Virus record (IMG/VR): IMGVR_UViG_3300030085_002643
Strand: one strand, 5' to 3'
DNA: 64,000 bases
Origin: an uncultured virus (IMG/VR IMGVR_UViG_3300030085_002643)
Lineage: Duplodnaviria; Heunggongvirae; Uroviricota; Caudoviricetes; Kyanoviridae
Part shown: one piece after another, positions 1 to 64,000 of the stretch
How positions within the stretch are numbered: the stretch's first letter is position 1
Layout: every line of letters starts with the position of its first letter
Translations under genes and position numbers: made by a program
The notes under the pieces: model-generated
What the model saw: the letters and a program-made list of their open reading frames with translations, nothing else
What the model was told of the DNA's origin: nothing
The model's database searches: none

Positions 1-228
1 TTGGTGAGAAAGATTAGTATGACTATGTTCTTGAATGATCAGTACGAAGGAGGCGAGTTTGATTTGGAGATATATAAACCAGAGACAGATCCAAGATACG
101 CAACCTTCAAGTTGAAATCTGGATCTGCCATTTTTTTCCAAAGTGATCAATGGCATAGGGTACGCCCTATCATCTCTGGAACTCGTGAATCTTTAGTGGC
201 GTGGTTTTATGGACCTCCTTATTCGTAA
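1..228 (+). CDS. 2OG-Fe(II) oxygenase (C-terminal part, truncated by window edge)
   Basis: RKISMTMFLNDQYEGGEF...FFQSDQWHRVRPIISGTRESLVAW shows the distal His and R-x-S motifs of prolyl-hydroxylase-like dioxygenases. Confidence 0.85.
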   Translation: MVRKISMTMFLNDQYEGGEFDLEIYKPETDPRYATFKLKSGSAIFFQSDQWHRVRPIISGTRESLVAWFYGPPYS

Positions 229-1675
229 AAAGAATGAAGTTTATTTAAAAGTAGATGCAGAACCAGGATTAAATTATGAACTAGCAGACTTCTTTACCTT
301 TGAAATTGAGTCTGCAAAGTATATGCAGAAGACTCGACGTTACAAAGGTTGGGATGGAAAGATTCGTTTATACTCACCAGCAACAGGTGAGATATATTGT
401 GGTCTCATTGATTATCTTTTAGATTGGGCGGATGAGAAAGGATACAAATATAAAATGGAAGACTGCGAATACTTCGGTCATCCATTAGAAAGAAATGATA
501 TGATTACCCCACAAGGTGTGGCAGGGTTTGTGAAATCCCTTCGTCTGCCATTTCCTGTTAGGGACTATCAATACAAAGCAATATACGAGGCACTAAAATA
601 TAATAGACGTTTGCTGTTATCTCCAACAGCGTCAGGCAAGTCTCTAATGATCTATGCATTAGTACGTTATCATAGAAATGCAAACAGAGATGTCTTAATT
701 GTTGTACCTACCACTTCTTTGGTGGAGCAGATGTACAAAGACTTTGAAGAATATGGATGGATGGCGACCAAAGATTGCCACAAAATATATGCGGGGGCAG
801 AAAAATATACGAACCATGGCGTAGTAATTACCACTTGGCAATCTATTTACAAGGAACCGCGTAAGTGGTTTGACAGGTTTGATGTCGTGATCGGTGACGA
901 GGCGCACCTTTTCAAAGCTAAATCTCTGACTTCTCTTATGAGTAAGTTGCATGAGTGTAAGTATAGAATTGGATTTACAGGTACACTTGATGGTGCCAAT
1001 GTCAACCAGTTAGTTCTGGAAGGTGTTTTTGGTAGATGTTCTCAAGTTACAAAAACTAATCAATTAATGGCAGCAGGTCATGTTGCCAAACTCAAAGTAA
1101 AGATTGTGTTGTTGAAGCACGAAGAGAAATTGTTTGAGGGGTATCAGGATGAGATTGGATACCTTGTAGAGCATGAAGGTAGGAATAGATTCATTCGTAA
1201 TCTTGCGCGAGATCTCAAAGGAAACACACTTGTCCTCTTCAATTATGTAGAACGTCACGGACAACCACTTTACGACTTGATAAATAGTGGTACTGGGAGA
1301 CCAGTATATTTTGTTCATGGCGGAGTAGATGTTGATGATAGGGAAGAAACCCGCAGGTTGACTGAGATTTCGGATAATGCAATCATTATTGCATCCTATG
1401 GAACTTTCTCTACTGGTATCAATATTAAAAACTTACATAACGTTATTTTCGCTAGTCCTTCTAAGTCCAGAGTTCGCAACCTACAATCCATCGGTCGTGT
1501 ACTAAGGAAAGGCGAGAATAAATCACAAGCAACATTATATGATATTGCGGATGACATCTCCACTGACAGGGGTAATAACTATACCCTTAATCATTTGATG
1601 GAGAGAGTTAAGATATACAATCAAGAAAAATTTCAGTATGAAATCATAGATGTAAAATTAAAGGCTTATGATTAA
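209..1675 (+). CDS. uvsW: UvsW SF2 DNA/RNA-DNA helicase
   Basis: SPTASGKS Walker A, DEAH box, GFTGT and QSIGRVLR motifs; T4-like synteny. Confidence 0.97.
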   Translation: MDLLIRKKNEVYLKVDAEPGLNYELADFFTFEIESAKYMQKTRRYKGWDGKIRLYSPATGEIYCGLIDYLLDWADEKGYKYKMEDCEYFGHPLERNDMITPQGVAGFVKSLRLPFPVRDYQYKAIYEALKYNRRLLLSPTASGKSLMIYALVRYHRNANRDVLIVVPTTSLVEQMYKDFEEYGWMATKDCHKIYAGAEKYTNHGVVITTWQSIYKEPRKWFDRFDVVIGDEAHLFKAKSLTSLMSKLHECKYRIGFTGTLDGANVNQLVLEGVFGRCSQVTKTNQLMAAGHVAKLKVKIVLLKHEEKLFEGYQDEIGYLVEHEGRNRFIRNLARDLKGNTLVLFNYVERHGQPLYDLINSGTGRPVYFVHGGVDVDDREETRRLTEISDNAIIIASYGTFSTGINIKNLHNVIFASPSKSRVRNLQSIGRVLRKGENKSQATLYDIADDISTDRGNNYTLNHLMERVKIYNQEKFQYEIIDVKLKAYD

Positions 1676-2093
1676 CTACGCAAAACACGACGAAGAGTTC
1701 TACGGGATTTTCAAACTAGTTTCTGGTGAGGAAGTCCTTGGTAAAGCTGTAATTACAGATGATGAGAATGAAACTTTAGTATTCATTCAAGACCCAGTAG
1801 CGGTTCAAGTAATTACTAAAGAGATTGATGAACAAAAGGTTGCTCGTGGCATGGGATTCGCGCCATGGATGCAGATGTCTGATGAAGATTTCTTTATCAT
1901 AAGAGAGAAGGATATTATTGCCGTCGCCTCTATGAAAAAAGAAATGATTATCCTCTATGAAGCATATCTCTTAGGAGAAGGCGGCATGGATAAAAAGAAA
2001 AAAGAAACTCACCTAGAACTAGATCAAAGCATGGGGTATCTAGGTAGTATCGACAACGCCAGATCTTTATTTGAAAAGATCTATAGAAGCTAG
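1668..2093 (+). CDS. Conserved cyanomyophage hypothetical protein (possible Sm-like beta fold)
   Basis: FKLVSGEEVLG N-terminal motif; position between uvsW and gp55. Confidence 0.7.
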   Translation: MINYAKHDEEFYGIFKLVSGEEVLGKAVITDDENETLVFIQDPVAVQVITKEIDEQKVARGMGFAPWMQMSDEDFFIIREKDIIAVASMKKEMIILYEAYLLGEGGMDKKKKETHLELDQSMGYLGSIDNARSLFEKIYRS

Positions 2094-2119
2094 AATATCT
2101 CTGAACCCTTGACATGGTT

Positions 2120-2148
2120 ATTCTATCGAGACTTGACGTTTTTGTCAA
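2120..2148 (-). promoter_or_regulatory. Antisense sigma70-like promoter overlapping the gp55 promoter
   Basis: Minus strand reads TTGACA-17-TAGAAT. Confidence 0.5.
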
Positions 2149-2160
2149 GTGTGTTATAAT
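2133..2160 (+). promoter_or_regulatory. Sigma70-like promoter for gp55
   Basis: TTGACG-16-TATAAT with TG upstream of the -10; inverted repeat ACTTGAC/GTCAAGT at 2131-2150. Confidence 0.6.
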
Positions 2161-2180
2161 GTACACAAAGCAAAAGTTAT

Positions 2181-2654
2181 ATGAAAAAACTTTCTCCGAA
2201 AAAGAAACAGCACTATGTAGATAACAAACAGTTCCTTGAAGCTATTGTAAAGTACAAGGAAGAGGTAACTTATGCTGCGGAGAATAGTCTGCCGAAACCT
2301 CGTGTGAATAATTACATTGGAGGTTGTTTTCTAAAGATCGCTACGCATTTATCTTATAGACCAAATTTTATTAATTACATGTACAAAGATGACATGGTAT
2401 GTGATGGCATTGAAAATTGTATTCAATATATTGACAACTTTGATCCTGCTAAGTCAAAGAATCCATTTGCGTATTTTACACAGATTGTATACTATGCTTT
2501 CCTCAGGCGTATCGCCAAGGAAAAAAGGCAGATGGATATCAAGGATAAGATCCTTGAGAAGTCTGGATATGATCATGTATTCAGTGTTGACGGCGACGGC
2601 GGATCGGAGTATAATCAGATTAAGTCCCGTGTCGAAATGAATTCTAAACGATGA
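2181..2654 (+). CDS. gp55: Late-transcription sigma factor gp55
   Basis: HYVDNKQFL, FLKIATHLSYRPNFINY and NPFAYFTQI motifs. Confidence 0.97.
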   Translation: MKKLSPKKKQHYVDNKQFLEAIVKYKEEVTYAAENSLPKPRVNNYIGGCFLKIATHLSYRPNFINYMYKDDMVCDGIENCIQYIDNFDPAKSKNPFAYFTQIVYYAFLRRIAKEKRQMDIKDKILEKSGYDHVFSVDGDGGSEYNQIKSRVEMNSKR

Positions 2655-3280
2655 GTGGTATTCCATTACTACACACACCAGACACTTTCAATCCCAATCG
2701 CCCTGGACCAGTTTACGATTTTACAGATGCTCCTTCTGATGTTAGAAGCATCATTCATTGTATTAACTTTTTAGGCGACGATTTGGTAGGTGCTGAAATC
2801 GGTGTGTGCAAAGGGTTCAGTTTTATGACCCTTTTACATAATTGTTCTATCAAAAAATTGTATGGTGTAGATAGTTATTTGCCATACGATGATTATCTAA
2901 TTGAAAAATATGATGGGGTAACTGCTAATTATTCTATTGATGAGAAACAGATTAAGTATAATAGGGCAGTATGTTATAATAATATAGAGTATTCAGGACA
3001 CAAAGATAAAGTAATCTTTCTCGAAAAAGATTCAAACGATGCAGCAAATGATATTGAAGATGCATCATTAGATTTTATCTTTATCGATACTTACATGACT
3101 TATGAACAAGCATGTCAAGATATTGAAACCTGGTATCCTAAAGTTAAACCTGGTGGTATTTTTGCTGGACATGATTACAGATGTCCTGTAATTGAACAGG
3201 TGATTACTAACTTTAGAAAGAAGAATAGTATTGATAATAGAATGAGTATTTTTGACAACACCTTTATTTGGTACAAATGA
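2651..3280 (+). CDS. Class I SAM-dependent methyltransferase (Methyltransf_24-like)
   Basis: GAEIGVCKG motif I, LDFIFID, WYPKVKPGGIFAGHDY. Confidence 0.85.
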   Translation: MSGIPLLHTPDTFNPNRPGPVYDFTDAPSDVRSIIHCINFLGDDLVGAEIGVCKGFSFMTLLHNCSIKKLYGVDSYLPYDDYLIEKYDGVTANYSIDEKQIKYNRAVCYNNIEYSGHKDKVIFLEKDSNDAANDIEDASLDFIFIDTYMTYEQACQDIETWYPKVKPGGIFAGHDYRCPVIEQVITNFRKKNSIDNRMSIFDNTFIWYK

Positions 3281-4311
3281 AAGTCCTTCTAATTACTGAT
3301 CAGCACTTTGGTGTTCGTAATGACAATGTTCACTTTATTGAGCATTATAAAAAATTTTATAGTGAGGTAGTATTACCTTTCATTGATACCCATAGTATTG
3401 ATACTATCATCTGTTTAGGTGATACGTTTGACAAACGTCGTTCTATCAATTTCATGTCGCTGGAATCAGCGAAAGAAATGTGGTTTGGTCCTCTTGAAGA
3501 GAGAGGAGTTCGTATGCACATGCTAGTAGGTAATCATGATATTTACTACAAGAACACTTTACGAATTAACGCCCCAAGTGAGTTACTTGGAGAATATGGG
3601 AACATCAGTGTCTATGATAGACCTACTACCATTGATGTTGGTGGTGTTTCTATACTTCTTCTGCCTTGGATATGCGACGAAAACTACGATGAATCCTTTA
3701 GATCTGTTGCAGAAAGTTCTGCTCCTGTCTGCATGGGGCATCTTGAGCTTAACGGGTTTGAAGCTCATCCTGGTCATGTGATGCACAATGGTATGGATAA
3801 GTCATTGTTCAGTAAATTCAAACGAGTTTTTAGTGGTCATTATCACATGAAATCCAAGAAAGATAATGTACACTATCTTGGTAACCCATATCAATTATAC
3901 TGGAATGATTACGGATGTAAAAGAGGATTTCACGTCTTTAATACAGACACTCTCAAAACTACTTTTTATCGGAATCCCTTTGATGTTTTTCATAAATTGT
4001 ATTATAATAATGGAGTTAGTATTCCAGAAGGAGACGAACTCAAAGGAGCATTTGTCAAACTGATCGTTGAAGATAAAGGCGATTATGCCAAGTTTGATTA
4101 TGCAGTAACTCAATTGCAAAACTCGGGTCTCGCTGATCTAAAAATTATTGAAGATCTTAGTGTTGATCTTGAAAATAATAATGCGGTGATGGAATCCGAA
4201 GACACAATGACCTTGTTAGATAACTACATAGATGAGATAGACCTAAGGGTCAGTAAAGATAATGTAAAAAGTTTATTGAGATCGTTGTATACAGAAGCAA
4301 TTGAACTATAA
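3277..4311 (+). CDS. gp47: Recombination endonuclease subunit gp47 (Mre11/SbcD-like)
   Basis: DQHFG, LGDTFD, GNHD and SGHYH metallophosphoesterase motifs. Confidence 0.97.
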   Translation: MKVLLITDQHFGVRNDNVHFIEHYKKFYSEVVLPFIDTHSIDTIICLGDTFDKRRSINFMSLESAKEMWFGPLEERGVRMHMLVGNHDIYYKNTLRINAPSELLGEYGNISVYDRPTTIDVGGVSILLLPWICDENYDESFRSVAESSAPVCMGHLELNGFEAHPGHVMHNGMDKSLFSKFKRVFSGHYHMKSKKDNVHYLGNPYQLYWNDYGCKRGFHVFNTDTLKTTFYRNPFDVFHKLYYNNGVSIPEGDELKGAFVKLIVEDKGDYAKFDYAVTQLQNSGLADLKIIEDLSVDLENNNAVMESEDTMTLLDNYIDEIDLRVSKDNVKSLLRSLYTEAIEL

Positions 4312-4562
4312 TGTTTATCTTAACAGACAAATTATCAGGCGGTATCTACGCAGTTCAGAATCAAGATATGAAAAAGACTGTACATATCTTTGAGGAGAAG
4401 GATGATGCTGTACGATATGTTGAGATGCTAAACGCAGATGATTATCCTGATGAATTAGAATTGATGGAAATCGATACTAATGTCGTCGCTATCAACTGCG
4501 ACAAATATGGTTACAATTATTCTATTGTTAGAAAAGACGATCTTGTTATCCCACCCTCATGA
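4311..4562 (+). CDS. Conserved hypothetical protein
   Basis: Coupled ORF between gp47 and gp46; FEEKDDAVRY motif. Confidence 0.75.
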   Translation: MFILTDKLSGGIYAVQNQDMKKTVHIFEEKDDAVRYVEMLNADDYPDELELMEIDTNVVAINCDKYGYNYSIVRKDDLVIPPS

Positions 4563-6280
4563 TTTTATTTGAAAGTATTCGTTGGAAGAATTTTCTTTCA
4601 ACAGGTGATCAGTGGACTGAGATTGAACTCACTGAAAGTTCCTCCACTCTTATTGTTGGTGCCAATGGCGCAGGAAAGTCCACCATGCTGGACGCTTTGT
4701 GCTTTGCTTTGTTCAACAAACCATTCCGAAAGATCAATCGTGGACAGTTGGTAAACAGTATCAACGAAAAAGGTCTGAAGGTAGAAGTGTGCTTTACTAT
4801 AGGTCGTGATGAATATCGGGTATTCCGAGGAGCAAAACCCAATGTCTTTGAACTTTATAAGAATAACAAACTGGTTGACCAGGACGCTGCTGCAAAAGAC
4901 ACCCAGAAATATCTGGAGCAGTCAGTCCTCAAACTCAATTTCAAGTCATTCACTCAAGTTGTTATACTCGGATCGTCAACTTTTGTCCCCTTCATGCAAC
5001 TGCCTGCCGCTCACAGGAGAGAAGTTATTGAAGATCTACTCGACATCAATGTCTTCTCGAACATGAATCAATTGCTGAAGGATAGAGTCCGAGCAGCAAC
5101 AGAACAGAGTAAAGAATGTCAATACATGTTGAGTCTTGCAAGACAGAAAGTTGATGCACAGCAGAAACTAATTGGAACATTGGTGGAAGTTAATGAGAAT
5201 AGGCAGGTAGAAAAGAATCATCAATTAGTTGTTAATCAGGATAAAGTAAAAACTTTAAAAGAAAGAATTGAAAAACGAAAGACAGATTTAAAAAATAGAG
5301 AGAAAGGTATCTTTGATACTACTGAGTACAATGATATGTTGGACAATCTGAAACAACAGAAGTCTGACTATACAGCAAATCTCAAACGATGTATTAGTGA
5401 CCATAAGTTTTATACTAAGCATGAGAATTGTCCTTCTTGTGGACAACACATTGATATGGAATTGCGTCAAGCAAAAACAGAATTGCTTGCAGCACAAGGA
5501 GTTGAACTAAACAAAGCAGTTCAACATATAGAAACTCAATTGGATGATACTATTGATGTAATTAAAAAGATCAATGAAATTGCACTAGAGTTCAATAATG
5601 ATAAATCAGAACTCAATAATTGGGGTAGTGAATTAAATCGTTTAGAATCTGAAGCAGTAGAAATCAACAGAAAACTTCTTGAGTTGCAACAGAATACTCC
5701 CAACATTGATAGTGAAGAAGAAGTTCTTTTTGCTCTCAATAAAGAGTATATGGATACTCAGAAAGATTGTTCTGAAGTTAGTCGTCAGTTAGATGAGTAT
5801 AATGTTACTGCAACTTTATTGAAAGACTCTGGTATCAAGCGTCAGATTATCAAGAAATACGTTCCTGTTTTCAATAATCTGATCAATAAATATCTGCATA
5901 GCATGGACTTCTTTGTCAACTTTACCCTTGATGAAGAATTCAATGAAGTTATCAAGAGTCGATTTAGAGATGAGTTTTCATACGCTTCCTTCTCGGAAGG
6001 TGAGAAGCAGAAGATTGATCTGGCACTATTGTTTACATGGCGTGAAGTTGCTCGCATGAAGAATAGTGTTGCTACAAATCTTTTGATTCTTGATGAAGTT
6101 TTTGATAGTTCTCTCGATGCTTCTGGCACTGCTGAACTATTGCAAATTCTTCGTGGTCTTGGAAATGATTCCAATGTTTTTGTTATCAGTCACAAGGGTG
6201 AAATTCTTGTGGACAAGTTTCTACGAACAATTAAATTTGAAAAGATAAATGATTTCTCGAAGATGTCAGACGATTCGTAA
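4559..6280 (+). CDS. gp46: Recombination endonuclease subunit gp46 (Rad50/SbcC-like)
   Basis: GANGAGKS, CPSC zinc hook, FSEGEKQKIDLALL, ILDEVFD. Confidence 0.97.
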   Translation: MILFESIRWKNFLSTGDQWTEIELTESSSTLIVGANGAGKSTMLDALCFALFNKPFRKINRGQLVNSINEKGLKVEVCFTIGRDEYRVFRGAKPNVFELYKNNKLVDQDAAAKDTQKYLEQSVLKLNFKSFTQVVILGSSTFVPFMQLPAAHRREVIEDLLDINVFSNMNQLLKDRVRAATEQSKECQYMLSLARQKVDAQQKLIGTLVEVNENRQVEKNHQLVVNQDKVKTLKERIEKRKTDLKNREKGIFDTTEYNDMLDNLKQQKSDYTANLKRCISDHKFYTKHENCPSCGQHIDMELRQAKTELLAAQGVELNKAVQHIETQLDDTIDVIKKINEIALEFNNDKSELNNWGSELNRLESEAVEINRKLLELQQNTPNIDSEEEVLFALNKEYMDTQKDCSEVSRQLDEYNVTATLLKDSGIKRQIIKKYVPVFNNLINKYLHSMDFFVNFTLDEEFNEVIKSRFRDEFSYASFSEGEKQKIDLALLFTWREVARMKNSVATNLLILDEVFDSSLDASGTAELLQILRGLGNDSNVFVISHKGEILVDKFLRTIKFEKINDFSKMSDDS

Positions 6281-6482
6281 TGCATGGAGAGTCTGGGCAA
6301 AGGCATTAGGTGCGAAGGATGGACGAACAAACAGAGAAGCTGATACTATTGCTGGCATACGCACCCTTATTTTTATCGCTTACATGGTTACCAATGTGGC
6401 TATCGTTGCCAATGCAGTGAGGCATTGGGACAATAATAAAAGTGTCCACCCTATTGACCATTGCCAATCTGATCTGCTATGA
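6249..6482 (+). CDS. Small hypothetical membrane protein
   Basis: WRVWAKALG...EAD...RT motif plus one hydrophobic helix; start uncertain. Confidence 0.65.
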   Translation: MISRRCQTIRNAWRVWAKALGAKDGRTNREADTIAGIRTLIFIAYMVTNVAIVANAVRHWDNNKSVHPIDHCQSDLL

Positions 6483-6483
6483 T
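6440..6483 (+). promoter_or_regulatory. Early promoter with upstream AAGTGTCCAC motif
   Basis: TTGCCA-like/TTGACC element and TGCTATGAT extended -10; upstream motif shared with three other promoters. Confidence 0.55.
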
Positions 6484-6503
6484 GTATACATCTAAAGAAT
6501 CCT

Positions 6504-8660
6504 ATGATCAATCAAGAAGTTAAAGGAACCCTCGCCAAACTACTGGCAACCGAAAACCTCAACGTTGAGCATCGTCGGGTCAGCACTGCATCCTTTGATG
6601 TTGACAAGCGACTTTTGATTCTTCCTATTTGGAAGACTGCATCCTCTACAGTATATGACCTTCTGGTTGGTCATGAGGTGGGTCATGCTCTCTATACCCC
6701 CAACACTGGGTTTGGTGATGCTCCTAAGGCGTTTGTGAACGTCCTAGAGGATGCTCGTATTGAGCGTATGATGAAGGTGACCTATCCTGGTCTTCGTAAA
6801 TCTTTCTTCAAAGGATACAAAGAACTTTGGGATGATGATTTCTTTGGCGTCAAAGGTGAAGAACTTGACAAACTTCCTTTGATTGATCGTATCAATCTGT
6901 ATTACAAAGGAAATACTGCTATCCCATTCGCTGATGATGAGATGCAGTTTGTTGATGCTGCAGATGTTACTAATAGTTTTGAAGAAGTTATTGATCTTGC
7001 TAAGCGAGTTTATGAATATTCTAAAGTAAAACAAGAACAAAAAGAGCAGCAGTCTCCAGAAAATCTTCCTGAAATTGATATGGAAGGAGAAGGCGACTCT
7101 GCCGATGAAGAAGAAAAAGTACAACCAGAATCTTCTGATGAATCTGGTGATGAAGATGGTGAAGATGAACAAGAAGGATGGGATCCTACGGATGAAGACT
7201 CTTATAGTGATGATGATCCTGCTCATCTAGATGTTCCTAGTTATGAGAAAGAATACGATGAAACTAAAAGTATCACTGAAGAAGCATTGCGTGATGCACT
7301 AGAAACACTGGTTGATGATGATCAGTCTGAGTGGATTTACCTTTCTCTTCCAGATGTTGATGTAGATAAACTTATTACCCCTGCTGCTACGATTCAGGAA
7401 GAACTGAACTGCTGGTTTTACGGCAGACCTTTTGAAGAAGAAAGCAGTCAGAATTACTACTTTAGAAATCTAGAGTATGCAATGACTAAGTATGATCAGT
7501 ACAAGAAAGATTCTAGAAAGACCATCAACTATCTTGTAAAACAATTCGAGATGAAGAAGTCTGCAGACGAGTATCGTCGTGCTGCCACTTCTAAAACTGG
7601 TGTAATCAATACTAATAAGTTGCATACTTACCTCTATAATGAGGATATCTTCAAGAAAGTTACTACTATTCCTGAAGGTAAGAACCATGGATTGATCATG
7701 CATATTGACTGGTCTGGTTCTATGAGTGATGTACTACTTGATACATTGAAGCAAACTTTCAATTTGGTTTGGTTCTGTAAAAAAGTTGGTATTCCTTTCC
7801 GTGTCTACGCATTCCAAGATGGTTATAGTCACTCAAGAGGAGAGGATGAAGAAGAAGTAGTGGCAGTAGAACCAAAGCAAAATCAACTTTCTATTAGTAA
7901 GAACTTCAAACTCCTAGAGTTTCTGTCATCTCGTCAGAACGCAAAGTCTTTGGAAAAGTCTATGCAACTAATCTTCCTCCAAGCATTTGCTATGGGTGGA
8001 TGGAGAATCGGTTCTCATCCTAAGTTTGGTTTGGGCGGTACTCCACTGGTTGATGCTGTTCTTTGTACAAGGAAACTTGTATCTAAACTCAGGAATGTTG
8101 AGAAGGTTTCTAAGGTGAATGTGATTTGTCTTACCGATGGTGAGTCCAATCCTATTGCTTACGATATTGAGACTGACTCTGACTATCCTTGGTCAGATGA
8201 GTTCCGTCAAAAGTATCTGTGCCATGCATACAGAAGCACTTTCTTCTTGAAAGATCGTGAGACTGGATACACTCGGAAGATTTCTTCAGTTCCTTTTGAA
8301 ACTACAAAGGAGATTGTATCTTTCTTCCGTGAGATCACAGACTACAACTGGATTGGTATTCGCATCTGCAATAAAAACGAACTGACTAGAATTGTTCGTC
8401 ACTTTGCATATGATGAATTCGATCAAGTTGATAAGCAGTGGAAGAAAAATCGCTTCGCTTCTTTGAAGAATCAGGTTGGATTTACTGAAGCTTTCTACAT
8501 GCCTAACCAAGGAATTGGTAGTGGATCTCATGAATTGGAAGTCAAACAGAAAAACGAGGTTGCAACCAAAGCAGAACTACAACGTGCATTCAAAAAGCAC
8601 ATGGGTTCTAAAATGACAAACAAAACAATCCTTAACGCATTCATCGAGCAAATTGCTTGA
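6504..8660 (+). CDS. CobT-like metallopeptidase-VWA domain protein
   Basis: HEVGH and NVLEDARIE in the N-terminal domain, acidic linker, VWA MIDAS DWSGS, GGTPL and CLTDGE. Confidence 0.88.
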   Translation: MINQEVKGTLAKLLATENLNVEHRRVSTASFDVDKRLLILPIWKTASSTVYDLLVGHEVGHALYTPNTGFGDAPKAFVNVLEDARIERMMKVTYPGLRKSFFKGYKELWDDDFFGVKGEELDKLPLIDRINLYYKGNTAIPFADDEMQFVDAADVTNSFEEVIDLAKRVYEYSKVKQEQKEQQSPENLPEIDMEGEGDSADEEEKVQPESSDESGDEDGEDEQEGWDPTDEDSYSDDDPAHLDVPSYEKEYDETKSITEEALRDALETLVDDDQSEWIYLSLPDVDVDKLITPAATIQEELNCWFYGRPFEEESSQNYYFRNLEYAMTKYDQYKKDSRKTINYLVKQFEMKKSADEYRRAATSKTGVINTNKLHTYLYNEDIFKKVTTIPEGKNHGLIMHIDWSGSMSDVLLDTLKQTFNLVWFCKKVGIPFRVYAFQDGYSHSRGEDEEEVVAVEPKQNQLSISKNFKLLEFLSSRQNAKSLEKSMQLIFLQAFAMGGWRIGSHPKFGLGGTPLVDAVLCTRKLVSKLRNVEKVSKVNVICLTDGESNPIAYDIETDSDYPWSDEFRQKYLCHAYRSTFFLKDRETGYTRKISSVPFETTKEIVSFFREITDYNWIGIRICNKNELTRIVRHFAYDEFDQVDKQWKKNRFASLKNQVGFTEAFYMPNQGIGSGSHELEVKQKNEVATKAELQRAFKKHMGSKMTNKTILNAFIEQIA

Positions 8661-8685
8661 CAGGTGCGTATAAGGAGTGTATACT
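8657..8685 (+). promoter_or_regulatory. Sigma70-like promoter
   Basis: TTGACA-17-TATACT. Confidence 0.7.
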
Positions 8686-8729
8686 CAGACAAGTTAACAA
8701 TTTTACTAAATACAAAAAAATCTTGACTC

Positions 8730-9203
8730 ATGAAAGACTCCTGTAAACGCATGACAGCGGGGCAATTCATCAAAAAACATGGTGATCTGTCCACTGTCTT
8801 TAATATGATTGTATCTGACTATTACGGCAACGACATTCAAGCACTAGAAGCAAATATCAAAAATAAAGAAAAGGGTGGAGATCGCGTCATCATCTTTGAT
8901 AAGATGTTGGAGTGTATCGAATCGGTTAATCCCACCTTTAAGAAGATGCCTAAGGCACAGCAAGACCCTATTCGTAGAGAATATAGTCGTCTGATGTGGG
9001 AGCGTCGTCGTAAACTTGTTAATGATTGGAAGTCAAATGAGTCCTATGTTGAACCTCCAGTAAACAACGATTTCTCTGGTCTAGAAGAACTTCTAGTTGA
9101 GAATACTGATCAGGATCAGGTCACTTCGATTATCAATGCTGCAAAGCAGAATGATGCTAAGAAAGTTGTGATCGAAGGTGATCGTGTGGAGGTACACTTT
9201 TGA
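8730..9203 (+). CDS. Hypothetical protein
   Basis: 157-aa ORF with its own promoter. Confidence 0.7.
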   Translation: MKDSCKRMTAGQFIKKHGDLSTVFNMIVSDYYGNDIQALEANIKNKEKGGDRVIIFDKMLECIESVNPTFKKMPKAQQDPIRREYSRLMWERRRKLVNDWKSNESYVEPPVNNDFSGLEELLVENTDQDQVTSIINAAKQNDAKKVVIEGDRVEVHF

Positions 9204-9343
9204 AGTGTAAAGTACAACTTTATATTGCTGGAACACTCTTTGATGAGATCGTAGTTGCTAGAGACTACGAACATGCTAAGAAGATTGCACTAGCACGAAA
9301 TCCAGAAGCAACTATTATGCATGTGACAGCAGTGTTCGATTGA
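9200..9343 (+). CDS. Small conserved cyanophage protein (47 aa; not in ORF track)
   Basis: TTG start overlapping the previous stop; MKCKVQLYIAGTLFDEIVVARDYEHAKKIALARNPEATIMHVTAVFD. Confidence 0.75.
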   Translation: MKCKVQLYIAGTLFDEIVVARDYEHAKKIALARNPEATIMHVTAVFD

Positions 9344-9345
9344 AC

Positions 9346-9389
9346 AACTGTCCTATGACCTGGCACAACGCCAGGTCTTCTGCTATAAT
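9346..9389 (+). promoter_or_regulatory. Early promoter with AACTGTCC motif and internal hairpin
   Basis: AACTGTCCTA, stem GACCTGGC/GCCAGGTC, TGCTATAAT. Confidence 0.6.
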
Positions 9390-9415
9390 ATCTGTATAGA
9401 CAACAAACAAATCCA

Positions 9416-10471
9416 ATGCCTTTCGCTCCAAACCCTGTTACCACTGAACAACTGGTCAATGCTTTGACGGATCTTTATGGTTCAGAAGTTAACACTCCTC
9501 AGGTTCGCAGCACTGCAGATTCTCTAAAAGTATCTTACGCTACTGCTTGCAAACGCCTGAAGTCATATAAATCTGGTAAGGGCAAATGGAATCTCACTGC
9601 CCAAGAAATCGAACGTGCTTATGAAGCACCTTCTGCACAACCCGCTACCGAAGTCTCTTACGTTCCTGAAAAAGATGATACCTTCGTCCAGTTTGGCAAC
9701 TATGCTCCTCTTAAAAAGATTGTTCAGTCCAATCGTTTTTATCCAGTCTTCATCACAGGTCTTTCTGGAAACGGCAAAACTCTATCCGTTGAGCAAGTCT
9801 GTGCCGCAACAAACAGAGAACTGATCCGTGTCAACATCACAATCGAAACAGACGAAGACGATCTTATTGGTGGTTTCCGTCTTGTCAATGGCGATACTGT
9901 TTGGCACAATGGTCCTGTCATCGAAGCTTTGGAGAGGGGAGCTGTACTTCTTCTAGATGAGATTGATCTTGCTAGCAATAAGATTCTTTGCCTTCAGTCA
10001 ATTCTAGAAGGAAAGGGTGTATTCTTGAAGAAAATCGGAAAATACATCAATCCAAAGGAAGGTTTTAATGTTATTGCAACTGCAAATACTAAAGGTAAAG
10101 GCTCTGATGACGGTCGTTTTGTTGGAACTAATGTTCTTAATGAAGCTTTCCTTGAGCGATTCCCAGTTACGTTTGAACAGGAGTATCCCTCCGCTGCCAT
10201 TGAAACTAAGATTCTATTGAATGCAGGAATCAATCAGGACTTCTCTGAAAAACTTGTCAGGTGGGCAGGTGTCATTCGTAAGACTTTCTTTGATGGTGGT
10301 GTTGATGAAGTAATTACCACACGTCGTTTGGTTCACATTGCTGACGCATATAGTATCTTTGGTGAGCGTATTTCAGCAATCAAATACTGCATCAATCGCT
10401 TTGATGAAGATACAAAGCAGTCCTTCATGGATCTGTACACTAAAGTTGATGCTGATGAAGACATGGAATGA
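9416..10471 (+). CDS. cobS: CobS-like MoxR AAA+ ATPase
   Basis: GLSGNGKT Walker A, LLLDEID Walker B, TANTKGKG, NEAFLERF. Confidence 0.93.
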   Translation: MPFAPNPVTTEQLVNALTDLYGSEVNTPQVRSTADSLKVSYATACKRLKSYKSGKGKWNLTAQEIERAYEAPSAQPATEVSYVPEKDDTFVQFGNYAPLKKIVQSNRFYPVFITGLSGNGKTLSVEQVCAATNRELIRVNITIETDEDDLIGGFRLVNGDTVWHNGPVIEALERGAVLLLDEIDLASNKILCLQSILEGKGVFLKKIGKYINPKEGFNVIATANTKGKGSDDGRFVGTNVLNEAFLERFPVTFEQEYPSAAIETKILLNAGINQDFSEKLVRWAGVIRKTFFDGGVDEVITTRRLVHIADAYSIFGERISAIKYCINRFDEDTKQSFMDLYTKVDADEDME

Positions 10472-10514
10472 ACTATGTGGGAGTAGAAATACTCCCTCTT
10501 ACTATCCTTTTCTT

Positions 10515-11075
10515 ATGTTCGATCCATCTCAATATGTTTCTTGGGATGATGTTGATGAATGTTTGTATAGGACTGATATGAAATGGGAACTTATCAGTCC
10601 TGATGGTATAAAAGATGAAGTTCCCACTTTTACATCTGCCTGGTATGGTGATTATCAGGAGACTCGTTACATCACACACAAAATCAAAAAAGGATATGGT
10701 TTTGTAATTACTAAGTATGGTCGTTACAATAAACGTACAAATGATTTGTGTCGTGAAATCGAAAACACTCTTGACGTAACATCTGACCTGCATATCTATG
10801 GAGGTCATACTGGTTCTCATTCTTTCAAACCTCACAAAGATGAAACAGAAAACATCATCATACAAGTTGAAGGGAATACTCCTTGGATGGTATTTGATGA
10901 TGAATTTAATCCACAACTTAATGTCACCTTATATCCTGGTGATGCAATCTTTATACCAAAAGGATGGTATCACCAAGCAAAACCTTCTAACACACGTTTA
11001 TCGATGAGTATTGCTATGTTCGATAAATCTAGAATTACTATTGACAGAGACCACTTGACTCTCAATCCAAATTGA
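10515..11075 (+). CDS. JmjC/cupin 2OG-Fe(II) oxygenase
   Basis: SFKPHKD (HxD), IIIQVEG, PGDAIFIPKGWYHQA; start codon uncertain. Confidence 0.85.
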   Translation: MFDPSQYVSWDDVDECLYRTDMKWELISPDGIKDEVPTFTSAWYGDYQETRYITHKIKKGYGFVITKYGRYNKRTNDLCREIENTLDVTSDLHIYGGHTGSHSFKPHKDETENIIIQVEGNTPWMVFDDEFNPQLNVTLYPGDAIFIPKGWYHQAKPSNTRLSMSIAMFDKSRITIDRDHLTLNPN

Positions 11076-11083
11076 TCTATACT
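11055..11083 (+). promoter_or_regulatory. Sigma70-like promoter
   Basis: TTGACT-17-TATACT. Confidence 0.6.
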
Positions 11084-11105
11084 ACTAAAAAGTTCCACCT
11101 TTATT

Positions 11106-11384
11106 ATGAAGTACAATGAAGAGGAGTTACTAAAAGAACTCCGAGACTATATCATTGGCACATACAATCAGCACTATGCTACTGATAAGATTCAGACACT
11201 AGATCTGATTGATGCCTGTGGAGACGCTGAAGCATTCTGTAGGAGTAATATCCTGAAGTATGCATCTCGATATGACAAGAAAGGAACTGCCCGTCGTGAC
11301 ATCATCAAGATCTTGCACTACGGACTTCTCCTTCTTTATTTCAGCGACAAATCTGCACCCCCTACTGAAGCGTACCCTCAATGA
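11106..11384 (+). CDS. DUF3310-like conserved phage protein
   Basis: HY...IQTLDLI...FCRSNILKYASRYDKK...DIIKILHY pattern. Confidence 0.8.
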   Translation: MKYNEEELLKELRDYIIGTYNQHYATDKIQTLDLIDACGDAEAFCRSNILKYASRYDKKGTARRDIIKILHYGLLLLYFSDKSAPPTEAYPQ

Positions 11385-12040
11385 CCGTAATCTCTCGTCC
11401 AACAATTGAAATCCTTAAGAACTTCTGTTCTATCAATAAATCCATTGTCATCAAACCTGGTAATAAACTCGCTACACTTAGCATAAATAAGAACATCCTT
11501 GCCATCGCTGAGGTTGATGAGCAGTTTGAGTCGCAGATTTCCATCTATGACCTTGGTGTATTCCTTGGTGGTCTGTCTCTATTTGATCAACCTAAGATTG
11601 ATACTACACAATCCAACTATGTAACAGTTAGCGATCAAACTGGTCGCTCAAAGACTCGATATTTTTACGCAGACCCTGATATCATCACTCAGGCACCAGA
11701 GAAAGAAATTTCTCTTCCCTCAATTGATGTTAAGTTCCGTCTTGAGGCAGGTGTTTTGCAGCAACTTCAACGTGCTGCTAGTGTGTATCAACTACCAGAT
11801 CTTTGTCTTTATGGAACTGATGGTGTAATGAATCTGTGTGTAACAGATAAAAAGAACGATACATCAAATAGTTACTCTGTTGAAGTCGGAACTACAGAAG
11901 ATTCATTCTGTTTCTGCTTCAAGGTAGAGAATCTTCGTCTTCTTCCTGGTGATTACAATGTATCTCTCAGTAAGAAGAATGTTGCTATGTTCCAAGGCGA
12001 TGGAATCAAATATTATATTGCTCTAGAACCTAACAACTAA
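11381..12040 (+). CDS. gp45: Sliding clamp gp45
   Basis: ILKNFCSINKSI, IYDLGVFL, YYIALEP; synteny. Confidence 0.95.
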   Translation: MTVISRPTIEILKNFCSINKSIVIKPGNKLATLSINKNILAIAEVDEQFESQISIYDLGVFLGGLSLFDQPKIDTTQSNYVTVSDQTGRSKTRYFYADPDIITQAPEKEISLPSIDVKFRLEAGVLQQLQRAASVYQLPDLCLYGTDGVMNLCVTDKKNDTSNSYSVEVGTTEDSFCFCFKVENLRLLPGDYNVSLSKKNVAMFQGDGIKYYIALEPNN

Positions 12041-12044
12041 TCCA

Positions 12045-12386
12045 ATGAAACACATCTTATTTACACTGAAGGGGTGTCCCTTCTCTTTGTGTGATGATGA
12101 GTCCCATATTCGCAACATGCTAGTCAATGCTGCTACAATGGGTAGGTGTACATTGTTAGATGTGTCATCCCATAAGTTCGATCCTTATGGTGTAACTGCC
12201 ATCGCCCTTCTTGCCGAATCACACATTAGTATTCATACTTGGCCAGAGAAGTGTATGGCAGTCTGTGATGTTTTTACTTGTGGTGAAAACAATCTTCCTG
12301 ACTCTGCAGCACATTACATGTTTGAACGCATGGAAGCAACAGACTGGGAAGGAACTGAAATTAATAGGAAACTAGATGATGAATGA
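12045..12386 (+). CDS. speD: S-adenosylmethionine decarboxylase proenzyme (pyruvoyl type)
   Basis: F.PYGVT...LAESHISIHTWPE...CDVFTCG signature. Confidence 0.92.
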   Translation: MKHILFTLKGCPFSLCDDESHIRNMLVNAATMGRCTLLDVSSHKFDPYGVTAIALLAESHISIHTWPEKCMAVCDVFTCGENNLPDSAAHYMFERMEATDWEGTEINRKLDDE

Positions 12387-13305
12387 TTTTTTGTGGGTTG
12401 AAAAGTATCGTCCTCAGAAAGTGGACGAATGCATTCTACCCGAATCTGTGAAGAATACCTTCCAGAGTTTTCTTGAACAGGGTGAGATTCCTAATCTCCT
12501 TCTGTCTGGAACTGCTGGTGTTGGTAAAACTACTATTGCTAAAGCACTCTGTCACGAACTGGGAGCAGACTACTATGTTATCAATGGATCTGATGAAGGT
12601 CGATTCCTGGACACTGTACGCAATCAGGCANNNNNNNNNNTCACTTCTTCTAGTAAGCACAAAGTTCTTATCATCGATGAGGCAGACAATACAACGCCTG
12701 ATGTTCAACTTCTACTCCGTGCTTCGATTGAGGAGTTTCAAAAGAACTGTCGATTCATCTTTACTTGTAACTTCAAAAACAAGATCATCGAGCCGCTACA
12801 TAGTAGGACGACTGTCGTAGAATTCAATGTTCGTGGAGCAGCTAAGCAAGAGTTGGCGGGCGCTTTCTTCAATCGCTGCCGAGATATCCTCCAACGCGAG
12901 GAGGTCACCTTCCAACCTAGAGTTGTTGCAGAAGTCATTCAGAAATACTTCCCTGACTTCCGAAGAACCCTCAATGAGTTGCAGCGATACGCAAGCACTG
13001 GGTCTATTGACACTGGCATTCTGGCGACGTTAGGGGATGCTAATATCGACTCTTTGGTTGATAGTCTAAAGAATAAAAAGTTTAATGATGTGAAGAAGTG
13101 GGTCACACAGAATCTTGATTCTGATCCTGCTTCCATCATGCGTAAACTCTATGATAATTTGTCTAGCGTTATGGAGGGTCCTAGTATTGCAGCAGCAGTT
13201 TTGATTATTGCTGAATATCAATACAAGTCTGCATTCGTTGTAGATCAAGAGATCAACCTTCTTGCCTGTTTAACTCAACTAATGCTGGAGTGTAATTTCA
13301 AATGA
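12376..13305 (+). CDS. gp44: Clamp loader large subunit gp44 (contains N gap)
   Basis: LWVEKYRP, GTAGVGKTT, IIDEAD, PLHSR. Confidence 0.96.
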   Translation: MMNDFLWVEKYRPQKVDECILPESVKNTFQSFLEQGEIPNLLLSGTAGVGKTTIAKALCHELGADYYVINGSDEGRFLDTVRNQAXXXXTSSSKHKVLIIDEADNTTPDVQLLLRASIEEFQKNCRFIFTCNFKNKIIEPLHSRTTVVEFNVRGAAKQELAGAFFNRCRDILQREEVTFQPRVVAEVIQKYFPDFRRTLNELQRYASTGSIDTGILATLGDANIDSLVDSLKNKKFNDVKKWVTQNLDSDPASIMRKLYDNLSSVMEGPSIAAAVLIIAEYQYKSAFVVDQEINLLACLTQLMLECNFK

Positions 13306-13538
13306 ACGCAGTAATTTATTCTAATGGAAGTCAAGAGTGTGAGCGTATGGCATCGCTACTTAAGTCTTTGGGCGGTGAGTTTCATGAGTATAAATTAGAT
13401 CAGCACTTCACCAAACAACAATTTCAAATGGAATTTGGTGGAGATGCACATTATCCTCAATGTGCCATTGGTAACAAACACATTGGTGACCTGAAAGAAA
13501 CTCTCAAATATCTTAGTGACAGAGGTATGTTGTTATGA
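13302..13538 (+). CDS. Glutaredoxin-like protein lacking a full CxxC
   Basis: SQEC in place of CPYC; YPQ...HIG fold motifs. Confidence 0.7.
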   Translation: MNAVIYSNGSQECERMASLLKSLGGEFHEYKLDQHFTKQQFQMEFGGDAHYPQCAIGNKHIGDLKETLKYLSDRGMLL

Positions 13539-13681
13539 AAATTTTTCAAGTGAAATCTAGTTGGTATTATATCTTCTGGGGTATCGCAACTATTGCAGTT
13601 GTTGGAGGACAGATCTATATTGGATCTGGATATCGTGCAATGTCAGAATCAATTGATTCAGTAGTGGAGCAATTAAAGTAA
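13535..13681 (+). CDS. Small membrane protein (48 aa; not in ORF track)
   Basis: MKIFQVKSSWYYIFWGIATIAVVGGQIYIGSGYRAMSESIDSVVEQLK; overlaps both neighbours. Confidence 0.7.
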   Translation: MKIFQVKSSWYYIFWGIATIAVVGGQIYIGSGYRAMSESIDSVVEQLK

Positions 13682-13974
13682 TGGACGTAAAACTTATTAG
13701 AATGGTTACAGGCGAAGAACTTGTCGCTGAAGTTCTTGGTTGGCAAGATGGTATTCTCACTATTCAGAATGCACTAGTTGTTATTCCTCAACAAAATCAA
13801 GTTGGGTTTGCTCAATGGGCATCAGTTATTGATCAGGAAAATCCTGAGATTGGTCTTGATATGAAGCATGTCATTTATTGTGTTGAATGTGCTCCCGATG
13901 TAGTCAAGCAGTATGCTAAACTATTTGGTAATAACATCATCACCACTCCAGAAGAAAAGAAACTGATTCTATGA
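13681..13974 (+). CDS. Conserved hypothetical protein (possible Sm-like fold)
   Basis: VKLIRMVTGEELVAE motif. Confidence 0.75.
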   Translation: MDVKLIRMVTGEELVAEVLGWQDGILTIQNALVVIPQQNQVGFAQWASVIDQENPEIGLDMKHVIYCVECAPDVVKQYAKLFGNNIITTPEEKKLIL

Positions 13975-14798
13975 CCGCTCTGAAAACTCCACTTCGTTAT
14001 CCTGGTGGTAAGTCTCGTGCCACTAAAAAAATGGCAGAGTTTTTCCCCCTGTTCAAAGACTATAAAGAATTTCGTGAACCTTTCCTTGGTGGAGGTTCTG
14101 TAGCATTGTACATTACACAGATGTATCCTCACCTAGATATCTGGGTGAATGATCTGTATGAACCGCTCTACACGTTCTGGAAGCAACTCCAGTTGAATGG
14201 AAATGAAATTAAGAACCAACTGCTCCAACTTAAACAAAGGCACCCTGACCCCAGTTCGGCAAAATATCTTTTCTTGGAGTCTAAAGAGTATCTCGGGAAA
14301 GACCCCCGNNNNNNNNNNGCTCGTGCTGTCAGTTTCTATATTGTTAACAAGTGCTCTTTTTCTGGTCTCTCTGAGTCCTCATCCTTTAGCAGGCAGGCGT
14401 CCGACTCGAACTTTAGTTTGCGAGGAATCGAAAAACTCCCATACTATTCCCAACTCATCAGAAAGTGGAACATCACTAACCTGTCGTATGAGCAACTACT
14501 AACTGATGAGAAAGATATCTTCGTATATCTAGATCCTCCTTACGATATCAAGTCAAACTTGTATGGTAAGAAAGGTGGAATGCATAAAGGATTCGACCAC
14601 GATCGATTTTATTTTGATTGTGATAAATTCAAGTGCGATCAAATGGTTTCCTACAACTCTTCCAATCTAATTAAATCTAGATTTCTTAACTGGAGACCCT
14701 ATGAATATGATCACACATACACGATGAGATCAGTAGGTGAATATATGAAAGATCAACAAACACGAAAGGAACTATTACTTCTCAACTACGAGGTATGA
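13971..14798 (+). CDS. dam: DNA adenine methyltransferase (Dam family; contains N gap)
   Basis: LRYPGGKS, EPFLGGGS, YLDPPY. Confidence 0.93.
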   Translation: MTALKTPLRYPGGKSRATKKMAEFFPLFKDYKEFREPFLGGGSVALYITQMYPHLDIWVNDLYEPLYTFWKQLQLNGNEIKNQLLQLKQRHPDPSSAKYLFLESKEYLGKDPXXXXARAVSFYIVNKCSFSGLSESSSFSRQASDSNFSLRGIEKLPYYSQLIRKWNITNLSYEQLLTDEKDIFVYLDPPYDIKSNLYGKKGGMHKGFDHDRFYFDCDKFKCDQMVSYNSSNLIKSRFLNWRPYEYDHTYTMRSVGEYMKDQQTRKELLLLNYEV

Positions 14799-15394
14799 AT
14801 AAACAACTACTGGAAAATAATTATATTATTGTACCAGGATTTATTCCTGCTGGCGAAGCACTGGATATAGCACAACGCTTTAGAGAAGAAGATGCTATTT
14901 GGAATTATCCTGGTGATGATCAGGCACCAAACTCTGCATCCAAATATAATCAAAAACATGCATTAGAAATTCTTTGCAATCAAACACTGCAAGTTTCTAA
15001 TGTTCTTGGTACATATGTGTTGCCCTCATATTGTTATTCACGCATCTACAGAAAAGATAGTGTCTTAGCAAGACATATGGATCGCCCATCATGTGAGATC
15101 TCAGTTACTCTACATTTGGATGGTGATGTACCATGGACCATTTATATTGAAAACTCTAAAGGAGAACCTCAATCAGTAATGCTGGGTCCTGGTGATGCTA
15201 TGATATATCTTGGATGTATCGCACCACATTGGAGAGATCGTTTCTTCGGTAAGGAATATGTTCAGGCATTCTTGCATTATGTTAGAAGCGATGGTTGCAT
15301 GTTAGATAATTATTTTGATAAGATGAGAGATATGAATGTAGATTCCATAGGACTTAAAGAAACTCTTATTCAAGAATACGATGCCTTACGATGA
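14795..15394 (+). CDS. 2OG-Fe(II) oxygenase
   Basis: YSRIY...LARHMDRPSCEISVT, PGDAMIYLG...HWR, QAFLHY. Confidence 0.85.
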   Translation: MNKQLLENNYIIVPGFIPAGEALDIAQRFREEDAIWNYPGDDQAPNSASKYNQKHALEILCNQTLQVSNVLGTYVLPSYCYSRIYRKDSVLARHMDRPSCEISVTLHLDGDVPWTIYIENSKGEPQSVMLGPGDAMIYLGCIAPHWRDRFFGKEYVQAFLHYVRSDGCMLDNYFDKMRDMNVDSIGLKETLIQEYDALR

Positions 15395-15782
15395 ACGCTA
15401 TCCTCTAAAGGATTATTTGAACACAATTAATCAGACTAAGAAGAATCTCATGGAGGATGATGATCCTGCATGGGAAAAGAATTATCCTTCTTATGTCATA
15501 AACAAGTGCATGTCTCAACACATGGACACAATCATGATTGCAAATGAGATGAATCAGTATCAACATCTCGACAAGAAATTGCAATACGATTTCTTTATAA
15601 ATATCGTGAGACCCCGTAAGAGATTTTCTCCTTGGGGTAAGAAACAAAAGGTTGATGATCTTGAACTTGTAAAGCAATACTATGGATACTCCAATGAAAA
15701 AGCAAAGCAAGCACTTAGGATACTTACACCTACACAACTCGATGTCATTAGAACCAAATTGAATAAAGGGGGTAAGAAATGA
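15381..15782 (+). CDS. gp62: Clamp loader small subunit gp62
   Basis: ANEMN, LQYDF, RKRFSPW, VKQYYGYSNEKA. Confidence 0.93.
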   Translation: MPYDERYPLKDYLNTINQTKKNLMEDDDPAWEKNYPSYVINKCMSQHMDTIMIANEMNQYQHLDKKLQYDFFINIVRPRKRFSPWGKKQKVDDLELVKQYYGYSNEKAKQALRILTPTQLDVIRTKLNKGGKK

Positions 15783-16207
15783 ATGAAGTTAAGGAGGTCC
15801 ATTGGACTAAAGATGATATGATTGAAGTGAGTCTGAAAGAACCAGACGACTTTCTCAAAGTGCGTGAAACCCTTACCCGTATCGGTGTGGCATCACGAAA
15901 AGAGAAAAAGTTATATCAGTCTTGCCATATTCTTCACAAGAAAGGTCAGTATTACATTGTACACTTCAAAGAGTTATTTGCGCTTGATGGAAAGAAAGCA
16001 AATCTTTCTGAGAACGATGTTCAGCGTAGGAATAGAATCATCAAACTATTGTCTGACTGGGGTCTTGTAGAAATTGTAAACGAAACTCTGATCAAAGAGG
16101 CAGCGCCACTTAGTCAGATCAAAGTCATCGCATATAAAGAAAAGGGTGATTGGACTCTTGAGTCTAAGTATAATATTGGAAAGAAAAGGCAAGTTTCAGA
16201 ATCATAA
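15779..16207 (+). CDS. regA: Translational repressor RegA
   Basis: PDDFLKVRETLTRIG, LYQSCHILHK, IVHFKELF. Confidence 0.97.
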   Translation: MNEVKEVHWTKDDMIEVSLKEPDDFLKVRETLTRIGVASRKEKKLYQSCHILHKKGQYYIVHFKELFALDGKKANLSENDVQRRNRIIKLLSDWGLVEIVNETLIKEAAPLSQIKVIAYKEKGDWTLESKYNIGKKRQVSES

Positions 16208-16233
16208 ATAGAGCTGCCATGCTTTGTTGATAT

Positions 16234-16656
16234 ATGCCAGAAGAAGTAAAAAAGAAAGAAGAACCTAAAAAGAAAGGTATTCTCAGTAAACTCAAAGAGG
16301 CATCTGAAGACAAAGAAGAACAGTTGGCAATTCTGTCTACATTTGTAAGACTGGGAATCTTAGTATGGTCTGGTGGTATTCTCACCTTGGCATATGTAGA
16401 TTTGCCCAAGGCACTTCAGTTCCCTGAACAAGATCTCGATCCGACATTCATAGCCTCGGTCTTTACTGGGGTTTTAGCTACGTTCGGAGTCCAAACTGCG
16501 AAAGGTAAGAATGGTAATGGTAATGGTGGCGGCGGGATCAGTAAAGAAGATATGGAGAGATTGATTGCTGCAGCAAAAGAAACTGCACCTGCTCAAACAA
16601 TTAGAATTGAACAGGCACCAATCAAAATCTCTACAGATGACACTTACAAATTATAA
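16234..16656 (+). CDS. Hypothetical membrane protein (two hydrophobic segments)
   Basis: Hydrophobic helices; DPTFIASVFTGVLATFG; CATAAATA late-promoter-like element at 16203-16210. Confidence 0.8.
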   Translation: MPEEVKKKEEPKKKGILSKLKEASEDKEEQLAILSTFVRLGILVWSGGILTLAYVDLPKALQFPEQDLDPTFIASVFTGVLATFGVQTAKGKNGNGNGGGGISKEDMERLIAAAKETAPAQTIRIEQAPIKISTDDTYKL

Positions 16657-16658
16657 CC

Positions 16659-16901
16659 ATGCAAAAAATTATTAACGTACTTGCAGTGCTCTCCTTCGTC
16701 GGTGTTTCAGGCATCGTCGGTGGTGGAGCATATGTTTATTTCCAAAGAGATGCACTGATCGAATCCGCTAAGGAGAAGATCGCTGCAGCGGCAGCAGAGG
16801 CGCTTACAGGAGCACTTCCTGGCATGTTAGATAGCGCAGTTCCTTCAGCTATGCCTGAGGCGACAAGTCTGCCTGTTCCCGTTAAACTACCAGGATTATG
16901 A
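16659..16901 (+). CDS. Hypothetical N-terminally anchored membrane protein
   Basis: N-terminal TM segment, Ala/Pro-rich tail. Confidence 0.75.
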   Translation: MQKIINVLAVLSFVGVSGIVGGGAYVYFQRDALIESAKEKIAAAAAEALTGALPGMLDSAVPSAMPEATSLPVPVKLPGL

Positions 16902-17458
16902 AACCCCTACATTGGTTTGCAGGTGGGCTCGGTGTCATTCTTGGCATTGGGCACATTGGCATGATTGGGATGATTGCTGGACGCAATACGTTTCCAACCA
17001 TCAATCCACCTGTAGGTGAATATTCATCTTATACCGCAAAGGTTGGTCGTGATGGATATGAGATTGATTACAAAGGCAACGATCCTAAAACCATGGAGGT
17101 TGAGAAGTTTGTCGATAAGAAGAATGGATTCTTCGGTATCGGTGGTAAATCTGTTGTAACCTTCAGAGAAGAATATACTATGGATGGTCAACGCCATCTA
17201 GGAGGGAACGGCGAGGGAAAGTTAACCGCTGCCAACGTCGCATGTATCAAAGCGGCGGGAGGTGGCGAACAGACTGGTCGTGTCGTCGGCGCTAGCATGG
17301 GTGCAGCAGCTGCTCCTGCTGTTATGGGTGTGCCGTTTGTAGGACCCGTTCTAGGCGGTCTGGTTGCTATCTTCGCATCTGATAAGGGTGCTGAGGTTGG
17401 TGGTGAAATTGCTACTGAACTAAGTGAGGACTGCGAGGATGGAGATACCAAAGATTAA
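16898..17458 (+). CDS. Hypothetical membrane protein with C-terminal glycine-zipper region
   Basis: N-terminal TM; GRVVGASMGAAAAP...GPVLGG repeats flanked by two Cys. Confidence 0.75.
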   Translation: MKPLHWFAGGLGVILGIGHIGMIGMIAGRNTFPTINPPVGEYSSYTAKVGRDGYEIDYKGNDPKTMEVEKFVDKKNGFFGIGGKSVVTFREEYTMDGQRHLGGNGEGKLTAANVACIKAAGGGEQTGRVVGASMGAAAAPAVMGVPFVGPVLGGLVAIFASDKGAEVGGEIATELSEDCEDGDTKD

Positions 17459-18224
17459 TATACCCCGTAGGGATATTGGTGTTCAACCGATCCCTAGGGT
17501 ATATACACCTGAGTGGTTGAAGGAAGCACCTAATGTTATTCCTCCAACACCACCAGTGACTAGTCAACTTGGTGTGCCTATCATCAATATGCCTGGTTGT
17601 GTTCAGGCACATGAACAGAATAGTGGTAGAGAGAAGAGTGGTATTCTTTCTGCAGATGATCCTAAAGGTGTAAAGACCTTTTGTGATTCTGGTATGCCAT
17701 CATTCAATCCTATTGACTATGATAAAGATAAAATTAAATGGGAACAGGAGAAGGTAGAACCTCCGAAACTTAAACCTCCAGAGAAACCAGAGACTAAAAC
17801 ACCAGAGGTTCCAAAAAAATTACCAGAGAAACCAAAGTGTCCTACTGAAGTGCAGAAACTAGAAGCACCTGTAGGTACACTGACTGATGCTGGTAAGAAA
17901 AAAATTGTAGAATATAAACTGATTGAAAAGCAGTGTGTTGCAATCAAAGATGATCTGGAGATAGTTGATCAGATTGTTAAAGCAGTTCCATCAGTAGGAC
18001 AGGTTACAACTACAGCAGGTATTACTATCATTGCAACTGCTGCAGCAACTGCAACACCATTCTTATTGAAAGTTGTTAAACCTATCGTTAAACAGATAAT
18101 CAAAAAGATCAAGAAGGCACTAGGAAAAGAACCTCCTAAGTTATCTGCTAACGAGATTCGTGCTAATAAGTATAGAGAAAAGAAAGGGTTGCCTGAACTC
18201 AAGCAACCCAAAAAGAAAAAGTAA
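17439..18224 (+). CDS. Hypothetical Pro/Lys-rich protein with C-terminal hydrophobic anchor
   Basis: EPPKLKPPEKPETKTPEVPKK linker, four Cys, hydrophobic stretch then basic tail. Confidence 0.78.
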   Translation: MEIPKINIPRRDIGVQPIPRVYTPEWLKEAPNVIPPTPPVTSQLGVPIINMPGCVQAHEQNSGREKSGILSADDPKGVKTFCDSGMPSFNPIDYDKDKIKWEQEKVEPPKLKPPEKPETKTPEVPKKLPEKPKCPTEVQKLEAPVGTLTDAGKKKIVEYKLIEKQCVAIKDDLEIVDQIVKAVPSVGQVTTTAGITIIATAAATATPFLLKVVKPIVKQIIKKIKKALGKEPPKLSANEIRANKYREKKGLPELKQPKKKK

Positions 18225-19070
18225 TTAAGGTTTACCGATAGACATTGGTAGACCTAAGTCTTTTGCATTAGTAGAAGTTTTTCGGGGAATCGCATGTACA
18301 TGTGGTGCAATAGTATTTTTATTTTGCACTACGACATCTTCACACAGACGATAATAAGGACTCCAAGATGCGAAGGAGATTCCTTTCTGTGCCAACTCAC
18401 CACATCTGGTTAATCTTGTAAGCTCAAACTCTAATCTACGATTAGCAGTCATTTGACTACGCAATTCATTATGATGTTGTGCTGCTTCTTTACAGAGTTC
18501 TTGTTGCTTTCTATCTAACGGCCACGAGATTGTTGCTGAGAATCCTGCGTTCCAATTATAATTGTCTTTTTGCCCTGTTCTGATATCTCGATAGTAGAGA
18601 ATGTCACCTGGGTTGTCAGGAATCCCGTCAGGGATAGGATTGCCATCGTCATCATAATCACCAGTAAGGTCAAGCATGTTATATACAGGGTCAGCATAGT
18701 GACTCTCATAGGGGAACTGCCAGCTATAGCTGCGTGTAACATATGGTGTAACATTGAGTGTTGGTCCTTGGCATTGAATCCCATCACCGTATGCATTGGT
18801 GATATATGGTCCTTGTAAAACCTGGATAGCTTGATTGGTCACTGAGCCAGAGCTATTCGCCACTGGAGCTGCAGTAGCAGACACACCACCAACGGTCTCG
18901 GCATTTACGGGTGCTGCTACAAATAATGCAATTATTGCGTAAAGATACTTGTGGTATCTGTTACGCTTTGAATTTTTGTTGTTCTCTCGATAATTGTATG
19001 GTTCGAGAGACCTGGTGCCATGTAAGATTCTACGAACGAGAATTGTCCGCCAGGAGTTGTTTGACTCCAT
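18225..19070 (-). CDS. Hypothetical secreted protein (start uncertain)
   Basis: Signal-peptide-like YAIIALFVAAPVNA; four Cys; beta-rich. Confidence 0.75.
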   Translation of the reverse strand: MESNNSWRTILVRRILHGTRSLEPYNYRENNKNSKRNRYHKYLYAIIALFVAAPVNAETVGGVSATAAPVANSSGSVTNQAIQVLQGPYITNAYGDGIQCQGPTLNVTPYVTRSYSWQFPYESHYADPVYNMLDLTGDYDDDGNPIPDGIPDNPGDILYYRDIRTGQKDNYNWNAGFSATISWPLDRKQQELCKEAAQHHNELRSQMTANRRLEFELTRLTRCGELAQKGISFASWSPYYRLCEDVVVQNKNTIAPHVHAIPRKTSTNAKDLGLPMSIGKP

Positions 19071-19414
19071 GATGGTCTCGTTCCCATATTCAATCCTGTC
19101 CATGTTGATGATATCCCATTACTATTTCCTGTAGATGCAGGTGCTTGAACACTTTGTGATTGTGTTCCAGAAGGTGTGATACTACCTCCAGAAGGTGAAA
19201 CTCCATGTCCACTTACACTATATGTATATCCAGTGTTATAATCCATGGAATTAATTACCTCGACCACTTCAGATGTGGTCTCTGTGTGAGTCGTCATTTG
19301 GCCCTGCTGAAAATTTGGGACCACGGGGACCGCCTGGACAGCGGCAGCAGTAGTCAAGACTGCCACCGCACTTGTCGCAGTAGATATGAAGGTCTTTCCA
19401 GAAAGGATGCTCAC
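18932..19414 (-). CDS. Hypothetical secreted Ser/Thr-rich beta protein
   Basis: Signal-like AVAVLTTAAAVQA followed by VPVVPNF. Confidence 0.8.
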   Translation of the reverse strand: MSILSGKTFISTATSAVAVLTTAAAVQAVPVVPNFQQGQMTTHTETTSEVVEVINSMDYNTGYTYSVSGHGVSPSGGSITPSGTQSQSVQAPASTGNSNGISSTWTGLNMGTRPSWSQTTPGGQFSFVESYMAPGLSNHTIIERTTKIQSVTDTTSIFTQ

Positions 19415-19425
19415 GAGGATTCTCC

Positions 19426-19911
19426 TTACTTGATGAGTAACTCACTAGAGAACTGTCCGATTGCAGATGTTCCCGCGCCACCAGCCGTCAGTGACATGGT
19501 TCCTGAAGAATCGATTGAACCAGCTAAGTCGCCAGCGGTTCCAGCTGCATTACTTGTCATGATGCCGAAGTTCTGAATTTCTCCAGTAGTCGCTGCACTT
19601 GTAGGAATGGCGTCAGCTTGTGTAAATGAAGCAGTGAAAGAGAATGCTTCTCCAGCAGTTGCTTGGGTTGCTGAAATAGAACCAGGAGAATATACACCAG
19701 ACGTGATACCGCCAGTAGAGATTGTATTAGCAGTTGTACCGTCAGTAGTATTCACATTATTGCCTGTGATACTGTAGGAATTTCCTAATCTAGTCGCCTG
19801 TGTTGCTGCTGAATTCACTTGCAGTTGAACACTAGAAGAAAGTCGATGGGTGATATCAGCGTGTGCTGGTGCTGCCATCAACAACATAACGATAGGTAAA
19901 AACTTACGCAT
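19426..19911 (-). CDS. Hypothetical secreted Ser/Thr/Gly-rich beta protein
   Basis: Classic Sec signal MRKFLPIVMLLMAAPAHA. Confidence 0.82.
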   Translation of the reverse strand: MRKFLPIVMLLMAAPAHADITHRLSSSVQLQVNSAATQATRLGNSYSITGNNVNTTDGTTANTISTGGITSGVYSPGSISATQATAGEAFSFTASFTQADAIPTSAATTGEIQNFGIMTSNAAGTAGDLAGSIDSSGTMSLTAGGAGTSAIGQFSSELLIK

Positions 19912-20070
19912 TTTTCCATCGAGAATGGGTCTTACTTATATGTAGGTCTGGGAAACCTTACACTATAGTTCGGAATGCTACACCCAAATATTACTAGGTA
20001 TGACTGTTAAATAATGGTGATTGCCTTCGGGGATCACACAACAAAACTCGCTTATAAAAGGAGCATACAA

Positions 20071-20553
20071 ATGACAGGACTTAGAAAGTTCGGCACGAAA
20101 GATCTTGGTGCCATCGTAGACGCTGCAGAAAGATACAGCGTTGGACTAGACGACGTTTTTTACAGACTACATTCCTACGGAACAGGATCTGTTAATAACG
20201 CATACCCTCCATACAATCTTGTACAAGAATCAAATGTCAAGTGGAGGATCGAAGTAGCACTTGCTGGTTGGTCTAAGGATGAGTTTGAAGTATCTACAGA
20301 ATCAAATGTCCTTCTGATCAGATCAGTCACACCAAAAACCAAAGGTGAAGAGGAATACATGCATAGAGGTATTTCCAGTCGCACCTTTGCTAGAGGATTT
20401 AATCTATCAGATGATGTCGAAATCGGCACAGTCACTTTCAATAATGGATTGTTGGTGGTAGAATTAAGGAAAATCATTCCCGACCACCAGAAACTGAAGG
20501 TTTATGAAATCCAAGATACTTCAAATGCTGAGTCATCCAGTGACTCTGTTTAA
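20071..20553 (+). CDS. hsp20: Small heat-shock protein Hsp20
   Basis: YPPYNL, IEVALAG, HRGIS.R.F, NGLL; AGGAG Shine-Dalgarno before ATG 20071. Confidence 0.93.
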   Translation: MTGLRKFGTKDLGAIVDAAERYSVGLDDVFYRLHSYGTGSVNNAYPPYNLVQESNVKWRIEVALAGWSKDEFEVSTESNVLLIRSVTPKTKGEEEYMHRGISSRTFARGFNLSDDVEIGTVTFNNGLLVVELRKIIPDHQKLKVYEIQDTSNAESSSDSV

Positions 20554-20698
20554 TGGTTTATTTGTTGGGTTCTTGATCATCGTGGGTTTGGCACACAACC
20601 ATGCCCACTACACTATGGAACTAGACCCCGATTCATATGTGAGAGCATGGTGTAAAAAGAATCCAGACACTTGTCAGAGTTATCTCGATGATTATTGA
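20504..20698 (+). CDS. Small membrane protein
   Basis: One TM segment, HNHAHY motif, C-x6-C. Confidence 0.7.
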   Translation: MKSKILQMLSHPVTLFNGLFVGFLIIVGLAHNHAHYTMELDPDSYVRAWCKKNPDTCQSYLDDY

Positions 20699-20714
20699 TA
20701 TATAATACATAATC

Positions 20715-20741
20715 AAAGAGACCTTCCAAAGGTCTCTTTTT
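20715..20741 (+). terminator. Rho-independent terminator
   Basis: AAAGAGACC/GGTCTCTTT stem followed by T run. Confidence 0.8.
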
Positions 20742-20758
20742 GTTTGAGGTGTATTCTT

Positions 20759-20989
20759 ATGAATGTCTATGTAAATGTAAAACCGAATAATTATAATGGC
20801 GACACCGACCTATTGACAATTGAGGTTCCTTCAGCCTATACTGAGGAAATCCTGAAGCATGTTCGACCTATTGCAGAATACAAGAATGTGAATGAGGATA
20901 AAATCCTAAAAGATATTATTAAACAATCTATTATCGAAATCGAACGGAGAAGTTATGAGCGTAAGAGTCGTAAGGCTAAAAAACGGTGA
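20759..20989 (+). CDS. Hypothetical protein
   Basis: ORF with GAGG Shine-Dalgarno. Confidence 0.7.
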   Translation: MNVYVNVKPNNYNGDTDLLTIEVPSAYTEEILKHVRPIAEYKNVNEDKILKDIIKQSIIEIERRSYERKSRKAKKR

Positions 20990-21413
20990 GGATGTTATTT
21001 GTGATCTCTTTGAGGTTACTATGAAAGATGATCCTGAGAAAGCAGTTGCACTCAGGATGGACTATCCTTACAATATTTCTATTCTCGAACCTGATGATTC
21101 TGACGATATCATGATGGGGTTTGAGGAAGAAGGTGACGAAGTTTCTGAAGAGGAACTTACAGAAATGGCAGAGTATGATGATGCTCTTGCTGAAGAAGAA
21201 TATGATGAGGGTATCAAGAAAATGACAGGTCTTGATATTGACATGCGTCCTTGGGCACCTTTGTGCGCGACCAATCAGATTCTTATCAAATTAGATGATA
21301 TTATTAGTGCGTATGAAACGCATGAAATTATCGTTGAAAAATACAACGAACTAGTGGAGGCAGCAAAGAGTGGACGACGCGATCAAAATAGTTCTCTTAA
21401 GACAGAGAAGTGA
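20955..21413 (+). CDS. Conserved hypothetical protein with acidic insertion
   Basis: VVRLKNGEDVICD N-terminal motif; upstream of gp43. Confidence 0.75.
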   Translation: MSVRVVRLKNGEDVICDLFEVTMKDDPEKAVALRMDYPYNISILEPDDSDDIMMGFEEEGDEVSEEELTEMAEYDDALAEEEYDEGIKKMTGLDIDMRPWAPLCATNQILIKLDDIISAYETHEIIVEKYNELVEAAKSGRRDQNSSLKTEK

Positions 21414-21612
21414 ATATCTGATCGGTAAGATTACTGAACTTGATGAGGAACCCAGTCTACTCATTGAGAATTGTTATCAGATTGAAGATGAGGAATGCAT
21501 GAAACCATTCCCAAGATTTAGTTCGCAACGCGATCTGTTCTTGACATCCGAGTGTGTTTTGACTATACTGGATCCAGCACCGAAATTGCTGGAAGCGTAC
21601 AAAGCACTATGA
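21370..21612 (+). CDS. Conserved hypothetical protein
   Basis: GTG-start ORF overlapping the gp43 start. Confidence 0.7.
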   Translation: MDDAIKIVLLRQRSEYLIGKITELDEEPSLLIENCYQIEDEECMKPFPRFSSQRDLFLTSECVLTILDPAPKLLEAYKAL

Positions 21613-24107
21613 GTTCATTTTACACCAACATTCAACTTGCTGGTGATACCATACTTTATCGCGGGTACGAAGATGGGCAACCTGTCCAGTTTCGTGCCCA
21701 TTTTAGTCCGACTCTATATGTTCTTTCAAAAAATACTGAGGAGTACAAAACCCTAGATGGGCGTAATGTATCTCCGATTGATTTTACGAACACTAGATCG
21801 GCACGAGAATTTATTAAACAATACGATGGCGTTGAAGGATTTGAGATTCATGGATACGACCGATTCGTATATCAATACATCAGGAGAGAGTTTCCTGGTG
21901 AAGTAGATTATGATATTAGTCAGATGAAAATCTACGCAATGGACATTGAGGTCCAGTGCGAGAATGGATTCCCTAATGTAGAAGAAGCAGCAGAAGAAAT
22001 GCTTTCAATCACCATCAAAGATATGGTGACCAAGCAATATTATTGTTGGTGTACTAGAGAATTTGAAGCACCCAAAGGTGTGAAAGCAGAGTTCTTTTGG
22101 ACAGAGCATGAGATGCTTTCTAACTTCCTAAAGTGGTGGGGAGAAAATACACCAGACATTCTTACGGGTTGGAACGTGAATCTGTATGACGTTCCATACA
22201 TCGCCCGTAGGGTTTGTCGTGTGCTTGGTGAGAAATGGATGAAGGGATTGTCCCCATGGAATCGTGCAAATGAGAGGGAAGTTTATGTCAAGGGCAGGAA
22301 AAATATTGCTTACGATATCTCTGGTGTCAATATTCTTGACTATCTGGATCTATATCGAAAGTTTACATACTCAAATCAAGAATCTTACAGACTTGACCAT
22401 ATCGCTTTCGTCGAACTTGGGCAGCGAAAAGTTGATCACTCTGAATACGAAAACTTCAAAGACTTCTATACCTCTGATTGGCAGAAGTTTATGGAATACA
22501 ACATCCAAGACGTTGAACTGATCGACAGACTGGAAGATAAGATGAAGTTGCTTGAACTTGCCATCACGATGAGTTACGATGCAAAGGTCAACTTTGAAGA
22601 TGTGTATAGTCAGGTCCGTATGTGGGACACCATGATTTATAACTATCTTACAGATCGACATATTGTTGTTCCGCCGAAGAAGGGTGCCAAGAAAGATGAA
22701 AAATATGCAGGAGCATACGTCAAGGAACCGATTCCTGGAAAGTATGATTGGGTTGTGTCTTTTGACCTTAACAGCCTCTATCCTCATCTCATTATGCAGT
22801 ACAACATCTCGCCAGAGACGCTTGTCGATGCCCGCCACCCCACGGCAACAGTTGATAAAATACTTGGACAGCAAATAAATGTTGATAAAGAATATTGTGT
22901 CTGTGCTAATGGGGCACAATATCGAAAAGATGTTCACGGGTTCCTACCCGAAATGATGCAGGAGATCTACAATGAAAGGACCATTTACAAGAAACGAATG
23001 CTTGAGTCTAAGCAAGCTCTTGAACATGCCACCACACCTGCAGAGACCTTGGCACTACAAAAGGATATCTCAAAGTTTAACAACATCCAAATGGCAAGAA
23101 AGATCCAACTCAACTCTGCCTATGGTGCCATCGGAAACCAATACTTTCGATACTACAATCTTGCAAATGCTGAGGCGATTACTCTCAGCGGGCAAGTCTC
23201 GATTAGATGGATTGAAGGGAAAGTAAATCAATACCTAAACAAACTACTCAAAACGGAGGACCACGACTATGTTATTGCTTCCGATACTGACAGTATCTAC
23301 ATCTGTCTTGATCTACTTGTTCGCTCAGTATTTGATGGTAAAGAAGTTTCTACAGAGAGGATCGTCAACTTCCTTGATGCCGCCTGTAAGAAACAAATCG
23401 AACCCTTCATCGACAAGTCTTATCAACAACTAGCAGATTATGTTGGTGCTTATGAACAGAAGATGTTCATGAAGCGAGAGAACATTGCTAACAAGGGTAT
23501 ATGGACTGCTAAGAAGCGATACATCCTCAACGTCTGGGACAGTGAGGGTGTTCGCTATGAGAAACCCAAACTCAAAATCATGGGCATTGAAGCAGTCAAA
23601 TCATCTACTCCTGCTGCATGTCGTACATCAATTCGTGATTGCTTGAAGGTGATTATGAATGAGAATGAAGAAGCAGCACAAAAGTTTATTGCCGACTTCA
23701 AAGATGAATTTACATCTTTGCCGATCGAAGATATATCCTTTCCGAGAGGTTGTAATAATCTAAATAAATGGTCACACCCTGCGACCATCTATAGCAAAGG
23801 TACACCCATTCATGTGAGAGGAGCACTCCTGTATAACTTTCACAACAAGAAAAACAAACTAACGCACAAGTATCCTCTTATTCAGGATGGCGAGAAGATT
23901 AAGTTTGTTTACTTGAAGACCCCAAACAAAATTGGCGAGAACGTGATCAGTTATCTGAATACGTTCCCGAAGGAGTTTGGACTTGACAAACAGGTGGACT
24001 ATGATCTACAATTTGGAAAGAGTTTTCTTGATCCGATCAAGGTAATCATGGACGTTATCGGGTGGCAACCTGAAAAAATAGCATCACTGGAGTTTCTATT
24101 CGGATGA
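21609..24107 (+). CDS. gp43: Family B DNA polymerase gp43
   Basis: DIE exonuclease motif, SFDLNSLYPH, KIQLNSAYG, SDTDS; no intein or intron seen. Confidence 0.98.
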   Translation: MSSFYTNIQLAGDTILYRGYEDGQPVQFRAHFSPTLYVLSKNTEEYKTLDGRNVSPIDFTNTRSAREFIKQYDGVEGFEIHGYDRFVYQYIRREFPGEVDYDISQMKIYAMDIEVQCENGFPNVEEAAEEMLSITIKDMVTKQYYCWCTREFEAPKGVKAEFFWTEHEMLSNFLKWWGENTPDILTGWNVNLYDVPYIARRVCRVLGEKWMKGLSPWNRANEREVYVKGRKNIAYDISGVNILDYLDLYRKFTYSNQESYRLDHIAFVELGQRKVDHSEYENFKDFYTSDWQKFMEYNIQDVELIDRLEDKMKLLELAITMSYDAKVNFEDVYSQVRMWDTMIYNYLTDRHIVVPPKKGAKKDEKYAGAYVKEPIPGKYDWVVSFDLNSLYPHLIMQYNISPETLVDARHPTATVDKILGQQINVDKEYCVCANGAQYRKDVHGFLPEMMQEIYNERTIYKKRMLESKQALEHATTPAETLALQKDISKFNNIQMARKIQLNSAYGAIGNQYFRYYNLANAEAITLSGQVSIRWIEGKVNQYLNKLLKTEDHDYVIASDTDSIYICLDLLVRSVFDGKEVSTERIVNFLDAACKKQIEPFIDKSYQQLADYVGAYEQKMFMKRENIANKGIWTAKKRYILNVWDSEGVRYEKPKLKIMGIEAVKSSTPAACRTSIRDCLKVIMNENEEAAQKFIADFKDEFTSLPIEDISFPRGCNNLNKWSHPATIYSKGTPIHVRGALLYNFHNKKNKLTHKYPLIQDGEKIKFVYLKTPNKIGENVISYLNTFPKEFGLDKQVDYDLQFGKSFLDPIKVIMDVIGWQPEKIASLEFLFG

Positions 24108-24259
24108 ATAAAACAAGATTTATTGTGACTTATCAAAGCGCATTTGGATTCTCTGCAAGAGAAGAAAAAGTCTTTAATGATCACAAAGAAGCAGAATGGT
24201 TTGAGCGTGCCATGAAACGCTCCAATTACATCACCACATTATTGGAGGTTAAGGAGTGA
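24104..24259 (+). CDS. Small hypothetical protein (51 aa; not in ORF track)
   Basis: [55 protein letters not shown] and GTGA overlaps at both ends. Confidence 0.7.
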
Positions 24260-25266
24260 ATTTTCTAAAGGAAGTTGTAAGTGAAATTGGTAATGAATAC
24301 GCTGGACTTGTCTCTGACGGAGTGGCTGCTGGTGATACAAGCGGCTACATTGACACTGGTTCTTACGTCTTTAATGCTTTGGTTTCTGGGTCAATCTACG
24401 GAGGTGTCCCTGGCAACAAAATCACAGCTATTGCAGGCGAATCGTCTACTGGTAAAACTTTCTTTTGTCTTGGTATTGTTCAACATTTTCTCGATTCTGA
24501 CCCTGATGCAGGGGTAATTTATTTTGAATCTGAGTCTGCTATCAGTAAGCAGATGATTGTTGATAGAGGTATTGATGCAGAACGAATGATGATTGTTCCT
24601 GTGTCTACTATTGAAGAGTTTCGTACACAATCTTGTCGCATTCTTGACAAGTATATGGAACAAGATGAGAATCAACGCAAACCAATGATGTTTGTCCTTG
24701 ACTCCCTTGGAATGCTTGCTAGTAATAAGGAAGTGGAAGATGTTGCGAACGACAAACAAGTTCGTGACATGACTAAGAGTCAGTTGATCAAGGGTGCCTT
24801 CCGTGTGCTTACGCTCAAATTAGGTAAAGCAAATGTCCCAATGTTGGTCACTAATCATACATATGATGTGATCGGTTCTTATATCCCGACTAAAGAAATG
24901 GGAGGTGGAAGTGGACTTAAATATGCTTCATCAACAATTATATATCTATCAAAAAAGAAGGAAAAGGATGGTACGGAGGTTGTTGGAAATATTATCAAAT
25001 GCAAAGCACAAAAATCAAGATTGACAAAGGAGAATTCACAGGTTGAAACACGTCTTTATTACGACCGTGGACTGGACAGGTATTACGGACTATTGGAATT
25101 GGGTGAGAAATACGGAGTATTCAAGCGGAAGGGGAATCGGATCATTTTTGGTGAATCTTCTGTTTATCCTAAGTCTGTCCTCGCTGATCCGCAGAAGTAT
25201 TTCACCCCCGAAGTGATGCAAGCACTAGACGAAGCTGCTAATAAGGAGTTTCGCTATGGCAACTAA
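24256..25266 (+). CDS. uvsX: RecA-like recombinase UvsX
   Basis: [24 protein letters not shown]. Confidence 0.97.
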
Positions 25267-25822
25267 ACTTACAGACTACATCAAATGTTATGATGGTATG
25301 TTTGATGAAAGTTTTTGTAAGTCAGTGATACAGGCGTTCAATCAATCAAAGGTTGAACGTATTGATCGCGAACAGAGACCATCTTTTAATGAGATGAATA
25401 TCTCTCAGAGATACATTGCTAAAGATCCTCTGTGGATGAGTATTCAGAAGCATATTCAAACAGTGTTTATTGACGCTGTTGAGTTGTATATGAATTCTTT
25501 ACAAGTGGAAGCAGACTTTCCTGCAAGGTATTCTTTTGAAGAGTATAGAATCAAGCAGTATGATAACAATGGATATGATCAGTTCAAAGATCATGTCGAT
25601 GTAGGAGATTATAATTCTGCTCGTAGATTTCTAGTGATGTTTTTATATTTGAATGATGTGCATCTTGGTGGAGCAACAAACTTCCCCAAATTGCAACACG
25701 CAGTTACGCCTGAATGTGGTAGAATACTTTTATTCCCTGCTACATGGCAATATCGTCACTCGGGTCAACCTCCTGAGTCTGACAAAAAATACATTGTTGG
25801 AACTTATCTACACTACCTATGA
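25256..25822 (+). CDS. 2OG-Fe(II) oxygenase (prolyl-4-hydroxylase-like)
   Basis: [40 protein letters not shown]. Confidence 0.88.
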
Positions 25823-27164
25823 ACCTCGAAGTCACGATTCTAAGTAATCTCCTCTATAATGAGAGGTATGCTAGGAAAGTCCTTCCGTTCTTGAAGGTAG
25901 ATTACTTTACTGTACGTTCCTACAAGGTTGTGTTCCTTGAGTTGCATGAGTTCATCAGTCAGTATGATGCACTACCATCTCTGAATGCACTTAGTATAGA
26001 ATGTCAGGAACGAAATGATCTTTCCGAAGAGCAGTTCAAAGAAATTGTTGAGGTTTTAAATGTCCTTTCCGATGATTCCGCAGACCACGACTGGCTCGTG
26101 GATACTACGGAAAAGTGGTGTCAAGAGCGTGCGATCTACCTATCGCTTATGGAGTCTGTCAAGATTGCTGACGGACAAGATACCAAACGTGATAAAGGTG
26201 CTATTCCGCAGATTCTTTCGGAAGCACTAGGAGTATCTTTTGATCAACATGTTGGTCATGATTATATCTCTAATGCATCTGAACGCTTTGAGTATTACCA
26301 CAGGAAGGAGGACAAGATTCCTTTTGATCTAGAGTTCTTCAATAAGATCACTAAAGGTGGTCTAGTCAACAAATCATTGAATGTTGCACTGGCAGGCACT
26401 GGTGTTGGTAAGTCTTTGTTTATGTGTCACGTCGCTGCTGCAGCACTTCTTCAAGGCAAGAATGTTCTATACATTACTTGTGAGATGGCAGAGGAAAAGA
26501 TTGCAGAACGTATTGATGCTAACCTTTTGAATGTTCCTATTCAGAAACTTGCTGATCTACCACACCCAATCTTTGAAAAGAAAATCAAATCACTGGCAAA
26601 TAAGACTCAAGGCAAGCTAATTATTAAAGAGTATCCTACAGCGTCTGCACATGTCGGTCACTTTAAGTCTCTTATTAACGATCTTGCTCTTAAGCGGTCT
26701 ATTAGACCCGATATTATCTTTGTGGATTACCTCAATATCTGTGCTTCCCAAAGATATAAAGGGNNNNNNNNNNGCTTCGTGGTCTCGCGTGTGAATGCAA
26801 CGTACCTATTATCAGTGCTACGCAGACCACTCGTTCAGGTTACGGTAGCACTGATGTTGACCTTACTGACACTTCTGAATCCTTTGGTCTCCCTGCTACT
26901 GCTGATCTTATGTTTGCCCTTATTAGCACGGAGGAGCTTGAGGGCATGAATCAGATCATGGTGAAGCAACTCAAGAATCGATACAACGATCTCAATGTGA
27001 ACAAACGTTTTTGTTTGGGTATTGACAGAGCGAAGATGAGGTTGTATGATGTTGAGGAGTCTGCTCAGGAAGATCTTGTCAATTCTGGTCAAGAAGAAGA
27101 GAAGGTTGATCTGGTCAAACGATTTACAGCAAAGAAAACATTCCAAGAACTAAAGTATGATTGA
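25819..27164 (+). CDS. gp41: Replicative helicase gp41 (split in ORF track by the N gap at 26764-26773)
   Basis: AGTGVGKS and IFVDYL; after the gap a different frame continues with SATQTTRSG...SESFGLPATAD...QLKNRY. Confidence 0.95.
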
Positions 27165-27558
27165 TCCAATTAAGTATGCAGCATTCGTCGATGCGGTTAC
27201 GTCGCGGCAAAGTAAAGAACACGAGGCATTCGTTTATCGTATTCAAGAACTTGAAGGTCAAGGATTTCCTTCCGAGCGACTGCTTACTGCTGCTGTAGGT
27301 ATGTCTGCTGAAGCAGGTGAATTCACTGAGGTTGTAAAGAAGATTGTCTTCCAAGGCAAACCTGTCAACGAAGATAATCTGTTTCATTTGAAACGTGAAC
27401 TGGGTGACATCATGTGGTATGTTATGCAAGCATGTATGGGACTTGGCACTGACCTTGATGAAATCATTGAGATGAATGTTGAAAAACTCAAAGCACGATA
27501 TCCTGGTGATGAGTTTGATGTCCACTATTCTGAAAACCGTAAAGAAGGAGACGTATGA
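27157..27558 (+). CDS. mazG: MazG nucleotide pyrophosphohydrolase
   Basis: AEAGEFTEVVKK, RELGDIMWY, KLKARYP. Confidence 0.93.
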   Translation: MIDPIKYAAFVDAVTSRQSKEHEAFVYRIQELEGQGFPSERLLTAAVGMSAEAGEFTEVVKKIVFQGKPVNEDNLFHLKRELGDIMWYVMQACMGLGTDLDEIIEMNVEKLKARYPGDEFDVHYSENRKEGDV

Positions 27559-27932
27559 TTGGTAAACTTGATCCAGAAGAAAATGTAATGGATGAAGAGA
27601 ATATGATGTATCCTGGTAAGATGCTTGGTGAACTCGCCATTGCTCTTGAAAAACTTGGATGGGAATATGGTGACGATGTTGCTGTAGAAATTGCTGGTTC
27701 ATCTGTTTACATGATTGATGGTGCAGGTACAAAGTGGGCACCAAAGAGAGGAACAGTAAAATATAATAAAGACGCATTCATTGTAATCAAAAACAAATCT
27801 CGTGATCCATTTCTCCCCTCAGTAAACGATGACCCTGAACGACTCGCCCACCACCTCAAACAACCAGTGGAGACAGTTCGCGAATCTGTCGATAGCAAAG
27901 AATCTTCTGAACAGCGTAGCGGCACTACTTGA
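27555..27932 (+). CDS. Conserved hypothetical protein
   Basis: Coupled ORF; GTKWAPKRGTVKYNKDAFIVIKN. Confidence 0.75.
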   Translation: MIGKLDPEENVMDEENMMYPGKMLGELAIALEKLGWEYGDDVAVEIAGSSVYMIDGAGTKWAPKRGTVKYNKDAFIVIKNKSRDPFLPSVNDDPERLAHHLKQPVETVRESVDSKESSEQRSGTT

Positions 27933-28144
27933 TGGAAAATGGTACAGCACCGAAACCCTTGACTACCAAGGAAAGCGAACCTATCGATACATCATCGAAA
28001 TCGAACTCCCTAAAGGACCCGATGGTTCCTATCTTGATGTTCCTAGGATGCATCCTAGCGACTCTTAGTGTAATCGTTGCTGGTTATTTCAAAGGTAATA
28101 TGCACATTGAAACTGTATGGCACAACCTAAATACCTTCAACTAG
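27929..28144 (+). CDS. Small hypothetical membrane protein
   Basis: One TM segment; true start may be internal; an overlapping alternative ORF exists. Confidence 0.55.
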   Translation: MMENGTAPKPLTTKESEPIDTSSKSNSLKDPMVPILMFLGCILATLSVIVAGYFKGNMHIETVWHNLNTFN

Positions 28145-28158
28145 AAGTGTATAGATAA

Positions 28159-29502
28159 ATGGCAAACTCTCCCGCTGAAGTATTTCTGGCAATAAACGAT
28201 GCTCTTCAGGACACTGAAGTAGAACAAGTTCAAGAGAGTAAGACAATGCAAAAAATGCGTGTCATCTCTAAAGAACGTTCAGAAGTTCAGGGAGAGGTAC
28301 ACCAAAAATTAAAAGCAAAGGGGGTTCGGTTTGACACTACAGTTGTCAAGTCCGAGTCCTCTTTTGCTGTAACTGAGATTCCAATTGATGATACTGAAGG
28401 TAAATATAAAATTAGATTAATTTACAAGCAGAAAGGTGGTGGCGGTTCTGGTGCAGGTGCAGCACTAACAAAGTTATCTGAATCAGCACAGTGTATGTAC
28501 GCTGCTCTTGCTTGGAAGAATAGTGGTAAGATTGATAATTCGGATGTAACTTGTGAAAGTTTCAATGATCCAAAAGTAAAAGATAAAACACTTACGGATG
28601 AAAATTACAGAGCAATGTGTAATGATCTTCCTGATGACTGGATTAATTCTTGCTTAACAGGTGCTAAGAAACTATATGATACTTACAGAAAGGGTGACTA
28701 TACCTTTCATAGAGGTTCACCTGTAGTAAATGAAATAGAAGGACACTTTAAAAGAATTAAACGAGCAGAAGGTGTGAGGATGGACCTTAACAAATGGTCT
28801 CCTGCAGACATCTATCTTGTGCGTAAAGATTTTGACATTGGATGTATTGCATCCGAAAAAACTATTCTTGGATTGAACGCTTGCATGAGGCAGGAACTTG
28901 ATGCAGGTAGATTAATTGGTGTATCCTTAAAGAAAATTACTGGAAGTAGTGCTAGACTGAAACCAATGAATCAGTCTGGAACTGCACCTACAGTTACATA
29001 TGATGGATTTGAATTAAGTCCTGATTCAATGGATGGATATCTAAAAGTTAAAGTTGGAACTGGTCAGGCAAAGATTCAGTTTAGAAGTTTTGGAGGAGAA
29101 ACATCTCTTACAGGTTGGCAAGGAGAAATCAAAGGTGCATCTGCAAACCAAGGAAAGATTTCATATGGTCCTATCAATTTGATCCTCAGGAATCATGGAG
29201 TTACACAAGTTAAAGCAGGGGCAGCAGCAGATGCTAAGAGGAATGATGATTCTGTTGCAACTCAGATTGCAATGGGTATGTTAGAGTTGGGTGCATATAA
29301 AACAGGTAAAGCAAAAGATTATGTTTTACTCATCAAAGGTAAATCTAATAAGTGGAGATACTCTAAACTTCAGGTTGTACAGTTGCTATCAATCATCAAG
29401 AATTTAAAACCTGCTAACAAGAGAAATCAGGTATGTGAAGACTTGTTCTTATATGCGTCCAGTCAGTCTCAGTATTCTGCCCCATACATGAAGATGGAGT
29501 GA
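28159..29502 (+). CDS. Hypothetical protein, putative PD-(D/E)xK restriction-endonuclease-like fold
   Basis: E...NKWSPADIYL...LIGVSLKK spacing; CTAAATA late-promoter-like element upstream. Confidence 0.55.
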   Translation: MANSPAEVFLAINDALQDTEVEQVQESKTMQKMRVISKERSEVQGEVHQKLKAKGVRFDTTVVKSESSFAVTEIPIDDTEGKYKIRLIYKQKGGGGSGAGAALTKLSESAQCMYAALAWKNSGKIDNSDVTCESFNDPKVKDKTLTDENYRAMCNDLPDDWINSCLTGAKKLYDTYRKGDYTFHRGSPVVNEIEGHFKRIKRAEGVRMDLNKWSPADIYLVRKDFDIGCIASEKTILGLNACMRQELDAGRLIGVSLKKITGSSARLKPMNQSGTAPTVTYDGFELSPDSMDGYLKVKVGTGQAKIQFRSFGGETSLTGWQGEIKGASANQGKISYGPINLILRNHGVTQVKAGAAADAKRNDDSVATQIAMGMLELGAYKTGKAKDYVLLIKGKSNKWRYSKLQVVQLLSIIKNLKPANKRNQVCEDLFLYASSQSQYSAPYMKME

Positions 29503-29511
29503 CAGATTACA

Positions 29512-29557
29512 AAGTGGCACAGTGCCGTCCCCGCTCTGCATGTGGGTGTGCTATAAT
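29512..29557 (+). promoter_or_regulatory. Early promoter with AAGTGGCACA motif
   Basis: GTGACA..TGGCAC inverted pair, TGCTATAAT, GAGG Shine-Dalgarno before TTG 29583. Confidence 0.6.
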
Positions 29558-29582
29558 ATGGGAAACAGATGAGGAACACACC

Positions 29583-30509
29583 TTGCCCAACAAGCACCTT
29601 GAGCACCTTGAGGATCTAGTCTTCAGTGGTCGTAAGGAAGTGTTGGATGCTGTCTGGTCTGCACTCAACAAACCTAAACTGAGTGTCAAATGGGACGGTG
29701 CTCCTGCTATCGTATTCGGAACCAATCCTGCCAATGGCCAGTTCTTCGTCGGAACAAAATCCGTTTTCAATAAAGTCAAAGTCAAGATCTGTTATACTCA
29801 GGCGGATATTGACGAATATTACAAAGGCAACGTTGCGGACATTCTTCGCTTATGCCTTCGTCATCTTCCTCGTATCAGTGGAATTGTCCAAGCTGACTTC
29901 ATCGGTGTCGGCGGAGGTTCTGTTTATCGCCCTAACACTCTGGAGTATCGTTTCTCCAGTCCGATCGATCGTGATATTATCCTTGCTCCACACACTTCTT
30001 ATACCGAAGTTTCTCCGACTGCTGATGGGCGTGGCGGCGTCAATCTACTGTCTGCATTGGGCACTCACTTTGTAGGATATGAAGAGGCACATGCTTCTGT
30101 AACTAAGAATCCTCGATTCAATTGGATTCAGTTCTTGAGCAGATTGCCTAGGGTCAAAGTTCCTAGTGCAAAGGCACGTCCGTATATTCAGAAACATATC
30201 AATAAATTTTTCCGCACAGGAGTGGACATTCCTTCAGCAGAATTACTCTACTGTACGCTTCCTGATAAATATAAGTGTGAAGTCAACGTGACCACTTTTA
30301 AAGTATGGCATATGATCTTCCAACTGAAGCAAAATCTACTTAAGAGTATCTTTGTTGATGGAACTGTGAAATGCTACATAGATGGACAACCCTCAGAACA
30401 TGAAGGATTTGTCACTGTTTCAGATAACCCCTACAAAATTGTAGATAGACTGACTTTTAGTAAAGCAAACTTCAATCTTAGTAAAAATTGGACGAATGAA
30501 AAAATTTAG
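29583..30509 (+). CDS. Conserved cyanophage protein (DUF6267-like), putative ATP-dependent ligase-type nucleotidyltransferase
   Basis: MPNKHLEHLED; SVKWDG (KxDG), QADFIG, HEGFV, YKIVDR. Confidence 0.65.
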   Translation: MPNKHLEHLEDLVFSGRKEVLDAVWSALNKPKLSVKWDGAPAIVFGTNPANGQFFVGTKSVFNKVKVKICYTQADIDEYYKGNVADILRLCLRHLPRISGIVQADFIGVGGGSVYRPNTLEYRFSSPIDRDIILAPHTSYTEVSPTADGRGGVNLLSALGTHFVGYEEAHASVTKNPRFNWIQFLSRLPRVKVPSAKARPYIQKHINKFFRTGVDIPSAELLYCTLPDKYKCEVNVTTFKVWHMIFQLKQNLLKSIFVDGTVKCYIDGQPSEHEGFVTVSDNPYKIVDRLTFSKANFNLSKNWTNEKI

Positions 30510-31656
30510 TGCTTTCCTAACAGAAGCCCAAAGATCGTTTGCTGCTAAAGCAGCGGAAAAATTAAAACTCACTCATATTGGTTACGGTAGATACGCAGAC
30601 CCTTCGGGGAATGTAACCCATATGAGTAAGGATGGAAAGCTTGTAAAAGTTACAGCAAAAGACACGGAGGTACCTCAGCAAAATGGAGGAGAAGAAACTG
30701 AGGGAGGCGAAGGTAAGGTCGATCAAGGTGCAATATCTATTACATTTGGAAGATTTAATCCACCTACTGTTGGGCACGAGAAGCTTCTATCAAAAGTAGC
30801 AAAAGAGGCAAAATCCAGTGGAGGAGAGTATAGAATATACCCCTCAAGGTCGGAGGATCCTAAGAAGAATCCCCTTGACGCAGGGACTAAAATTAAATTT
30901 ATGCGGTTGGCATATCCAGATCACGCGAACGCAATTATCGATAATGATGATATGCGTACTATTTTTGATGTTCTCAGTGCCCTCGATGAAGACGGGTATA
31001 GTTCAGTTAATATTGTGGTGGGTGGTGACAGGGTGTCTGAGTTCAATTCACTCGCACAAAAATACAACGGAGACTTATATACATTCGACGAAATCAAAGT
31101 AACATCTGCAGGTGGACGTGATCCTGATGCTGAGGGTGTAGAAGGTATGTCAGCATCTAAGATGCGTAAAGCAGCAGTAGAAGATGACTTTGATTCTTTT
31201 GATAAGGGTATCCCTAAATCACTATCTAAAAAAGATAGAGAAGCATTGTATCTTACACTAAGACAGTCAATGCAAGTTCAAGAATCATTAGATGATTTTG
31301 CAGAGGCATCGTACTTTGTTTATGAGATTGCTCCTAAGTTAGATCCCATTGGTCTAAGAGAAGCATACTTTGACGGTGGTATGTTTGAAGTAGGCACCTT
31401 TGTTGAAAATATTAATACAGGTGTTGTTGGTAAGGTAGTTAGTCGTGGTGCTAATTACGTTATCTATGTTGATGAGTCGGATAACATCTTCCGTTCATGG
31501 TTAAAAGATTTAGTTGAAAGAAAGAATTCAGTATTCGGATTTGAGTTTACACCTGCTGGTGAAGTTGGAACAGATAAGATTGCATCTTATTATAGAAAAA
31601 TGACACCAGGTGAATTCATTCGTAAGATAAATAAAAAGGACAAGGTTACCAAGTAA
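30496..31656 (+). CDS. Cytidylyltransferase-like (HIGH-superfamily) nucleotidyltransferase
   Basis: FGRFNPPTVGH, KKNPL, VVGGDR, MSASKMR. Confidence 0.9.
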   Translation: MKKFSAFLTEAQRSFAAKAAEKLKLTHIGYGRYADPSGNVTHMSKDGKLVKVTAKDTEVPQQNGGEETEGGEGKVDQGAISITFGRFNPPTVGHEKLLSKVAKEAKSSGGEYRIYPSRSEDPKKNPLDAGTKIKFMRLAYPDHANAIIDNDDMRTIFDVLSALDEDGYSSVNIVVGGDRVSEFNSLAQKYNGDLYTFDEIKVTSAGGRDPDAEGVEGMSASKMRKAAVEDDFDSFDKGIPKSLSKKDREALYLTLRQSMQVQESLDDFAEASYFVYEIAPKLDPIGLREAYFDGGMFEVGTFVENINTGVVGKVVSRGANYVIYVDESDNIFRSWLKDLVERKNSVFGFEFTPAGEVGTDKIASYYRKMTPGEFIRKINKKDKVTK

Positions 31657-31657
31657 G

Positions 31658-33241
31658 ATGAATTTAAACGAATTACCTGACATGTCAGATGCACTCAAGC
31701 AAGTGCAGATGTATGAGAAAAAGAAATTAGATCCCGTTGGAAAAGAAGATGGGGATGTCGATAATGATGGCGACAAGGATTCATCTGACCAGTATCTTAT
31801 GAAGCGTCGTAAGGCAATTGCCAAAGCGATGAAGAAAGAACATCACCAAAAAGATGCTGACGGTAACATCATCGAGCATGATGGAGAAGAAGTAGAGGAG
31901 GCAGTCTACGGAGGGACGCCAAAAAAGTCTGAAGACAGTCGCATGACTGTCACTAACGCTGACAAGAAAGCAAACACTCCTGCCTATCAGAAATTCAAAG
32001 CAGGTGATAAGCGTTACAAAGCCGCTGATCACATGAAGGAAGAGGAAGAACTTGATGAAGCAATGAGTTCTTACGATCGCAACCGCAAGAGAGCGGCACA
32101 AAGAGCAGCAGCAAGAAACGCTGCCCGCGATGCTGGTAAGACTGGTGTAGTTCCTGGCGTTGGTTATGTAACTCCTAGAAGGGAGAAAGAGACGTACGTT
32201 GATTCTGCAGGCGTAACTCGTCACAAGTCAGGCGCTAAGAACGAAGCATTCTACTTCAGTGATGAAGAGATTGCTGACATGGTAGAAATTGATGAAGCAA
32301 CAGATCAAGAACTGATTGATTTCTTCGTTGAAGCGATTCATGAACTCGCTGTTGATGAAGAGGATCTCCTTGAAATCTGTGAGCACCTTGAGGGTGTTGA
32401 AGTTATCACTGAGGTAAGCGACAAGTATTACGATTCTGCTGTTAAATCTTCAAAGGCAGCAGCAAAAGCAAACCGTCCTTCTCGTGTTGAGCGTATGAAG
32501 TCTGCCGCTAAGAAGGCAGGTTCTATGGTCAAGAAAGGTGTTAAGGCAGTAGGCAAGAAAGCAGTTTCTACTGCTGGTAAAGTTGCTGGTGAGTTCTCTG
32601 CTGCTAAGGCAAAGCAGAAAGCAAAAGCAATGGCACGTCCCGAGAAGAAGAAAGAAACATCTAAGAGTGATGACGATGGTACAGGTGGTAAGTTAGATGC
32701 ACTGCTTGCAAAAACAAGAGGTAGCAGCAGTTCTTCCTCCTCTGATGGTGGCGGGGAAAGAGACGCAGGTTCTGAAGCAAGAGAGCGTCTTAAGTCTAAA
32801 TCATCTAGCAGCGGTTCTACCCGTAAGGCTGTTGGTGGTGCTCTGAAAGCAGTAGGTTCTCTCGTAAAGAAAGGACTGAAGAAAGCAGTTGGTAAGACCT
32901 CCCGTGCAATCTCCAAAGGTAGCGACAAACTCGCTAAGCGTTTGGGTGAAGACTATGATAAAATTGCACATCTCTATGAGTCTGGTCTGTTTAGTATCGA
33001 AGAGATCGAGAACGTAATTGAAGAGGGTTACAAACCCATCGACAAGAAAAAAGAAGCTGCAATGTATCGTAGAGCAGGTAACCTGAGTCGCGATGCACTT
33101 AGCAAAGGACTGTCTACTAAGGCAGGTTCTAAAGCACAGGATAAGTCTGGCAAGATCGTAAGCGCAATCTCTTCTCAGAAGGAGCGTGAGCGTTTTAGCA
33201 AGATGGCAGACATCAAAGCACGTTCTAACTATGGCGGTTGA
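31658..33241 (+). CDS. Hypothetical charged low-complexity protein, likely internal head protein
   Basis: Alternating acidic and Lys/Ala-rich blocks; LDPVGKEDGDVDNDGDKD; GATAAATA late-promoter-like element at 31626. Confidence 0.75.
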   Translation: MNLNELPDMSDALKQVQMYEKKKLDPVGKEDGDVDNDGDKDSSDQYLMKRRKAIAKAMKKEHHQKDADGNIIEHDGEEVEEAVYGGTPKKSEDSRMTVTNADKKANTPAYQKFKAGDKRYKAADHMKEEEELDEAMSSYDRNRKRAAQRAAARNAARDAGKTGVVPGVGYVTPRREKETYVDSAGVTRHKSGAKNEAFYFSDEEIADMVEIDEATDQELIDFFVEAIHELAVDEEDLLEICEHLEGVEVITEVSDKYYDSAVKSSKAAAKANRPSRVERMKSAAKKAGSMVKKGVKAVGKKAVSTAGKVAGEFSAAKAKQKAKAMARPEKKKETSKSDDDGTGGKLDALLAKTRGSSSSSSSDGGGERDAGSEARERLKSKSSSSGSTRKAVGGALKAVGSLVKKGLKKAVGKTSRAISKGSDKLAKRLGEDYDKIAHLYESGLFSIEEIENVIEEGYKPIDKKKEAAMYRRAGNLSRDALSKGLSTKAGSKAQDKSGKIVSAISSQKERERFSKMADIKARSNYGG

Positions 33242-33243
33242 TT

Positions 33244-33903
33244 ATGTTATCATTTAATGACTTACAAGAGAAAAAGACCAAGATTAAACTAAATCCTAAG
33301 AAGGATGATGTTATGGAGGGTAGTTGCGGATCCATGCCTAAGATGGCAAAGGGTGGTGCAATTACCGTCGATAAACTCAAAAACAATCACGGTGATGATT
33401 GCAACTGTAAGAAGTGCGAGAAAAAACGTCGCAGTGAAGACCTTGGTGATGAAACAACAGTATCTACGGAGGAAACAGCCTATGTCAGTCAAGAAGAAGT
33501 TTCAGAAGAAAGCACAAAAGAAAGCGATTCTGAAACGAACCTCTTGACCTTCAATCAATATTTTGATGAAGCAACTCGTCTCAAGAAAGAGAAGGGGTAC
33601 GATAAGGGTGGAACTAGGAAACCTTCTGGCAAACCATCTGCTATGGATTTTGTAAGAGCAGAAATTACCAAAAAGTATGGTAAGGGTGCTCTTATGGGCA
33701 GTGGTAGCAGACAAAAGAAAAAAGAGAAGGGTGCTAAGTCTGACGCTGGTACTGGAAAGTATAAGAGAGCAGCAGACGCTAAGAAGCAGACTGCTGCAGA
33801 TGCTAAGAAACGTGGTTTTAAATCAACTCAGAACTACGTTGACACCATGGCACGTTATGGTGGTAAAGACAACTATGACAAAGGTCGCGGTTTAGGATCA
33901 TGA
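33244..33903 (+). CDS. Hypothetical protein, likely internal head protein
   Basis: MLSFNDLQE N-terminus; HxxxCxCxxC cluster; basic C-terminus. Confidence 0.7.
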   Translation: MLSFNDLQEKKTKIKLNPKKDDVMEGSCGSMPKMAKGGAITVDKLKNNHGDDCNCKKCEKKRRSEDLGDETTVSTEETAYVSQEEVSEESTKESDSETNLLTFNQYFDEATRLKKEKGYDKGGTRKPSGKPSAMDFVRAEITKKYGKGALMGSGSRQKKKEKGAKSDAGTGKYKRAADAKKQTAADAKKRGFKSTQNYVDTMARYGGKDNYDKGRGLGS

Positions 33904-34109
33904 ACGAAGAACTCGCTCACCTGAAGAAAGAGAAAGAGTATAAAGAACGTGACGCTCGCATGAAATACGGCAAGCGTTACAAAGAAGTTATTTCCAATGC
34001 TAAAAAAGCAAAGGATAAACTTGCTCACGATACTAAAACCAAAGGTGTTCGTTTTTATGACTCCAAAGGTTCTGGTTACATGAAGGGTGGAGTAAAAAAA
34101 TACGATTGA
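33900..34109 (+). CDS. Small basic hypothetical protein
   Basis: Coupled ORF; KGVRFYD.KGSGY. Confidence 0.7.
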   Translation: MNEELAHLKKEKEYKERDARMKYGKRYKEVISNAKKAKDKLAHDTKTKGVRFYDSKGSGYMKGGVKKYD

Positions 34110-34146
34110 GCCTATATAGGGTAGACCCTATTTTAGGATAATAATC

Positions 34147-34353
34147 ATGTTAGCATTCTTACTTCCGTTTGCGAAGAAAATCGTTGCCGACGCAGTATCT
34201 AAGATTCCTGATGATGCTGAACTCGGTGAGAAACTCGTGGACATCTGCATCCTAGTCTTAGAAAAGGCAGTAAAGCTTACTAAGACGACCGCTGATGACG
34301 CTCTTTTAGAGGCAGTTAAAGGTGCCTTAGTAAATAGAGAAGAGTCCGCCTGA
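34147..34353 (+). CDS. Small amphipathic hypothetical protein
   Basis: AGGA Shine-Dalgarno; followed by a terminator. Confidence 0.75.
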   Translation: MLAFLLPFAKKIVADAVSKIPDDAELGEKLVDICILVLEKAVKLTKTTADDALLEAVKGALVNREESA

Positions 34354-34365
34354 GACGATTCTAGA

Positions 34366-34389
34366 GGGGTCTCAGAGACCCCAGTTTTT
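34366..34389 (+). terminator. Rho-independent terminator
   Basis: GGGGTCT/AGACCCC stem plus T run. Confidence 0.7.
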
Positions 34390-34396
34390 ATAAATA
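34389..34396 (+). promoter_or_regulatory. T4-type late promoter
   Basis: Exact TATAAATA. Confidence 0.8.
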
Positions 34397-34432
34397 ACTA
34401 CAGGCAAATATAGAAACTTTAGGAGCATAACC

Positions 34433-34999
34433 ATGCCATTATACGGTGTAACTGACGCTGATGAAAGCAAACCCAAGTGGGCTGTACGAGGTAGCGGTGT
34501 AGATCCCCAAAATATCTTTGCAACCGCTGATGGTTGGGTTCTTCGCCATTACAAAAACGCCGCTAAAACTGCATTCTGGGATGAAATTTTAGTCTCAGTT
34601 GATGGTCTTGTAGGTGCAGGTGGTCGTGGTACCAATACTATTGGTGCTGCAGATATCACTGCTGTATTCTTTGAAGAGACTGGTTATGCTGGTGGTGCAA
34701 CAGGAACTGTTGTTGTTATCTACAACGAACAGGTTAACGTCACTAATGGCGCAACCTTAGTTGTTAGAAATACAACTGATAGTGCCAACATCACTGCAAC
34801 TGCTGCTGCACAGACAGGTGTAAACCGTGTTGAGTTTACATTCACTGCTGCTGCAACTGGTAAAGCACATGCTATCCAAGCACAAACAATTTCTGGAACN
34901 NNNNNNNNNGGTGGCGCAACATCTGATAAGGCATTCGTTGCTGGTGACGTTGTAGGTGCTGGTGGATCTGGTTCTACTAAGACATTTACTGCAAGTTAA
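34433..34999 (+). CDS. Probable virion structural protein (contains N gap)
   Basis: Late promoter and AGGAG Shine-Dalgarno; Ala/Thr/Gly-rich beta composition. Confidence 0.7.
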   Translation: MPLYGVTDADESKPKWAVRGSGVDPQNIFATADGWVLRHYKNAAKTAFWDEILVSVDGLVGAGGRGTNTIGAADITAVFFEETGYAGGATGTVVVIYNEQVNVTNGATLVVRNTTDSANITATAAAQTGVNRVEFTFTAAATGKAHAIQAQTISGXXXXGGATSDKAFVAGDVVGAGGSGSTKTFTAS

Positions 35000-35002
35000 T
35001 AA

Positions 35003-35365
35003 ATGAAATTTGACGAACTGAATGAATCTAATTACATTCTGTTCGCCATAAAGCATTATGAAAACCCTCATTGCGTGACACGCGATGACTTTGATGAAGA
35101 CATGAAACGCTTCAAGTATCTGAAAAGACTCTTGAAGCGTTATGTACGCAGAGGTCCGTTAAGGATCCATCTCGTTATTAATCATATAATCATCTTATAT
35201 AATGTTTTTGGTGAAGCAGCTACTCCATTATTGTTCTTTAAATTAGAACGAGAGTATTGGAGTTTGATCAAAACTTTATTGATCTACTTGAATAAATATC
35301 CTATGGGTATGCTTCCTGAATTGGAAACAGATCCTGACTTAGAAGAAGAACTTTCAAAGGTATAA
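35003..35365 (+). CDS. Conserved T4-like hypothetical protein
   Basis: FAIKHYENP, FKYLKRLL, NHIIILYNVFG. Confidence 0.8.
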   Translation: MKFDELNESNYILFAIKHYENPHCVTRDDFDEDMKRFKYLKRLLKRYVRRGPLRIHLVINHIIILYNVFGEAATPLLFFKLEREYWSLIKTLLIYLNKYPMGMLPELETDPDLEEELSKV

Positions 35366-35368
35366 ACT

Positions 35369-35881
35369 ATGATGACAGCAGGGACTGGTGGATTTAGTGG
35401 TAGCGCAGATGCCAAAGGTCCTGTTGCGGGATTTGATCCTGTCATGAAGTTTAGAAAGAAAATTAAGAAAAAGAAAGTGGCAGAGTCTAAAGAAAATCCA
35501 ACCCAACCGTCAAGACTTTTCCAATATAAAGTAAATGTTCCTGAGGTTGGAGAAACAATTATTTACGCTAATTCCCCTGCAGAGTTGCAACGTAAACTTC
35601 GCATGGTAATTATGCCGCAGCACAGAAGTGACATTTCTATTGAGAGAGTCATGCCTGCTGCCGCTGGTCAATTCTTTATGAACAAACGCATGAAACATAT
35701 GCGTAATGTACAAGAGCAACAGGATGCTCAGATGAAGCAGCAACAAGCTCAGATGAAGATTGGTATTGAAAAGAAAAAAGTCATGCTTAAGAAGCAGGAA
35801 CTTCAAAAACAATTGCAAGCAAAAACTGCACAACTTAAGAAACAAGCAAGAGCTGGTGCGGAAATAGACGCTACAAGGTAA
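35369..35881 (+). CDS. Hypothetical protein with Gln/Lys-rich coiled coil
   Basis: GPVAGFDP motif; C-terminal coiled coil. Confidence 0.75.
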   Translation: MMTAGTGGFSGSADAKGPVAGFDPVMKFRKKIKKKKVAESKENPTQPSRLFQYKVNVPEVGETIIYANSPAELQRKLRMVIMPQHRSDISIERVMPAAAGQFFMNKRMKHMRNVQEQQDAQMKQQQAQMKIGIEKKKVMLKKQELQKQLQAKTAQLKKQARAGAEIDATR

Positions 35882-36270
35882 TGTCTGACATAAACACAGC
35901 AATACTAGAAAGATTAGAAAGGGTAGTTGACTCTCTACAGGAAAACTCTGTAAAGATGGGTCAACTTCTTGCTGTTCATAATGAGAAGTTGGATAAGCAA
36001 GACAAGGTTGATGAGGTCTTGTTTGAAAAGATTGATAGAATACATGATGACATCACACGAGAGACTGACGCAATCAAGAAAGGATGTGAGAGAGACATCC
36101 GTAAGATTGATGAAAGACTCAGAGTTATGGAGAAGAAGATGTGGACCATATTTGGCGGTCTCACTGTAATATCGTTTTTATTATCAGCACCAGGTCAGCA
36201 AATCCTGAGGCAGTTGACAACTTCACAAAATACTAGTATGATATCTGGAGAGATTACTAGGTCTACTTGA
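35881..36270 (+). CDS. Coiled-coil protein with C-terminal TM segment
   Basis: LAVHNEKL...RLRVMEKKMW plus a hydrophobic helix. Confidence 0.75.
   Translation: MSDINTAILERLERVVDSLQENSVKMGQLLAVHNEKLDKQDKVDEVLFEKIDRIHDDITRETDAIKKGCERDIRKIDERLRVMEKKMWTIFGGLTVISFLLSAPGQQILRQLTTSQNTSMISGEITRST
36214..36242 (+). promoter_or_regulatory. Sigma70-like promoter for primase/nrd operon
   Basis: TTGACA-17-TATGAT. Confidence 0.7.
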
Positions 36271-37253
36271 TCGATACTTTTTACGCGAACCTACTCTCTG
36301 CTCGTCTTGACAGATTCAAGCAGGTCAAGAACGGGACGTACAATTTCAGATGCCCTTACTGTGGTGACTCCCAGAAGCATAGGAATAAAGCACGAGGTTA
36401 CTTCTTCACAAAGAAGAGTGGTCTCGTTTTTAAGTGCCATAACTGTGGTGTAGGTAGATCGTTTGGTAACTTTCTAAAGGAACAAGCGAACGATCTCTAT
36501 GACGAATATGTCATGGAGAGATACAAAGCAGGTCTTACTGGCAAGGGAAGAAATGTAGCAGATCCTACCTTTGAATATAAAAAACCAAAGTTCAAGAAAA
36601 AAGGTGAACTGCAAAGTATTTCTGAGCTAAATAATGAGCACTTAGCAATAGCATACTTATTAGGACGTGGTATCCCTGAGAAACATTTCTCTGATCTATA
36701 CTATGTTGATGAGTTTTGCACATGGGTTAACACACAGAAACCGACTTTCCAAAATGTCAAAAAGGATCACCCAAGAATTATTATTCCTTTCATTGACACT
36801 GATGGCGAATGGTTTGGATTCCAAGGGAGGTCGTTAGATTTCGACGATAAACTTCGGTATATCACAGTCATGTTGGATGAAGATCGTATCAAAGTATATG
36901 GTCTTAACAAAGTAAATTTTGACAAGACTGTGTACATTACTGAAGGTCCCATTGATAGTCTCTTTATCGACAACGCAATTGCCATGGCAGGCGCTGATGT
37001 TGATTGGAAACTGATCGAAGGGAAGGAAGCAGTCTTTGTTTATGACAATGAAAAACGTAGCAAAGAAATTGTTAACCGCATGGAGAAAGTAATAGATAGA
37101 GGATACGAAATCGTAATTTGGCCAAGTAGTCTAGACGAGAAAGATCTCAATGATATGTTCTCTGCTGGACATGACGTTCAATCTCTGGTAGAATTTAACA
37201 CTTACCACGGACTAGAAGCAAAAATCAAACTCAGCGAATGGAAAAAGGTATGA
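36267..37253 (+). CDS. gp61: DNA primase gp61
   Basis: CPYCGDS...CHNC zinc finger, TEGPIDSLF, YDNE, KDLND. Confidence 0.97.
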   Translation: MIDTFYANLLSARLDRFKQVKNGTYNFRCPYCGDSQKHRNKARGYFFTKKSGLVFKCHNCGVGRSFGNFLKEQANDLYDEYVMERYKAGLTGKGRNVADPTFEYKKPKFKKKGELQSISELNNEHLAIAYLLGRGIPEKHFSDLYYVDEFCTWVNTQKPTFQNVKKDHPRIIIPFIDTDGEWFGFQGRSLDFDDKLRYITVMLDEDRIKVYGLNKVNFDKTVYITEGPIDSLFIDNAIAMAGADVDWKLIEGKEAVFVYDNEKRSKEIVNRMEKVIDRGYEIVIWPSSLDEKDLNDMFSAGHDVQSLVEFNTYHGLEAKIKLSEWKKV

Positions 37254-39535
37254 AAGAACTTCATGTTGTAAAACGAGATGGAGAAAAAGAAGTCATGAAC
37301 CTAGATAAGGTTCATGCTATGGTAGAACACGCTTGCAATGGTCTTGCAGGGGTGTCTGAATCGCATGTTGAAATGAATTCAAACTTGCAATTTTTTGATG
37401 GCATTAAGACAGCAGATATCCAAGAGATTCTGATTCGGTCTGCTAATGATTTGATCTCCTTAGAGGCACCCAACTATCAGTTTGTTGCTGCTCGTCTTCT
37501 GCTGTTTGGTCTTCGTAAGCAAGTTTATAATGGTCACCCTGATGGTCATCCACCTTTACTAGAGCACGTCAAAAAGTGTGTAGGAAAAGGTGTGTATGAT
37601 GGTGGTATTCTTTCCATGTATACTACTGAAGAGTGGGAGAAACTGAATAGTTACATCGACCATGATCGTGACTATCTGTTCACATACGCTGGCATTCGTC
37701 AAGTCACCGATAAATATCTCGTACAAGATCGTTCTACAGGAGAGATCTACGAAACGCCACAGTTCATGTATATGATGGTGGCAGCAACTTTATTCCAGAG
37801 CGATGATAAGTTTTATCGTTTGGAGTATGTAAAAAAATACTATGACGCAATCTCAAAACACAGACTCAACATCCCGACGCCAATTATGGCAGGAGTGCGT
37901 ACGCCACTCAGACAATTTGCAAGCTGTGTTCTTGTGGATGTTGATGACACCCTCGATAGCATTTTTAGCAGTGACATGGCTATTGGCTACTATGTTAGTC
38001 AAAGGGCAGGCATCGGTATCAACGCAGGCAGAATCCGTGGCATCAACAGTAAAATCAGAGGTGGAGAAGTTCAACACACAGGTGTTGTCCCTTTCCTCAA
38101 AAAGTTTGAAAGCACTGTCAGATGCTGCACTCAAAATGGCATCAGAGGTGGATCAGCGACTGTCCACTTCCCAATCTGGCACGCAGAAATAGAGGACATT
38201 CTAGTCCTTAAAAATAATAAAGGAACTGAAGATAATCGTGTTCGCAAACTAGACTACAGTATTCAAATTTCTAAACTGTTCTATGAACGATTCATCGCAA
38301 ACAGTGTCATCTCGCTCTTCAGCCCTCACGATGTGCCAGGTCTGTATGATGCTTTTGGGACTGATGACTTTGACGAGTTATATTGCGATGCTGAACAGAA
38401 TGACCTTATTCCGAGAAAGACTGTCAATGCTCAAAAATTATTTCTTGACCTTCTGAAGGAGAGAGCAGAGACTGGTCGTATGTACATCATGAACATCGAC
38501 CACTGCAATACTCACTCGTCCTTTAAGGACAAGGTGAATATGAGTAACCTGTGTCAAGAAATCACCTTACCTACAGATCCTATTCAGCATATTGATGGGG
38601 GTGGTGAGATTGCCTTGTGCATTCTCTCTGCTATCAACGTAGGTAAGTTGAAGAACCTTGACGAACTTGATGAACTATGTGAACTTGCTGTTCGTGGTCT
38701 TGATGCTTTGATTGATTATCAGCACTATCCTGTTGCTGCTGCAAAACAAAGCACTATCAATCGTCGTTCTTTAGGTATTGGTTACATTGGTTTGGCACAT
38801 TATCTTGCTAAGCATGGTGCCAACTATGATTCTCAGAAGGCACATGATCTGGTTCACAAACTCACTGAGCGGTTCCAGTATGCTCTTCTGACAGCATCTA
38901 ATCGTATGGCAATGGAGAAGGGTCCTTGCGGTTATTTTGGTAAAACCAAATACGCTGATGGAATTCTTCCTATCGATACATATAAGAAGGAAGTGGATGA
39001 AATTGTACCGAATGACCTTTCATGTGATTGGGAGTATCTCAGGGGACGCATTGTGGAATACGGGTTGCGACACAGCACTCTGTCCGCACAAATGCCTTCG
39101 GAGAGCAGTTCCGTTGTGTCAAATGCAACAAATGGAATCGAACCTCCTCGCGACTACCTGTCCGTTAAGAAGAGTAAGAAAGGACCCCTTAAACAGATTG
39201 TTCCGTCTTACAACTCGCTTAAGAACAACTACACCCTCCTTTGGGACATGCACAACAACGACGGATACATCAAAGTCACCGCCGTAATGCAGAAGTTCTT
39301 TGATCAGGCAATCAGTGGTAACTGGAGTTACAATCCAGAAAACTATTCTGACAATGAAGTGCCTGTATCAGAAATGGCAAAAGATCTTTTAACTACATAC
39401 AAATACGGTTGGAAGACTTCATATTATCAAAACACATATGATGCTAAAAAAGATGGTGACGACGAAAATGTCGATAAACTGATTAACGAACTACTCACCA
39501 CGGAGGAAGAAGATTGTGACAGTTGCAAGGTCTGA
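37250..39535 (+). CDS. nrdA: Class Ia ribonucleotide reductase alpha subunit
   Basis: ATP cone VVKRDG, QFASC, SNLCQEI, C-terminal CDSC. Confidence 0.98.
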   Translation: MKELHVVKRDGEKEVMNLDKVHAMVEHACNGLAGVSESHVEMNSNLQFFDGIKTADIQEILIRSANDLISLEAPNYQFVAARLLLFGLRKQVYNGHPDGHPPLLEHVKKCVGKGVYDGGILSMYTTEEWEKLNSYIDHDRDYLFTYAGIRQVTDKYLVQDRSTGEIYETPQFMYMMVAATLFQSDDKFYRLEYVKKYYDAISKHRLNIPTPIMAGVRTPLRQFASCVLVDVDDTLDSIFSSDMAIGYYVSQRAGIGINAGRIRGINSKIRGGEVQHTGVVPFLKKFESTVRCCTQNGIRGGSATVHFPIWHAEIEDILVLKNNKGTEDNRVRKLDYSIQISKLFYERFIANSVISLFSPHDVPGLYDAFGTDDFDELYCDAEQNDLIPRKTVNAQKLFLDLLKERAETGRMYIMNIDHCNTHSSFKDKVNMSNLCQEITLPTDPIQHIDGGGEIALCILSAINVGKLKNLDELDELCELAVRGLDALIDYQHYPVAAAKQSTINRRSLGIGYIGLAHYLAKHGANYDSQKAHDLVHKLTERFQYALLTASNRMAMEKGPCGYFGKTKYADGILPIDTYKKEVDEIVPNDLSCDWEYLRGRIVEYGLRHSTLSAQMPSESSSVVSNATNGIEPPRDYLSVKKSKKGPLKQIVPSYNSLKNNYTLLWDMHNNDGYIKVTAVMQKFFDQAISGNWSYNPENYSDNEVPVSEMAKDLLTTYKYGWKTSYYQNTYDAKKDGDDENVDKLINELLTTEEEDCDSCKV

Positions 39536-40679
39536 TAGAGAAGTAAAAGGAATGACAGTATTTAACAAGAACAAAGTGAATACCAAGAAGCAACCTATGT
39601 TTTTTGGACAACCTCTGGGAGTTCAGAGGTATGACGAATATAAGTATCCAGTATTTGATAAACTAACTCAGCAACAACTGGGTTATTTCTGGAGACCAGA
39701 AGAAGTATCCTTACAAAAAGATCGTAGTGATTACCAAACTCTATCGCCTGAGCAAAAGCATATCTTCACCAGCAATCTTAAATACCAAATCATGCTGGAT
39801 AGCGTACAAGGGCGTGGTCCTGGGATGGCTTTTATCCCATACTGCTCACTACCTGAGTTAGAAGCATGTATGACTGTGTGGGAGTTTATGGAGATGATCC
39901 ATAGTCGCTCCTATACCTACATCATCAAGAACGTATATCCTGATCCTGGTGAAGTGTTTGATACTATTCTCGATGATGAGAATGTTATGGAACGTGCTAG
40001 TAGCGTTACAGAATCATATGATGACTTTATCAACCATGCTCATGAATATGATAATGGACAGATGTGGGATCTTGCAAGAGATGGACACACCACTGGCATG
40101 TACGATCGTCATGAGTTGAAACGTAAACTCTATAGGGCAGTCGCTAATGTCAACATCCTCGAAGGAATCCGTTTCTATGTTTCGTTTGCGTGCTCGTTTG
40201 CTTTTGGCGAGAATAAACTTATGGNNNNNNNNNNGATTCTCTCTCTTATCGCTAGAGATGAAAGCCAACACCTGGTTATCACGCAAAATATCCTCAGGAA
40301 ATGGAAAGAAGGGGATGACCCCGAAATGAAAGAAATTGCTAAGGAAGAGAAAGGTTGGGTTCAACATATGTTTGAACGAACTGTCAACGAAGAAAAAGTT
40401 TGGGCAGACTATCTCTTCAAGCAAGGTAGTATGATTGGTCTCAATGATCGTCTTCTACACAACTATGTCGAGTGGATTGCAAATCGTAGGATGAAGTCTA
40501 TTGGTCTTGATCCTATGTTTGACATCCCCGCAAAGAACAACCCTCTTCCTTGGACTGAGCACTGGCTCAACTCTAAGGGTCAACAAAACGCACCACAAGA
40601 AACGGAGATTGAAAGTTATGTCGTCGGAGGAATCAAACAAGATGTCGAAGCAAGTACCTTCGCAGGATTTTCTCTCTGA
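39516..40679 (+). CDS. nrdB: Ribonucleotide reductase beta subunit (contains N gap)
   Basis: FWRPEE, EMIHSRSY, LEGIRFYVSF, RDESQH, APQETE. Confidence 0.97.
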   Translation: MTVARSDREVKGMTVFNKNKVNTKKQPMFFGQPLGVQRYDEYKYPVFDKLTQQQLGYFWRPEEVSLQKDRSDYQTLSPEQKHIFTSNLKYQIMLDSVQGRGPGMAFIPYCSLPELEACMTVWEFMEMIHSRSYTYIIKNVYPDPGEVFDTILDDENVMERASSVTESYDDFINHAHEYDNGQMWDLARDGHTTGMYDRHELKRKLYRAVANVNILEGIRFYVSFACSFAFGENKLMXXXXILSLIARDESQHLVITQNILRKWKEGDDPEMKEIAKEEKGWVQHMFERTVNEEKVWADYLFKQGSMIGLNDRLLHNYVEWIANRRMKSIGLDPMFDIPAKNNPLPWTEHWLNSKGQQNAPQETEIESYVVGGIKQDVEASTFAGFSL

Positions 40680-40920
40680 TGTAGAATGGGATCCTCGTCG
40701 AGACTTCTTCAATGAAGTCTTAGACCATCAAGGTCAATTCGAGAATCCCCATGCCGAACTTCTTTGGGAAGCAGAGAAGAAAAAGGCACTACAGGAACAG
40801 ATGAGGAACACACGACACAGTGTTGATAAGAGTCAAGACTTTATTGACAGTGGTATGACTCTTATTACAGATCCAGAATCAGACAAATACTTAAGGAATA
40901 CCAAAACGGTATCAGACTGA
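40618..40920 (+). CDS. Hypothetical protein (start uncertain)
   Basis: ORF overlapping the nrdB end; DFIDSGMTLITDPESDKYL. Confidence 0.6.
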   Translation: MSSEESNKMSKQVPSQDFLSDVEWDPRRDFFNEVLDHQGQFENPHAELLWEAEKKKALQEQMRNTRHSVDKSQDFIDSGMTLITDPESDKYLRNTKTVSD

Positions 40921-40927
40921 ACTACAT

Positions 40928-40956
40928 TTGTCAGGATTTCATGTTATAAATATAAA
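40928..40956 (+). promoter_or_regulatory. Overlapping sigma70-like and T4 late promoters
   Basis: TTGTCA-17-TATAAA, and TATAAATA at 40945-40952. Confidence 0.65.
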
Positions 40957-40960
40957 GTAG

Positions 40961-40974
40961 GTAACAATCGTTAC
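40961..40974. promoter_or_regulatory. Candidate NtcA box in a repressor-type position
   Basis: GTA-ACAATCGT-TAC equals GTA-N8-TAC, within palindrome GGTAAC/GTTACC, over the predicted TSS. Confidence 0.45.
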
Positions 40975-40980
40975 CAAATA

Positions 40981-41024
40981 CGTTCATCCTGAACATTTTC
41001 AGGACGCAAGTAAGTCGCGGAACG
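40981..41024 (+). ncRNA. Glutamine-II (Downstream-peptide)-like aptamer 1
   Basis: P1 CGTTC/GAACG, P2 TCCTGAA/TTCAGGA, core CGCAAG. Confidence 0.7.
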
Positions 41025-41027
41025 GAG

Positions 41028-41206
41028 CGTTCATCCCATGTTTGATCTATTACTTTATTCTGGTATTCATTGCACTGATGCTTCTGATATAATCAGACGT
41101 ATGGAGGCAAAGGATAATATGAATGAAGCGGTCAAGGCGGAACTGATTGAAGTAATTCAAGATGCAACGCCTGAATGTAACTGGGACGCAAACGACTAAA
41201 GGAACG
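41028..41206 (+). ncRNA. Glutamine-II (Downstream-peptide)-like aptamer 2 with a long P2 loop
   Basis: CGTTCATCCCA...TGGGACGCAAACGACTAAAGGAACG; CGACT is complementary to AGTCG of aptamer 1. Confidence 0.7.
41038..41199 (+). CDS. 53-aa peptide nested inside aptamer 2 (not in ORF track)
   Basis: MFDLLLYSGIHCTDASDIIRRMEAKDNMNEAVKAELIEVIQDATPECNWDAND; GGAG Shine-Dalgarno at 41024-41027. Confidence 0.7.
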   Translation: MFDLLLYSGIHCTDASDIIRRMEAKDNMNEAVKAELIEVIQDATPECNWDAND

Positions 41207-41239
41207 GGCCTAAAAATCCAACTACTTTAGGAGTAAACA

Positions 41240-41383
41240 ATGACTATCATCACTTATCGCGGCATCAAATATGATGCTGAAGGATACAAAGCAAAGGTTC
41301 TCGCTGAACAGGATCAGAATCGCAACCATGAACTCATGTATCGTGGAATCAAAGTAGAGCGTAAGTTCGCCTCTAAATCCTGA
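41240..41383 (+). CDS. DUF4278-like YRG-motif peptide (47 aa; not in ORF track)
   Basis: MTIITYRGIKYDAEGYKAKVLAEQDQNRNHELMYRGIKVERKFASKS; AGGAG Shine-Dalgarno. Confidence 0.8.
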   Translation: MTIITYRGIKYDAEGYKAKVLAEQDQNRNHELMYRGIKVERKFASKS

Positions 41384-41391
41384 GGAGTACA

Positions 41392-41556
41392 ATGCTCAAG
41401 ATAAAACTTGAGTGGAATTACGACCTACCTGATTATGATCCTGAAAAACACGATCCACCTAAAACTTTTGCCTTCTTGACTTATCGTGGAGTGCATTATG
41501 CTAAATGGGTTAATCTAAAACCCTTTGAATTACCTCCATGGAGAGTAACATCTTAA
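41392..41556 (+). CDS. Second YRG-motif peptide (54 aa; not in ORF track)
   Basis: MLKIKLEWNYDLPDYDPEKHDPPKTFAFLTYRGVHYAKWVNLKPFELPPWRVTS; GAGGAG Shine-Dalgarno. Confidence 0.75.
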   Translation: MLKIKLEWNYDLPDYDPEKHDPPKTFAFLTYRGVHYAKWVNLKPFELPPWRVTS

Positions 41557-41572
41557 GTGTTAAGATCGTAAC

Positions 41573-41597
41573 AAAGCACCCATTAGGGTGCTTTTTT
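41573..41597 (+). terminator. Rho-independent terminator
   Basis: AAGCACCC/GGGTGCTT stem plus T run. Confidence 0.85.
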
Positions 41598-41634
41598 GTT
41601 AGAATAAATAAGCTTAACTATGCTTAGGAGCGTC

Positions 41635-42300
41635 ATGAAAATTTTTCTGGACTGCTCTGATGCCGAGACTATTGCCAATGCTTATGAGACGGGTTTAATT
41701 GACGGCGTAACTACCAACCCCTCTCTTATGAAAAAAGCAGGACAAGATCCGTTGGAAGTGATTAAGGAAATTTCCGAGATCTTTCCATGGAATGCTTCCA
41801 TCTCTGCCGAAGTGGTCGGACAGACCGCTGAAGAAATGCTAGACATGGCAGAGCAGTATATCGACATTGGACCAAACATTACAATCAAAGTACCATGCAC
41901 CATAGAAGGTCTCAAGGCATGTAGAGACCTCACTAACGATGAAGTTAGTGTAAATGTCACCTTAGTTTTTTCAACAGCACAAGCAATCCTTGCATCTAAA
42001 GCAGGGGCAACATATGTTTCACCATTCGTAGGAAGAGTATACGATAACTCTTTCGACGGGATTAAACTAATTGAGGAGATTGCAGATGTATTTGCCACAC
42101 ACGGACGAGACACTAAAGTTCTCGCTGCATCAGTTAGGGAAGTTCAGCAAGTATCCTCTTCTTTTAGAGTGGGAGCTGATATTTGTACTCTCCCTATTCC
42201 CGTTTTTAATAAAATGTATAACCATGTTCTGACCGATAAAGGTTTGGAACAATTTGACAAAGACTGGCAGGAACTTCAAGGATGTCTGACGAAGAACTAA
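41635..42300 (+). CDS. talC: Transaldolase (TalC type)
   Basis: MKIFLD, DGVTTNPSL, ITIKVP, YVSPFVGR, LAASVR. Confidence 0.96.
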   Translation: MKIFLDCSDAETIANAYETGLIDGVTTNPSLMKKAGQDPLEVIKEISEIFPWNASISAEVVGQTAEEMLDMAEQYIDIGPNITIKVPCTIEGLKACRDLTNDEVSVNVTLVFSTAQAILASKAGATYVSPFVGRVYDNSFDGIKLIEEIADVFATHGRDTKVLAASVREVQQVSSSFRVGADICTLPIPVFNKMYNHVLTDKGLEQFDKDWQELQGCLTKN

Positions 42301-42479
42301 AAAATCCGTACCCGCCCTCAGGTAGAGGGCAAATGAAAAAGATCGACATTGAACCAAGGATCTTTAGACTCAAACATGAACTCTATGATGAACATGGTGG
42401 TGCGAGTGATGAATGGAAATCAGGAGCACACTATACTCTTAATAGAGTTCTAATGATATTACAGGAATACTATTCATGA
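42282..42479 (+). CDS. Conserved hypothetical protein
   Basis: LKHELY...W..GAH..LN.VL pattern. Confidence 0.7.
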   Translation: MSDEELKNPYPPSGRGQMKKIDIEPRIFRLKHELYDEHGGASDEWKSGAHYTLNRVLMILQEYYS

Positions 42480-42643
42480 AAAAAAGAAACCTTAAAGTTC
42501 TTATTCACGATATAGAAATCGCACTCGCTGAACTAAAGAGTGAAGTGTATGCTGACGCTGATGCTTATCGTATAAGTAGTGATAACACGGATAGGCACAC
42601 TACATATCGTGACATCAACGACGACGACGGAATTTGCGACTGA
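42476..42643 (+). CDS. Small conserved hypothetical protein (55 aa; not in ORF track)
   Basis: MKKRNLKVLIHDIEIALAELKSEVYADADAY...DDDGICD. Confidence 0.7.
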   Translation: MKKRNLKVLIHDIEIALAELKSEVYADADAYRISSDNTDRHTTYRDINDDDGICD

Positions 42644-43003
42644 TTATGAAAACCCCTGGATTTTTAATGGATACCCTTTTTTATCTGAGAACATTGACGA
42701 CCATTTCGGTTTTGTCTATTGCATTACAAACACACTCACTGGTAAAAGATACATCGGAAGAAAATACTTTCACCAATTACGAAAACNNNNNNNNNNACTG
42801 AAGATCGCAAACAGTTCGGAAATCTGGTCTTCAAACGAGACATTTTAAGCCTACATAAATCTAAGGGACTCACAAACTTTGAAGAGACCCGACAACTTTT
42901 TCTCAACAATGTACTTACGGAGGCGATGTCAGATGGGACACCTGCATTTTACAATTCAAACATTCTTGGTAGGTACATGCGTAAAGACTATTTCAATACT
43001 TGA
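42579..43003 (+). CDS. GIY-YIG endonuclease (EndoII/DenA-like), interrupted by N gap; start uncertain
   Basis: GFVYCITN...RYIGRK; after the gap FKRDILSLHK...EETRQLF...FYNSNILGRY. Confidence 0.8.
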
Positions 43004-43028
43004 CCACTGCTAATCAATCTGCTATAAT
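43000..43028 (+). promoter_or_regulatory. Sigma70-like promoter
   Basis: TTGACC-17-TATAAT with extended TG. Confidence 0.7.
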
Positions 43029-43054
43029 TACAGGGTAGTCAAGGGGGTTCTCCA

Positions 43055-43195
43055 ATGGACGAAGAGTTCAATGACATTGAAGACGCAATGTTCGATATTT
43101 TTATCGACCAGTTGCATCAGATGGCCGAGCTCGAAGAGGAAAACCTTGATAACCTCTGGGTCAGTAGCTCAGCGGATAGAGCAACTGCCTTCTAA
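43055..43195 (+). CDS. Small acidic peptide (46 aa) reading into the tRNA
   Basis: MDEEFNDIEDAMFDIFIDQLHQMAELEEENLDNLWVSSSADRATAF; GGGGG upstream; stop codon lies in the anticodon loop. Confidence 0.5.
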   Translation: MDEEFNDIEDAMFDIFIDQLHQMAELEEENLDNLWVSSSADRATAF

Positions 43196-43230
43196 GCAGT
43201 CGGTCGTAGGTTCGATCCCTACCTGACCCG
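43158..43230 (+). tRNA. tRNA-Arg (TCT), CCA not encoded
   Basis: Acceptor GGGTCAG/CTGACCC, D arm GCTC/GAGC, anticodon stem ACTGC/GCAGT with loop CTTCTAA, T arm GTAGG-TTCGATC-CCTAC. Confidence 0.95.
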
Positions 43231-43274
43231 TTGCCCCATCACAGGGCATATGGTCCACTATAAGGTAAAATCTT

Positions 43275-43487
43275 ATGACTACAGCACAACGATTCTCGTC
43301 TTGTCTCGATATCCTTACTGATGCCGTTGACAGACAAATCATACTTGACACTGAGTATCCTATCCTTTATAATCAAGTTGTGAAATTTTTTGAGGAGAAA
43401 GGAGTCGATTTCTATGGTGATGTAGATGAGGATTATGATATTCTCCTCAACAAACTTGAACAGGACCTTTTTTATTATGACAGTTGA
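43275..43487 (+). CDS. Conserved hypothetical protein
   Basis: AAGG Shine-Dalgarno; GVDFYGDVDEDY. Confidence 0.75.
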   Translation: MTTAQRFSSCLDILTDAVDRQIILDTEYPILYNQVVKFFEEKGVDFYGDVDEDYDILLNKLEQDLFYYDS

Positions 43488-43731
43488 AACCATTTATGAG
43501 CGGCATCCATACCGCTATGTGTCAGTCGGGACTCTCCCTAACGGGTTTCCCGACTATCGTATCCAGAAGTTCAACGACTGGACACAACGTTACAAAGACA
43601 TGTATCTTCTAGACAATTCTACACAGTTAGACTATGCCATGGAAGATTTTGAATACACAAAATGGTTAGACCCCGATCCCGAAGTCTATGCCTATGCTGG
43701 AATTCGGGATTCTGTTTCTTCTTACAATTGA
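43477..43731 (+). CDS. Conserved hypothetical protein
   Basis: ERHPYRYV...DYRIQK...EDFEYTKWLDP. Confidence 0.78.
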   Translation: MTVETIYERHPYRYVSVGTLPNGFPDYRIQKFNDWTQRYKDMYLLDNSTQLDYAMEDFEYTKWLDPDPEVYAYAGIRDSVSSYN

Positions 43732-43735
43732 CGCT

Positions 43736-44002
43736 ATGAATTCTTATCAAAAAGCAGCGGATGCTCTCAAAGATGCAGTCAAGTCTGCACTAGACGACAA
43801 CGTTGACGCTAATCTTCAGAGTGAAATCTGGCGTCATTATCAAGGAATGGAAAACATTGCCAAGCAACTAGAAGGCGTAGGAGTGTACAATCCTGATTTT
43901 AATATCAGTATTGATTCTTCAAACTCCTACGACTTTGTTCTGGCAGGAGAACCAGTGAAGCTTGATTTCAGTGCTTCATCAGATGTTGTCACGTTCTCCT
44001 AG
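43736..44002 (+). CDS. Conserved hypothetical protein
   Basis: SEIWRHYQGM...SSDVVTFS. Confidence 0.72.
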   Translation: MNSYQKAADALKDAVKSALDDNVDANLQSEIWRHYQGMENIAKQLEGVGVYNPDFNISIDSSNSYDFVLAGEPVKLDFSASSDVVTFS

Positions 44003-44071
44003 TCTTTGCCAATAGACTATAAACTAGATGGTTTTAGGCGCGAAAGCAACTTATACTTTAGTTCCTAGCAG

Positions 44072-44096
44072 AGCACCCATAATGGGTGCTTTTTTA
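44072..44096 (+). terminator. Rho-independent terminator
   Basis: AGCACCCAT/ATGGGTGCT stem plus T run. Confidence 0.85.
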
Positions 44097-44127
44097 TTGG
44101 ATTCAAAATCTTAATATTTGAAAGGGC

Positions 44128-44156
44128 TTGACAAATGTAAAAATATTATATATAAT
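44128..44156 (+). promoter_or_regulatory. Consensus sigma70 promoter for the hli cluster
   Basis: TTGACA-17-TATAAT. Confidence 0.85.
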
Positions 44157-44180
44157 GTAACAGTTCTTAACAAATGACAC

Positions 44181-44399
44181 ATGACCGTCACAACTAATGA
44201 ACGCGGGCAGATCAATATGTTCGCCAATGAACCTCAGATGTACATCTCAAAGACCGACGCTGAGCGTTATGGTTATGAGACATATGCAGAACGTGCAGAG
44301 AAACTCAATGGTCGCGTAGCGATGCTTGGTTTCGTTGCAGGAGTTGTTTCCTACGCTTTTAGCGGAAGCATCTTCTTCTTTGGTGCCTTCGGCATCTAA
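44181..44399 (+). CDS. hli: High-light-inducible protein
   Basis: AEKLNGRVAMLGF chlorophyll-binding motif. Confidence 0.93.
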   Translation: MTVTTNERGQINMFANEPQMYISKTDAERYGYETYAERAEKLNGRVAMLGFVAGVVSYAFSGSIFFFGAFGI

Positions 44400-44432
44400 T
44401 TCAATTACTAACCCTTACACCCAATCAAAAAA

Positions 44433-44540
44433 ATGACTCCAGAAGCAGAAAGATTTAACGGATGGGCAGCAATGCTTGGTTTCGTAGCAGCAGTAGGCGC
44501 TTATGTAACTACAGGTCAGATCATTCCTGGCATTTTCTAA
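44433..44540 (+). CDS. hli: High-light-inducible protein (35 aa; not in ORF track)
   Basis: MTPEAERFNGWAAMLGFVAAVGAYVTTGQIIPGIF. Confidence 0.95.
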   Translation: MTPEAERFNGWAAMLGFVAAVGAYVTTGQIIPGIF

Positions 44541-44722
44541 TGTTAGAAGCAGATTATCAGACTTGGTTTATGACTATGTTATTTCCATTTATGCCTGTCA
44601 TAATGGTATTCTTAGCAAGTTTTATCCTGCTTGGTGATCTTCCTTTTAATGATGACGATGATGATGACGATCAAGGTGGGGGTTTGCTGATACCAGCATT
44701 CGCCCCAGCACCCTCAGCATAA
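44540..44722 (+). CDS. Small membrane protein with poly-Asp GGG motif
   Basis: TM segment then NDDDDDDDQGGGLLIP; TAATG coupling. Confidence 0.7.
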   Translation: MLEADYQTWFMTMLFPFMPVIMVFLASFILLGDLPFNDDDDDDDQGGGLLIPAFAPAPSA

Positions 44723-44750
44723 ATAAAAACTCTCCTCACACATAAATACT

Positions 44751-44837
44751 ATGGCACTATTAGCAACAGCTGGTATATGCATAGCAGCATTTACTGCAGC
44801 AGCATTAATGACACAATCAGGAGAGCAAGATGCCTAA
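44751..44837 (+). CDS. Tiny hydrophobic peptide (28 aa)
   Basis: MALLATAGICIAAFTAAALMTQSGEQDA after CATAAATA elements. Confidence 0.5.
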   Translation: MALLATAGICIAAFTAAALMTQSGEQDA

Positions 44838-44976
44838 CCCAAATGCACTCTATGAAGACATGGAAACTCTGAACATGTTATATGAAGAGTTATGCTGGGA
44901 CCCTGATGATGAATTAGAATTTAAAGCGGACTACAAAAACAATCAAATTATAATTAAAATTAAAGAGGAGGGGTAA
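44830..44976 (+). CDS. Small hypothetical protein (48 aa)
   Basis: MPNPNALYEDMETLNMLYEELCWDPDDELEF...; GGAG Shine-Dalgarno. Confidence 0.65.
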   Translation: MPNPNALYEDMETLNMLYEELCWDPDDELEFKADYKNNQIIIKIKEEG

Positions 44977-44990
44977 CCCCCTCTTTTTTT
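44968..44990 (+). terminator. Rho-independent terminator
   Basis: GAGGGG/CCCCTC stem plus T run. Confidence 0.8.
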
Positions 44991-45021
44991 ATACATAGTG
45001 TGATGAGAACTCGTAGTAATT

Positions 45022-45213
45022 ATGTCCAGAGATCCAAATAATACATCCCGTTGGGTTGCAACCCGAAGGACTGAAGATAAAGAAATTGAATACCTTGTAT
45101 CTCATAGCACTTGGAGTCCTGATAAAAGATTTGCAAAAATCTTCGACACCCAAGCAGGTGCTAGAAAGTTTGTTAAGGAATGTGGCACAAAGGGTACGAT
45201 CCGAAAGTTTTGA
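45022..45213 (+). CDS. Small hypothetical protein
   Basis: 63-aa ORF; W...AKIF.T...A. Confidence 0.65.
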   Translation: MSRDPNNTSRWVATRRTEDKEIEYLVSHSTWSPDKRFAKIFDTQAGARKFVKECGTKGTIRKF

Positions 45214-45227
45214 GTTAGACTATCGTT

Positions 45228-45614
45228 ATGATTTTAACTACACTATTAGCGTTAACCGCTGTTGACTACGTTCATCTTGCTCGCGCTGTGCAGGTTGAAG
45301 CAGCACTGAATACTATGGATGAATACTGCGTTGCAGTATCAATCTTGAATAGGGTAAACTCTCCAAAATTTCCTAACACAGTATCAGAGGTTGTTCATTC
45401 ACCTGGTCAGTATGAAGGCATGAGAAGGAATCCCAAGGTAAATCTTGAGGTTGTTTCCCGTCTGATGGACGATGAAAAGATGAAAACTGCATACAGTATC
45501 ATTGGAGACAGAACTGACTTCAAGGGTCAAAGTATGCTAAGATATCGAGTATCAGGGGAAGACCCTATGTGCTCCCCCAGAGGAAACTTCTATCACTATC
45601 ACTGGCAGACATGA
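45228..45614 (+). CDS. SleB-like cell wall hydrolase (Hydrolase_2)
   Basis: LARAVQVEA...VAVSILNRVNSPKFPNTVSEVVHSPGQY. Confidence 0.85.
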   Translation: MILTTLLALTAVDYVHLARAVQVEAALNTMDEYCVAVSILNRVNSPKFPNTVSEVVHSPGQYEGMRRNPKVNLEVVSRLMDDEKMKTAYSIIGDRTDFKGQSMLRYRVSGEDPMCSPRGNFYHYHWQT

Positions 45615-45967
45615 TTAAAAAAATCAAAGAAACCCTAGGTCAGATGTTTTTTTCACCCGAGGCAAATGGTAGTTGGACCAATGATGTAGAGTGTTCTATT
45701 GATGAAGAAAAAGTAGACTGCCAAGAATTAAATCCGTACGTCGGTGTTCCTGCTCCTGTATTGAATCCACTTGATGAGTGGTTTGCAGGATCTTATGGAT
45801 ACTCTGAAGCATTGACCGACAAGCAAATTGAATATAAGAAGGAACAAGAAGTTCAACAACAACATGCTGCAGAGCAGGTTAAGGAGATGTCAGACATCCA
45901 TGATCACATGTATAAACTGGCGACTAAGAACACTCCTCAACTCGGTGGTTCTGAAAACATGTTTTGA
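45611..45967 (+). CDS. Hypothetical protein
   Basis: ATGA-coupled ORF; ECSIDEEKVDC, YVGVPAP. Confidence 0.7.
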   Translation: MIKKIKETLGQMFFSPEANGSWTNDVECSIDEEKVDCQELNPYVGVPAPVLNPLDEWFAGSYGYSEALTDKQIEYKKEQEVQQQHAAEQVKEMSDIHDHMYKLATKNTPQLGGSENMF

Positions 45968-45990
45968 GTATTAATACTCTAATTTTACGC

Positions 45991-46024
45991 TTGACATAAA
46001 CGTAAAGTTATATTACTATAAATA
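45991..46024 (+). promoter_or_regulatory. Dual early and late promoter of psbA
   Basis: TTGACA-17-TACTAT overlapped by TATAAATA at 46017-46024. Confidence 0.8.
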
Positions 46025-46059
46025 GATCGATTGGGTGAGGGAATCCTCACCTTTTCATT

Positions 46060-46168
46060 CTGTCGCCTCACCGAGACTAAACAGCGACATTAAATAACAG
46101 TCTCTCATACCTCTGCTTAGGGTGCAGAGGAATAGTAAAACCGCCATTTCCCTGATGGTCTTACTACT
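46060..46168 (+). ncRNA. PhotoRC-II-like structured leader of psbA
   Basis: TGTCGC/GCGACA stem, GAGACT/AGTCTC pseudoknot, CCTCTGC/GCAGAGG and TAGTAA/TTACTA stems directly upstream of psbA. Confidence 0.7.
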
Positions 46169-46180
46169 TGTATTTTTCAA

Positions 46181-47257
46181 ATGACTGCAACACTTTCACG
46201 CTCCCGTCAATCTAACTGGGAGTCATTCTGCGAGTGGGTCACCTCCACCAACAACCGTCTGTATGTCGGTTGGTTCGGTGTTCTGATGATTCCCTGTTTG
46301 CTCGCCGCTACAATTTGTTTTATCACCGCATTCATCGCTGCTCCCCCTGTGGACATTGATGGTATTCGTGAACCTGTCGCAGGTTCTCTAATGTACGGTA
46401 ACAACATCATCTCTGGTGCTGTCGTTCCGTCTTCTAACGCAATCGGACTTCACTTCTATCCTATCTGGGAAGCTGCAACCATGGATGAATGGTTGTATAA
46501 CGGTGGTCCTTACCAGTTGGTTGTCTTCCACTTCCTTATCGGTGTAGCTTGCTACATGGGTCGTGAGTGGGAACTGTCTTACCGTCTCGGTATGCGTCCT
46601 TGGATTTGCGTAGCATATAGCGCACCTGTCGCTGCTGCTGCCGCAGTTTTCCTGGTCTATCCTTTCGGTCAAGGGAGTTTCTCTGATGGTATGCCTCTTG
46701 GTATCTCTGGTACTTTTAACTATATGTTCGTATTCCAAGCAGAACATAACATCCTTATGCATCCGTTCCACATGCTCGGCGTTGCTGGGGTATTCGGTGG
46801 ATCTCTTTTCTCTGCTATGCATGGAAGTCTTGTTACTTCCTCACTCGTCCGCGAGACAACTGAAACAGAGAGTCAGAACTACGGTTATAAGTTTGGACAA
46901 GAAGAAGAGACCTATAACATCGTCGCTGCCCACGGGTACTTCGGTCGTCTCATTTTCCAATACGCATCCTTCAACAACTCCCGTTCGCTGCACTTCTTCC
47001 TCGCAGCGTGGCCTGTAGTTGGTATCTGGTTCACTGCTCTTGGTGTAAGCACCATGGCATTCAACCTCAACGGTTTCAACTTCAACCAGTCTATTGTTGA
47101 TTCTCAGGATAAAGTCATCCCTACATGGGCAGACGTTCTGAACCGTGCTGGTCTTGGTATGGAAGTCATGCACGAGCGTAACGCTCACAACTTCCCACTC
47201 GATCTCGCTGCTGCTGAGTCCACTCCCGTGGCACTGACGGCACCCGCTATCGGTTGA
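46181..47257 (+). CDS. psbA: Photosystem II D1 protein
   Basis: Full-length D1 ([17 protein letters not shown]); no intron. Confidence 0.99.
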
Positions 47258-47278
47258 TATACTAACGACATACACTCT

Positions 47279-47301
47279 AAGGACCCTACGGGGTCCTTTT
47301 T
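47279..47301 (+). terminator. Rho-independent terminator
   Basis: AAGGACCC/GGGTCCTT stem plus T run. Confidence 0.85.
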
Positions 47302-47322
47302 ATTTCCTTGCTATGTAAACTT

Positions 47323-47553
47323 ATGTCTCACGATCTACTAGAATTACTTACTTATTATGTGATTGTCTCTGTAGTATTCATTGGTGCACCTGGAGTCTTC
47401 TTCTTCATTGCCTTCATGCCCGCTCTTCAGAATACTAAAGGACGTATGGTTGGTTACAAAGATCATAAAACATATGGTGATTCGTCCATCTACGAGAATA
47501 CACCTAGTGATACCTCAAAATTCTTCTTACAAGTTAGCGGAAATAATTCGTGA
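47323..47553 (+). CDS. Small membrane protein
   Basis: TM segment then PALQNTKGRMVGYKDHK.YGD. Confidence 0.7.
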   Translation: MSHDLLELLTYYVIVSVVFIGAPGVFFFIAFMPALQNTKGRMVGYKDHKTYGDSSIYENTPSDTSKFFLQVSGNNS

Positions 47554-47591
47554 TACTTGGCCTCAATTGTACTACTTAAAGGATAGAAAAA

Positions 47592-48655
<1,064 letters not shown>

Positions 48656-48690
48656 TATAATACATAAAGATACATTGCTTCTAACAAATA

Positions 48691-48981
48691 ATGTCCTTCA
48701 CCGTAACTTTTAAAACCTCGGAAGGTGAGTTCACCTTCCCTTGTGAAAATGATCAATACGTTCTTGATGCTGCTGATGAAGCAGGTGTAGACGGTCCCTA
48801 CTCTTGTCGTGCAGGTGCTTGTAGTACCTGTGCTGGTAAGATTACATCTGGCACAGTAGACCAGAGTGATCAATCTTTCCTTGACGACGATCAAATTGAA
48901 GCAGGATTCGTGCTCACCTGTGTTGCATATCCAACTAGTGATGTAACTATCGAAGCAGAGAAGGAGGAGGAACTTTACTAG
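48691..48981 (+). CDS. petF: Plant-type [2Fe-2S] ferredoxin
   Basis: [29 protein letters not shown]. Confidence 0.97.
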
Positions 48982-49005
48982 GATCTTTACAACGATTGAA
49001 TAAAT

Positions 49006-49029
49006 AGAGGGGATAGCACCCCTCTTTTT
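49006..49029 (+). terminator. Terminator-like hairpin
   Basis: AGAGGGG/CCCCTCT stem plus T run, next to an ATAAATA late-promoter-like element. Confidence 0.65.
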
Positions 49030-49030
49030 A

Positions 49031-51154
49031 ATGGCGTATTATTATCCCGAAGGTCCCTTCGGTCCTATTTGTGATCTACCTCCCACGGATACTGAGATTG
49101 AACAGCGATCAAGACCCGCTATTCCCGACAGTGAACGTGAGGGAGATGTTGAGCTGATTACTCAAGAGGATCTTGGTAGCATCTATGAACCATTAATTCC
49201 TGTGTTGGGGGAAGCACCAGCATTTTTCATTCGTCGAAGATGTAAGGAAAGAACATTGGCGGATGGTACGATAGAAAGATATGATTGTGAATATGATTTT
49301 GATGGAGACACTGGTGAAAACTATGATGATGGGTGGGATGGACCAAAAGAAGGATTGCAGATCGGAATTAATGATAACTTCTTTGTTCCTAACACAGGAC
49401 CCGAGTCATGTTCACCATTCAAACCTGATATTAATATCAGACCATTAACATTTTTCGGTCCTAATGGAGTTAAATTTACGAGGACTGCTTTTGAAGGATC
49501 CAGTCCAGTAACTTATCCAGTAGAATCAGCGAGTGTCAGTAGTGAGAATCAACCTACGATCACCGCACAATTTTCAGAAGATAGACAGAATTTAGTGATC
49601 GGTGGGACTGGAACAGGTATTGTAAACTTGTCTCTCACTTGGAAAGATGATCCAGGTATTTCTGGTCTAGCAGTAAACCAATTGACTGTGGGTGGTAAAA
49701 CATGGACGCAAAATGGAAAGAGGGGATCTCAAACTGAGTTTCTCACACTAACACCTGGCACATATCCAATTGTCTTAAGTGGACAATCAGGCACTTCGGG
49801 AAGTAGACTTGTAGGTACTAATAGAATTGAATATGATGATGATTTTGGTAACGGATTTGATCTGAATGCAACGTTCCTAATTGAAAGTGTTTTAGCAGAG
49901 ACTCCTTATACTGTCACGGATGGTTATTGGAGTGATGAAGGAAATACATATGGAGTCTGGGTAAACCCTGCACAATGTACGTTACCTCTTCTACCTCAGC
50001 AAGTAACTTATAAAATTGAAATTACTGAGGCAGGTGAATATGGATTCACATTCGGATGTGATGATAATGCTACCCTAACCATAGGAACAGAAACTAGTCC
50101 TTTCTTGACCGCTCAGGGCGGCATCTTTAAGGGTGGATCATACAACACACCATACACCGCTACAAGGACGCTGGCAGCGGGCACTCTGTTGCTTACAGTG
50201 AACTGCACAAACTCTGCTGCAGGGTTCCTAGATGCAAATGGAGATCCAATAGGTAAAGCATTTGATTGGACTAGAAATCCTGGTGGATGGTATATCAAAA
50301 TGTGTAAGGGTGGAGTATGTGCTGGTGGAAATAATATTACTTGGGTTACATCTGGTCCTCATCCAAAATGGAGTGACTTTATGAATACCTATGCAGTTTG
50401 GCCTAACAATACAGATCCTCTATTGGATGCAGCGCAAACTGCGACTTGGAATATAAATATTCCTACAACAGGTAATTATGTTTTTGAATGTTCAGCAGAT
50501 AATACTGCGACATTCTCTTTGGATGGCACTCAGATAGCATCATCTTCTAGTTTTACTTCTACTACATCTGTTAACTTGACTAATGTTAGTGATGGGGCAC
50601 ATACTATTTCAGTAACCTGCACTAATCAATCTAGTTCAAATGGTGCAAATACTTGGACAGACAATCCTGGTGGTGCAGCATGGAGGATCAAATATGCAGG
50701 TGGTCAGATTGCTGCAACTTTTGACAGTCAGGGTAGATTGATAGTTACTGGAGCAGGTGCTGCCACATTAGACTTTGATTTTGAATGGGATGACAATCCA
50801 AATTCTTATGGCACTGCTCTAGGAACTTATTCCATACCTGATCTGGGAGTTAACTTTACTCAAACTTCTGGAGTTACATCAGGTAGTGATAGTCATCAGA
50901 AAACAAATGTAACTGCAGGAACATACGCTGCAACTATTCTAAATGCTAACTCGGCAGGATTTACTAGGAAGCAGAGCAACACGAGATTATGTTTCCAAGA
51001 TGGTGATGATGATGACTGTAATGCACAAGTGGACGTGACAGTTACACAAACTGATGCTATAATAGCCTCATCATTAGACCTTAATACTCCTGGCGATGGC
51101 AATATTTTTTGGCACACTAGGAAAGCAGTAGGTTACACATACATTGACGAATAA
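49031..51154 (+). CDS. Probable virion/adhesin protein with PA14-like and repeated beta-sandwich domains
   Basis: GEYGFTFGCDDNA and GNYVFECSADNTA PA14-like motifs; duplicated W..NPGG and W.DDP/WDDNP units. Confidence 0.7.
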   Translation: MAYYYPEGPFGPICDLPPTDTEIEQRSRPAIPDSEREGDVELITQEDLGSIYEPLIPVLGEAPAFFIRRRCKERTLADGTIERYDCEYDFDGDTGENYDDGWDGPKEGLQIGINDNFFVPNTGPESCSPFKPDINIRPLTFFGPNGVKFTRTAFEGSSPVTYPVESASVSSENQPTITAQFSEDRQNLVIGGTGTGIVNLSLTWKDDPGISGLAVNQLTVGGKTWTQNGKRGSQTEFLTLTPGTYPIVLSGQSGTSGSRLVGTNRIEYDDDFGNGFDLNATFLIESVLAETPYTVTDGYWSDEGNTYGVWVNPAQCTLPLLPQQVTYKIEITEAGEYGFTFGCDDNATLTIGTETSPFLTAQGGIFKGGSYNTPYTATRTLAAGTLLLTVNCTNSAAGFLDANGDPIGKAFDWTRNPGGWYIKMCKGGVCAGGNNITWVTSGPHPKWSDFMNTYAVWPNNTDPLLDAAQTATWNINIPTTGNYVFECSADNTATFSLDGTQIASSSSFTSTTSVNLTNVSDGAHTISVTCTNQSSSNGANTWTDNPGGAAWRIKYAGGQIAATFDSQGRLIVTGAGAATLDFDFEWDDNPNSYGTALGTYSIPDLGVNFTQTSGVTSGSDSHQKTNVTAGTYAATILNANSAGFTRKQSNTRLCFQDGDDDDCNAQVDVTVTQTDAIIASSLDLNTPGDGNIFWHTRKAVGYTYIDE

Positions 51155-51417
51155 TGGAACTACCAAGAATCCCCAACGATCAACTTCCTAAAGAGATAAA
51201 AGAAATCCTAGGTGATAAAGATGCACATTTTGATCTGGTTGTAGATCCAACAGAGATTATTGATGTACCCTTGGACGTAGAAGAATATTTTGAAGGCAAG
51301 TATAAAGTACAAAAAATGTTGATAGAACACCGTAAAAAAATGCAAGAATACCATGCGACTCAAAGACACAATAAAAGGAGCAAAGAAAATCCTCAAGACA
51401 GCAAAGAAAAATCCTAA
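51154..51417 (+). CDS. Hypothetical protein
   Basis: TAATG-coupled ORF. Confidence 0.7.
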   Translation: MELPRIPNDQLPKEIKEILGDKDAHFDLVVDPTEIIDVPLDVEEYFEGKYKVQKMLIEHRKKMQEYHATQRHNKRSKENPQDSKEKS

Positions 51418-51514
51418 GTTGTATACAGAGGAAGAACTAAAATATGTGCGAATGCTCAAAAGAAGAGCACAAACTGCATTGGAAAAAAAGCAGCAATCCC
51501 AAAGTAAAGATTAA
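51353..51514 (+). CDS. Small basic protein (53 aa; not in ORF track)
   Basis: MRLKDTIKGAKKILKTAKKNPKLYTEEELKYVRMLKRR... Confidence 0.6.
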   Translation: MRLKDTIKGAKKILKTAKKNPKLYTEEELKYVRMLKRRAQTALEKKQQSQSKD

Positions 51515-51557
51515 AATGTGCTAAATACCTACTTGTAACGTTACAAAATTGTAACAC

Positions 51558-51586
51558 TTGCCATTTTTAAAGGTTTGTGTTATACT
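51558..51586 (+). promoter_or_regulatory. Sigma70-like promoter
   Basis: TTGCCA-17-TATACT with extended TG. Confidence 0.65.
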
Positions 51587-51664
51587 ATTCACCAACGCAG
51601 ACAAGTCGAGTCTGCTATCATCTGCGGGTAAACACTCCGCAAGTAAACAAATAGGTAAACAACT

Positions 51665-52039
51665 ATGATTAAAACTGCTTTCGCTGCCGTCGCAGCTGCT
51701 TCTACACTGGCTGCCCCTGCTGCATTTGCAGGTCCCTACGTTAACGTAGAAACCAATGCTGGTTGGACGGGTTCGGATTACACTGGTGCAACTACAGATT
51801 TCCATGTAGGCTACGAGGGTGCTCTTGGCACTTCTGGTTCTTACTACGTCCAAGGTGGCGCTAGTCTGATTGCTCCTGACGGTGGATCCGATGATACCGT
51901 TCCTTCTGGTAAGGCAGGTGTTGGTCTTGCTCTGACCGATACTCTTGGTGCCTACGGTGAAATCTCCTTCCTCGGTTCTGGCGATGAGAACGTCGATCGT
52001 GGATATGGTGGTAAACTGGGAGTCAAGTATAGTTTCTGA
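51665..52039 (+). CDS. Secreted protein, probable small outer-membrane beta-barrel
   Basis: Signal peptide ending AAFA; alternating beta strands; C-terminal GVKYSF. Confidence 0.78.
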   Translation: MIKTAFAAVAAASTLAAPAAFAGPYVNVETNAGWTGSDYTGATTDFHVGYEGALGTSGSYYVQGGASLIAPDGGSDDTVPSGKAGVGLALTDTLGAYGEISFLGSGDENVDRGYGGKLGVKYSF

Positions 52040-52064
52040 TTTTCGGAACTATATAATTAAAACT

Positions 52065-52089
52065 GGGGACTCAGTAGAGTCCCTTTTTT
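52065..52089 (+). terminator. Rho-independent terminator
   Basis: GGGACTC/GAGTCCC stem plus T run. Confidence 0.85.
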
Positions 52090-52104
52090 ATTCTTCCGTT
52101 TACT

Positions 52105-52347
52105 ATGACTATGAATTTCACTGTCTACACACGTTCAGGTTGTCCTTACTGCACAAAAATTAAACAGGTGTTGGAAGGAAAGAAGTACAACTTCAGAGAA
52201 TACAGACTGGGGGTTGACTTTCAACGCGAAGCATTCTATACTCAATTCGGGGAAGGGTCTACCTTTCCACAAGTAGTCTTAGGTGGCACCAATCTTGGTG
52301 GTTGCACTGAGACTGTGAAATACCTCCGTGAAAATAATCTTATCTGA
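52105..52347 (+). CDS. nrdC: Glutaredoxin
   Basis: CPYC, TFPQV, LGG. Confidence 0.92.
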   Translation: MTMNFTVYTRSGCPYCTKIKQVLEGKKYNFREYRLGVDFQREAFYTQFGEGSTFPQVVLGGTNLGGCTETVKYLRENNLI

Positions 52348-52697
52348 TGAACGACGAATTCTACGAACTTGTTGAATCTGCAATTGACGCTGCATTTGAA
52401 AAGAATCTATTTCTTTTTAAAGCATATCATTATTTTAAATACAACAAAGTAAAGCGTAGAGAGGTTCAAGAATTCATTGATTCTACAACTGCAAAGAATG
52501 TAGCATTGATAATTTCAGACTTGGAAGCATACATCAAAGGTGGTTCGGATTCCTACCATAAGCAACTCAAGGAAGCATACGGTCATCTTGGCAAACCCAA
52601 GGCAAGAAAGATCAGTAAGTACCTACATGACATCCTAAAAGATGCCAAGCAATATGAAATTGACAGGAGACCAGGACGTAAAAAACGTTCTAAATAA
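52347..52697 (+). CDS. Conserved hypothetical protein
   Basis: LKEAYGHLGKPKARKI. Confidence 0.75.
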   Translation: MNDEFYELVESAIDAAFEKNLFLFKAYHYFKYNKVKRREVQEFIDSTTAKNVALIISDLEAYIKGGSDSYHKQLKEAYGHLGKPKARKISKYLHDILKDAKQYEIDRRPGRKKRSK

Positions 52698-52757
52698 TGT
52701 CAGAGTTCAATAGGAGGTTGGTTTCCAATACTACTGTAAACCTTATGGAGGGAAACC

Positions 52758-52991
52758 ATGTTAATTGCACTAGCAGTTCTCGTCACTATCGGTGCATTCA
52801 TTCTTGGAATTACCGTTTCATGGTTAGCAAAAGGTTACGTTGAAGATTTTATCGAAAACGCTGCCTATGCAAAATCAGTTACTCACCCAGAAATGTTTGA
52901 CGAAAATGGCGACATGATTCACGATGAATTAATTTACATTCGACCAGACTTTAGAATCTGGGAAGAACCAAACGATGAAGATGATGATTAA
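52758..52991 (+). CDS. Conserved small membrane protein
   Basis: N-terminal TM, HPEMFDENG; GGAGG Shine-Dalgarno. Confidence 0.78.
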   Translation: MLIALAVLVTIGAFILGITVSWLAKGYVEDFIENAAYAKSVTHPEMFDENGDMIHDELIYIRPDFRIWEEPNDEDDD

Positions 52992-53004
52992 TTGGAGCTA
53001 AATT

Positions 53005-53472
53005 ATGCCTACACGATCAGTTATGAATAGTAACCCTAGGTTACTCCTTAGTGAGATTCTGAGAAAGGTCTCAAATGCTAAGACTAAAAAAGAAAAAGTT
53101 GACCTGCTGCAGAAACACAACACTCCAGCACTACGTCAACTACTCATCATTAACTTCGATGACAGCATCACATCGATGCTACCAGAAGGTGATGTGCCAT
53201 ACACTCCAAACGATGCTCCAGTAGGTACTGATCATACCCGACTAGAGCAAGAATATAGAGGTCTCTATCGCTTCTTTAAAGGAGGTGACAACCGTCTTCC
53301 TGCACTCAAGCGAGAGTCTATGTTCGTACAACTTTTAGAAGGACTGTCTGCTGAAGAAGCAGAACTGTTGGTCCTTTGTAAAGATGGCAAACTTGGAGAC
53401 AAGTATAAAAGAATTACAAAAGCAGTAATTTCAGAAGCATACCCGTCTATTGAGTGGGGAGGTCGAGGTTGA
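53005..53472 (+). CDS. Conserved T4-like hypothetical protein
   Basis: LPEGDVPY, KRESMFVQLLEGL. Confidence 0.8.
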   Translation: MPTRSVMNSNPRLLLSEILRKVSNAKTKKEKVDLLQKHNTPALRQLLIINFDDSITSMLPEGDVPYTPNDAPVGTDHTRLEQEYRGLYRFFKGGDNRLPALKRESMFVQLLEGLSAEEAELLVLCKDGKLGDKYKRITKAVISEAYPSIEWGGRG

Positions 53473-53738
53473 AAGGTATCAAAATCCTTAAACAAGATTG
53501 TGATCCTAAAGAGGCAGAAGATCGAGGTTTGCCATACATAACATACTTGGTGCGGTACCTTCTTGACGGAAAGGAACACTATGATATTGCTATGGCAGGT
53601 AAGCAAGTCGATCTATTTGATCACTATTGGGATCTCTATAAAAAAGATTTCATACGATTTGACCAAACAGAAGGTAGAGTGAACCCTAAATTATGGACAG
53701 ACCCGACTCAGACGAAATCAAAACGAAAAACGAAATGA
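53469..53738 (+). CDS. Conserved hypothetical protein
   Basis: DCDP..A...LP...YLV, LFDHYWD, GRVNPKLW. Confidence 0.75.
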   Translation: MKGIKILKQDCDPKEAEDRGLPYITYLVRYLLDGKEHYDIAMAGKQVDLFDHYWDLYKKDFIRFDQTEGRVNPKLWTDPTQTKSKRKTK

Positions 53739-53971
53739 GTGTTTACTTTGACCCTAGAGTCAAGAAACAAGAAGCAGAAGATAAAGAAGCAGAAAAGCAA
53801 GAGGCAATTCAAACTATCGCTCGTGCAATCGGATTCTTTGTCAAACCTGTCATTCTTATGCTATTATGGAACTGGTTGATGCCAGGTTTATTTGGTTTGG
53901 CAACAATTGGTTATCTCAAAGCGTTAGCTTTGACTATGATCTCTAGAATATTATTCAGCAATGATGACTAA
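53735..53971 (+). CDS. Small membrane protein
   Basis: MLLWNWLMPGLFGL..I.Y. Confidence 0.72.
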   Translation: MSVYFDPRVKKQEAEDKEAEKQEAIQTIARAIGFFVKPVILMLLWNWLMPGLFGLATIGYLKALALTMISRILFSNDD

Positions 53972-54665
53972 AGTATGTTTGGTATCTGTTACACCAGATG
54001 CAGAAAAAACTATCGGGTACGTTGCTCGCGTGAGCAACCCCAAGAATCAGGAGAACCCCAATGTCGAGGGTCTTCTTAAGTATTGTATTAAACATGGGCA
54101 TTGGAGCGTCTTTGAGCAGGCATTCATGACCCTAGAGATTCATACCACCAGAGCGATTTCACCTCAAATTTTGAGGCATCGTTCGTTCACATATCAAGAA
54201 TTTTCACAACGATATGCTGATTCCTCCCTACTCTCGGAGACGATCCCACTTCCAGAACTCAGACTTCAAGACGAAAAGAATCGTCAGAATTCTATCGACG
54301 GTGTTGACCCGTTTACTAAACAGAAGTATGAGATCCTGATGCAGCATCACTTCAAAGCAGGTATGGAACTATACCAGCAGATGCTTGATGAGGGAATCGC
54401 AAAGGAGTGTGCTCGCAATGTGCTTCCTCTCGCCGTGCCAACCAAAATGTACATGAGTGGATCTCTGCGTTCATGGATTCATTACATCGATTTGCGTTCT
54501 GCTAATGGAACACAGAAAGAACATATGAAAATTGCAGAAGCATGTAAAAAACATTTCATCTGTCAGTTCCCAATCATTTCCAGAGCACTTGGATGGTGTC
54601 CTGATGATGATTGCGGTTGCCCTGAGGATTGGGATGACCTTCAACCTTGCCTACGAATAGATTAA
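53961..54665 (+). CDS. thyX: Flavin-dependent thymidylate synthase
   Basis: GHWSVFE, QILRHRSFTYQEFSQRY, ARNVLP. Confidence 0.96.
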   Translation: MMTKVCLVSVTPDAEKTIGYVARVSNPKNQENPNVEGLLKYCIKHGHWSVFEQAFMTLEIHTTRAISPQILRHRSFTYQEFSQRYADSSLLSETIPLPELRLQDEKNRQNSIDGVDPFTKQKYEILMQHHFKAGMELYQQMLDEGIAKECARNVLPLAVPTKMYMSGSLRSWIHYIDLRSANGTQKEHMKIAEACKKHFICQFPIISRALGWCPDDDCGCPEDWDDLQPCLRID

Positions 54666-54667
54666 CC

Positions 54668-54898
54668 ATGCCTACTTACCCTGTAAAGAATACCAAAACT
54701 GGAGAGACACAAACTCTCTCTATGACCATGAAAGAATACTCTGATTGGAGAGATGCCAACCCAGACTGGGATAAAGATTGGCAAGCGGGAGTCGGTGGAA
54801 TGACATATGGCGCACCCAAACAATCGGACGGATTCAAAGAAGTCATGTCCAAAGTTCAATCAGCACATCCTAAAGCAAACTTGAGTCGATACACTTAA
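54668..54898 (+). CDS. Conserved hypothetical protein (FmdB-like N-terminus)
   Basis: MPTYPVKNTKTGE...DGFKEVMSK. Confidence 0.75.
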   Translation: MPTYPVKNTKTGETQTLSMTMKEYSDWRDANPDWDKDWQAGVGGMTYGAPKQSDGFKEVMSKVQSAHPKANLSRYT

Positions 54899-54901
54899 AC
54901 T

Positions 54902-55663
54902 ATGGCAAGAGCACGAAAGAAAACTGGTACACCTCAAACGTATCCAAATGGGATGTCGAAAAAGATGATGAAAAGAAAAAAACCTATTGATTCATCCTAC
55001 ATGGTTCCTATCAAACCATTAACCGATAATCAGAAACTTGCATTTGAGCAGTATGAAGAGGACAAGAATCTCTTGTTGCATGGTGCTGCAGGTACAGGTA
55101 AAACTTTTATCACTTTGTATCTCGCGTTGAGTGAAGTGCTTGACGAAAACACACCTTATGATAAAATATACATTGTAAGGTCTTTGGTTCCTACCAGAGA
55201 GATTGGTTTCCTACCTGGTGACCATGAAGATAAATCTGCGCTGTATCAGATTCCATACAAAAATATGGTGAGGTATATGTTTAGTATGCCTGATGATAAT
55301 TCGTTTGAAATGTTGTATGACAACCTACGAGCACAAGAAACTATTTCGTTTTGGTCTACTTCTTTTATTCGTGGAGTTACTCTTGATAACGCAATTGTTA
55401 TTGTGGACGAATTCAGTAACCTGAATTTCCACGAACTCGATTCAATGATCACCCGCATAGGTGAAGACTCTAAGATTATGTTCTGTGGTGACATCACCCA
55501 GTCCGATCTTACAAGAGATCATGAGAAGTCTGGTATCTCCGACTTCATCAAGATCCTTGAAGACATGAAAGAATTTACATGTATTGAGTTTGATATCAAT
55601 GATATCGTTCGGTCAGGACTTGTTAAGTCTTACCTACTTTCAAAATATAATCTTGGTTTCTAA
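54902..55663 (+). CDS. phoH: PhoH-family ATPase
   Basis: GAAGTGKT, EIGFLPG, FIRGVT, IVDE, GDITQSD, DIVRSGLV. Confidence 0.96.
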   Translation: MARARKKTGTPQTYPNGMSKKMMKRKKPIDSSYMVPIKPLTDNQKLAFEQYEEDKNLLLHGAAGTGKTFITLYLALSEVLDENTPYDKIYIVRSLVPTREIGFLPGDHEDKSALYQIPYKNMVRYMFSMPDDNSFEMLYDNLRAQETISFWSTSFIRGVTLDNAIVIVDEFSNLNFHELDSMITRIGEDSKIMFCGDITQSDLTRDHEKSGISDFIKILEDMKEFTCIEFDINDIVRSGLVKSYLLSKYNLGF

Positions 55664-56340
55664 TGTTTCAATTCGTTGATGTAGGCGACATTTCAGTTGA
55701 TGTTGATCCAGTGAGTAAAGATGGTGTACGTTTTTACCCTATTCCTGGTGCTGATAAATATTATCCAAGCGTGACCTCAATCACATCGTTTAAAAACGCA
55801 CAGTTCTTCGCAGAATGGCGAAGAAAAATTGGTGAAGACGAGGCTAATCGCATCACTGCTCGCGCTACTCAACGCGGCACAGCATTTCACAACATTGCTG
55901 AAGATTATTTCAAAGGCAACCTAAACTTAGACAGATACTTGGAAAATAATCCATTGTCTGTTAGAATGTTCCAGTCAGCAAAATCTACACTAAACAGGAT
56001 CAATAACATCCATTGCTTAGAGACCTTTCTCTATTCACATTATCTTGGTTTGGCAGGTCGAGTAGATTGTATTGCTGAGTTCGATGGCGAGTTGGCAGTG
56101 ATCGATTTCAAAACTTCCACTAAGGAAAAAAAGGAAGATCATATCGAGAACTATTTTGTTCAAGAAACTGCATATGCAGCGATGTTCCTAGAAAGGTCAG
56201 GAATTGAGGTCAAGAAAATTGTCACACTTATCGCCACTGAAGAGGGACTTATTCAAGTATTTGAGAAGTACAATCTTGATGACTATTTACAGCTACTTAA
56301 ATCCTATATCGAAGAATTTGTTAGGGGAAGACATGCCTAA
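55663..56340 (+). CDS. PD-(D/E)xK exonuclease (Cas4/lambda-exonuclease-like)
   Basis: YPSVTSI, RGTAFH, AGRVDCIAE...IDFKTS, QETAY. Confidence 0.9.
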   Translation: MFQFVDVGDISVDVDPVSKDGVRFYPIPGADKYYPSVTSITSFKNAQFFAEWRRKIGEDEANRITARATQRGTAFHNIAEDYFKGNLNLDRYLENNPLSVRMFQSAKSTLNRINNIHCLETFLYSHYLGLAGRVDCIAEFDGELAVIDFKTSTKEKKEDHIENYFVQETAYAAMFLERSGIEVKKIVTLIATEEGLIQVFEKYNLDDYLQLLKSYIEEFVRGRHA

Positions 56341-56584
56341 GGAACAACTTGAGGATAAATTTTTAACTCCCACCAAATTCTCACAAGAGATTGAAAGGTT
56401 AGTTAAAAAAAGCAATGGTCTTATTACATACATTGAAGCAGTTGTCACATACTGCCAAGAGAATGAGATCGAAGTGGAAACAGTTCCCAAACTGATTTCC
56501 AAACCACTAAAAGAACGTCTGCGTCATGAGGCACAACGTTTGAATTACATGAAACAATCATCTAAAGGAGTATTACCATTGTGA
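56333..56584 (+). CDS. gp33: Late transcription coactivator gp33
   Basis: FSQEIE...YIEAV..YC..NEIE...KLISKPLKE. Confidence 0.9.
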   Translation: MPKEQLEDKFLTPTKFSQEIERLVKKSNGLITYIEAVVTYCQENEIEVETVPKLISKPLKERLRHEAQRLNYMKQSSKGVLPL

Positions 56585-57747
56585 AATTTGCTGTAGTAGG
56601 CACAGGTACAGCAGGAATACTTAGTTTATCTTTTCTCCTTGCATATGCACCTGAACCGATTGAAGTCTACAGCATACACAATCCTAAAAAACCCATCTTG
56701 GGTGTTGGTGAAAGCACCAGCACTCAAATACCATCTGTTTTATATGATGCAATAAAATTTAGTTTGCTCGAAGATTCGCATGAGTTAGATGCAACTCTTA
56801 AACTTGGAGTCAAGTTTGCTGATTGGAGAGAGAAAGATTTTTATGGACATATAACTCCAGTATCTTATGGAATGCATTTTGACAATCAAGCATTGAAAGG
56901 ATTTGCATTCAGAAGATTTGAAGAGATGTATGAAAATTTTCATGTCATACATGGACATGTAGATAAAATAGAATCCCGAGAAAATGAAGCAGCAGTCTTT
57001 ATAGATGGGGATGAATATAAATTTGACTATGTAGTTGATTGTGGCGGTTATCCAGAAGATTATTCTGAGTATAACATCTGCAAATATATTAGTCTAAACA
57101 GTTGCCTAGTACATAACACGAAACCTGAGGAGTATAATTATACACTTCATAGAGCAACTCCTAATGGTTGGATGTTTGGCATCCCTCTTCAGTCGAGACA
57201 AAGTTTTGGATACTTGTATAATGATACAATAACATCTAAAGATGAAGCAGTTACTAATTTCAAAACCTACTGTGATGATATTGAAGAGTCACAACTAAGA
57301 GAATTTAAATTTAAAAGTTACTCTGCAAAACAATTTTTTGATGGTAGAGTTTTGAAGAATGGAAATCGTGCCTTCTTCTATGAACCTATAGAAGCATTCA
57401 GTGGATTCTTCTATCAAAGTGCTCTTAAGTTTTTGGGAGAGTATTTGTGGTGTGATGTGAGTTTAGAAAAAACAAATGAACATATGGGTTTCATTGCAAA
57501 CAATATAGAATTGGCAACCTGTTTCATTTATCATGGTGGATCAATTTATGACACACCATACTGGGACTATGCAAAGAAAATATCCAAAGAAAAATTGGAC
57601 ACTGATATTAGATGGTCTTATCAGGTTGAAGCCTTGAAGGAAATAAATGCACAAACAAATAGACAATTAAGAAGAGAAGGCATTGGTGCATATCCTGCTC
57701 AAATATGGTTTGACTTTGACAAGAATTTGAATTACAATTTGTTTTGA
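56581..57747 (+). CDS. Flavin-dependent (tryptophan) halogenase-like protein
   Basis: VVGTGTAG, GVGEST, VDCGG, GWMFGIP, GN..FFYEPIEA. Confidence 0.85.
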   Translation: MKFAVVGTGTAGILSLSFLLAYAPEPIEVYSIHNPKKPILGVGESTSTQIPSVLYDAIKFSLLEDSHELDATLKLGVKFADWREKDFYGHITPVSYGMHFDNQALKGFAFRRFEEMYENFHVIHGHVDKIESRENEAAVFIDGDEYKFDYVVDCGGYPEDYSEYNICKYISLNSCLVHNTKPEEYNYTLHRATPNGWMFGIPLQSRQSFGYLYNDTITSKDEAVTNFKTYCDDIEESQLREFKFKSYSAKQFFDGRVLKNGNRAFFYEPIEAFSGFFYQSALKFLGEYLWCDVSLEKTNEHMGFIANNIELATCFIYHGGSIYDTPYWDYAKKISKEKLDTDIRWSYQVEALKEINAQTNRQLRREGIGAYPAQIWFDFDKNLNYNLF

Positions 57748-57749
57748 TT

Positions 57750-58349
57750 ATGACTGGATTTGAAGTGTATAAAATGTATCTTGCACTCAAGCAGCATTTT
57801 ACTAAACCTGACTATGACTTCTGGAAGTATAATGGAAAGGTACGAGCAAATGAAAAATCATTTGAGCAGAGACAAGACCGTTACTTCTTTAAAAAATTAG
57901 CGACAAAGTATTCAGGGGCAAAACTTTTAGAATATTTTGTCGCTAATTTTGTTGATAACCCTAAGGGATACCTCAGATCTTTTAGTGATGATACCTATAC
58001 CAAATGGAGAATACATCAAGAGTCTTTTACATATAAATTTAAAGAAGATGTAAATCTTTTACTCGATGATTCTTGTTTCACACATCAAGAAACGTTTGAT
58101 CGTATGTTCAGAGTTACCTCTGGACAGCATCCAAAAATTATTAAACATTATCTTTCTGGGGATATAACATTAGAAACCTTGGTTGTATTTGAGTCATGTT
58201 TAGGATTCGTCAACAACTTTGATAAAACTTTAACGGATCCTATTTGGAAAGAGATACGCATGAAAGTAATTAAATATCAACCATTCCTAAAACTTAATTG
58301 TCAAGAGTATAAGAGTGTAATCTTAAACACCATTAAAGAAAAGTTATGA
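57750..58349 (+). CDS. gp59: Helicase loader gp59
   Basis: YKMYLALKQHF...YD..KY.GK...RQDRYFF.KL. Confidence 0.92.
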   Translation: MTGFEVYKMYLALKQHFTKPDYDFWKYNGKVRANEKSFEQRQDRYFFKKLATKYSGAKLLEYFVANFVDNPKGYLRSFSDDTYTKWRIHQESFTYKFKEDVNLLLDDSCFTHQETFDRMFRVTSGQHPKIIKHYLSGDITLETLVVFESCLGFVNNFDKTLTDPIWKEIRMKVIKYQPFLKLNCQEYKSVILNTIKEKL

Positions 58350-58675
58350 GTAATTTTTTCAAGTCAGAACAGGTACAAGATGACCTGCAAGCAATTTTTT
58401 CTACCTATCAAGAGATCTCTGCAGAGACATCTAGACTAGGAACAATGGATCGCGAAGAAAAACTGGAACACATTGAAGACTGTAAAGGTTTGATCGATAA
58501 ACAGAAAACATTTTATACACGGTTATGTCTTGCTGCACCTGATGATCCAGAGGCAGCTGACATGAAGACACGGATCAACGCACTCTCTCAAGCGTTTGGA
58601 TATCGTGACTTAGCAGAGTGTATGGACGCTATGGTTGCTACACTAGAGGCAGCAGCGAAGAGGGGTGACATATGA
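58346..58675 (+). CDS. DUF1825-like cyanobacterial/cyanophage protein
   Basis: FFKSEQVQ, LIDKQK.FY.RL.L..DDPEA. Confidence 0.8.
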   Translation: MSNFFKSEQVQDDLQAIFSTYQEISAETSRLGTMDREEKLEHIEDCKGLIDKQKTFYTRLCLAAPDDPEAADMKTRINALSQAFGYRDLAECMDAMVATLEAAAKRGDI

Positions 58676-58755
58676 GTCTCCTATTCGTTTTTGCCTTCAT
58701 CACGCTGCTCATCACTGCCATGGAATTAACATGGCCAATCAGGTATAGAGGTTGA
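58672..58755 (+). CDS. Tiny hydrophobic peptide (27 aa)
   Basis: MSLLFVFAFITLLITAMELTWPIRYRG; ATGA overlap and GAGGGG Shine-Dalgarno. Confidence 0.55.
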   Translation: MSLLFVFAFITLLITAMELTWPIRYRG

Positions 58756-58780
58756 CATGACCTATATACTATGCTACGAT
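58752..58780 (+). promoter_or_regulatory. Sigma70-like promoter for gp32
   Basis: TTGACA-17-TACGAT. Confidence 0.7.
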
Positions 58781-58829
58781 TACCCAGTAGTAAACAAACA
58801 ACTTACACACTAAAACGGAGAATACGATT

Positions 58830-59789
58830 ATGTCTTTTGCATCTCTCAAGAAAGCATCTAGCGCAGGGAATACATTCGCTAGGTTGACTAAGGAGATCGA
58901 GAAACTCAACCAACCTCAGGCAGGTAGTGGCGCTGATGAGCGTCTCTGGAAACCTGAATTGGACAAGTCTGGAAACGGTTACGCCGTAATCCGATTCCTT
59001 CCCGCTCCAGATGGAGAGGAACTGCCTTTCGCAAAGGTCTGGTCCCATGCATTCAAAGGACCTGGTGGTCAGTGGTATATTGAGAACTCTCTGACTACTC
59101 TCGGCAAACAAGATCCTGTCTCAGAGTACAATACTGAACTCTGGAACGCTGCTGGTGAAGGTTCGCCTGAACGTGCTCAAGCAAGGGCACAGAAGCGCAA
59201 ACTGTCTTACTACAGCAACATCTATGTGGTGAGCGATCCTGCACACCCCGAGAACGAAGGTAAGGTCTTCCTGTACAAATACGGCAAAAAGATTTTTGAC
59301 AAACTCGTTGAAGCAATGCAACCTGCATTTGCAGACGAGACTCCTATCGATCCTTTCAATTTCTGGAAAGGTGCTGACTTCAAACTGAAGATCCGCAAGG
59401 TCGATGGATACTGGAACTATGATAAGTCTGAGTTCGCAACACCTAATACTTTGGGTGACTTTGATGATGATCGCCTTGAGCAAATTTGGCAACAGGGTTA
59501 CTCCCTTGCTGAGTTTGAAGACATCAAGAACTTCAAGACTTACGAGCAACTCAAAGCACGTCTTGATCTTGTTCTTGGTAACTCTGCTCCTGCAGCACGT
59601 CCTGTTGATGAGTCCCTTGAGGATTTGAGTGAAGGTCGTGGTGGATTCAACTCACCTGACATCACTCCTTCCAATCAACCTGATTGGGCAGCAGAAGTTA
59701 AAGACTTCCGTGAGAAAGCAGTTGCATCAGCACCTGCAGAAGATGATGTAGAACTTTCATACTTCGCAAAACTTGCTGAGGAAGACTAA
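58830..59789 (+). CDS. gp32: Single-stranded DNA-binding protein gp32
   Basis: DERLWKP, GNGYAVIRFLP, WYIENS, acidic C-terminus. Confidence 0.97.
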   Translation: MSFASLKKASSAGNTFARLTKEIEKLNQPQAGSGADERLWKPELDKSGNGYAVIRFLPAPDGEELPFAKVWSHAFKGPGGQWYIENSLTTLGKQDPVSEYNTELWNAAGEGSPERAQARAQKRKLSYYSNIYVVSDPAHPENEGKVFLYKYGKKIFDKLVEAMQPAFADETPIDPFNFWKGADFKLKIRKVDGYWNYDKSEFATPNTLGDFDDDRLEQIWQQGYSLAEFEDIKNFKTYEQLKARLDLVLGNSAPAARPVDESLEDLSEGRGGFNSPDITPSNQPDWAAEVKDFREKAVASAPAEDDVELSYFAKLAEED

Positions 59790-59950
59790 TGGGAACTGAA
59801 GTCTTGGCAATGCCTGATACCTTAGCAATGCTCGATGGAGCAGTTGGAGCATGGAACTCCATGAGTTATGGGGAGGGGTTTCTCTTCTCCCTTTGGGTCA
59901 TCGGAATGTATTTTATCAAACTGAAAATGGATCGAAGGTTCGGTCGATAA
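59789..59950 (+). CDS. Small membrane protein (53 aa; not in ORF track)
   Basis: MGTEVLAMPDTLAMLDGAVGAWNSMSYGEGFLFSLWVIGMYFIKLKMDRRFGR. Confidence 0.65.
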   Translation: MGTEVLAMPDTLAMLDGAVGAWNSMSYGEGFLFSLWVIGMYFIKLKMDRRFGR

Positions 59951-59995
59951 ACTGTCACAAGGGACTCCACAGGGGGTCCCTTTTCCTGTTATAAT
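59950..59995 (+). promoter_or_regulatory. Terminator hairpin nested in an early promoter with AACTGTCACA motif
   Basis: AAGGGAC/GTCCCTT stem plus T run; TGTTATAAT -10. Confidence 0.6.
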
Positions 59996-60018
59996 TATTC
60001 TATAGACACCGAGTTACC

Positions 60019-60444
60019 ATGAAAATTGCACTTGCTGCTCTAATGATCGCAACAATGCCTGCTCACGCAGAGAGTGTTGGTGATCGTAGTAATCGTCAAG
60101 CATATGAATCTCAGAGAGGATATGCTTCTGAAAACAAATGCTTCCGATATGAATATCGCGAAGAGTATGTGCCTGGCACTTCACAATCACCTGGTTATGT
60201 TAAATCTTACAATGAAAAAATTGCTGTACCTTGCAGCAACACCGCTACTAGCACATTTAGTGCTCAACCTGAACATCGACACCATGACGAAGATGGCAAC
60301 GATTGTTCCCAAGGTGCTATTCTAGGTGGTATTGCGGGTGCTGGAGCAGGTGCTGCTCTCTCCCGTGATGATGGACGCTGGTGGGCAATCCCACTGGGTA
60401 TTGTAGGCGGATCTATGATTGGATGTGATATCGATGGGGGTTGA
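60019..60444 (+). CDS. Secreted glycine-zipper protein
   Basis: Signal ending PAHA; GAILGGIAGAGAGA...GIVGGSMIG; four Cys. Confidence 0.8.
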   Translation: MKIALAALMIATMPAHAESVGDRSNRQAYESQRGYASENKCFRYEYREEYVPGTSQSPGYVKSYNEKIAVPCSNTATSTFSAQPEHRHHDEDGNDCSQGAILGGIAGAGAGAALSRDDGRWWAIPLGIVGGSMIGCDIDGG

Positions 60445-60713
60445 TAGTGGCACATCGATTTGAGGAAATTAAACCCTCTCACCCAGTTACCAAAAAAGAA
60501 GTTGAAGAGATGATAGAGTTTGCGATTAACAGACACAATCGCAACGCAGGACTTATCTCTATGGTTCTTGGGTTTTTATTCATCGCCCTCTTTACAGACG
60601 GATTCTTTAGAGTTATCGGAGAGATACCACCTTTTATGGGTATCGATGTAGATATACTCAAGGATGTTGTGGAGAGAACAAAGGATGAAGTATTAAAAGC
60701 ACTTTCATTATGA
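60441..60713 (+). CDS. Small membrane protein
   Basis: AI.RHNRNA.LISM.LG..F..LF.DG. Confidence 0.72.
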   Translation: MIVAHRFEEIKPSHPVTKKEVEEMIEFAINRHNRNAGLISMVLGFLFIALFTDGFFRVIGEIPPFMGIDVDILKDVVERTKDEVLKALSL

Positions 60714-60796
60714 ACAACATCGGATTAGAAGTTATCTTTTGGACAACACTAACAGTTTATCTGTTGGCAAAGTTTGGAGTCTTTAAAAAGAAGTGA
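60710..60796 (+). CDS. Tiny membrane peptide (28 aa)
   Basis: MNNIGLEVIFWTTLTVYLLAKFGVFKKK; ATGA overlap. Confidence 0.55.
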   Translation: MNNIGLEVIFWTTLTVYLLAKFGVFKKK

Positions 60797-60869
60797 AAAC
60801 CAAAATCGACCTTTGATTCCCAGAAAGTCGCAAAAAAAATCGCGGCAAAAAATGGGTCTCTAAGGTTTT

Positions 60870-61060
60870 TTAGTAACCGCCACCATATCCGCCACCACTA
60901 GAACCAGAGGAACCCGAAGAACCAGAGGAAGAACTACTACCACTGCTGCTAGAAGAACTGGAACTGGAACTGCTGCTAGAAGAACTGGAGCTGGAACTGG
61001 AACTGCTGCTACTTGTAGTTGTAGTCGTCGTAGTAGTTGTTGTGGTCGTACTAGTAGATG
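60870..61060 (-). repeat. Low-complexity poly-Thr/poly-Ser/Gly-Tyr coding repeat
   Basis: Tandem GAACTG/CTGCTGCTA units on the plus strand. Confidence 0.85.
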
Positions 61061-61829
61061 CTGCTGGAGTTGTAGACGTGACTACGCCTGCTGTCGCAGA
61101 TGATGCAGTAGGTCCGTTGTCGAATGAAGTTACAGCAGTGCTGACCGCAGATGCAGAAGTGCTACCACTAGTGTAACCTACAGCATCAAAGAATCTCGAA
61201 GCGATACTGAGAGGAGACTTCTTATTATTAACATCATCTAATTCTACATGAGGTAAGTAAGCAACCATATCTTCAAACTCTTGAACCATTCTATCAGAGA
61301 CTGCCTTTGTAGGAATCTTGATAAGTCTCTTTAATTCATTTAAATATTGCTCATGCTCGTAATTTGACACTGGATATATTGAATCAGATTCACCTTTAGT
61401 GGTTCCATCAGGTAAAACTGCTCTAAATGTCGAATTTACTTGAATACCTTCTTTTATGAAGACAATACCGTTATACAATACTTCTTTAGTTTCATAATGA
61501 TGAACGGTTTCTGGATTACCATACTTTTCAGTAACCATCTTTACAAGATCAGCTTCTTTTAATGGCCATTGTTCATAAAAGTCTGTAATATTATTGGTGA
61601 TGAGAACAACCCAGTCTAACATGGGGTCACCAAGGGCAATTTCAGCAACTACAGCAGGAGTTTCGCCATCTCTTAACTCGTACGTTTCAAAAGAACTAAC
61701 ATATTTTTCTAAGTTCTCTCTGATTGTAATTCTACGGAAAATATTTTTGACTAATCTATATTTGAATGCCTCTTCATCCGAGACACCCTCGCCAACAAAA
61801 ACATTTGGTAAAAAATCGAAATATGCCAT
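60870..61829 (-). CDS. gp53: Baseplate wedge protein gp53 with Ser/Thr/Gly-rich tail
   Basis: YFDFLP, VKNIFRR, GETP, WVVLITN, WP, HHYET. Confidence 0.88.
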   Translation of the reverse strand: MAYFDFLPNVFVGEGVSDEEAFKYRLVKNIFRRITIRENLEKYVSSFETYELRDGETPAVVAEIALGDPMLDWVVLITNNITDFYEQWPLKEADLVKMVTEKYGNPETVHHYETKEVLYNGIVFIKEGIQVNSTFRAVLPDGTTKGESDSIYPVSNYEHEQYLNELKRLIKIPTKAVSDRMVQEFEDMVAYLPHVELDDVNNKKSPLSIASRFFDAVGYTSGSTSASAVSTAVTSFDNGPTASSATAGVVTSTTPAASTSTTTTTTTTTTTTSSSSSSSSSSSSSSSSSSSSSSSSGSSSSSGSSGSSGSSGGGYGGGY

Positions 61830-62956
61830 TAATATCCCTGCCTGATGTCTGATTGATTGAGGAGACGAACCTCAGTGAAATTTACCTGCATGATAACTGC
61901 AGGAACTTGAATCATACTACCGTTAATTCTTTTGAGTGCTGTATAAGTGTTGTCAGGAGTGTAATTTACACTAAACCCACTGCATACGCATGTATCCATT
62001 TTATAGTGTAAACTAAATTTTGGTGGACCAAGTGGTTTACCCTCAGAATTATTTTCAATTGATACGCCATCAAATTCCCCTGATTTGGGTCTCATTCTCA
62101 TAAAAGCGAGTTCATATTGATCGGGAATACCGAAAAATCTATTTCCACTAAGTCCACCACCTGAGGTGTTTCCAAGGAAGTCTTTTAATGAATCAACTCC
62201 CTTTCTACCATCTTTGTTTTCCTCACCGATAGTTTTACCTTGTTTGCCATATGCGGTCTTTGTGATATCACTCATCTCTTGATTAACACCTTCAACTTTA
62301 GGATGAGCACCAATATTAATATATTTGATAATTTTTCGTATTTCCTCTGCTTCTTTCACATTTCTTGCCGCCATCTTAAAACTAAAGGAATGACTCCTAA
62401 AATTCATTTGAGAAAAGATTTGCTCAATATAAGGATTGAAAACTCGTCCACTTCTCAATCCCTCTAAAGCATTGACAGTTAGATTTCCTTGTACACCAAA
62501 GAAACCAGAAACTGCATTAGCACCCTGTGTGATTGCACCAGCAGCAAATTCTGGCAGAATAGCAGCTGCAGCATCTTGAATGGTGCCTGCTAATGATTCA
62601 AAGTTAGTGCCACTGTTCAAAGCATTAATTGCTGCCATACCACCAACACCCAGATTAGTCTGATTATACTGCGGTTGATATGATGCATTGATACCTCCTG
62701 CTAACGCAAGATAGCACATTGATTTATGATATGAAGTTTCCCCTTTATTTCTAGGAAAAGTGTTTCCACCGTAATATGACTTTCCATTATCAGTTTTGTA
62801 GACAGTTTTCTTTCGACGAATTCGTAAGTAATCAATTCGTCCAGTTTCACTGTCTGCCGAGTCTCCATTAAAATCCGAGTCCATTACTGGTGGTTTCAGT
62901 GGATACCTTAAGGTAGATCTACCGTAATCTTCGTTGTCTATGAATTTAGTTGCCAA
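61829..62956 (-). CDS. gp48: Baseplate tail-tube cap gp48-like protein
   Basis: LRYP, VFNPYIEQIF..MNFRSHSFSFK, F.VNYTPD, F.E; adjacent to gp53. Confidence 0.82.
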   Translation of the reverse strand: MATKFIDNEDYGRSTLRYPLKPPVMDSDFNGDSADSETGRIDYLRIRRKKTVYKTDNGKSYYGGNTFPRNKGETSYHKSMCYLALAGGINASYQPQYNQTNLGVGGMAAINALNSGTNFESLAGTIQDAAAAILPEFAAGAITQGANAVSGFFGVQGNLTVNALEGLRSGRVFNPYIEQIFSQMNFRSHSFSFKMAARNVKEAEEIRKIIKYINIGAHPKVEGVNQEMSDITKTAYGKQGKTIGEENKDGRKGVDSLKDFLGNTSGGGLSGNRFFGIPDQYELAFMRMRPKSGEFDGVSIENNSEGKPLGPPKFSLHYKMDTCVCSGFSVNYTPDNTYTALKRINGSMIQVPAVIMQVNFTEVRLLNQSDIRQGY

Positions 62957-62993
62957 GTTTCTACCTAAATACTAACATGGTCTCTATGTATTT

Positions 62994-63413
62994 ATGAGGT
63001 ATCAAGGGAAATATCGTCCAAGCTTCCCACGGAAGTATAAAGGTGACCCCAATAACGTTATTTATAGATCGTCTTGGGAATATAAATTCATGAAATGGTG
63101 CGATATAACTACAACGGTACAAGAGTGGGGTAGTGAGGAAATTATCATTCCTTACGTTTCTCCTGTTGACGGTAAACGGCATCGATATTTTCCAGACTTC
63201 TATGTGAAGATTGGAAACAAAAGATATCTGGTTGAAGTTAAACCACTGAAACAGACGAAAGAACCGAAAACTCAAAAAAGAATGACAAAACGATATATTA
63301 ATGAAGTTGTGACTTGGAGTGTAAACCAAGCAAAGTGGAAAGCAGCAACTGAGTTTTGTAAAGACAACAATTGGGAATTTATGCTAATCACCGAAAAGGA
63401 ACTTAAAGTATAA
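62994..63413 (+). CDS. gp4: Head completion nuclease gp4
   Basis: KYKGDP...YRSSWE...WGSEE..IPY...HRYFPDF...EVKP. Confidence 0.95.
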   Translation: MRYQGKYRPSFPRKYKGDPNNVIYRSSWEYKFMKWCDITTTVQEWGSEEIIIPYVSPVDGKRHRYFPDFYVKIGNKRYLVEVKPLKQTKEPKTQKRMTKRYINEVVTWSVNQAKWKAATEFCKDNNWEFMLITEKELKV

Positions 63414-64000
63414 TGAACACACAAGAAGCTCAATATCCTTCATATCAGGATTTTTTAGCATTCTCTAGAAGGGAGGATAATCATCCGAGTTTTACTAACT
63501 TATTCTCGGTTCATTTTTCTGCACCTAGGTTGCTGCAAAACAATCTGGGACCTACCGTTGGTGGTAGTTCCTCTAAAAGACTGGATCCTGCTTCTGAAGA
63601 TCTTAGATCAACTCTGAATTATTATGCTAACTCGGTAAACCTTCCGAGTAAACAGATGACTACTGGTTCTTTCTTAAGTGTAGGATCAGCAATCAAATAT
63701 GCAACTGGAGTGGCATATAGTCAGATGAATATTTCATTCATCATCCCGAAGTCACAGTATACTAGAGCATTCTTTGAGGAGTGGACCACCAGAGTTTCTT
63801 CTGACGCCAATCAATATTGCGAGTTTTATGATGATTATGTCTGCCCATCATTAAGAGTGTACAAGTGGGAAAGAGGTAAGGGTGACGGTGTGTATACCGA
63901 TCCTAAGATGATTAGGGCACTTAGACAGTCTGGTGATCCTTTCTTGATTGCTAAAAAGTATAGAATCACCGCAGTCTGGGAGATGAGAAATATATTCCCA
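63413..64000 (+). CDS. Tail tube/baseplate initiator (gp54-like), truncated at window end
   Basis: Open frame MNTQEAQYP...SVNLPSKQMTT...FFEEW...FYDDYV...NIFP; not in ORF track because it has no stop. Confidence 0.7.
   Translation, partial: MNTQEAQYPSYQDFLAFSRREDNHPSFTNLFSVHFSAPRLLQNNLGPTVGGSSSKRLDPASEDLRSTLNYYANSVNLPSKQMTTGSFLSVGSAIKYATGVAYSQMNISFIIPKSQYTRAFFEEWTTRVSSDANQYCEFYDDYVCPSLRVYKWERGKGDGVYTDPKMIRALRQSGDPFLIAKKYRITAVWEMRNIFP

Follow-up and report, generated by a model that had tools for sequence, protein, structure and literature searches.

Riboswitches are usually viewed as compact leaders located 5' of genes. The glutamine riboswitch type 1 (glnA RNA, RF01739) includes the leader of Synechocystis gifB, and the ON logic of a glutamine riboswitch was demonstrated for host gifB (PMC6212724, available sections). 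The gifB product, IF17, is a glutamine synthetase (GS) inactivating factor under glutamine-riboswitch control. Short IF17-like proteins of Prochlorococcus are described in the same sections as being without the C-terminal residues crucial for the IF17-GS interaction (PMC6212724). The Glutamine-II/Downstream-peptide motif (RF01704; yfr6 type; PMC2864571, PMC6212724) is found in marine picocyanobacteria, 5' of short ORFs with DUF4278. Glutamine riboswitches in tandem are common, with 157 doublets and 4 triplets, and in the available part of that source the units are successive (PMC9481103). Cyanophage genomes were predicted to carry 1-16 NtcA sites each (Sullivan et al. 2010; PMC3037559, available text).

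The window is the whole stretch of DNA that was analysed, 64,000 nucleotides from an uncultured virus. Judged from its sequence, the virus is a T4-like cyanomyovirus of the ocean. Small genes form a cassette at 40945-41600, and the RNA leader of this cassette resembles a double glutamine sensor built around a gene, ORF1. The unit lies between nrdB and talC, as the sequence-only reading of this DNA had placed it. The features of the cassette are as follows.

40928-40933 and 40951-40956, + strand: sigma-70-like pair TTGTCA and TATAAA with a 17-nt spacer, read directly
40945-40952, + strand: late-type promoter TATAAATA, T4-type late-promoter consensus, read directly
40960-40975, + strand: perfect palindrome GGTAAC-AATC-GTTACC, containing GTA-N8-TAC GTAACAATCGTTAC at 40961-40974
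41038-41199, + strand: ORF1, 53 codons; T4-GC 430; phrog_504, E 9e-24
41240-41383, + strand: ORF2, 47 amino acids with TYRGIKY and MYRGIKV; phrog_5049, E 5e-25
41392-41556, + strand: ORF3, 54 amino acids with one LTYRGVHYAKW; T4-GC 432; phrog_6192, E 2.6e-30; conserved in relatives
41573-41600, + strand: intrinsic terminator, a 9-bp stem at 41573-41594 followed by a T run
41620-42300: talC, PF00923 match, E 1.3e-56

All elements named in the sequence-only reading (promoter, palindrome, riboswitch cores, peptides and terminator) were present where it had put them, including the stem and T run at the end of the unit before talC. Its description of a self-contained unit with glutamine-riboswitch cores 5' of two YRG peptides was supported, and the peptides are DUF4278-like. 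ORF1, between the two core halves, was absent from it.

The closest relative was Synechococcus phage S-SSM5, with 89.6% identity across 40850-41650. Gene order was identical to that of the window in all eight isolate phages fetched, and ORF1 was present in 8/8. The cassette is widespread, with at least 120 loci in each of two collection scans. Contigs from four RNA-labelled runs were compared with 40700-41700, giving 9, 0, 7 and 6 pieces at 95-99% identity and 17, 1, 11 and 11 at 90-95%. These contigs were 20-45 kb, 90-99% alike and genome-like, without read ends.

The Rfam scan of the window at gathering threshold gave no matches. Below threshold, Glutamine-II (RF01704) scored 29.8 bits (E 2.9e-5) at 40978-41031 against a gathering score of 33, and Glutamine (RF01739) scored 27.0 bits at 40979-41028, in the side-by-side register only, against a gathering score of 35. 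Glutamine-II scored 26.4-29.4 bits in five of the eight isolate-phage loci, with no match in L004, L005 and L008. The elements of the leader were assigned as follows.

40981-40985, + strand: outer P1 5' strand CGUUC, pairing with 41202-41206; invariant in 76/76 aligned listed sequences
40987-41004, + strand: outer P2 hairpin UCCUG, loop AACAUUUU, CAGGA; strands 40987-40991 and 41000-41004
41005-41012, + strand: junction CGCAAGUA, Rfam Glutamine consensus CGGAAGUA; invariant or nearly so
41013-41017, + strand: P3 5' strand AGUCG, pairing with 41193-41197 across ORF1; common to both cores
41020-41032, + strand: inner P1' hairpin GAACG, loop GAG, CGUUC; includes the ORF1 Shine-Dalgarno GGAG (41024-41027)
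41034-41038, + strand: inner P2' 5' strand UCCCA, pairing with 41182-41186; ends on the A of the ORF1 AUG
41182-41206, + strand: 3' core UGGGA-CGCAAA-CGACU-AAAG-GAACG, consisting of P2' 3' strand, junction, P3 3' strand, junction and outer P1 3' strand
41196-41201 and 41225-41230, + strand: alternative helix CUAAAG/CUUUAG, rivalling P3 and the J3/1 junction and abutting the ORF2 Shine-Dalgarno AGGAG (41229-41233)

On covariation, the two glutamine-riboswitch cores are read as nested, one inside the other, and not side by side. The outer core would be a Glutamine-I-type three-way junction with P1 (40981-40985/41202-41206), P2 (40987-40991/41000-41004) and P3 (41013-41017/41193-41197). The second core is split into a 5' half (41028-41038) and a 3' half (41182-41206). 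At the far end of the shared P3, P1' (41020-41032) and P2' (41034-41038/41182-41186) would form an inner, circularly permuted junction, and P2' and P3 would close around the translated 53-codon ORF1. The three-way junction of P1, P2 and P3 with conserved junction strands that defines RF01739 was found, and seven of the eight letters of CGCAAGUA agree with the Rfam Glutamine consensus.

The helices are demonstrated by comparison among relatives. The whole nested structure had 98.7% of cells paired in 76 unique listed sequences compared to 95.3% in shuffles, a value reached by 0/500 shuffles, and slid registers gave 33-52%. P3 was paired in 99.7% of cells in the same sequences. Among the 117 unique loci listed, P3 showed compensatory double changes in L005, L036, L052, L078 and L118 and a matched co-insertion in L056; all others were unchanged except L046 and L126, where it is rearranged and cannot form as drawn. 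In outer P2, relatives showed two-sided changes at all five pairs. P1 is invariant in both strands and therefore itself gives no covariation; its register is the one that Rfam Glutamine aligns above the gathering score on compact relatives. The closing pair of P1' was G-C in 96 of the listed 3'-core-anchored loci, C-G (CAACG/CGUUG) in 5 and mismatched in 0, with 11 loop variants of 3-5 nt. P2' was TCCCA/TGGGA in 74/101 listed loci. Its first four pairs had 12 variants, all C-to-U with G.U pairing kept, and its fifth pair had one U-A swap (TCCCT/AGGGA, one locus) and A.A in five loci. The locus sets were gathered by exact words, so the 5' set is blind to change at 41019-41040 and the 3' set at 41183-41207. 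The loci are related metagenomic contigs and the five C-G variants are possibly one event.

An alternative arrangement has two independent Glutamine-II pseudoknots side by side, the first (40981-41031) gating ORF1 and the second (41028-41230, with ORF1 in its loop) gating ORF2, with no shared P3. This is the register of both Rfam matches on the window and the one favored by its unconstrained minimum free energy (MFE) fold for the first core, a fold in which the P2' helix is also formed. The two folds are near-isoenergetic (nested -70.6, side by side -73.6 kcal/mol). The second unit stands alone in five listed loci where the first core is absent, leaving distal GAACG as the only partner for the inner 5' half. 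Published doublets (PMC9481103) also make such an arrangement familiar. It leaves the compensatory changes at 41013-41017/41193-41197 unexplained, however, and changes in L036 and L118 disrupt its CGC/GCG mini-hairpin. The paired changes GAACG to CAACG and CGUUC to CGUUG would mismatch both of its P1 helices. Outer CGUUC was unchanged in four of the five C-G variants (all but L182 were compared; the scan pattern itself prescribes distal GAACG), and covariation of the P1' closing pair with an unchanged outer CGUUC is not predicted by the side-by-side fold.

Compact relatives bear on the same choice. A simple tetraloop hairpin replaced ORF1 in 9/109 listed 3'-core-anchored loci. Of five compact relatives scanned with Rfam Glutamine, two exceeded the gathering score (43.6 and 41.4 bits); their matches are in the outer nested register, with 38-39 nt inside P3. 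The other three scored 30.9-34.1 bits in the inner register only, joining the inner 5' half to the distal 3' half, as two side-by-side units would have it; the nested register is the better of the two on these sequences (at most 34.1 bits for the other). Two independent units are an improbable account of the leader, and the side-by-side fold may be an alternative, ligand-free conformer. The riboswitch pair of the sequence-only reading holds as far as two glutamine cores are concerned. Their arrangement differs, as P3 and inner-hairpin covariation and the compact relatives place them nested around a real gene. The inner core might not bind ligand, because its junction strands (CG and CGCAAA) are shorter than the Glutamine-I consensus.

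The leader shares with RF01739 and the gifB leader P1 CGUUC/GAACG and covarying P2 and P3 (PMC6212724, available sections), together with a CGNAAGUA-type junction and an RAAG that precedes the 3' strand of P1. It differs in scoring below the gathering score, with junction CGCAAGUA and AAAG, and in being phage-encoded and located behind a late-type promoter. P3 is not a hairpin here but a long-range helix enclosing a permuted core and a 162-nt gene. Both leaders precede a DUF4278 gene (DUF4278-like in the window), and the helix next to the ribosome-binding site appears to compete with the aptamer, fitting the published ON model (PMC6212724, available sections). The CGCA junction variant is in common with RF01704 (PMC2864571, PMC6212724, in the parts available), as are short YRG peptides downstream and a 3' hairpin that carries GGAACGG in its loop and reaches the ribosome-binding site with its 3' strand. 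Here the score is 29.8 bits compared to the required 33, a gene occupies the hairpin loop, and covariation backs a shared long-range helix that is missing from the pseudoknot model. Published tandems also have two glutamine cores per leader, but as successive units, whereas the cores of the window share a helix and flank a gene. In the available text of PMC9481103 no mention was found of nested or gene-holding units, and the words 'nested' and 'phage' occur 0 times each. The literature search found no paper describing a nested riboswitch layout.

ORF1 is a real gene within the riboswitch. Its coding is demonstrated by codon-position entropies of 1.12, 0.61 and 1.52 bits over codons 4-46. No Pfam family was matched by ORF1, its PHROGs match was to an unnamed family only, and none of the 59 PDB matches from Foldseek at E <= 10 reached E <= 0.001. 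AlphaFold2 predicted two helices with a mean pLDDT of 86, modeled as a generic two-helix hairpin.

The 3' core overlaps the last six ORF1 codons and the stop codon. The conserved ends of ORF1 could in principle be protein conservation only (N-terminus and WDAND tail) with no long-range RNA structure, and W49, D50 and A51 are indeed invariant in the ORF1 alignment. This was rejected as scarcely credible. Frozen synonymous sites are confined to the tail: third-position entropy was 0.025 bits in codons 49-53 compared to 1.52 bits elsewhere in ORF1, and the last five codons used GAC 57/57, GCA 57/57, AAC 52/52 and GAC 56/56, with free variation at the other codons. In L021 the RNA word of the 3' core is located outside ORF1, and in P-RSM4 it falls at the end of a second ORF, in a different reading frame. 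The RNA cores are kept without ORF1 in nine relatives. The tail itself was modeled with low confidence (residues 51-53, mean pLDDT 58).

A covarying helix joins the ORF1 stop codon to the ORF2 ribosome-binding site. Pair 41198/41228 was GC in 36, AU in 33, GU in 7 and unpaired in 0 of 76 unique listed sequences. The ORF1 stop codon and its helix partner were TAA with U in 38 listed loci, TGA with C in 68, TGA with U in 16 and TAA with C in 0. It is plausible from this pairing that the helix is a glutamine-ON platform for a DUF4278-like peptide.

The promoter of the cassette is likely TATAAATA, predicted to be of late type. The element lies just 5' of the candidate start, as in T4-type late promoters. 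It was kept 5-8 nt 5' of the palindrome or hairpin in the relatives of its promoter class (class L). The TTGTCA-17-TATAAA pair of the sequence-only reading is also present, and its TTGTCA hexamer showed no conservation in relatives. A sigma-70 scan of 40600-41700 found 2 promoter-like sites compared to 3.0 expected; neither is this pair, because the second hexamer in the scan must end in T. With TATAAATA as promoter, the transcript would start with the hairpin 40960-40975.

That palindrome had been taken for an NtcA box. The model as a whole has NtcA at GTA-N8-TAC over the start reading 2-oxoglutarate, two tandem glutamine riboswitches, and YRG peptides that inactivate host GS like IF17. The box is present at 40961-40974 and is a perfect match to the marine-cyanobacterial consensus of Sullivan et al. 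(PMC3037559, available text). Like the cyanophage sites predicted there, it lies in a cyanomyovirus intergenic region; unlike them, it forms a hairpin stem, and both sequence and spacing of that hairpin have drifted among relatives. The window held 17 GTA-N8-TAC words compared to 9.9 ± 2.95 in shuffles. The word alone is not beyond chance; the weight lies on its constant placement in relatives.

Class L comprised 15 unique upstream contexts sharing the promoter class of the window. The box was in the same place in 8/15, in favor of NtcA. The box or its N8 spacing was lost with the hairpin kept in 5/15 (three with GTGATG..CATCAC, one with N7 and one with N9 spacing). Across relatives the stem covaried as GTAAC/GTTAC, GTATC/GATAC, GTAGC/GCTAC and GTGATG/CATCAC, with spacings of N7, N8 and N9. 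The sequence-only reading had named a hairpin of variable sequence or spacing as grounds against its claim, and this is in part what was found, the exact N8 spacing not being kept. Both -10 candidates are 5-9 nt upstream of the box, and conservation is seen in the late-type TATAAATA rather than in a host-type promoter. NtcA-activated promoters have the box centre at about -41.5 and the -10 element some 22 nt further downstream. This geometry was not found at 40961-40974; a repressor geometry is possible. In relatives with an early-type promoter, a different, non-hairpin GTA-N8-TAC occurs upstream of the -35 element in 56/83, 50-62 nt upstream of the aptamer, compared to a background of 115 matches in 163,029 positions. 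Proximal boxes were palindromic at both inner positions in 7/12 and distal boxes in 17/60, so the proximal boxes look like stems. The 40960-40975 element is more likely the 5'-terminal hairpin of a late transcript than an NtcA site. Because of the distal boxes, NtcA is plausibly linked to the cassette family, though not through the site in the window. We take S-SSM5, Syn19 and P-RSM4 to be among the 16 genomes of the Sullivan et al. study. The records of these three phages carry 'T4-LIKE GC' gene labels, as in annotation of the PMC3037559 type (available text).

The YRG motif is a hallmark of the DUF4278 family. It occurs in ORF2 (TYRGIKY and MYRGIKV) and ORF3 (TYRGVHY), and the first ORF 3' of the 3' core had two YRG motifs in every complete ORF among those listed. 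The family likeness is demonstrated by the profile matches. Searched against DUF4278 (PF14105), ORF2 gave 25.0 bits (E 2.5e-5, residues 3-38), 0.3 bit under the gathering score of 25.3, and ORF3 gave only 13.5 bits (E 0.096); the check suggested in the sequence-only reading was borne out for ORF2 just short of the threshold and hardly for ORF3. Among relatives, 3/7 type-I peptides exceeded the threshold and 0/8 type-II peptides did, all eight matching at E 3e-5 to 3.5e-3. The S-SSM5 homologue is labelled DUF4278 by NCBI. A search of genome contigs for ORF2 counterparts (6-sequence alignment, two peptide words) confirmed 1 of 39 candidates, a cyanophage-like 188-kb contig, a result which does not imply absence from hosts.

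The likeness of ORF2 to DUF4278, itself part of IF17 (PMC6212724, available sections), speaks for GS as the target. ORF2 is little more than the DUF4278 segment, with 9 residues left after residue 38. At 47 amino acids and by length (no direct IF17 alignment), it has no space for a counterpart of the C-terminal region crucial for GS binding (PMC6212724, available sections). GS as target of the YRG peptides is doubtful on these lengths. With the cores nested, the box stem-like and ORF2 this short, the combination of NtcA control, tandem riboswitches and GS inactivation is unlikely.

The cassette is probably a late-type-promoter unit with a nested double glutamine sensor around translated ORF1 and ON control of ORF2. 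Transcription from TATAAATA would give a transcript starting with the hairpin 40960-40975. We infer glutamine as the ligand, the direction of control and the start site. With glutamine bound, the outer core would retain CUAAAG (41196-41201), which would then not pair with CUUUAG (41225-41230). Because CUAAAG is held by the folded core, the ORF2 ribosome-binding site would be free and ORF2, probably with ORF3, would be translated. The logic would be that of an ON switch, as for host gifB.

Folding of the sensor would also bury the ORF1 Shine-Dalgarno and AUG, and therefore ORF1 and ORF2 should respond oppositely. Ribosomes on ORF1 would have to unfold the sensor. It is tentatively possible that the cassette is a two-output device with genes inserted into riboswitch loops, in which high glutamine turns ORF1 off and the YRG genes on and ORF1 translation is a second input. 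Outer P2 encloses a second ORF, about 66 codons long, in 33 other loci among those listed, and UCU/AGA covaries there with UCC/GGA. The layout would probably have arisen by insertion of whole genes into riboswitch hairpin loops, as suggested by the compact relatives and this second gene-in-loop in other phages.

In contrast to compact leaders, the sensor here has helices that reach across a translated gene, and one helix is common to both cores. Such a fold is therefore missed or misread by standard covariance-model scans, and the matches on the window are sub-threshold and in the wrong register. The relatives provide a natural series in which the hairpin loops hold no gene (compact forms), one gene or two. 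Should the fold function in the proposed way, a metabolite signal and ribosome traffic would be coupled on one RNA. The phage would then be able to sense host glutamine directly while infection is in its late phase. This would bear on cyanophage nitrogen management, as nitrogen limits the hosts across much of the ocean.

The source of the window is a T4-like cyanomyovirus. Identity to Synechococcus phage S-SSM5 over positions 40850-41650 was 89.6%, and the same region had lower-identity matches in 377 phage records. The order in the window is nrdA, nrdB, an ORF of 100 aa, the unit under study and talC. It was annotated likewise in all eight isolate phages examined (S-SSM5, S-SSM4, S-P4, Syn19, P-RSM4, ACG-2014b, Syn30, and S-CAM22). 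A small ORF at the place of ORF1 was also present in all eight, and is T4-GC 430 in the three isolate records bearing GC labels. ORF1 was absent from the elements listed by the sequence-only reading, all of which were found where that reading had placed them. The features are as follows, numbered 5' to 3' on the strand presented.

Features of the unit under study and its surroundings
39516-40679: nrdB
40618-40920: ORF of 100 aa (phrog_1336; T4-GC 659 in S-SSM5)
40945-40952: TATAAATA, late-type promoter element, conserved in relatives
40961-40974: GTA-N8-TAC, core of a perfect palindrome (6 bp with a 4-nt loop)
40981-40985 and 41202-41206: helix P1, outer core
40987-40991 and 41000-41004: helix P2, outer core
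41013-41017 and 41193-41197: helix P3, outer core
41020-41032: hairpin P1', inner permuted core
41034-41038 and 41182-41186: helix P2', inner permuted core
41038-41199: ORF1
41240-41383: ORF2
41392-41556: ORF3
41620-42300: talC (PF00923, E 1.3e-56)
43158-43230: tRNA (Rfam 71.5 bits)
46047-46143: PhotoRC-II RNA (Rfam 59.7 bits, gathering score 39)

The 100-aa ORF overlaps the final 62 nt of nrdB out of frame, and its end, GTATCAGACTGAACTAC, is kept in relatives directly before the promoter. Runs of X in the translations (N in the DNA) interrupt nrdB (~40230) and an NAD-synthetase-like ORF (~42790), and are presumably masked stretches, not biology. The PhotoRC-II RNA and the tRNA were the only Rfam matches at gathering thresholds in the whole window; none fell on the unit under study.

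Relatives were collected as two sets, each of at least 120 viral contigs, using as search words an exact 22-mer (41019-41040) and an exact 25-mer of the 3' core, respectively. Either set is blind to variation within its own collecting word. Libraries labelled metatranscriptomic (X15-X18) yielded 20-45 kb contigs of S-SSM5-like phage, 90-99% alike over 40700-41700, which look like genomic DNA rather than transcripts. The same cassette, with ORF2 81% identical, was found on a contig (L249) in a Nonlabens xiamenensis assembly. At 188,235 bases the contig is as long as a cyanomyovirus genome and so is probably a phage contig within a flavobacterial assembly.

ORF1 is a real gene. Entropy at codons 4-46 was 1.12, 0.61, and 1.52 bits by codon position in 57 unique 53-codon versions among the matches listed. 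ORF1 matched phrog_504 (E 9e-24) and its predicted structure is two helices (mean pLDDT 86). Synonymous sites are frozen across its final five codons (GAC 57/57, GCA 57/57, AAC 52/52, GAC 56/56; third-position entropy 0.025 bits), while Asp is mainly GAT and Ala mainly GCT in the rest of the gene. The 3'-core word falls after the ORF1 stop codon in one relative (L021), and a copy of it ends another ORF in another frame in P-RSM4; the constraint therefore acts on the RNA.

A second glutamine core is split around this gene. Permissive Rfam searching of 40978-41031 gave 29.8 bits for Glutamine-II and 27.0 bits for Glutamine (gathering scores 33 and 35, respectively). A motif search located a further copy of CGTTCATCC immediately ahead of the ORF1 ATG and a further GGAACG immediately past the stop codon, and the spacing between these copies was about 173-188 nt in the window and all eight isolate phages. 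The sequence-only reading had listed a riboswitch pair. Two cores are present, nested around ORF1 rather than side by side, as argued by compensation in P3, the inner hairpin, and compact relatives; covariation in the two helices and the compact relatives likewise disfavored the initial interpretation as two successive Glutamine-II pseudoknots.

In P3, AGUCG is complementary to CGACU. Among 117 unique loci listed, compensated variants were AUUCG/CGAAU (L005), AGUCA/UGACU (L036), AAUCG/CGAUU (L052), AGACU/AGUCU (L078), and GGUCA/UGACU (L118), with a matched 3-nt insertion in L056; L046 and L126 were rearranged exceptions. The inner hairpin was counted in the set collected by the 3'-core word, where the 5' side is free to vary. 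Among the matches listed, the closing pair of GAACG-loop-CGUUC was G-C in 96 loci and C-G in five (CAACG/CGUUG), with no mismatch, and the loop had 11 versions of 3-5 nt. The outer CGUUC was the same in four of the five C-G loci, those with the outer 5' half visible (L182 is the fifth); for the distal GAACG no variation was possible, since it belongs to the search word. With the C-G variants a side-by-side fold would have mismatches in both of its P1 helices, whereas every pair is retained by nesting.

Nine of 109 loci among the matches listed were without ORF1 and had merely UCCC-UUCG-GGGA or similar. In these compact nested double aptamers (L136, L141, L144, L149, L150, L161, L210, L220, and L245) the inner P2' ends in a tetraloop, for example UUCG. 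Five were compared to Rfam Glutamine: L136 and L149 passed the gathering score of 35 (43.6 and 41.4 bits), matching exactly the outer nested register, 38-39 nt within P3, and L150, L161, and L245 matched the inner register below threshold (30.9-34.1 bits). In a 76-sequence alignment of the matches listed, the nested structure paired 98.7% of cells compared to 95.3% when shuffled (0/500 shuffles reached it) and 33-52% in slid registers. Nearest-neighbor energies were -70.6 kcal/mol nested and -73.6 kcal/mol side by side, close enough that the RNA might switch, though no proof of a switch. Five loci (L173, L188, L203, L213, and L241) had ORF1 and the flanking core halves without the first aptamer and inner GAACG hairpin; here one aptamer encloses the gene.

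CUAAAG (41196-41201) includes the ORF1 stop codon and overlaps the 3' strand of P3 and the last junction. It pairs with CUUUAG (41225-41230), which runs into the ORF2 Shine-Dalgarno AGGAG. Covariation was seen between the middle base of the stop codon and its partner (GC 36, AU 33, GU 7, unpaired 0 in 76 unique sequences); in all loci listed the combinations were TAA+U 38, TGA+C 68, TGA+U 16, and TAA+C 0. Pairing of these two segments and folding of the outer core are mutually exclusive. For gifB, glutamine binding is proposed, as outlined in PMC6212724, to melt an inhibitory helix and allow initiation; the exclusion of helix by aptamer here is similar to that idea. Glutamine would turn ORF2 on. 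The folded state should silence ORF1, because the inner hairpin takes up its GGAG and P2' includes the first base of its AUG.

A TTGTCA-17-TATAAA promoter had been proposed; it is present, but fails the sigma-70 rule of the scan and its -35 is not conserved in relatives. GTA-N8-TAC had been taken as an NtcA-type box. It occurs 17 times in the window compared to 9.9 ± 2.95 in shuffles, so a lone copy means little. The matches listed gave 106 unique upstream contexts, sorted by promoter class. In the late-type class (TATAAATA, n = 15, window included) the box lay 18-22 nt before the aptamer in eight and a distal box replaced it in two. In the other five sequence or spacing was lost, yet the hairpin was retained in all (GTGATG-N4-CATCAC in three, a GTAGC stem with N9 in one and N7 in one). 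The fourth stem pair of this class varies between A-T, T-A, and G-C. The hairpin begins 5-8 nt past TATAAATA, where late transcription is expected to start, and would therefore form the 5' end of the mRNA.

In the early-type class (TTGACT-17-TATAAT, n = 83) 56 had a separate GTA-N8-TAC box, located 50-62 nt ahead of the aptamer and just upstream of the -35. Both inner positions were palindromic in 17/60 distal boxes compared to 7/12 proximal boxes; the background was 115 matches in 163,029 positions. For early-promoter phages a tie between the cassette family and NtcA is plausible, in keeping with the 1-16 NtcA sites predicted per cyanophage genome in PMC3037559. In the window a hairpin is the best reading of the word, and functional NtcA binding there is unlikely. 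Many early-type relatives (L011, L014, L017, L026, L030, L058, L094, and many more) have the -10 TATAAT mid-palindrome just upstream of the outer CGTTC. The arms covary (GGTCTA/TAGACC, GGTGTTA/TAACACC, GTGCTA/TAGCAC, GGTATA/TATACC, AGAGT/ACTCT), the structure being conserved whatever the sequence; an RNA begun at this promoter would be without the 5' arm.

The first ORF past the 3' core had two YRG motifs in every complete ORF among the matches listed. Type I, the window's kind, reads MTxITYRGVKYDAE...MYRGIKV and type II reads MNTLNLIRKQI...YRGVEY...CYRGxTY. ORF2 matched DUF4278 (PF14105) at 25.0 bits, under the gathering score of 25.3, and ORF3 matched weakly. Matches were found for 7/7 type I peptides tested (three above the gathering score), 8/8 type II (none above), and, weakly, 3/5 of the ORF3 type. 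The proposed action on host glutamine synthetase would follow solely from DUF4278 being part of IF17; according to PMC6212724, short IF17-like proteins lack the C-terminus that interacts with the enzyme. The terminator of the unit was found. A hydrophobic ORF of 30-31 aa, MEALQ(I/V)(A/V)G..SLG.VAF...YGE..LL.K, recurs between type II and ORF3-type genes in relatives such as L012, L013, L018, and L058; it could not fit in the window, where ORF2 and ORF3 are just 8 nt apart.

In 33 further loci among the matches listed (L004, L005, L012, L013, L015, and 28 more) outer P2 too closes around a second ORF of ~66 codons. UCU/AGA covaries against UCC/GGA, and a single helix, UCUUAUG with CAUAAGA, takes in both the start codon and the stop codon of this ORF. 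The product of ~66 aa reads MLSILLALTLAHH...C...C. Profile comparison with ORF1 gave 46% probability (E 2e-4) with the two Cys of each aligned. This likeness hints that the two may be paralogous genes-in-loops.

Previous papers describe glutamine riboswitches elsewhere among marine phages (PMC9004378), the Downstream-peptide aptamer/DUF4278 link in hosts (PMC6212724), and tandem glutamine riboswitches (PMC9481103). Titles and abstract openings from a full-text literature search, with subscription journals mostly outside it, indicated neither nested cores nor a gene inside a glutamine riboswitch. The original observation was confirmed and its interpretation partly supported. The interesting part, not stressed in the sequence-only reading, is ORF1 lying inside what looks like a nested double sensor, with glutamine as the putative ligand.

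Follow-up and report, generated by a model that had tools for sequence, protein, structure and literature searches.

How can a whole protein-coding gene lie inside a riboswitch aptamer, and to which family would such an aptamer belong? Riboswitch aptamers are usually treated as compact non-coding domains that precede genes. The question is raised by a 64,000-nucleotide stretch of DNA from an uncultured virus of the Kyanoviridae (IMG/VR record IMGVR_UViG_3300030085_002643), referred to here as the window. An earlier note, made from the sequence alone, had described a tandem of two Glutamine-II-like aptamers bridged by a pseudoknot, the second of which contained an open reading frame. By direct check of the window, every coordinate of that note agrees with the sequence. 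The motifs CGTTCAT (40981-40987 and 41028-41034) and GGAACG (41019-41024 and 41201-41206) each occur twice, the two units (40981-41206) are linked via GGAACG-GAG-CGUUC, and both the TCCCA/TGGGA stem and the Shine-Dalgarno GGAG at the inter-unit junction are where the note had placed them (Table 1). Its family assignment and its pseudoknot fared less well, as set out below. From sequence comparison, we consider it likely that the leader at 40981-41233, which heads a small cyanomyovirus operon, is a variant glutamine riboswitch in which two glnA-type cores share one P2, with regulatory outputs on both the nested and the downstream gene.

In the proposed fold, with the unit given in parentheses, the outer core would comprise CGUUC(1) paired with GAACG(2), the hairpin P1a(1), the junction strand CGCAAGUA, a P2 formed by AGUCG and CGACU, and the junction AAAG. 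The inner core would lie within that P2 and would be built from the GAACG(1)-GAG-CGUUC(2) hairpin, CGCAAA and P1a(2), with the 53-codon gene as its loop. The partner of CGUUC(1) is GAACG at 41202-41206 if the fold is nested, and GAACG at 41020-41024 if the two units form a tandem.

Table 1. Features of the riboswitch leader and its surroundings, in positions of the window.
Feature	Position	Strand	Basis and remarks
Putative sigma-70-type promoter: TTGTCA 40928-40933, 17-nt spacer, TATAAA 40951-40956	40928..40956	+	By eye
Palindrome GGTAACAATCGTTACC	40960..40975	.	Contains NtcA-type box GTA-N8-TAC, 40961-40974
CGUUC(1), P1 5' strand	40981..40985	+	Invariant in 75/75 aligned sequences; Rfam alignments
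Unit 1 hairpin P1a: UCCUGAA 40987-40993, loop CAUU, UUCAGGA 40998-41004	40987..41004	+
Junction strand CGCAAGUA	41005..41012	+	cmscan alignments; near-invariant in alignment; glnA consensus here CGGAAGUA
AGUCG, 5' strand of inter-unit helix (proposed outer-core P2)	41013..41017	+	Pairs with 41193-41197
GAACG(1)-GAG-CGUUC(2)	41020..41032	+	Sequence; can fold as local 5-bp hairpin with GAG loop (proposed inner P1), present in unconstrained MFE fold
GGAG, likely Shine-Dalgarno of nested gene	41024-41027	+	Ends 10 nt 5' of nested ATG
UCCCA, 5' strand of unit 2 long-range P1a stem	41034..41038	+	Pairs with 41182-41186; A41038, its last base, opens the nested start codon
Nested gene, phrog_504, T4-like gene cluster 430	41038..41199	+	53 codons + TAA; ORF list
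UGGGA, 3' strand of unit 2 long-range P1a stem	41182..41186	+	Within nested codons 49-50
Junction strand CGCAAA of unit 2	41187..41192	+	Within nested codons 50-52; invariant columns; zero third-position variation
CGACU, 3' strand of inter-unit helix (P2)	41193..41197	+	Pairs with AGUCG 41013-41017
CUAAAG, helix 4 5' strand	41196..41201	+	Pairs with CUUUAG 41225-41230; includes nested stop UAA 41197-41199; CU common to P2, AAAG common to junction before GAACG(2)
GAACG(2) then G, P1 3' strand	41202..41207	+	Invariant; RF01739 aligns GAACG(2) as P1 3' strand in L157
CUUUAG (helix 4 3' strand), overlapping Shine-Dalgarno AGGAG 41229-41233 of downstream gene	41225..41233	+
DUF4278 (IF17-like, YRG motif) peptide gene, 47 aa	41240..41383	+	PF14105, phrog_5049
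Second small YRG-motif gene, 54 aa	41392..41556	+	phrog_6192, E-value 2.6e-30
Terminator-like hairpin (9 pairs, 41573-41594) then T-run	41573..41604	+	Closes small operon before talC

The open reading frame that had been noticed inside the hairpin of the second unit is a real, conserved gene. Its product matches phrog_504 with an E-value of 9.3e-24, the S-SSM5 genome carries an annotated orthologue, and by tblastn the protein was matched in 240 phage records, all at 80% coverage or above. It holds two invariant cysteines, and AlphaFold2 models it as a helix-loop-helix with a pLDDT of 84.1. In IMG/VR loci collected with the protein as the seed (41–100% amino-acid identity), the 3' aptamer flank was present in 38 of 38 and the 5' flank in all 37 that had upstream DNA. 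Because the flanks are retained in these loci, the layout is not due to chance. As had been claimed, the last codons, TGG GAC GCA AAC GAC TAA, double as aptamer core. Among 50 unique 53-codon alleles, interior codon entropy was 1.00, 0.51 and 1.39 at positions 1, 2 and 3, which is a coding pattern. Third-position entropy in the last five codons (W D A N D) was 0, 0, 0, 0 and 0.14; at the invariant interior residues C12, E35 and C47 it was still 0.96, 0.96 and 0.80.

Conservation of the reading frame in the loop, which the note had proposed as a check, was found across 184 long, gene-bearing units. The ATG lies within the 5' strand in all of them, 9–16 nt after the start of CGTTCA (+10 in 159), and the ORF terminates at the 3' half in 181, the remaining three stopping earlier. 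Together these genes encode 165 unique proteins of 49–75 aa, in several sub-families, plus one truncated 18-aa ORF. Unit 1 too encloses a gene in about one third of loci; for its 66-aa gene, the full layout was found in 72 of 80 loci, in a search seeded with a single protein.

To see which helices are maintained, we compared 75 aligned IMG/VR loci. Across four helices, 98.1% of cells were paired, versus 91.7% in shuffled alignments, and 11 of 18 pairs had changed on both sides; none of 500 shuffles was as high, with the caveat that related sequences can exceed shuffles even without structure. Each helix was 96–100% paired, and with the 3' partners slid the value was 30–53%. The short stems gave a paired fraction of 0.879 (0.651 when shuffled; 0/1000 shuffles as high). 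In the unit 1 hairpin, all four counted pairs had changed on both sides (97.0% of cells paired), and so had four of the five pairs of the unit 2 long-range stem (96.3% paired), whose existence had been proposed from a single sequence. Positions 1–3 of that stem were paired in all 114 unique long stems drawn from the 184 units, with exchanges at position 1 (UA 110, CG 4) and position 3 (CG 100, UA 13, UG 1) around a constant CG (114) at position 2.

The proposed pairing of AGUCG with CGACU between the units likewise held up, being 100% paired in the 75 sequences, with two pairs changed on both sides and two on one. The both-sided changes come from only four loci, as the compensatory forms AGUCA/UGACU (L081, L088), GGUCA/UGACU (L148) and AAUCG/CGAUU (L116). 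Variants include wobble intermediates. Of 132 tandem pairs, 130 use this swapped helix and none of these has a broken pair in it; the remaining two, L104 and L123, have mini-hairpins of their own. CGUUC and GAACG, both strands twice, were invariant in 75/75, so covariation is unable to separate a nested from a side-by-side fold. The junction GAACG(1)-GAG-CGUUC(2) was also invariant in 75/75, in loci selected by that motif, and was found as well in the protein-seeded locus sets. In 596 Gb of genome contigs, at least 120 stretches from unrelated bacteria and archaea match the 15-nt junction pattern, with CGCA correctly placed upstream in one of the 120 listed (L278); these are chance matches.

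The last of the four helices, helix 4, pairs the nested stop-codon region with the stretch immediately upstream of the DUF4278/IF17-like Shine-Dalgarno, and it forms in the minimum free energy (MFE) fold (-78.3 kcal/mol, z = -3.76). In 112 unique sequences, a nested UAA stop occurs with UUUAGGA in 32 of 32 cases, and the 80 UGA stops occur with UUCAGGA (56), UUUAGGA (17, giving G-U) or other sequences (7). The middle base of the stop codon and the base before the Shine-Dalgarno pair as A-U in 32, G-C in 56 and G-U in 17, and never meet as A-C; counted in the alignment (n=75), the same pair is GC in 38, AU in 28, GU in 9 and unpaired in none. Separately, a local CCUAAA/UUUAGG hairpin in the 3' variant of the window could cover the Shine-Dalgarno even with a folded aptamer. 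As a conserved Shine-Dalgarno trap we rejected it, since relatives with UUCAGG keep CCUAAA and acquire a mismatch.

Helix 4 might serve mainly for translational coupling, in which termination at the nested stop in CU(A/G)AAG frees the DUF4278 Shine-Dalgarno and glutamine plays a minor part. The covariation of the helix and the position of the nested stop inside it, 31 nt 5' of the downstream Shine-Dalgarno, are consistent with such a role, as is the ORF end falling exactly there, at +11 in the core, in 128 of 184 gene-bearing units (+14 in 2, +7 in 5). However, 46 of the 184 nested ORFs end before that point, within the stem at -4/-5, and helix 4 is retained in both loci whose unit 2 has no gene (L088 and L157). 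Moreover, helix 4 and the aptamer have six bases in common, the CU of P2 and AAAG, as expected of a riboswitch expression platform (compare the gifB leader in passages of PMC6212724). Coupling as the main role therefore seems to us unlikely; coupling and glutamine switching by helix 4 are compatible.

The note's assignment to a Glutamine-II-like family was not upheld. In the window, unit 1 falls below the Rfam cut-offs for both Glutamine-II (RF01704, 29.8 bits versus 33) and glnA or Glutamine-I (RF01739, 27.0 versus 35). Unit 2 has no Rfam match, and scanning the whole window at gathering thresholds returned no glutamine family. The 180-nt insert in the window is too long for the RF01739 model to span. 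The nearest genome record (G001) had no RF01739 match. The covariance-model check on a loop-less RNA, which the note had suggested, could be made on a natural gene-less relative, L157. This RNA matches RF01739 with 46.4 bits (cut-off 35, E-value 2e-9), and scores 28.1 bits with RF01704, below the cut-off of 33. The RF01704 scores of L088 are also below that cut-off (32.7 and 25.4), and a self-contained single unit of L088 reaches 35.1 bits with RF01739. Overall, single units score 24.9–35.1 bits with the glnA model, versus 46.4 for the nested L157.

The RF01739 alignment of L157 reads CGUUC(1)..ACGCAAGUA-AGU[41 nt]ACU-GAAG-GAACG(2), where the second unit is treated as 41 nt inserted into P2 and the outer junctions, of 8 and 4 nt, have the lengths of the glnA consensus. 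The junctions that flank P2 are CGCAAGUA and AAAG, and AAAG becomes GAAG in relatives with a TGA stop (glnA: CGGAAGUA and GAAG). The other glnA features are present as well, namely CGUUC/GAACG P1 strands, a covarying P1a after CGUUCA, a P2 between the junctions, and a location in the leader of a DUF4278 gene. By cmscan of the window, L088 and L157, the Glutamine-II P2 hairpin, with a 9-nt loop whose GGAACGG would make an H-type pseudoknot with CGUUC, is absent, its P2 columns being mostly deleted or non-canonical; helix 4 instead closes over at least 23 nt and includes bases just 5' of GGAACG. The element is closer to glnA/Glutamine-I. The AGUCG/CGACU pairing, taken in the note for an inter-aptamer pseudoknot, becomes on the nested reading of L157 an ordinary P2, belonging to an outer three-way junction with the second core inside it. 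The inner core has junctions of 6 and 2 nt, shorter than the glnA consensus, and with these it might not bind glutamine.

Given the 46.4 bits of L157 on its nested reading, we prefer a double core of glnA type, one nested in the other, to a Glutamine-II tandem with a pseudoknot. The two units could instead stand side by side, with CGUUC/GAACG pairing 1 with 1 and 2 with 2 and AGUCG/CGACU as a pseudoknot-like bridge, to make a cooperative or pseudo-cooperative sensor. Rfam does align unit 1 locally in the window and the single units of L088, one of them self-contained, and GAACG(1) is transcribed before CGUUC(2), so that the local fold can form first. Rare loci with a self-contained mini-P2, AGCCGACU, in each unit (L104, L123, S-SSM7) indicate that independent tandem units exist. 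Doublet glutamine riboswitches are also known, passages of PMC9481103 counting 157 and reading them as pseudo-cooperative. Nearest-neighbour energies do not separate the two folds: nested, the leader is at -70.6 kcal/mol and as a tandem without P2 at -69.0, a difference of 1.6, with both about 8–9 above the MFE, and the long-range stem and P2 are absent from the unconstrained MFE fold of the leader. Geometry speaks against the side-by-side fold: only C and G separate AGUCG from GAACG(1), which would leave 1–2 nt to lead the chain back along a 5-bp helix. With the glnA model scoring the nested L157 far above any single unit, we judge the side-by-side fold unlikely.

Upstream of the leader, the putative promoter was not listed by the promoter scan, which accepts a second hexamer only if it ends in T. 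The usual form in relatives is TTGACT-17-TATAAT, ending 7–8 nt 5' of CGTTCA. The NtcA-type box overlaps the predicted transcription start, and 91 of 134 unique upstream regions have GTA-N8-TAC no more than 70 nt before the first unit. With the NtcA motif and the logic of a repressor position taken from passages of PMC6212724, transcription is probably nitrogen-controlled too, via this box. Downstream, the YRG/DUF4278 peptide genes that the note had pointed to are in place (41240-41383 and 41392-41556). The first product scores 25.0 bits with PF14105, just below the cut-off of 25.3 (E-value 2.5e-05); its S-SSM5 orthologue is annotated DUF4278, and at two other loci the downstream genes reach 22.6 and 28.1 bits. 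The second product has a weak DUF4278 match of 13.5 bits.

The layout is abundant in marine viromes and occurs in isolates of five Kyanoviridae genera (S-SSM5, Syn19, P-RSM1, S-SSM7 and S-SM2), where the genome site of the cassette differs: between nrdB and talC, after nrdC, or after a carbamoyltransferase gene. Among assembled sequences, short contigs over 41252-41470 have a per-contig depth above the flanks, these depths not being rankable and coming from assembled contigs only. Six RNA-library runs contain one fifth of the sampled words, and three such runs yield assembled contigs only, including some of 20–45 kb, which cannot show transcription, ends or level. One DNA contig in X10 joins 41037 to 41183 with CTCG between, and may be either a gene-less allele or, its side being 26 nt, just the short aptamer of another phage.

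T4-type phages have regulatory cassettes that shuffle genes, and the flanks here might work chiefly as DNA, in the role of portable recombination borders between which phages exchange small genes, with RNA pairing a by-product of riboswitch ancestry and the genes mere passengers that a hairpin loop can tolerate. An invariant junction of about 38 nt does flank many alleles and several nested-gene sub-families, unit 1 holds a gene in some phages and none in others, the cassette sits at different places in the genome, and natural gene-less versions (L088, L157) occur. Yet the long-range stems have stayed closed around the genes through compensatory changes, which DNA borders would not need, and the start codon is always in the stem with its Shine-Dalgarno at the junction. 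We regard this explanation as very unlikely, and a DNA-border role could coexist with an RNA role.

Passages of PMC6698751 give C1:G40, G2:C39 with G18, and C19:G41 as glutamine-pocket positions, and these correspond to the CGUUC/GGAACGG helix and CGC strand here. The published glnA seed alignment also has sequences that combine CGC with GGAACGG, and it holds single sequences of the aptamer 1 type and of the aptamer 2 type. That the RNA is conserved and structured but has lost glutamine sensing, and acts for example only in protein binding or mRNA stability, would fit the sub-threshold scores of the window, the shortened inner junctions and the C in place of the consensus G in the outer junction strand, but is improbable given these pocket matches, the glnA seed sequences, the score of L157 above the glnA cut-off and a linkage to DUF4278 genes like that of cellular glutamine riboswitches (in passages of PMC6212724).

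Returning to the nested double core, we infer from the sequences that it binds glutamine, that its fold is the nested one and that it has both regulatory outputs. Without glutamine, CUAAAG would pair with CUUUAG just 5' of the DUF4278/IF17-like Shine-Dalgarno and impede translation. Glutamine would stabilise the aptamer, the sensor would take up CUAAAG, and the DUF4278 ribosome-binding site would be released, making an ON switch as in the cyanobacterial gifB. According to passages of PMC6212724, DUF4278 is part of IF17 and the gifB glutamine riboswitch raises protein synthesis; its authors propose that a strand adjacent to the aptamer pairs with the ribosome-binding site and is melted by glutamine. 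The nested gene has its Shine-Dalgarno in the inner P1 loop and its AUG in the P1a(2) stem, so that initiation would be impeded by a folded sensor, and ribosomes on the gene would have to open P1a(2), and then P2 and helix 4 at the stop codon. Sensing and translation of the nested gene would be mutually exclusive on one mRNA. We speculate that the whole forms a two-output nitrogen switch, in which low glutamine favours the two-cysteine protein and silences the IF17-like peptides, high glutamine does the reverse, and the near-invariant aptamer halves are also gene-swap borders; this broader reading is tentative, a possibility more than an expectation.

Here, a conserved whole gene lies inside an aptamer hairpin, five of its codons form the core of the proposed sensor, and two cores appear to share one helix. 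Standard Rfam scanning overlooks the element in the window, and covariance-model scans under-count riboswitches with long inserts. If the inferred logic is true, this would be an example from nature of one RNA on which ligand sensing competes directly with translation, and ocean phages would be reading the NtcA and glutamine signals of the host so as to time IF17-like peptides, which may act on glutamine synthetase. If the two-output reading is true, a riboswitch would be sensor, coding sequence and gene-cassette frame at once. We found no paper describing the gene-bearing nested layout, the account of tandem glnA RNAs by Ames and Breaker (2011) lying outside this comparison. The alignments of Weinberg (2010) gave no matches for six signature strings (junction, core tails and gene-bearing 5' halves), and a tandem-riboswitch survey explicitly drops pairs with an intervening ORF (stated in part of PMC9481103).

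Among known systems, the element resembles Glutamine-I, as represented by the Synechocystis gifB/IF17 leader in passages of PMC6212724, in its CGUUC/GAACG P1, its P1a closed by U-A and C-G, and its junctions CG(G/C)AAGUA and (G/A)AAG with P2 between them. Also shared with that leader are the DUF4278 gene downstream, an aptamer-adjacent strand that can pair with the ribosome-binding region, and an NtcA box at the promoter. Unlike in Glutamine-I, P2 is a 5-bp helix and not a hairpin, its 'loop' being the second aptamer core; the loop of one P1a is a whole gene, as are both loops in some phages; and the element is viral, from a class stated in PMC6212724 to be exclusive to cyanobacterial genomes. 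With Glutamine-II (RF01704; PMC6698751, in part) it has in common the pairing of CGUUC with GGAACGG, a CGC strand with a C:G long-range pair in place of the G:C of glnA, and a position upstream of YRG/DUF4278 peptides, in the case of Glutamine-II in marine picocyanobacteria. It differs in having no P2 hairpin directly flanking GGAACGG, and a helix 4 with a loop of at least 23 nt that overlaps bases used in the pseudoknot of the solved structure (passages of PMC6698751).

Further afield, the tandem glycine riboswitch, so far as partial accounts of it go, also has two linked homologous amino-acid aptamers on one leader with a single expression platform. Glycine riboswitch aptamers stand side by side, in tertiary contact. 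The present aptamers instead share a Watson-Crick helix and probably nest, and a gene lies inside one of them, which is not known from a glycine riboswitch aptamer. Lastly, group I introns with homing-endonuclease genes (passages of PMC3984707) likewise house a protein gene in a structured, functional RNA. The intron RNA is a ribozyme instead of a ligand sensor, its gene is a mobility gene, and the codons of the gene are not part of the catalytic core, whereas here the last five codons coincide with the aptamer core.

The element lies in the genome of a T4-like cyanomyovirus, whose closest isolate, Synechococcus phage S-SSM5, is 91.3% identical across the entire 1101-nt query. It comprises two linked units resembling glutamine aptamers, each carrying the P1 strands CGUUC and GAACG and a hairpin, P1a, after CGUUCA; the P1a loop of unit 2 holds the nested gene. 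All coordinates in the earlier note were correct when checked against the sequence. At Rfam gathering thresholds, no glutamine riboswitch is found in the whole window. With E-value reporting over 40900-41300, unit 1 scores 29.8 bits with Glutamine-II (E-value 1.5e-5, cut-off 33) and 27.0 bits with Glutamine (glnA; cut-off 35), and no Rfam match is reported for unit 2. Short masked N stretches at about 40225-40240 and 42785-42800 leave the element untouched; they show up as XXXX where nrdB and the ORFs near 42790 are translated.

Coordinates of the two-unit element and the features around it
Feature	Position	Remarks
nrdA	37238-39535	flanks the element
nrdB	39516-40679	flanks the element
Putative promoter TTGTCA-17-TATAAA, then palindrome GGTAACAATCGTTACC	40928-40975	
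NtcA-type box GTA-N8-TAC, GTAACAATCGTTAC	40961-40974	within the palindrome, at the predicted transcription start
CGTTCAT, unit 1	starts at 40981	
AGTCG	41013-41017	
GGAG	41024-41027	
CGTTCAT, unit 2	starts at 41028	
TCCCA	41034-41038	
Nested gene	41038-41199	53-codon ORF, ATG at 41038
TGGGA	41182-41186	
CGACT	41193-41197	
Downstream gene	41240-41383	DUF4278/IF17-like; 25.0 bits against DUF4278, cut-off 25.3
Terminator-like hairpin	41573-41594	closes the operon
talC	41620-42300	flanks the element
tRNA	43158-43230	71.5 bits; downstream of the element
PhotoRC-II RNA	46047-46143	59.7 bits, cut-off 39; downstream of the element

The flanks of the nested gene are conserved. The 3′ flank TGGGACGCAAACGACT(A/G)AAGGAACGG occurs in 38/38 protein-seeded IMG/VR loci (41-100% identity), the 5′ flank GCGTTCATCC(C/T)ATG in all 37 that have upstream DNA, and the junction GGAACGGRGCGTTCA matched at least 120 viral stretches in a scan. 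Pooling the protein-seeded loci with the junction-seeded ones (from these at least 120 matches) gave 158 loci and 282 aptamer units. Short hairpins occur in 98 units and long loops of 145-239 nt in 184. The commonest chain is a short unit, 3 nt and a long unit; about 50 of the 158 loci have two long units 3 nt apart, only one (L157) has two short units, and another (L088) runs short-long-short. Thirteen loci appeared to hold a single short unit: eight do have a second unit, with CGCAC as its core variant, four run off the end of the contig, and one lacks a second unit.

Every long loop is a gene. Counted from the start of CGTTCA, an ATG follows at 9-16 nt in 184/184 long units (at +10 in 159), and the ORF reaches the 3′ half in 181, stopping earlier in three. 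In 128 units the stop lies inside the core at +11, which gives a ...DAND tail, and in 2 more at +14; 46 units stop in the stem (-4 or -5), and 5 stop at +7 (...GRK), on the UAA of CGCAAGUAA. An independent seed, the 66-aa protein of unit 1, has relatives encoded in 338 viral stretches; among the best 80 of these, 72 have both halves, followed by the junction and the ATG of the next nested gene, and 4 more have the 5′ half at slightly longer spacing.

Homologues of the nested ORF, each with at least 80% coverage, were found by tblastn in 240 phage records. The S-SSM5 copy is annotated as SSSM5_192, T4-like gene cluster 430, and the protein matches phrog_504 (E-value 9.3e-24); no Pfam family was found for it. 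Across 50 unique 53-codon alleles, interior codon entropy is 1.00, 0.51 and 1.39 at positions 1, 2 and 3, a coding pattern. The ORF that the earlier note placed inside the second aptamer is a genuine gene. At its last five codons (W D A N D), third-position entropy is 0, 0, 0, 0 and 0.14. Because invariant interior residues still vary at the third position, these last codons are constrained as nucleotide sequence. The AlphaFold2 model (114 relatives) predicts a helix-loop-helix (residues 12-24 and 30-43, mean pLDDT 84.1) with a low-confidence tail. Two cysteines are invariant across the protein alignment, and the 165 unique nested proteins of both units (49-75 aa) appear to form a single superfamily whose members begin with hydrophobic residues and carry two cysteines. 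The 66-aa unit 1 gene used as the seed is phrog_6471; like phrog_504, this family has no assigned function. Some nested proteins have signal-peptide-like N-termini, and those of L058, L115 and L120 resemble Sec signal peptides at their start.

Covariation was assessed over 75 distinct aligned sequences in four helices (18 pairs, 500 shuffles): the unit 1 hairpin, the stem around the nested gene, the AGUCG/CGACU pairing between units (P2), and helix 4 (CUAAAG/CUUUAG). Overall, 98.1% of cells are paired against 91.7% when shuffled, and both sides changed in 11/18 pairs against 4.0, counts that common ancestry can inflate and that draw on junction-seeded loci selected by the motif itself; 0/500 shuffles were as high on any measure, and 3′ partners slid out of register gave 30-53% pairing. 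In the unit 1 hairpin, 97.0% of cells pair and both sides changed in 4/4 pairs. The two longer-range pairings that the earlier note had proposed are upheld, with 100% of cells paired in AGUCG/CGACU (both sides changed in two pairs, one side in two) and 96.3% in the gene-enclosing stem (both sides changed in 4/5). The latter is paired at positions 1-3 in 114/114 unique stems (UA 110 and CG 4; CG 114; CG 100, UA 13 and UG 1), at position 4 in 99 and at position 5 in 96. AGUCG/CGACU takes 17 sequence combinations among 132 tandem pairs, none broken, including AGUCA/UGACU (L081, L088), GGUCA/UGACU (L148), AAUCG/CGAUU (L116) and several G-U intermediates. Instead of the shared pairing, L104, L123 and S-SSM7 have a self-contained mini-hairpin per unit. 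The mini-P2 of such rare units is AG-CCGA-CU (also L088:430-481, in the chain of three units), which suggests that the shared P2 derives from an ordinary tandem, one strand having been lost per unit.

CGUUC and GAACG are invariant, so covariation is silent on whether one core lies inside P2 of the other or each unit closes its own P1 side by side, the geometry first proposed. Nearest-neighbour energies leave the two undecided (-70.6 nested, -69.0 side by side without P2). We favour the nested fold as the probable one. L157, a natural gene-less tandem, scores 46.4 bits with the Rfam glnA model (E-value 2e-9), against 24.9-35.1 bits for single units. Its alignment runs CGUUC(1), P1a(1), ACGCAAGUA, AGU[41 nt]ACU, GAAG, GAACG(2), numbers denoting strand copies, an order in which the second unit reads as an insert in P2. 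Read as nested, the outer core has junctions of 8 nt and 4 nt, matching the consensus lengths. Only two bases separate AGUCG from GAACG(1), which would fit a chain that goes on into a helix at P2's far end and would fit poorly with one that turns back to the near end. The pairing between units stands, and its side-by-side geometry is less likely than nesting. The structure is, by comparison of sequences, well supported.

Helix 4 pairs CU(A/G)AAG with CUU(U/C)AG, the second strand lying directly 5′ of the next gene's AGGAG; 99.3% of its cells pair, with both sides changed in 1/4 pairs and one side in 1. Its first strand includes the final CU of CGACU, the stop codon of the nested gene and the junction that precedes GAACG, and six bases are common to helix 4 and the aptamer. 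Among 112 unique sequences, the stop UAA occurs with UUUAGGA in 32/32, the stop UGA (n = 80) with UUCAGGA in 56, UUUAGGA (G-U) in 17 and others in 7, and the A-C combination in none. Since the same 3′ UTR backgrounds carry both matched states, these changes appear to have been repeated. Unconstrained folding of 40964-41245 yields the helix in the MFE structure (-78.3 kcal/mol, z = -3.76), and both loci with a gene-less second unit retain it. Many relatives, including S-SSM5, contain an additional element that is absent in the window and lies between GGAACGG and the pre-Shine-Dalgarno strand; it occurs at L005:876-905, at L003:877-915 and in many loci with a TGA stop. It starts with ACGGAUC, continues with a hairpin whose stem covaries and whose loop is GNRA-like (CUGC-GAAA-GCAG, CACC-GAAA-GGUG, CAUC-GAAA-GAUG), and ends in AGAAGGUUAA. 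In form it is close to the 3′ two-thirds of the glnA aptamer, with no matching P1 strand.

The window's NtcA-type box appears to be in a repressor-like position; a site for NtcA that overlaps the start of transcription implies repression (PMC6212724). Of 134 unique upstream regions, 91 contain GTA-N8-TAC. Most relatives have the box about 58 nt before CGTTCA, upstream of a TTGACT-17-TATAAT promoter with a predicted start within a few bases of CGUUCA. DUF4278, as which the S-SSM5 downstream gene is annotated, forms part of IF17, an inactivating factor of glutamine synthetase; in the gifB leader, glutamine binding increases protein synthesis, and an aptamer-adjacent strand is proposed to pair with the ribosome-binding site until glutamine melts the pairing (PMC6212724). 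The ligand sits among C1:G40, G2:C39 with G18, and C19:G41, and ligand-stabilised pairing is suggested to oppose a competing structure that occludes the ribosome-binding site (PMC6698751). We infer glutamine binding and the regulatory logic: the leader is probably a glutamine ON switch for IF17-like peptides, because the parts match, namely the DUF4278 gene downstream, the six shared bases, the NtcA-type box and promoter, and the terminator-like hairpin. The nested gene's GGAG lies in the loop of a GAACG-GAG-CGUUC hairpin and its AUG is in a stem; the folded sensor would hinder initiation there, and translation of the nested gene would unfold the sensor. A ribosome terminating on the nested gene would also open helix 4, and translational coupling to the next gene by this route is a live explanation, compatible with the riboswitch role.

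The layout recurs in isolates of five Kyanoviridae genera (S-SSM5, Syn19, the Prochlorococcus phage P-RSM1, S-SSM7 and S-SM2). Among S-SSM7, S-SM2 and Syn19, the cassette lies after a carbamoyltransferase gene, after nrdC, or between nrdB and talC, and from these differing neighbourhoods it appears to move as a unit. In a marine DNA contig (sequencing run X10; depth 24, side 26 nt), CTCG stands in place of the gene and connects 41037 with 41183; it could be a gene-less allele or another phage's short aptamer.

Glutamine riboswitches, their tandems and their occurrence in T4-like cyanophages are already published (PMC2864571, PMC9481103, PMC9964418, PMC9602691). By its stated definitions, the tandem survey in PMC9481103 counted tandems only without an intervening ORF and excluded gaps >300 nt. 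The 2010 seed alignment contains sequences of both aptamer types as single units, and six signature strings (junction, core tails and gene-bearing 5′ halves) had no matches in that file; a full-text literature search found no description of a gene inside an aptamer or of a shared P2. The architecture is real, conserved and, in the literature searched, so far undescribed, and it belongs to a known riboswitch class.
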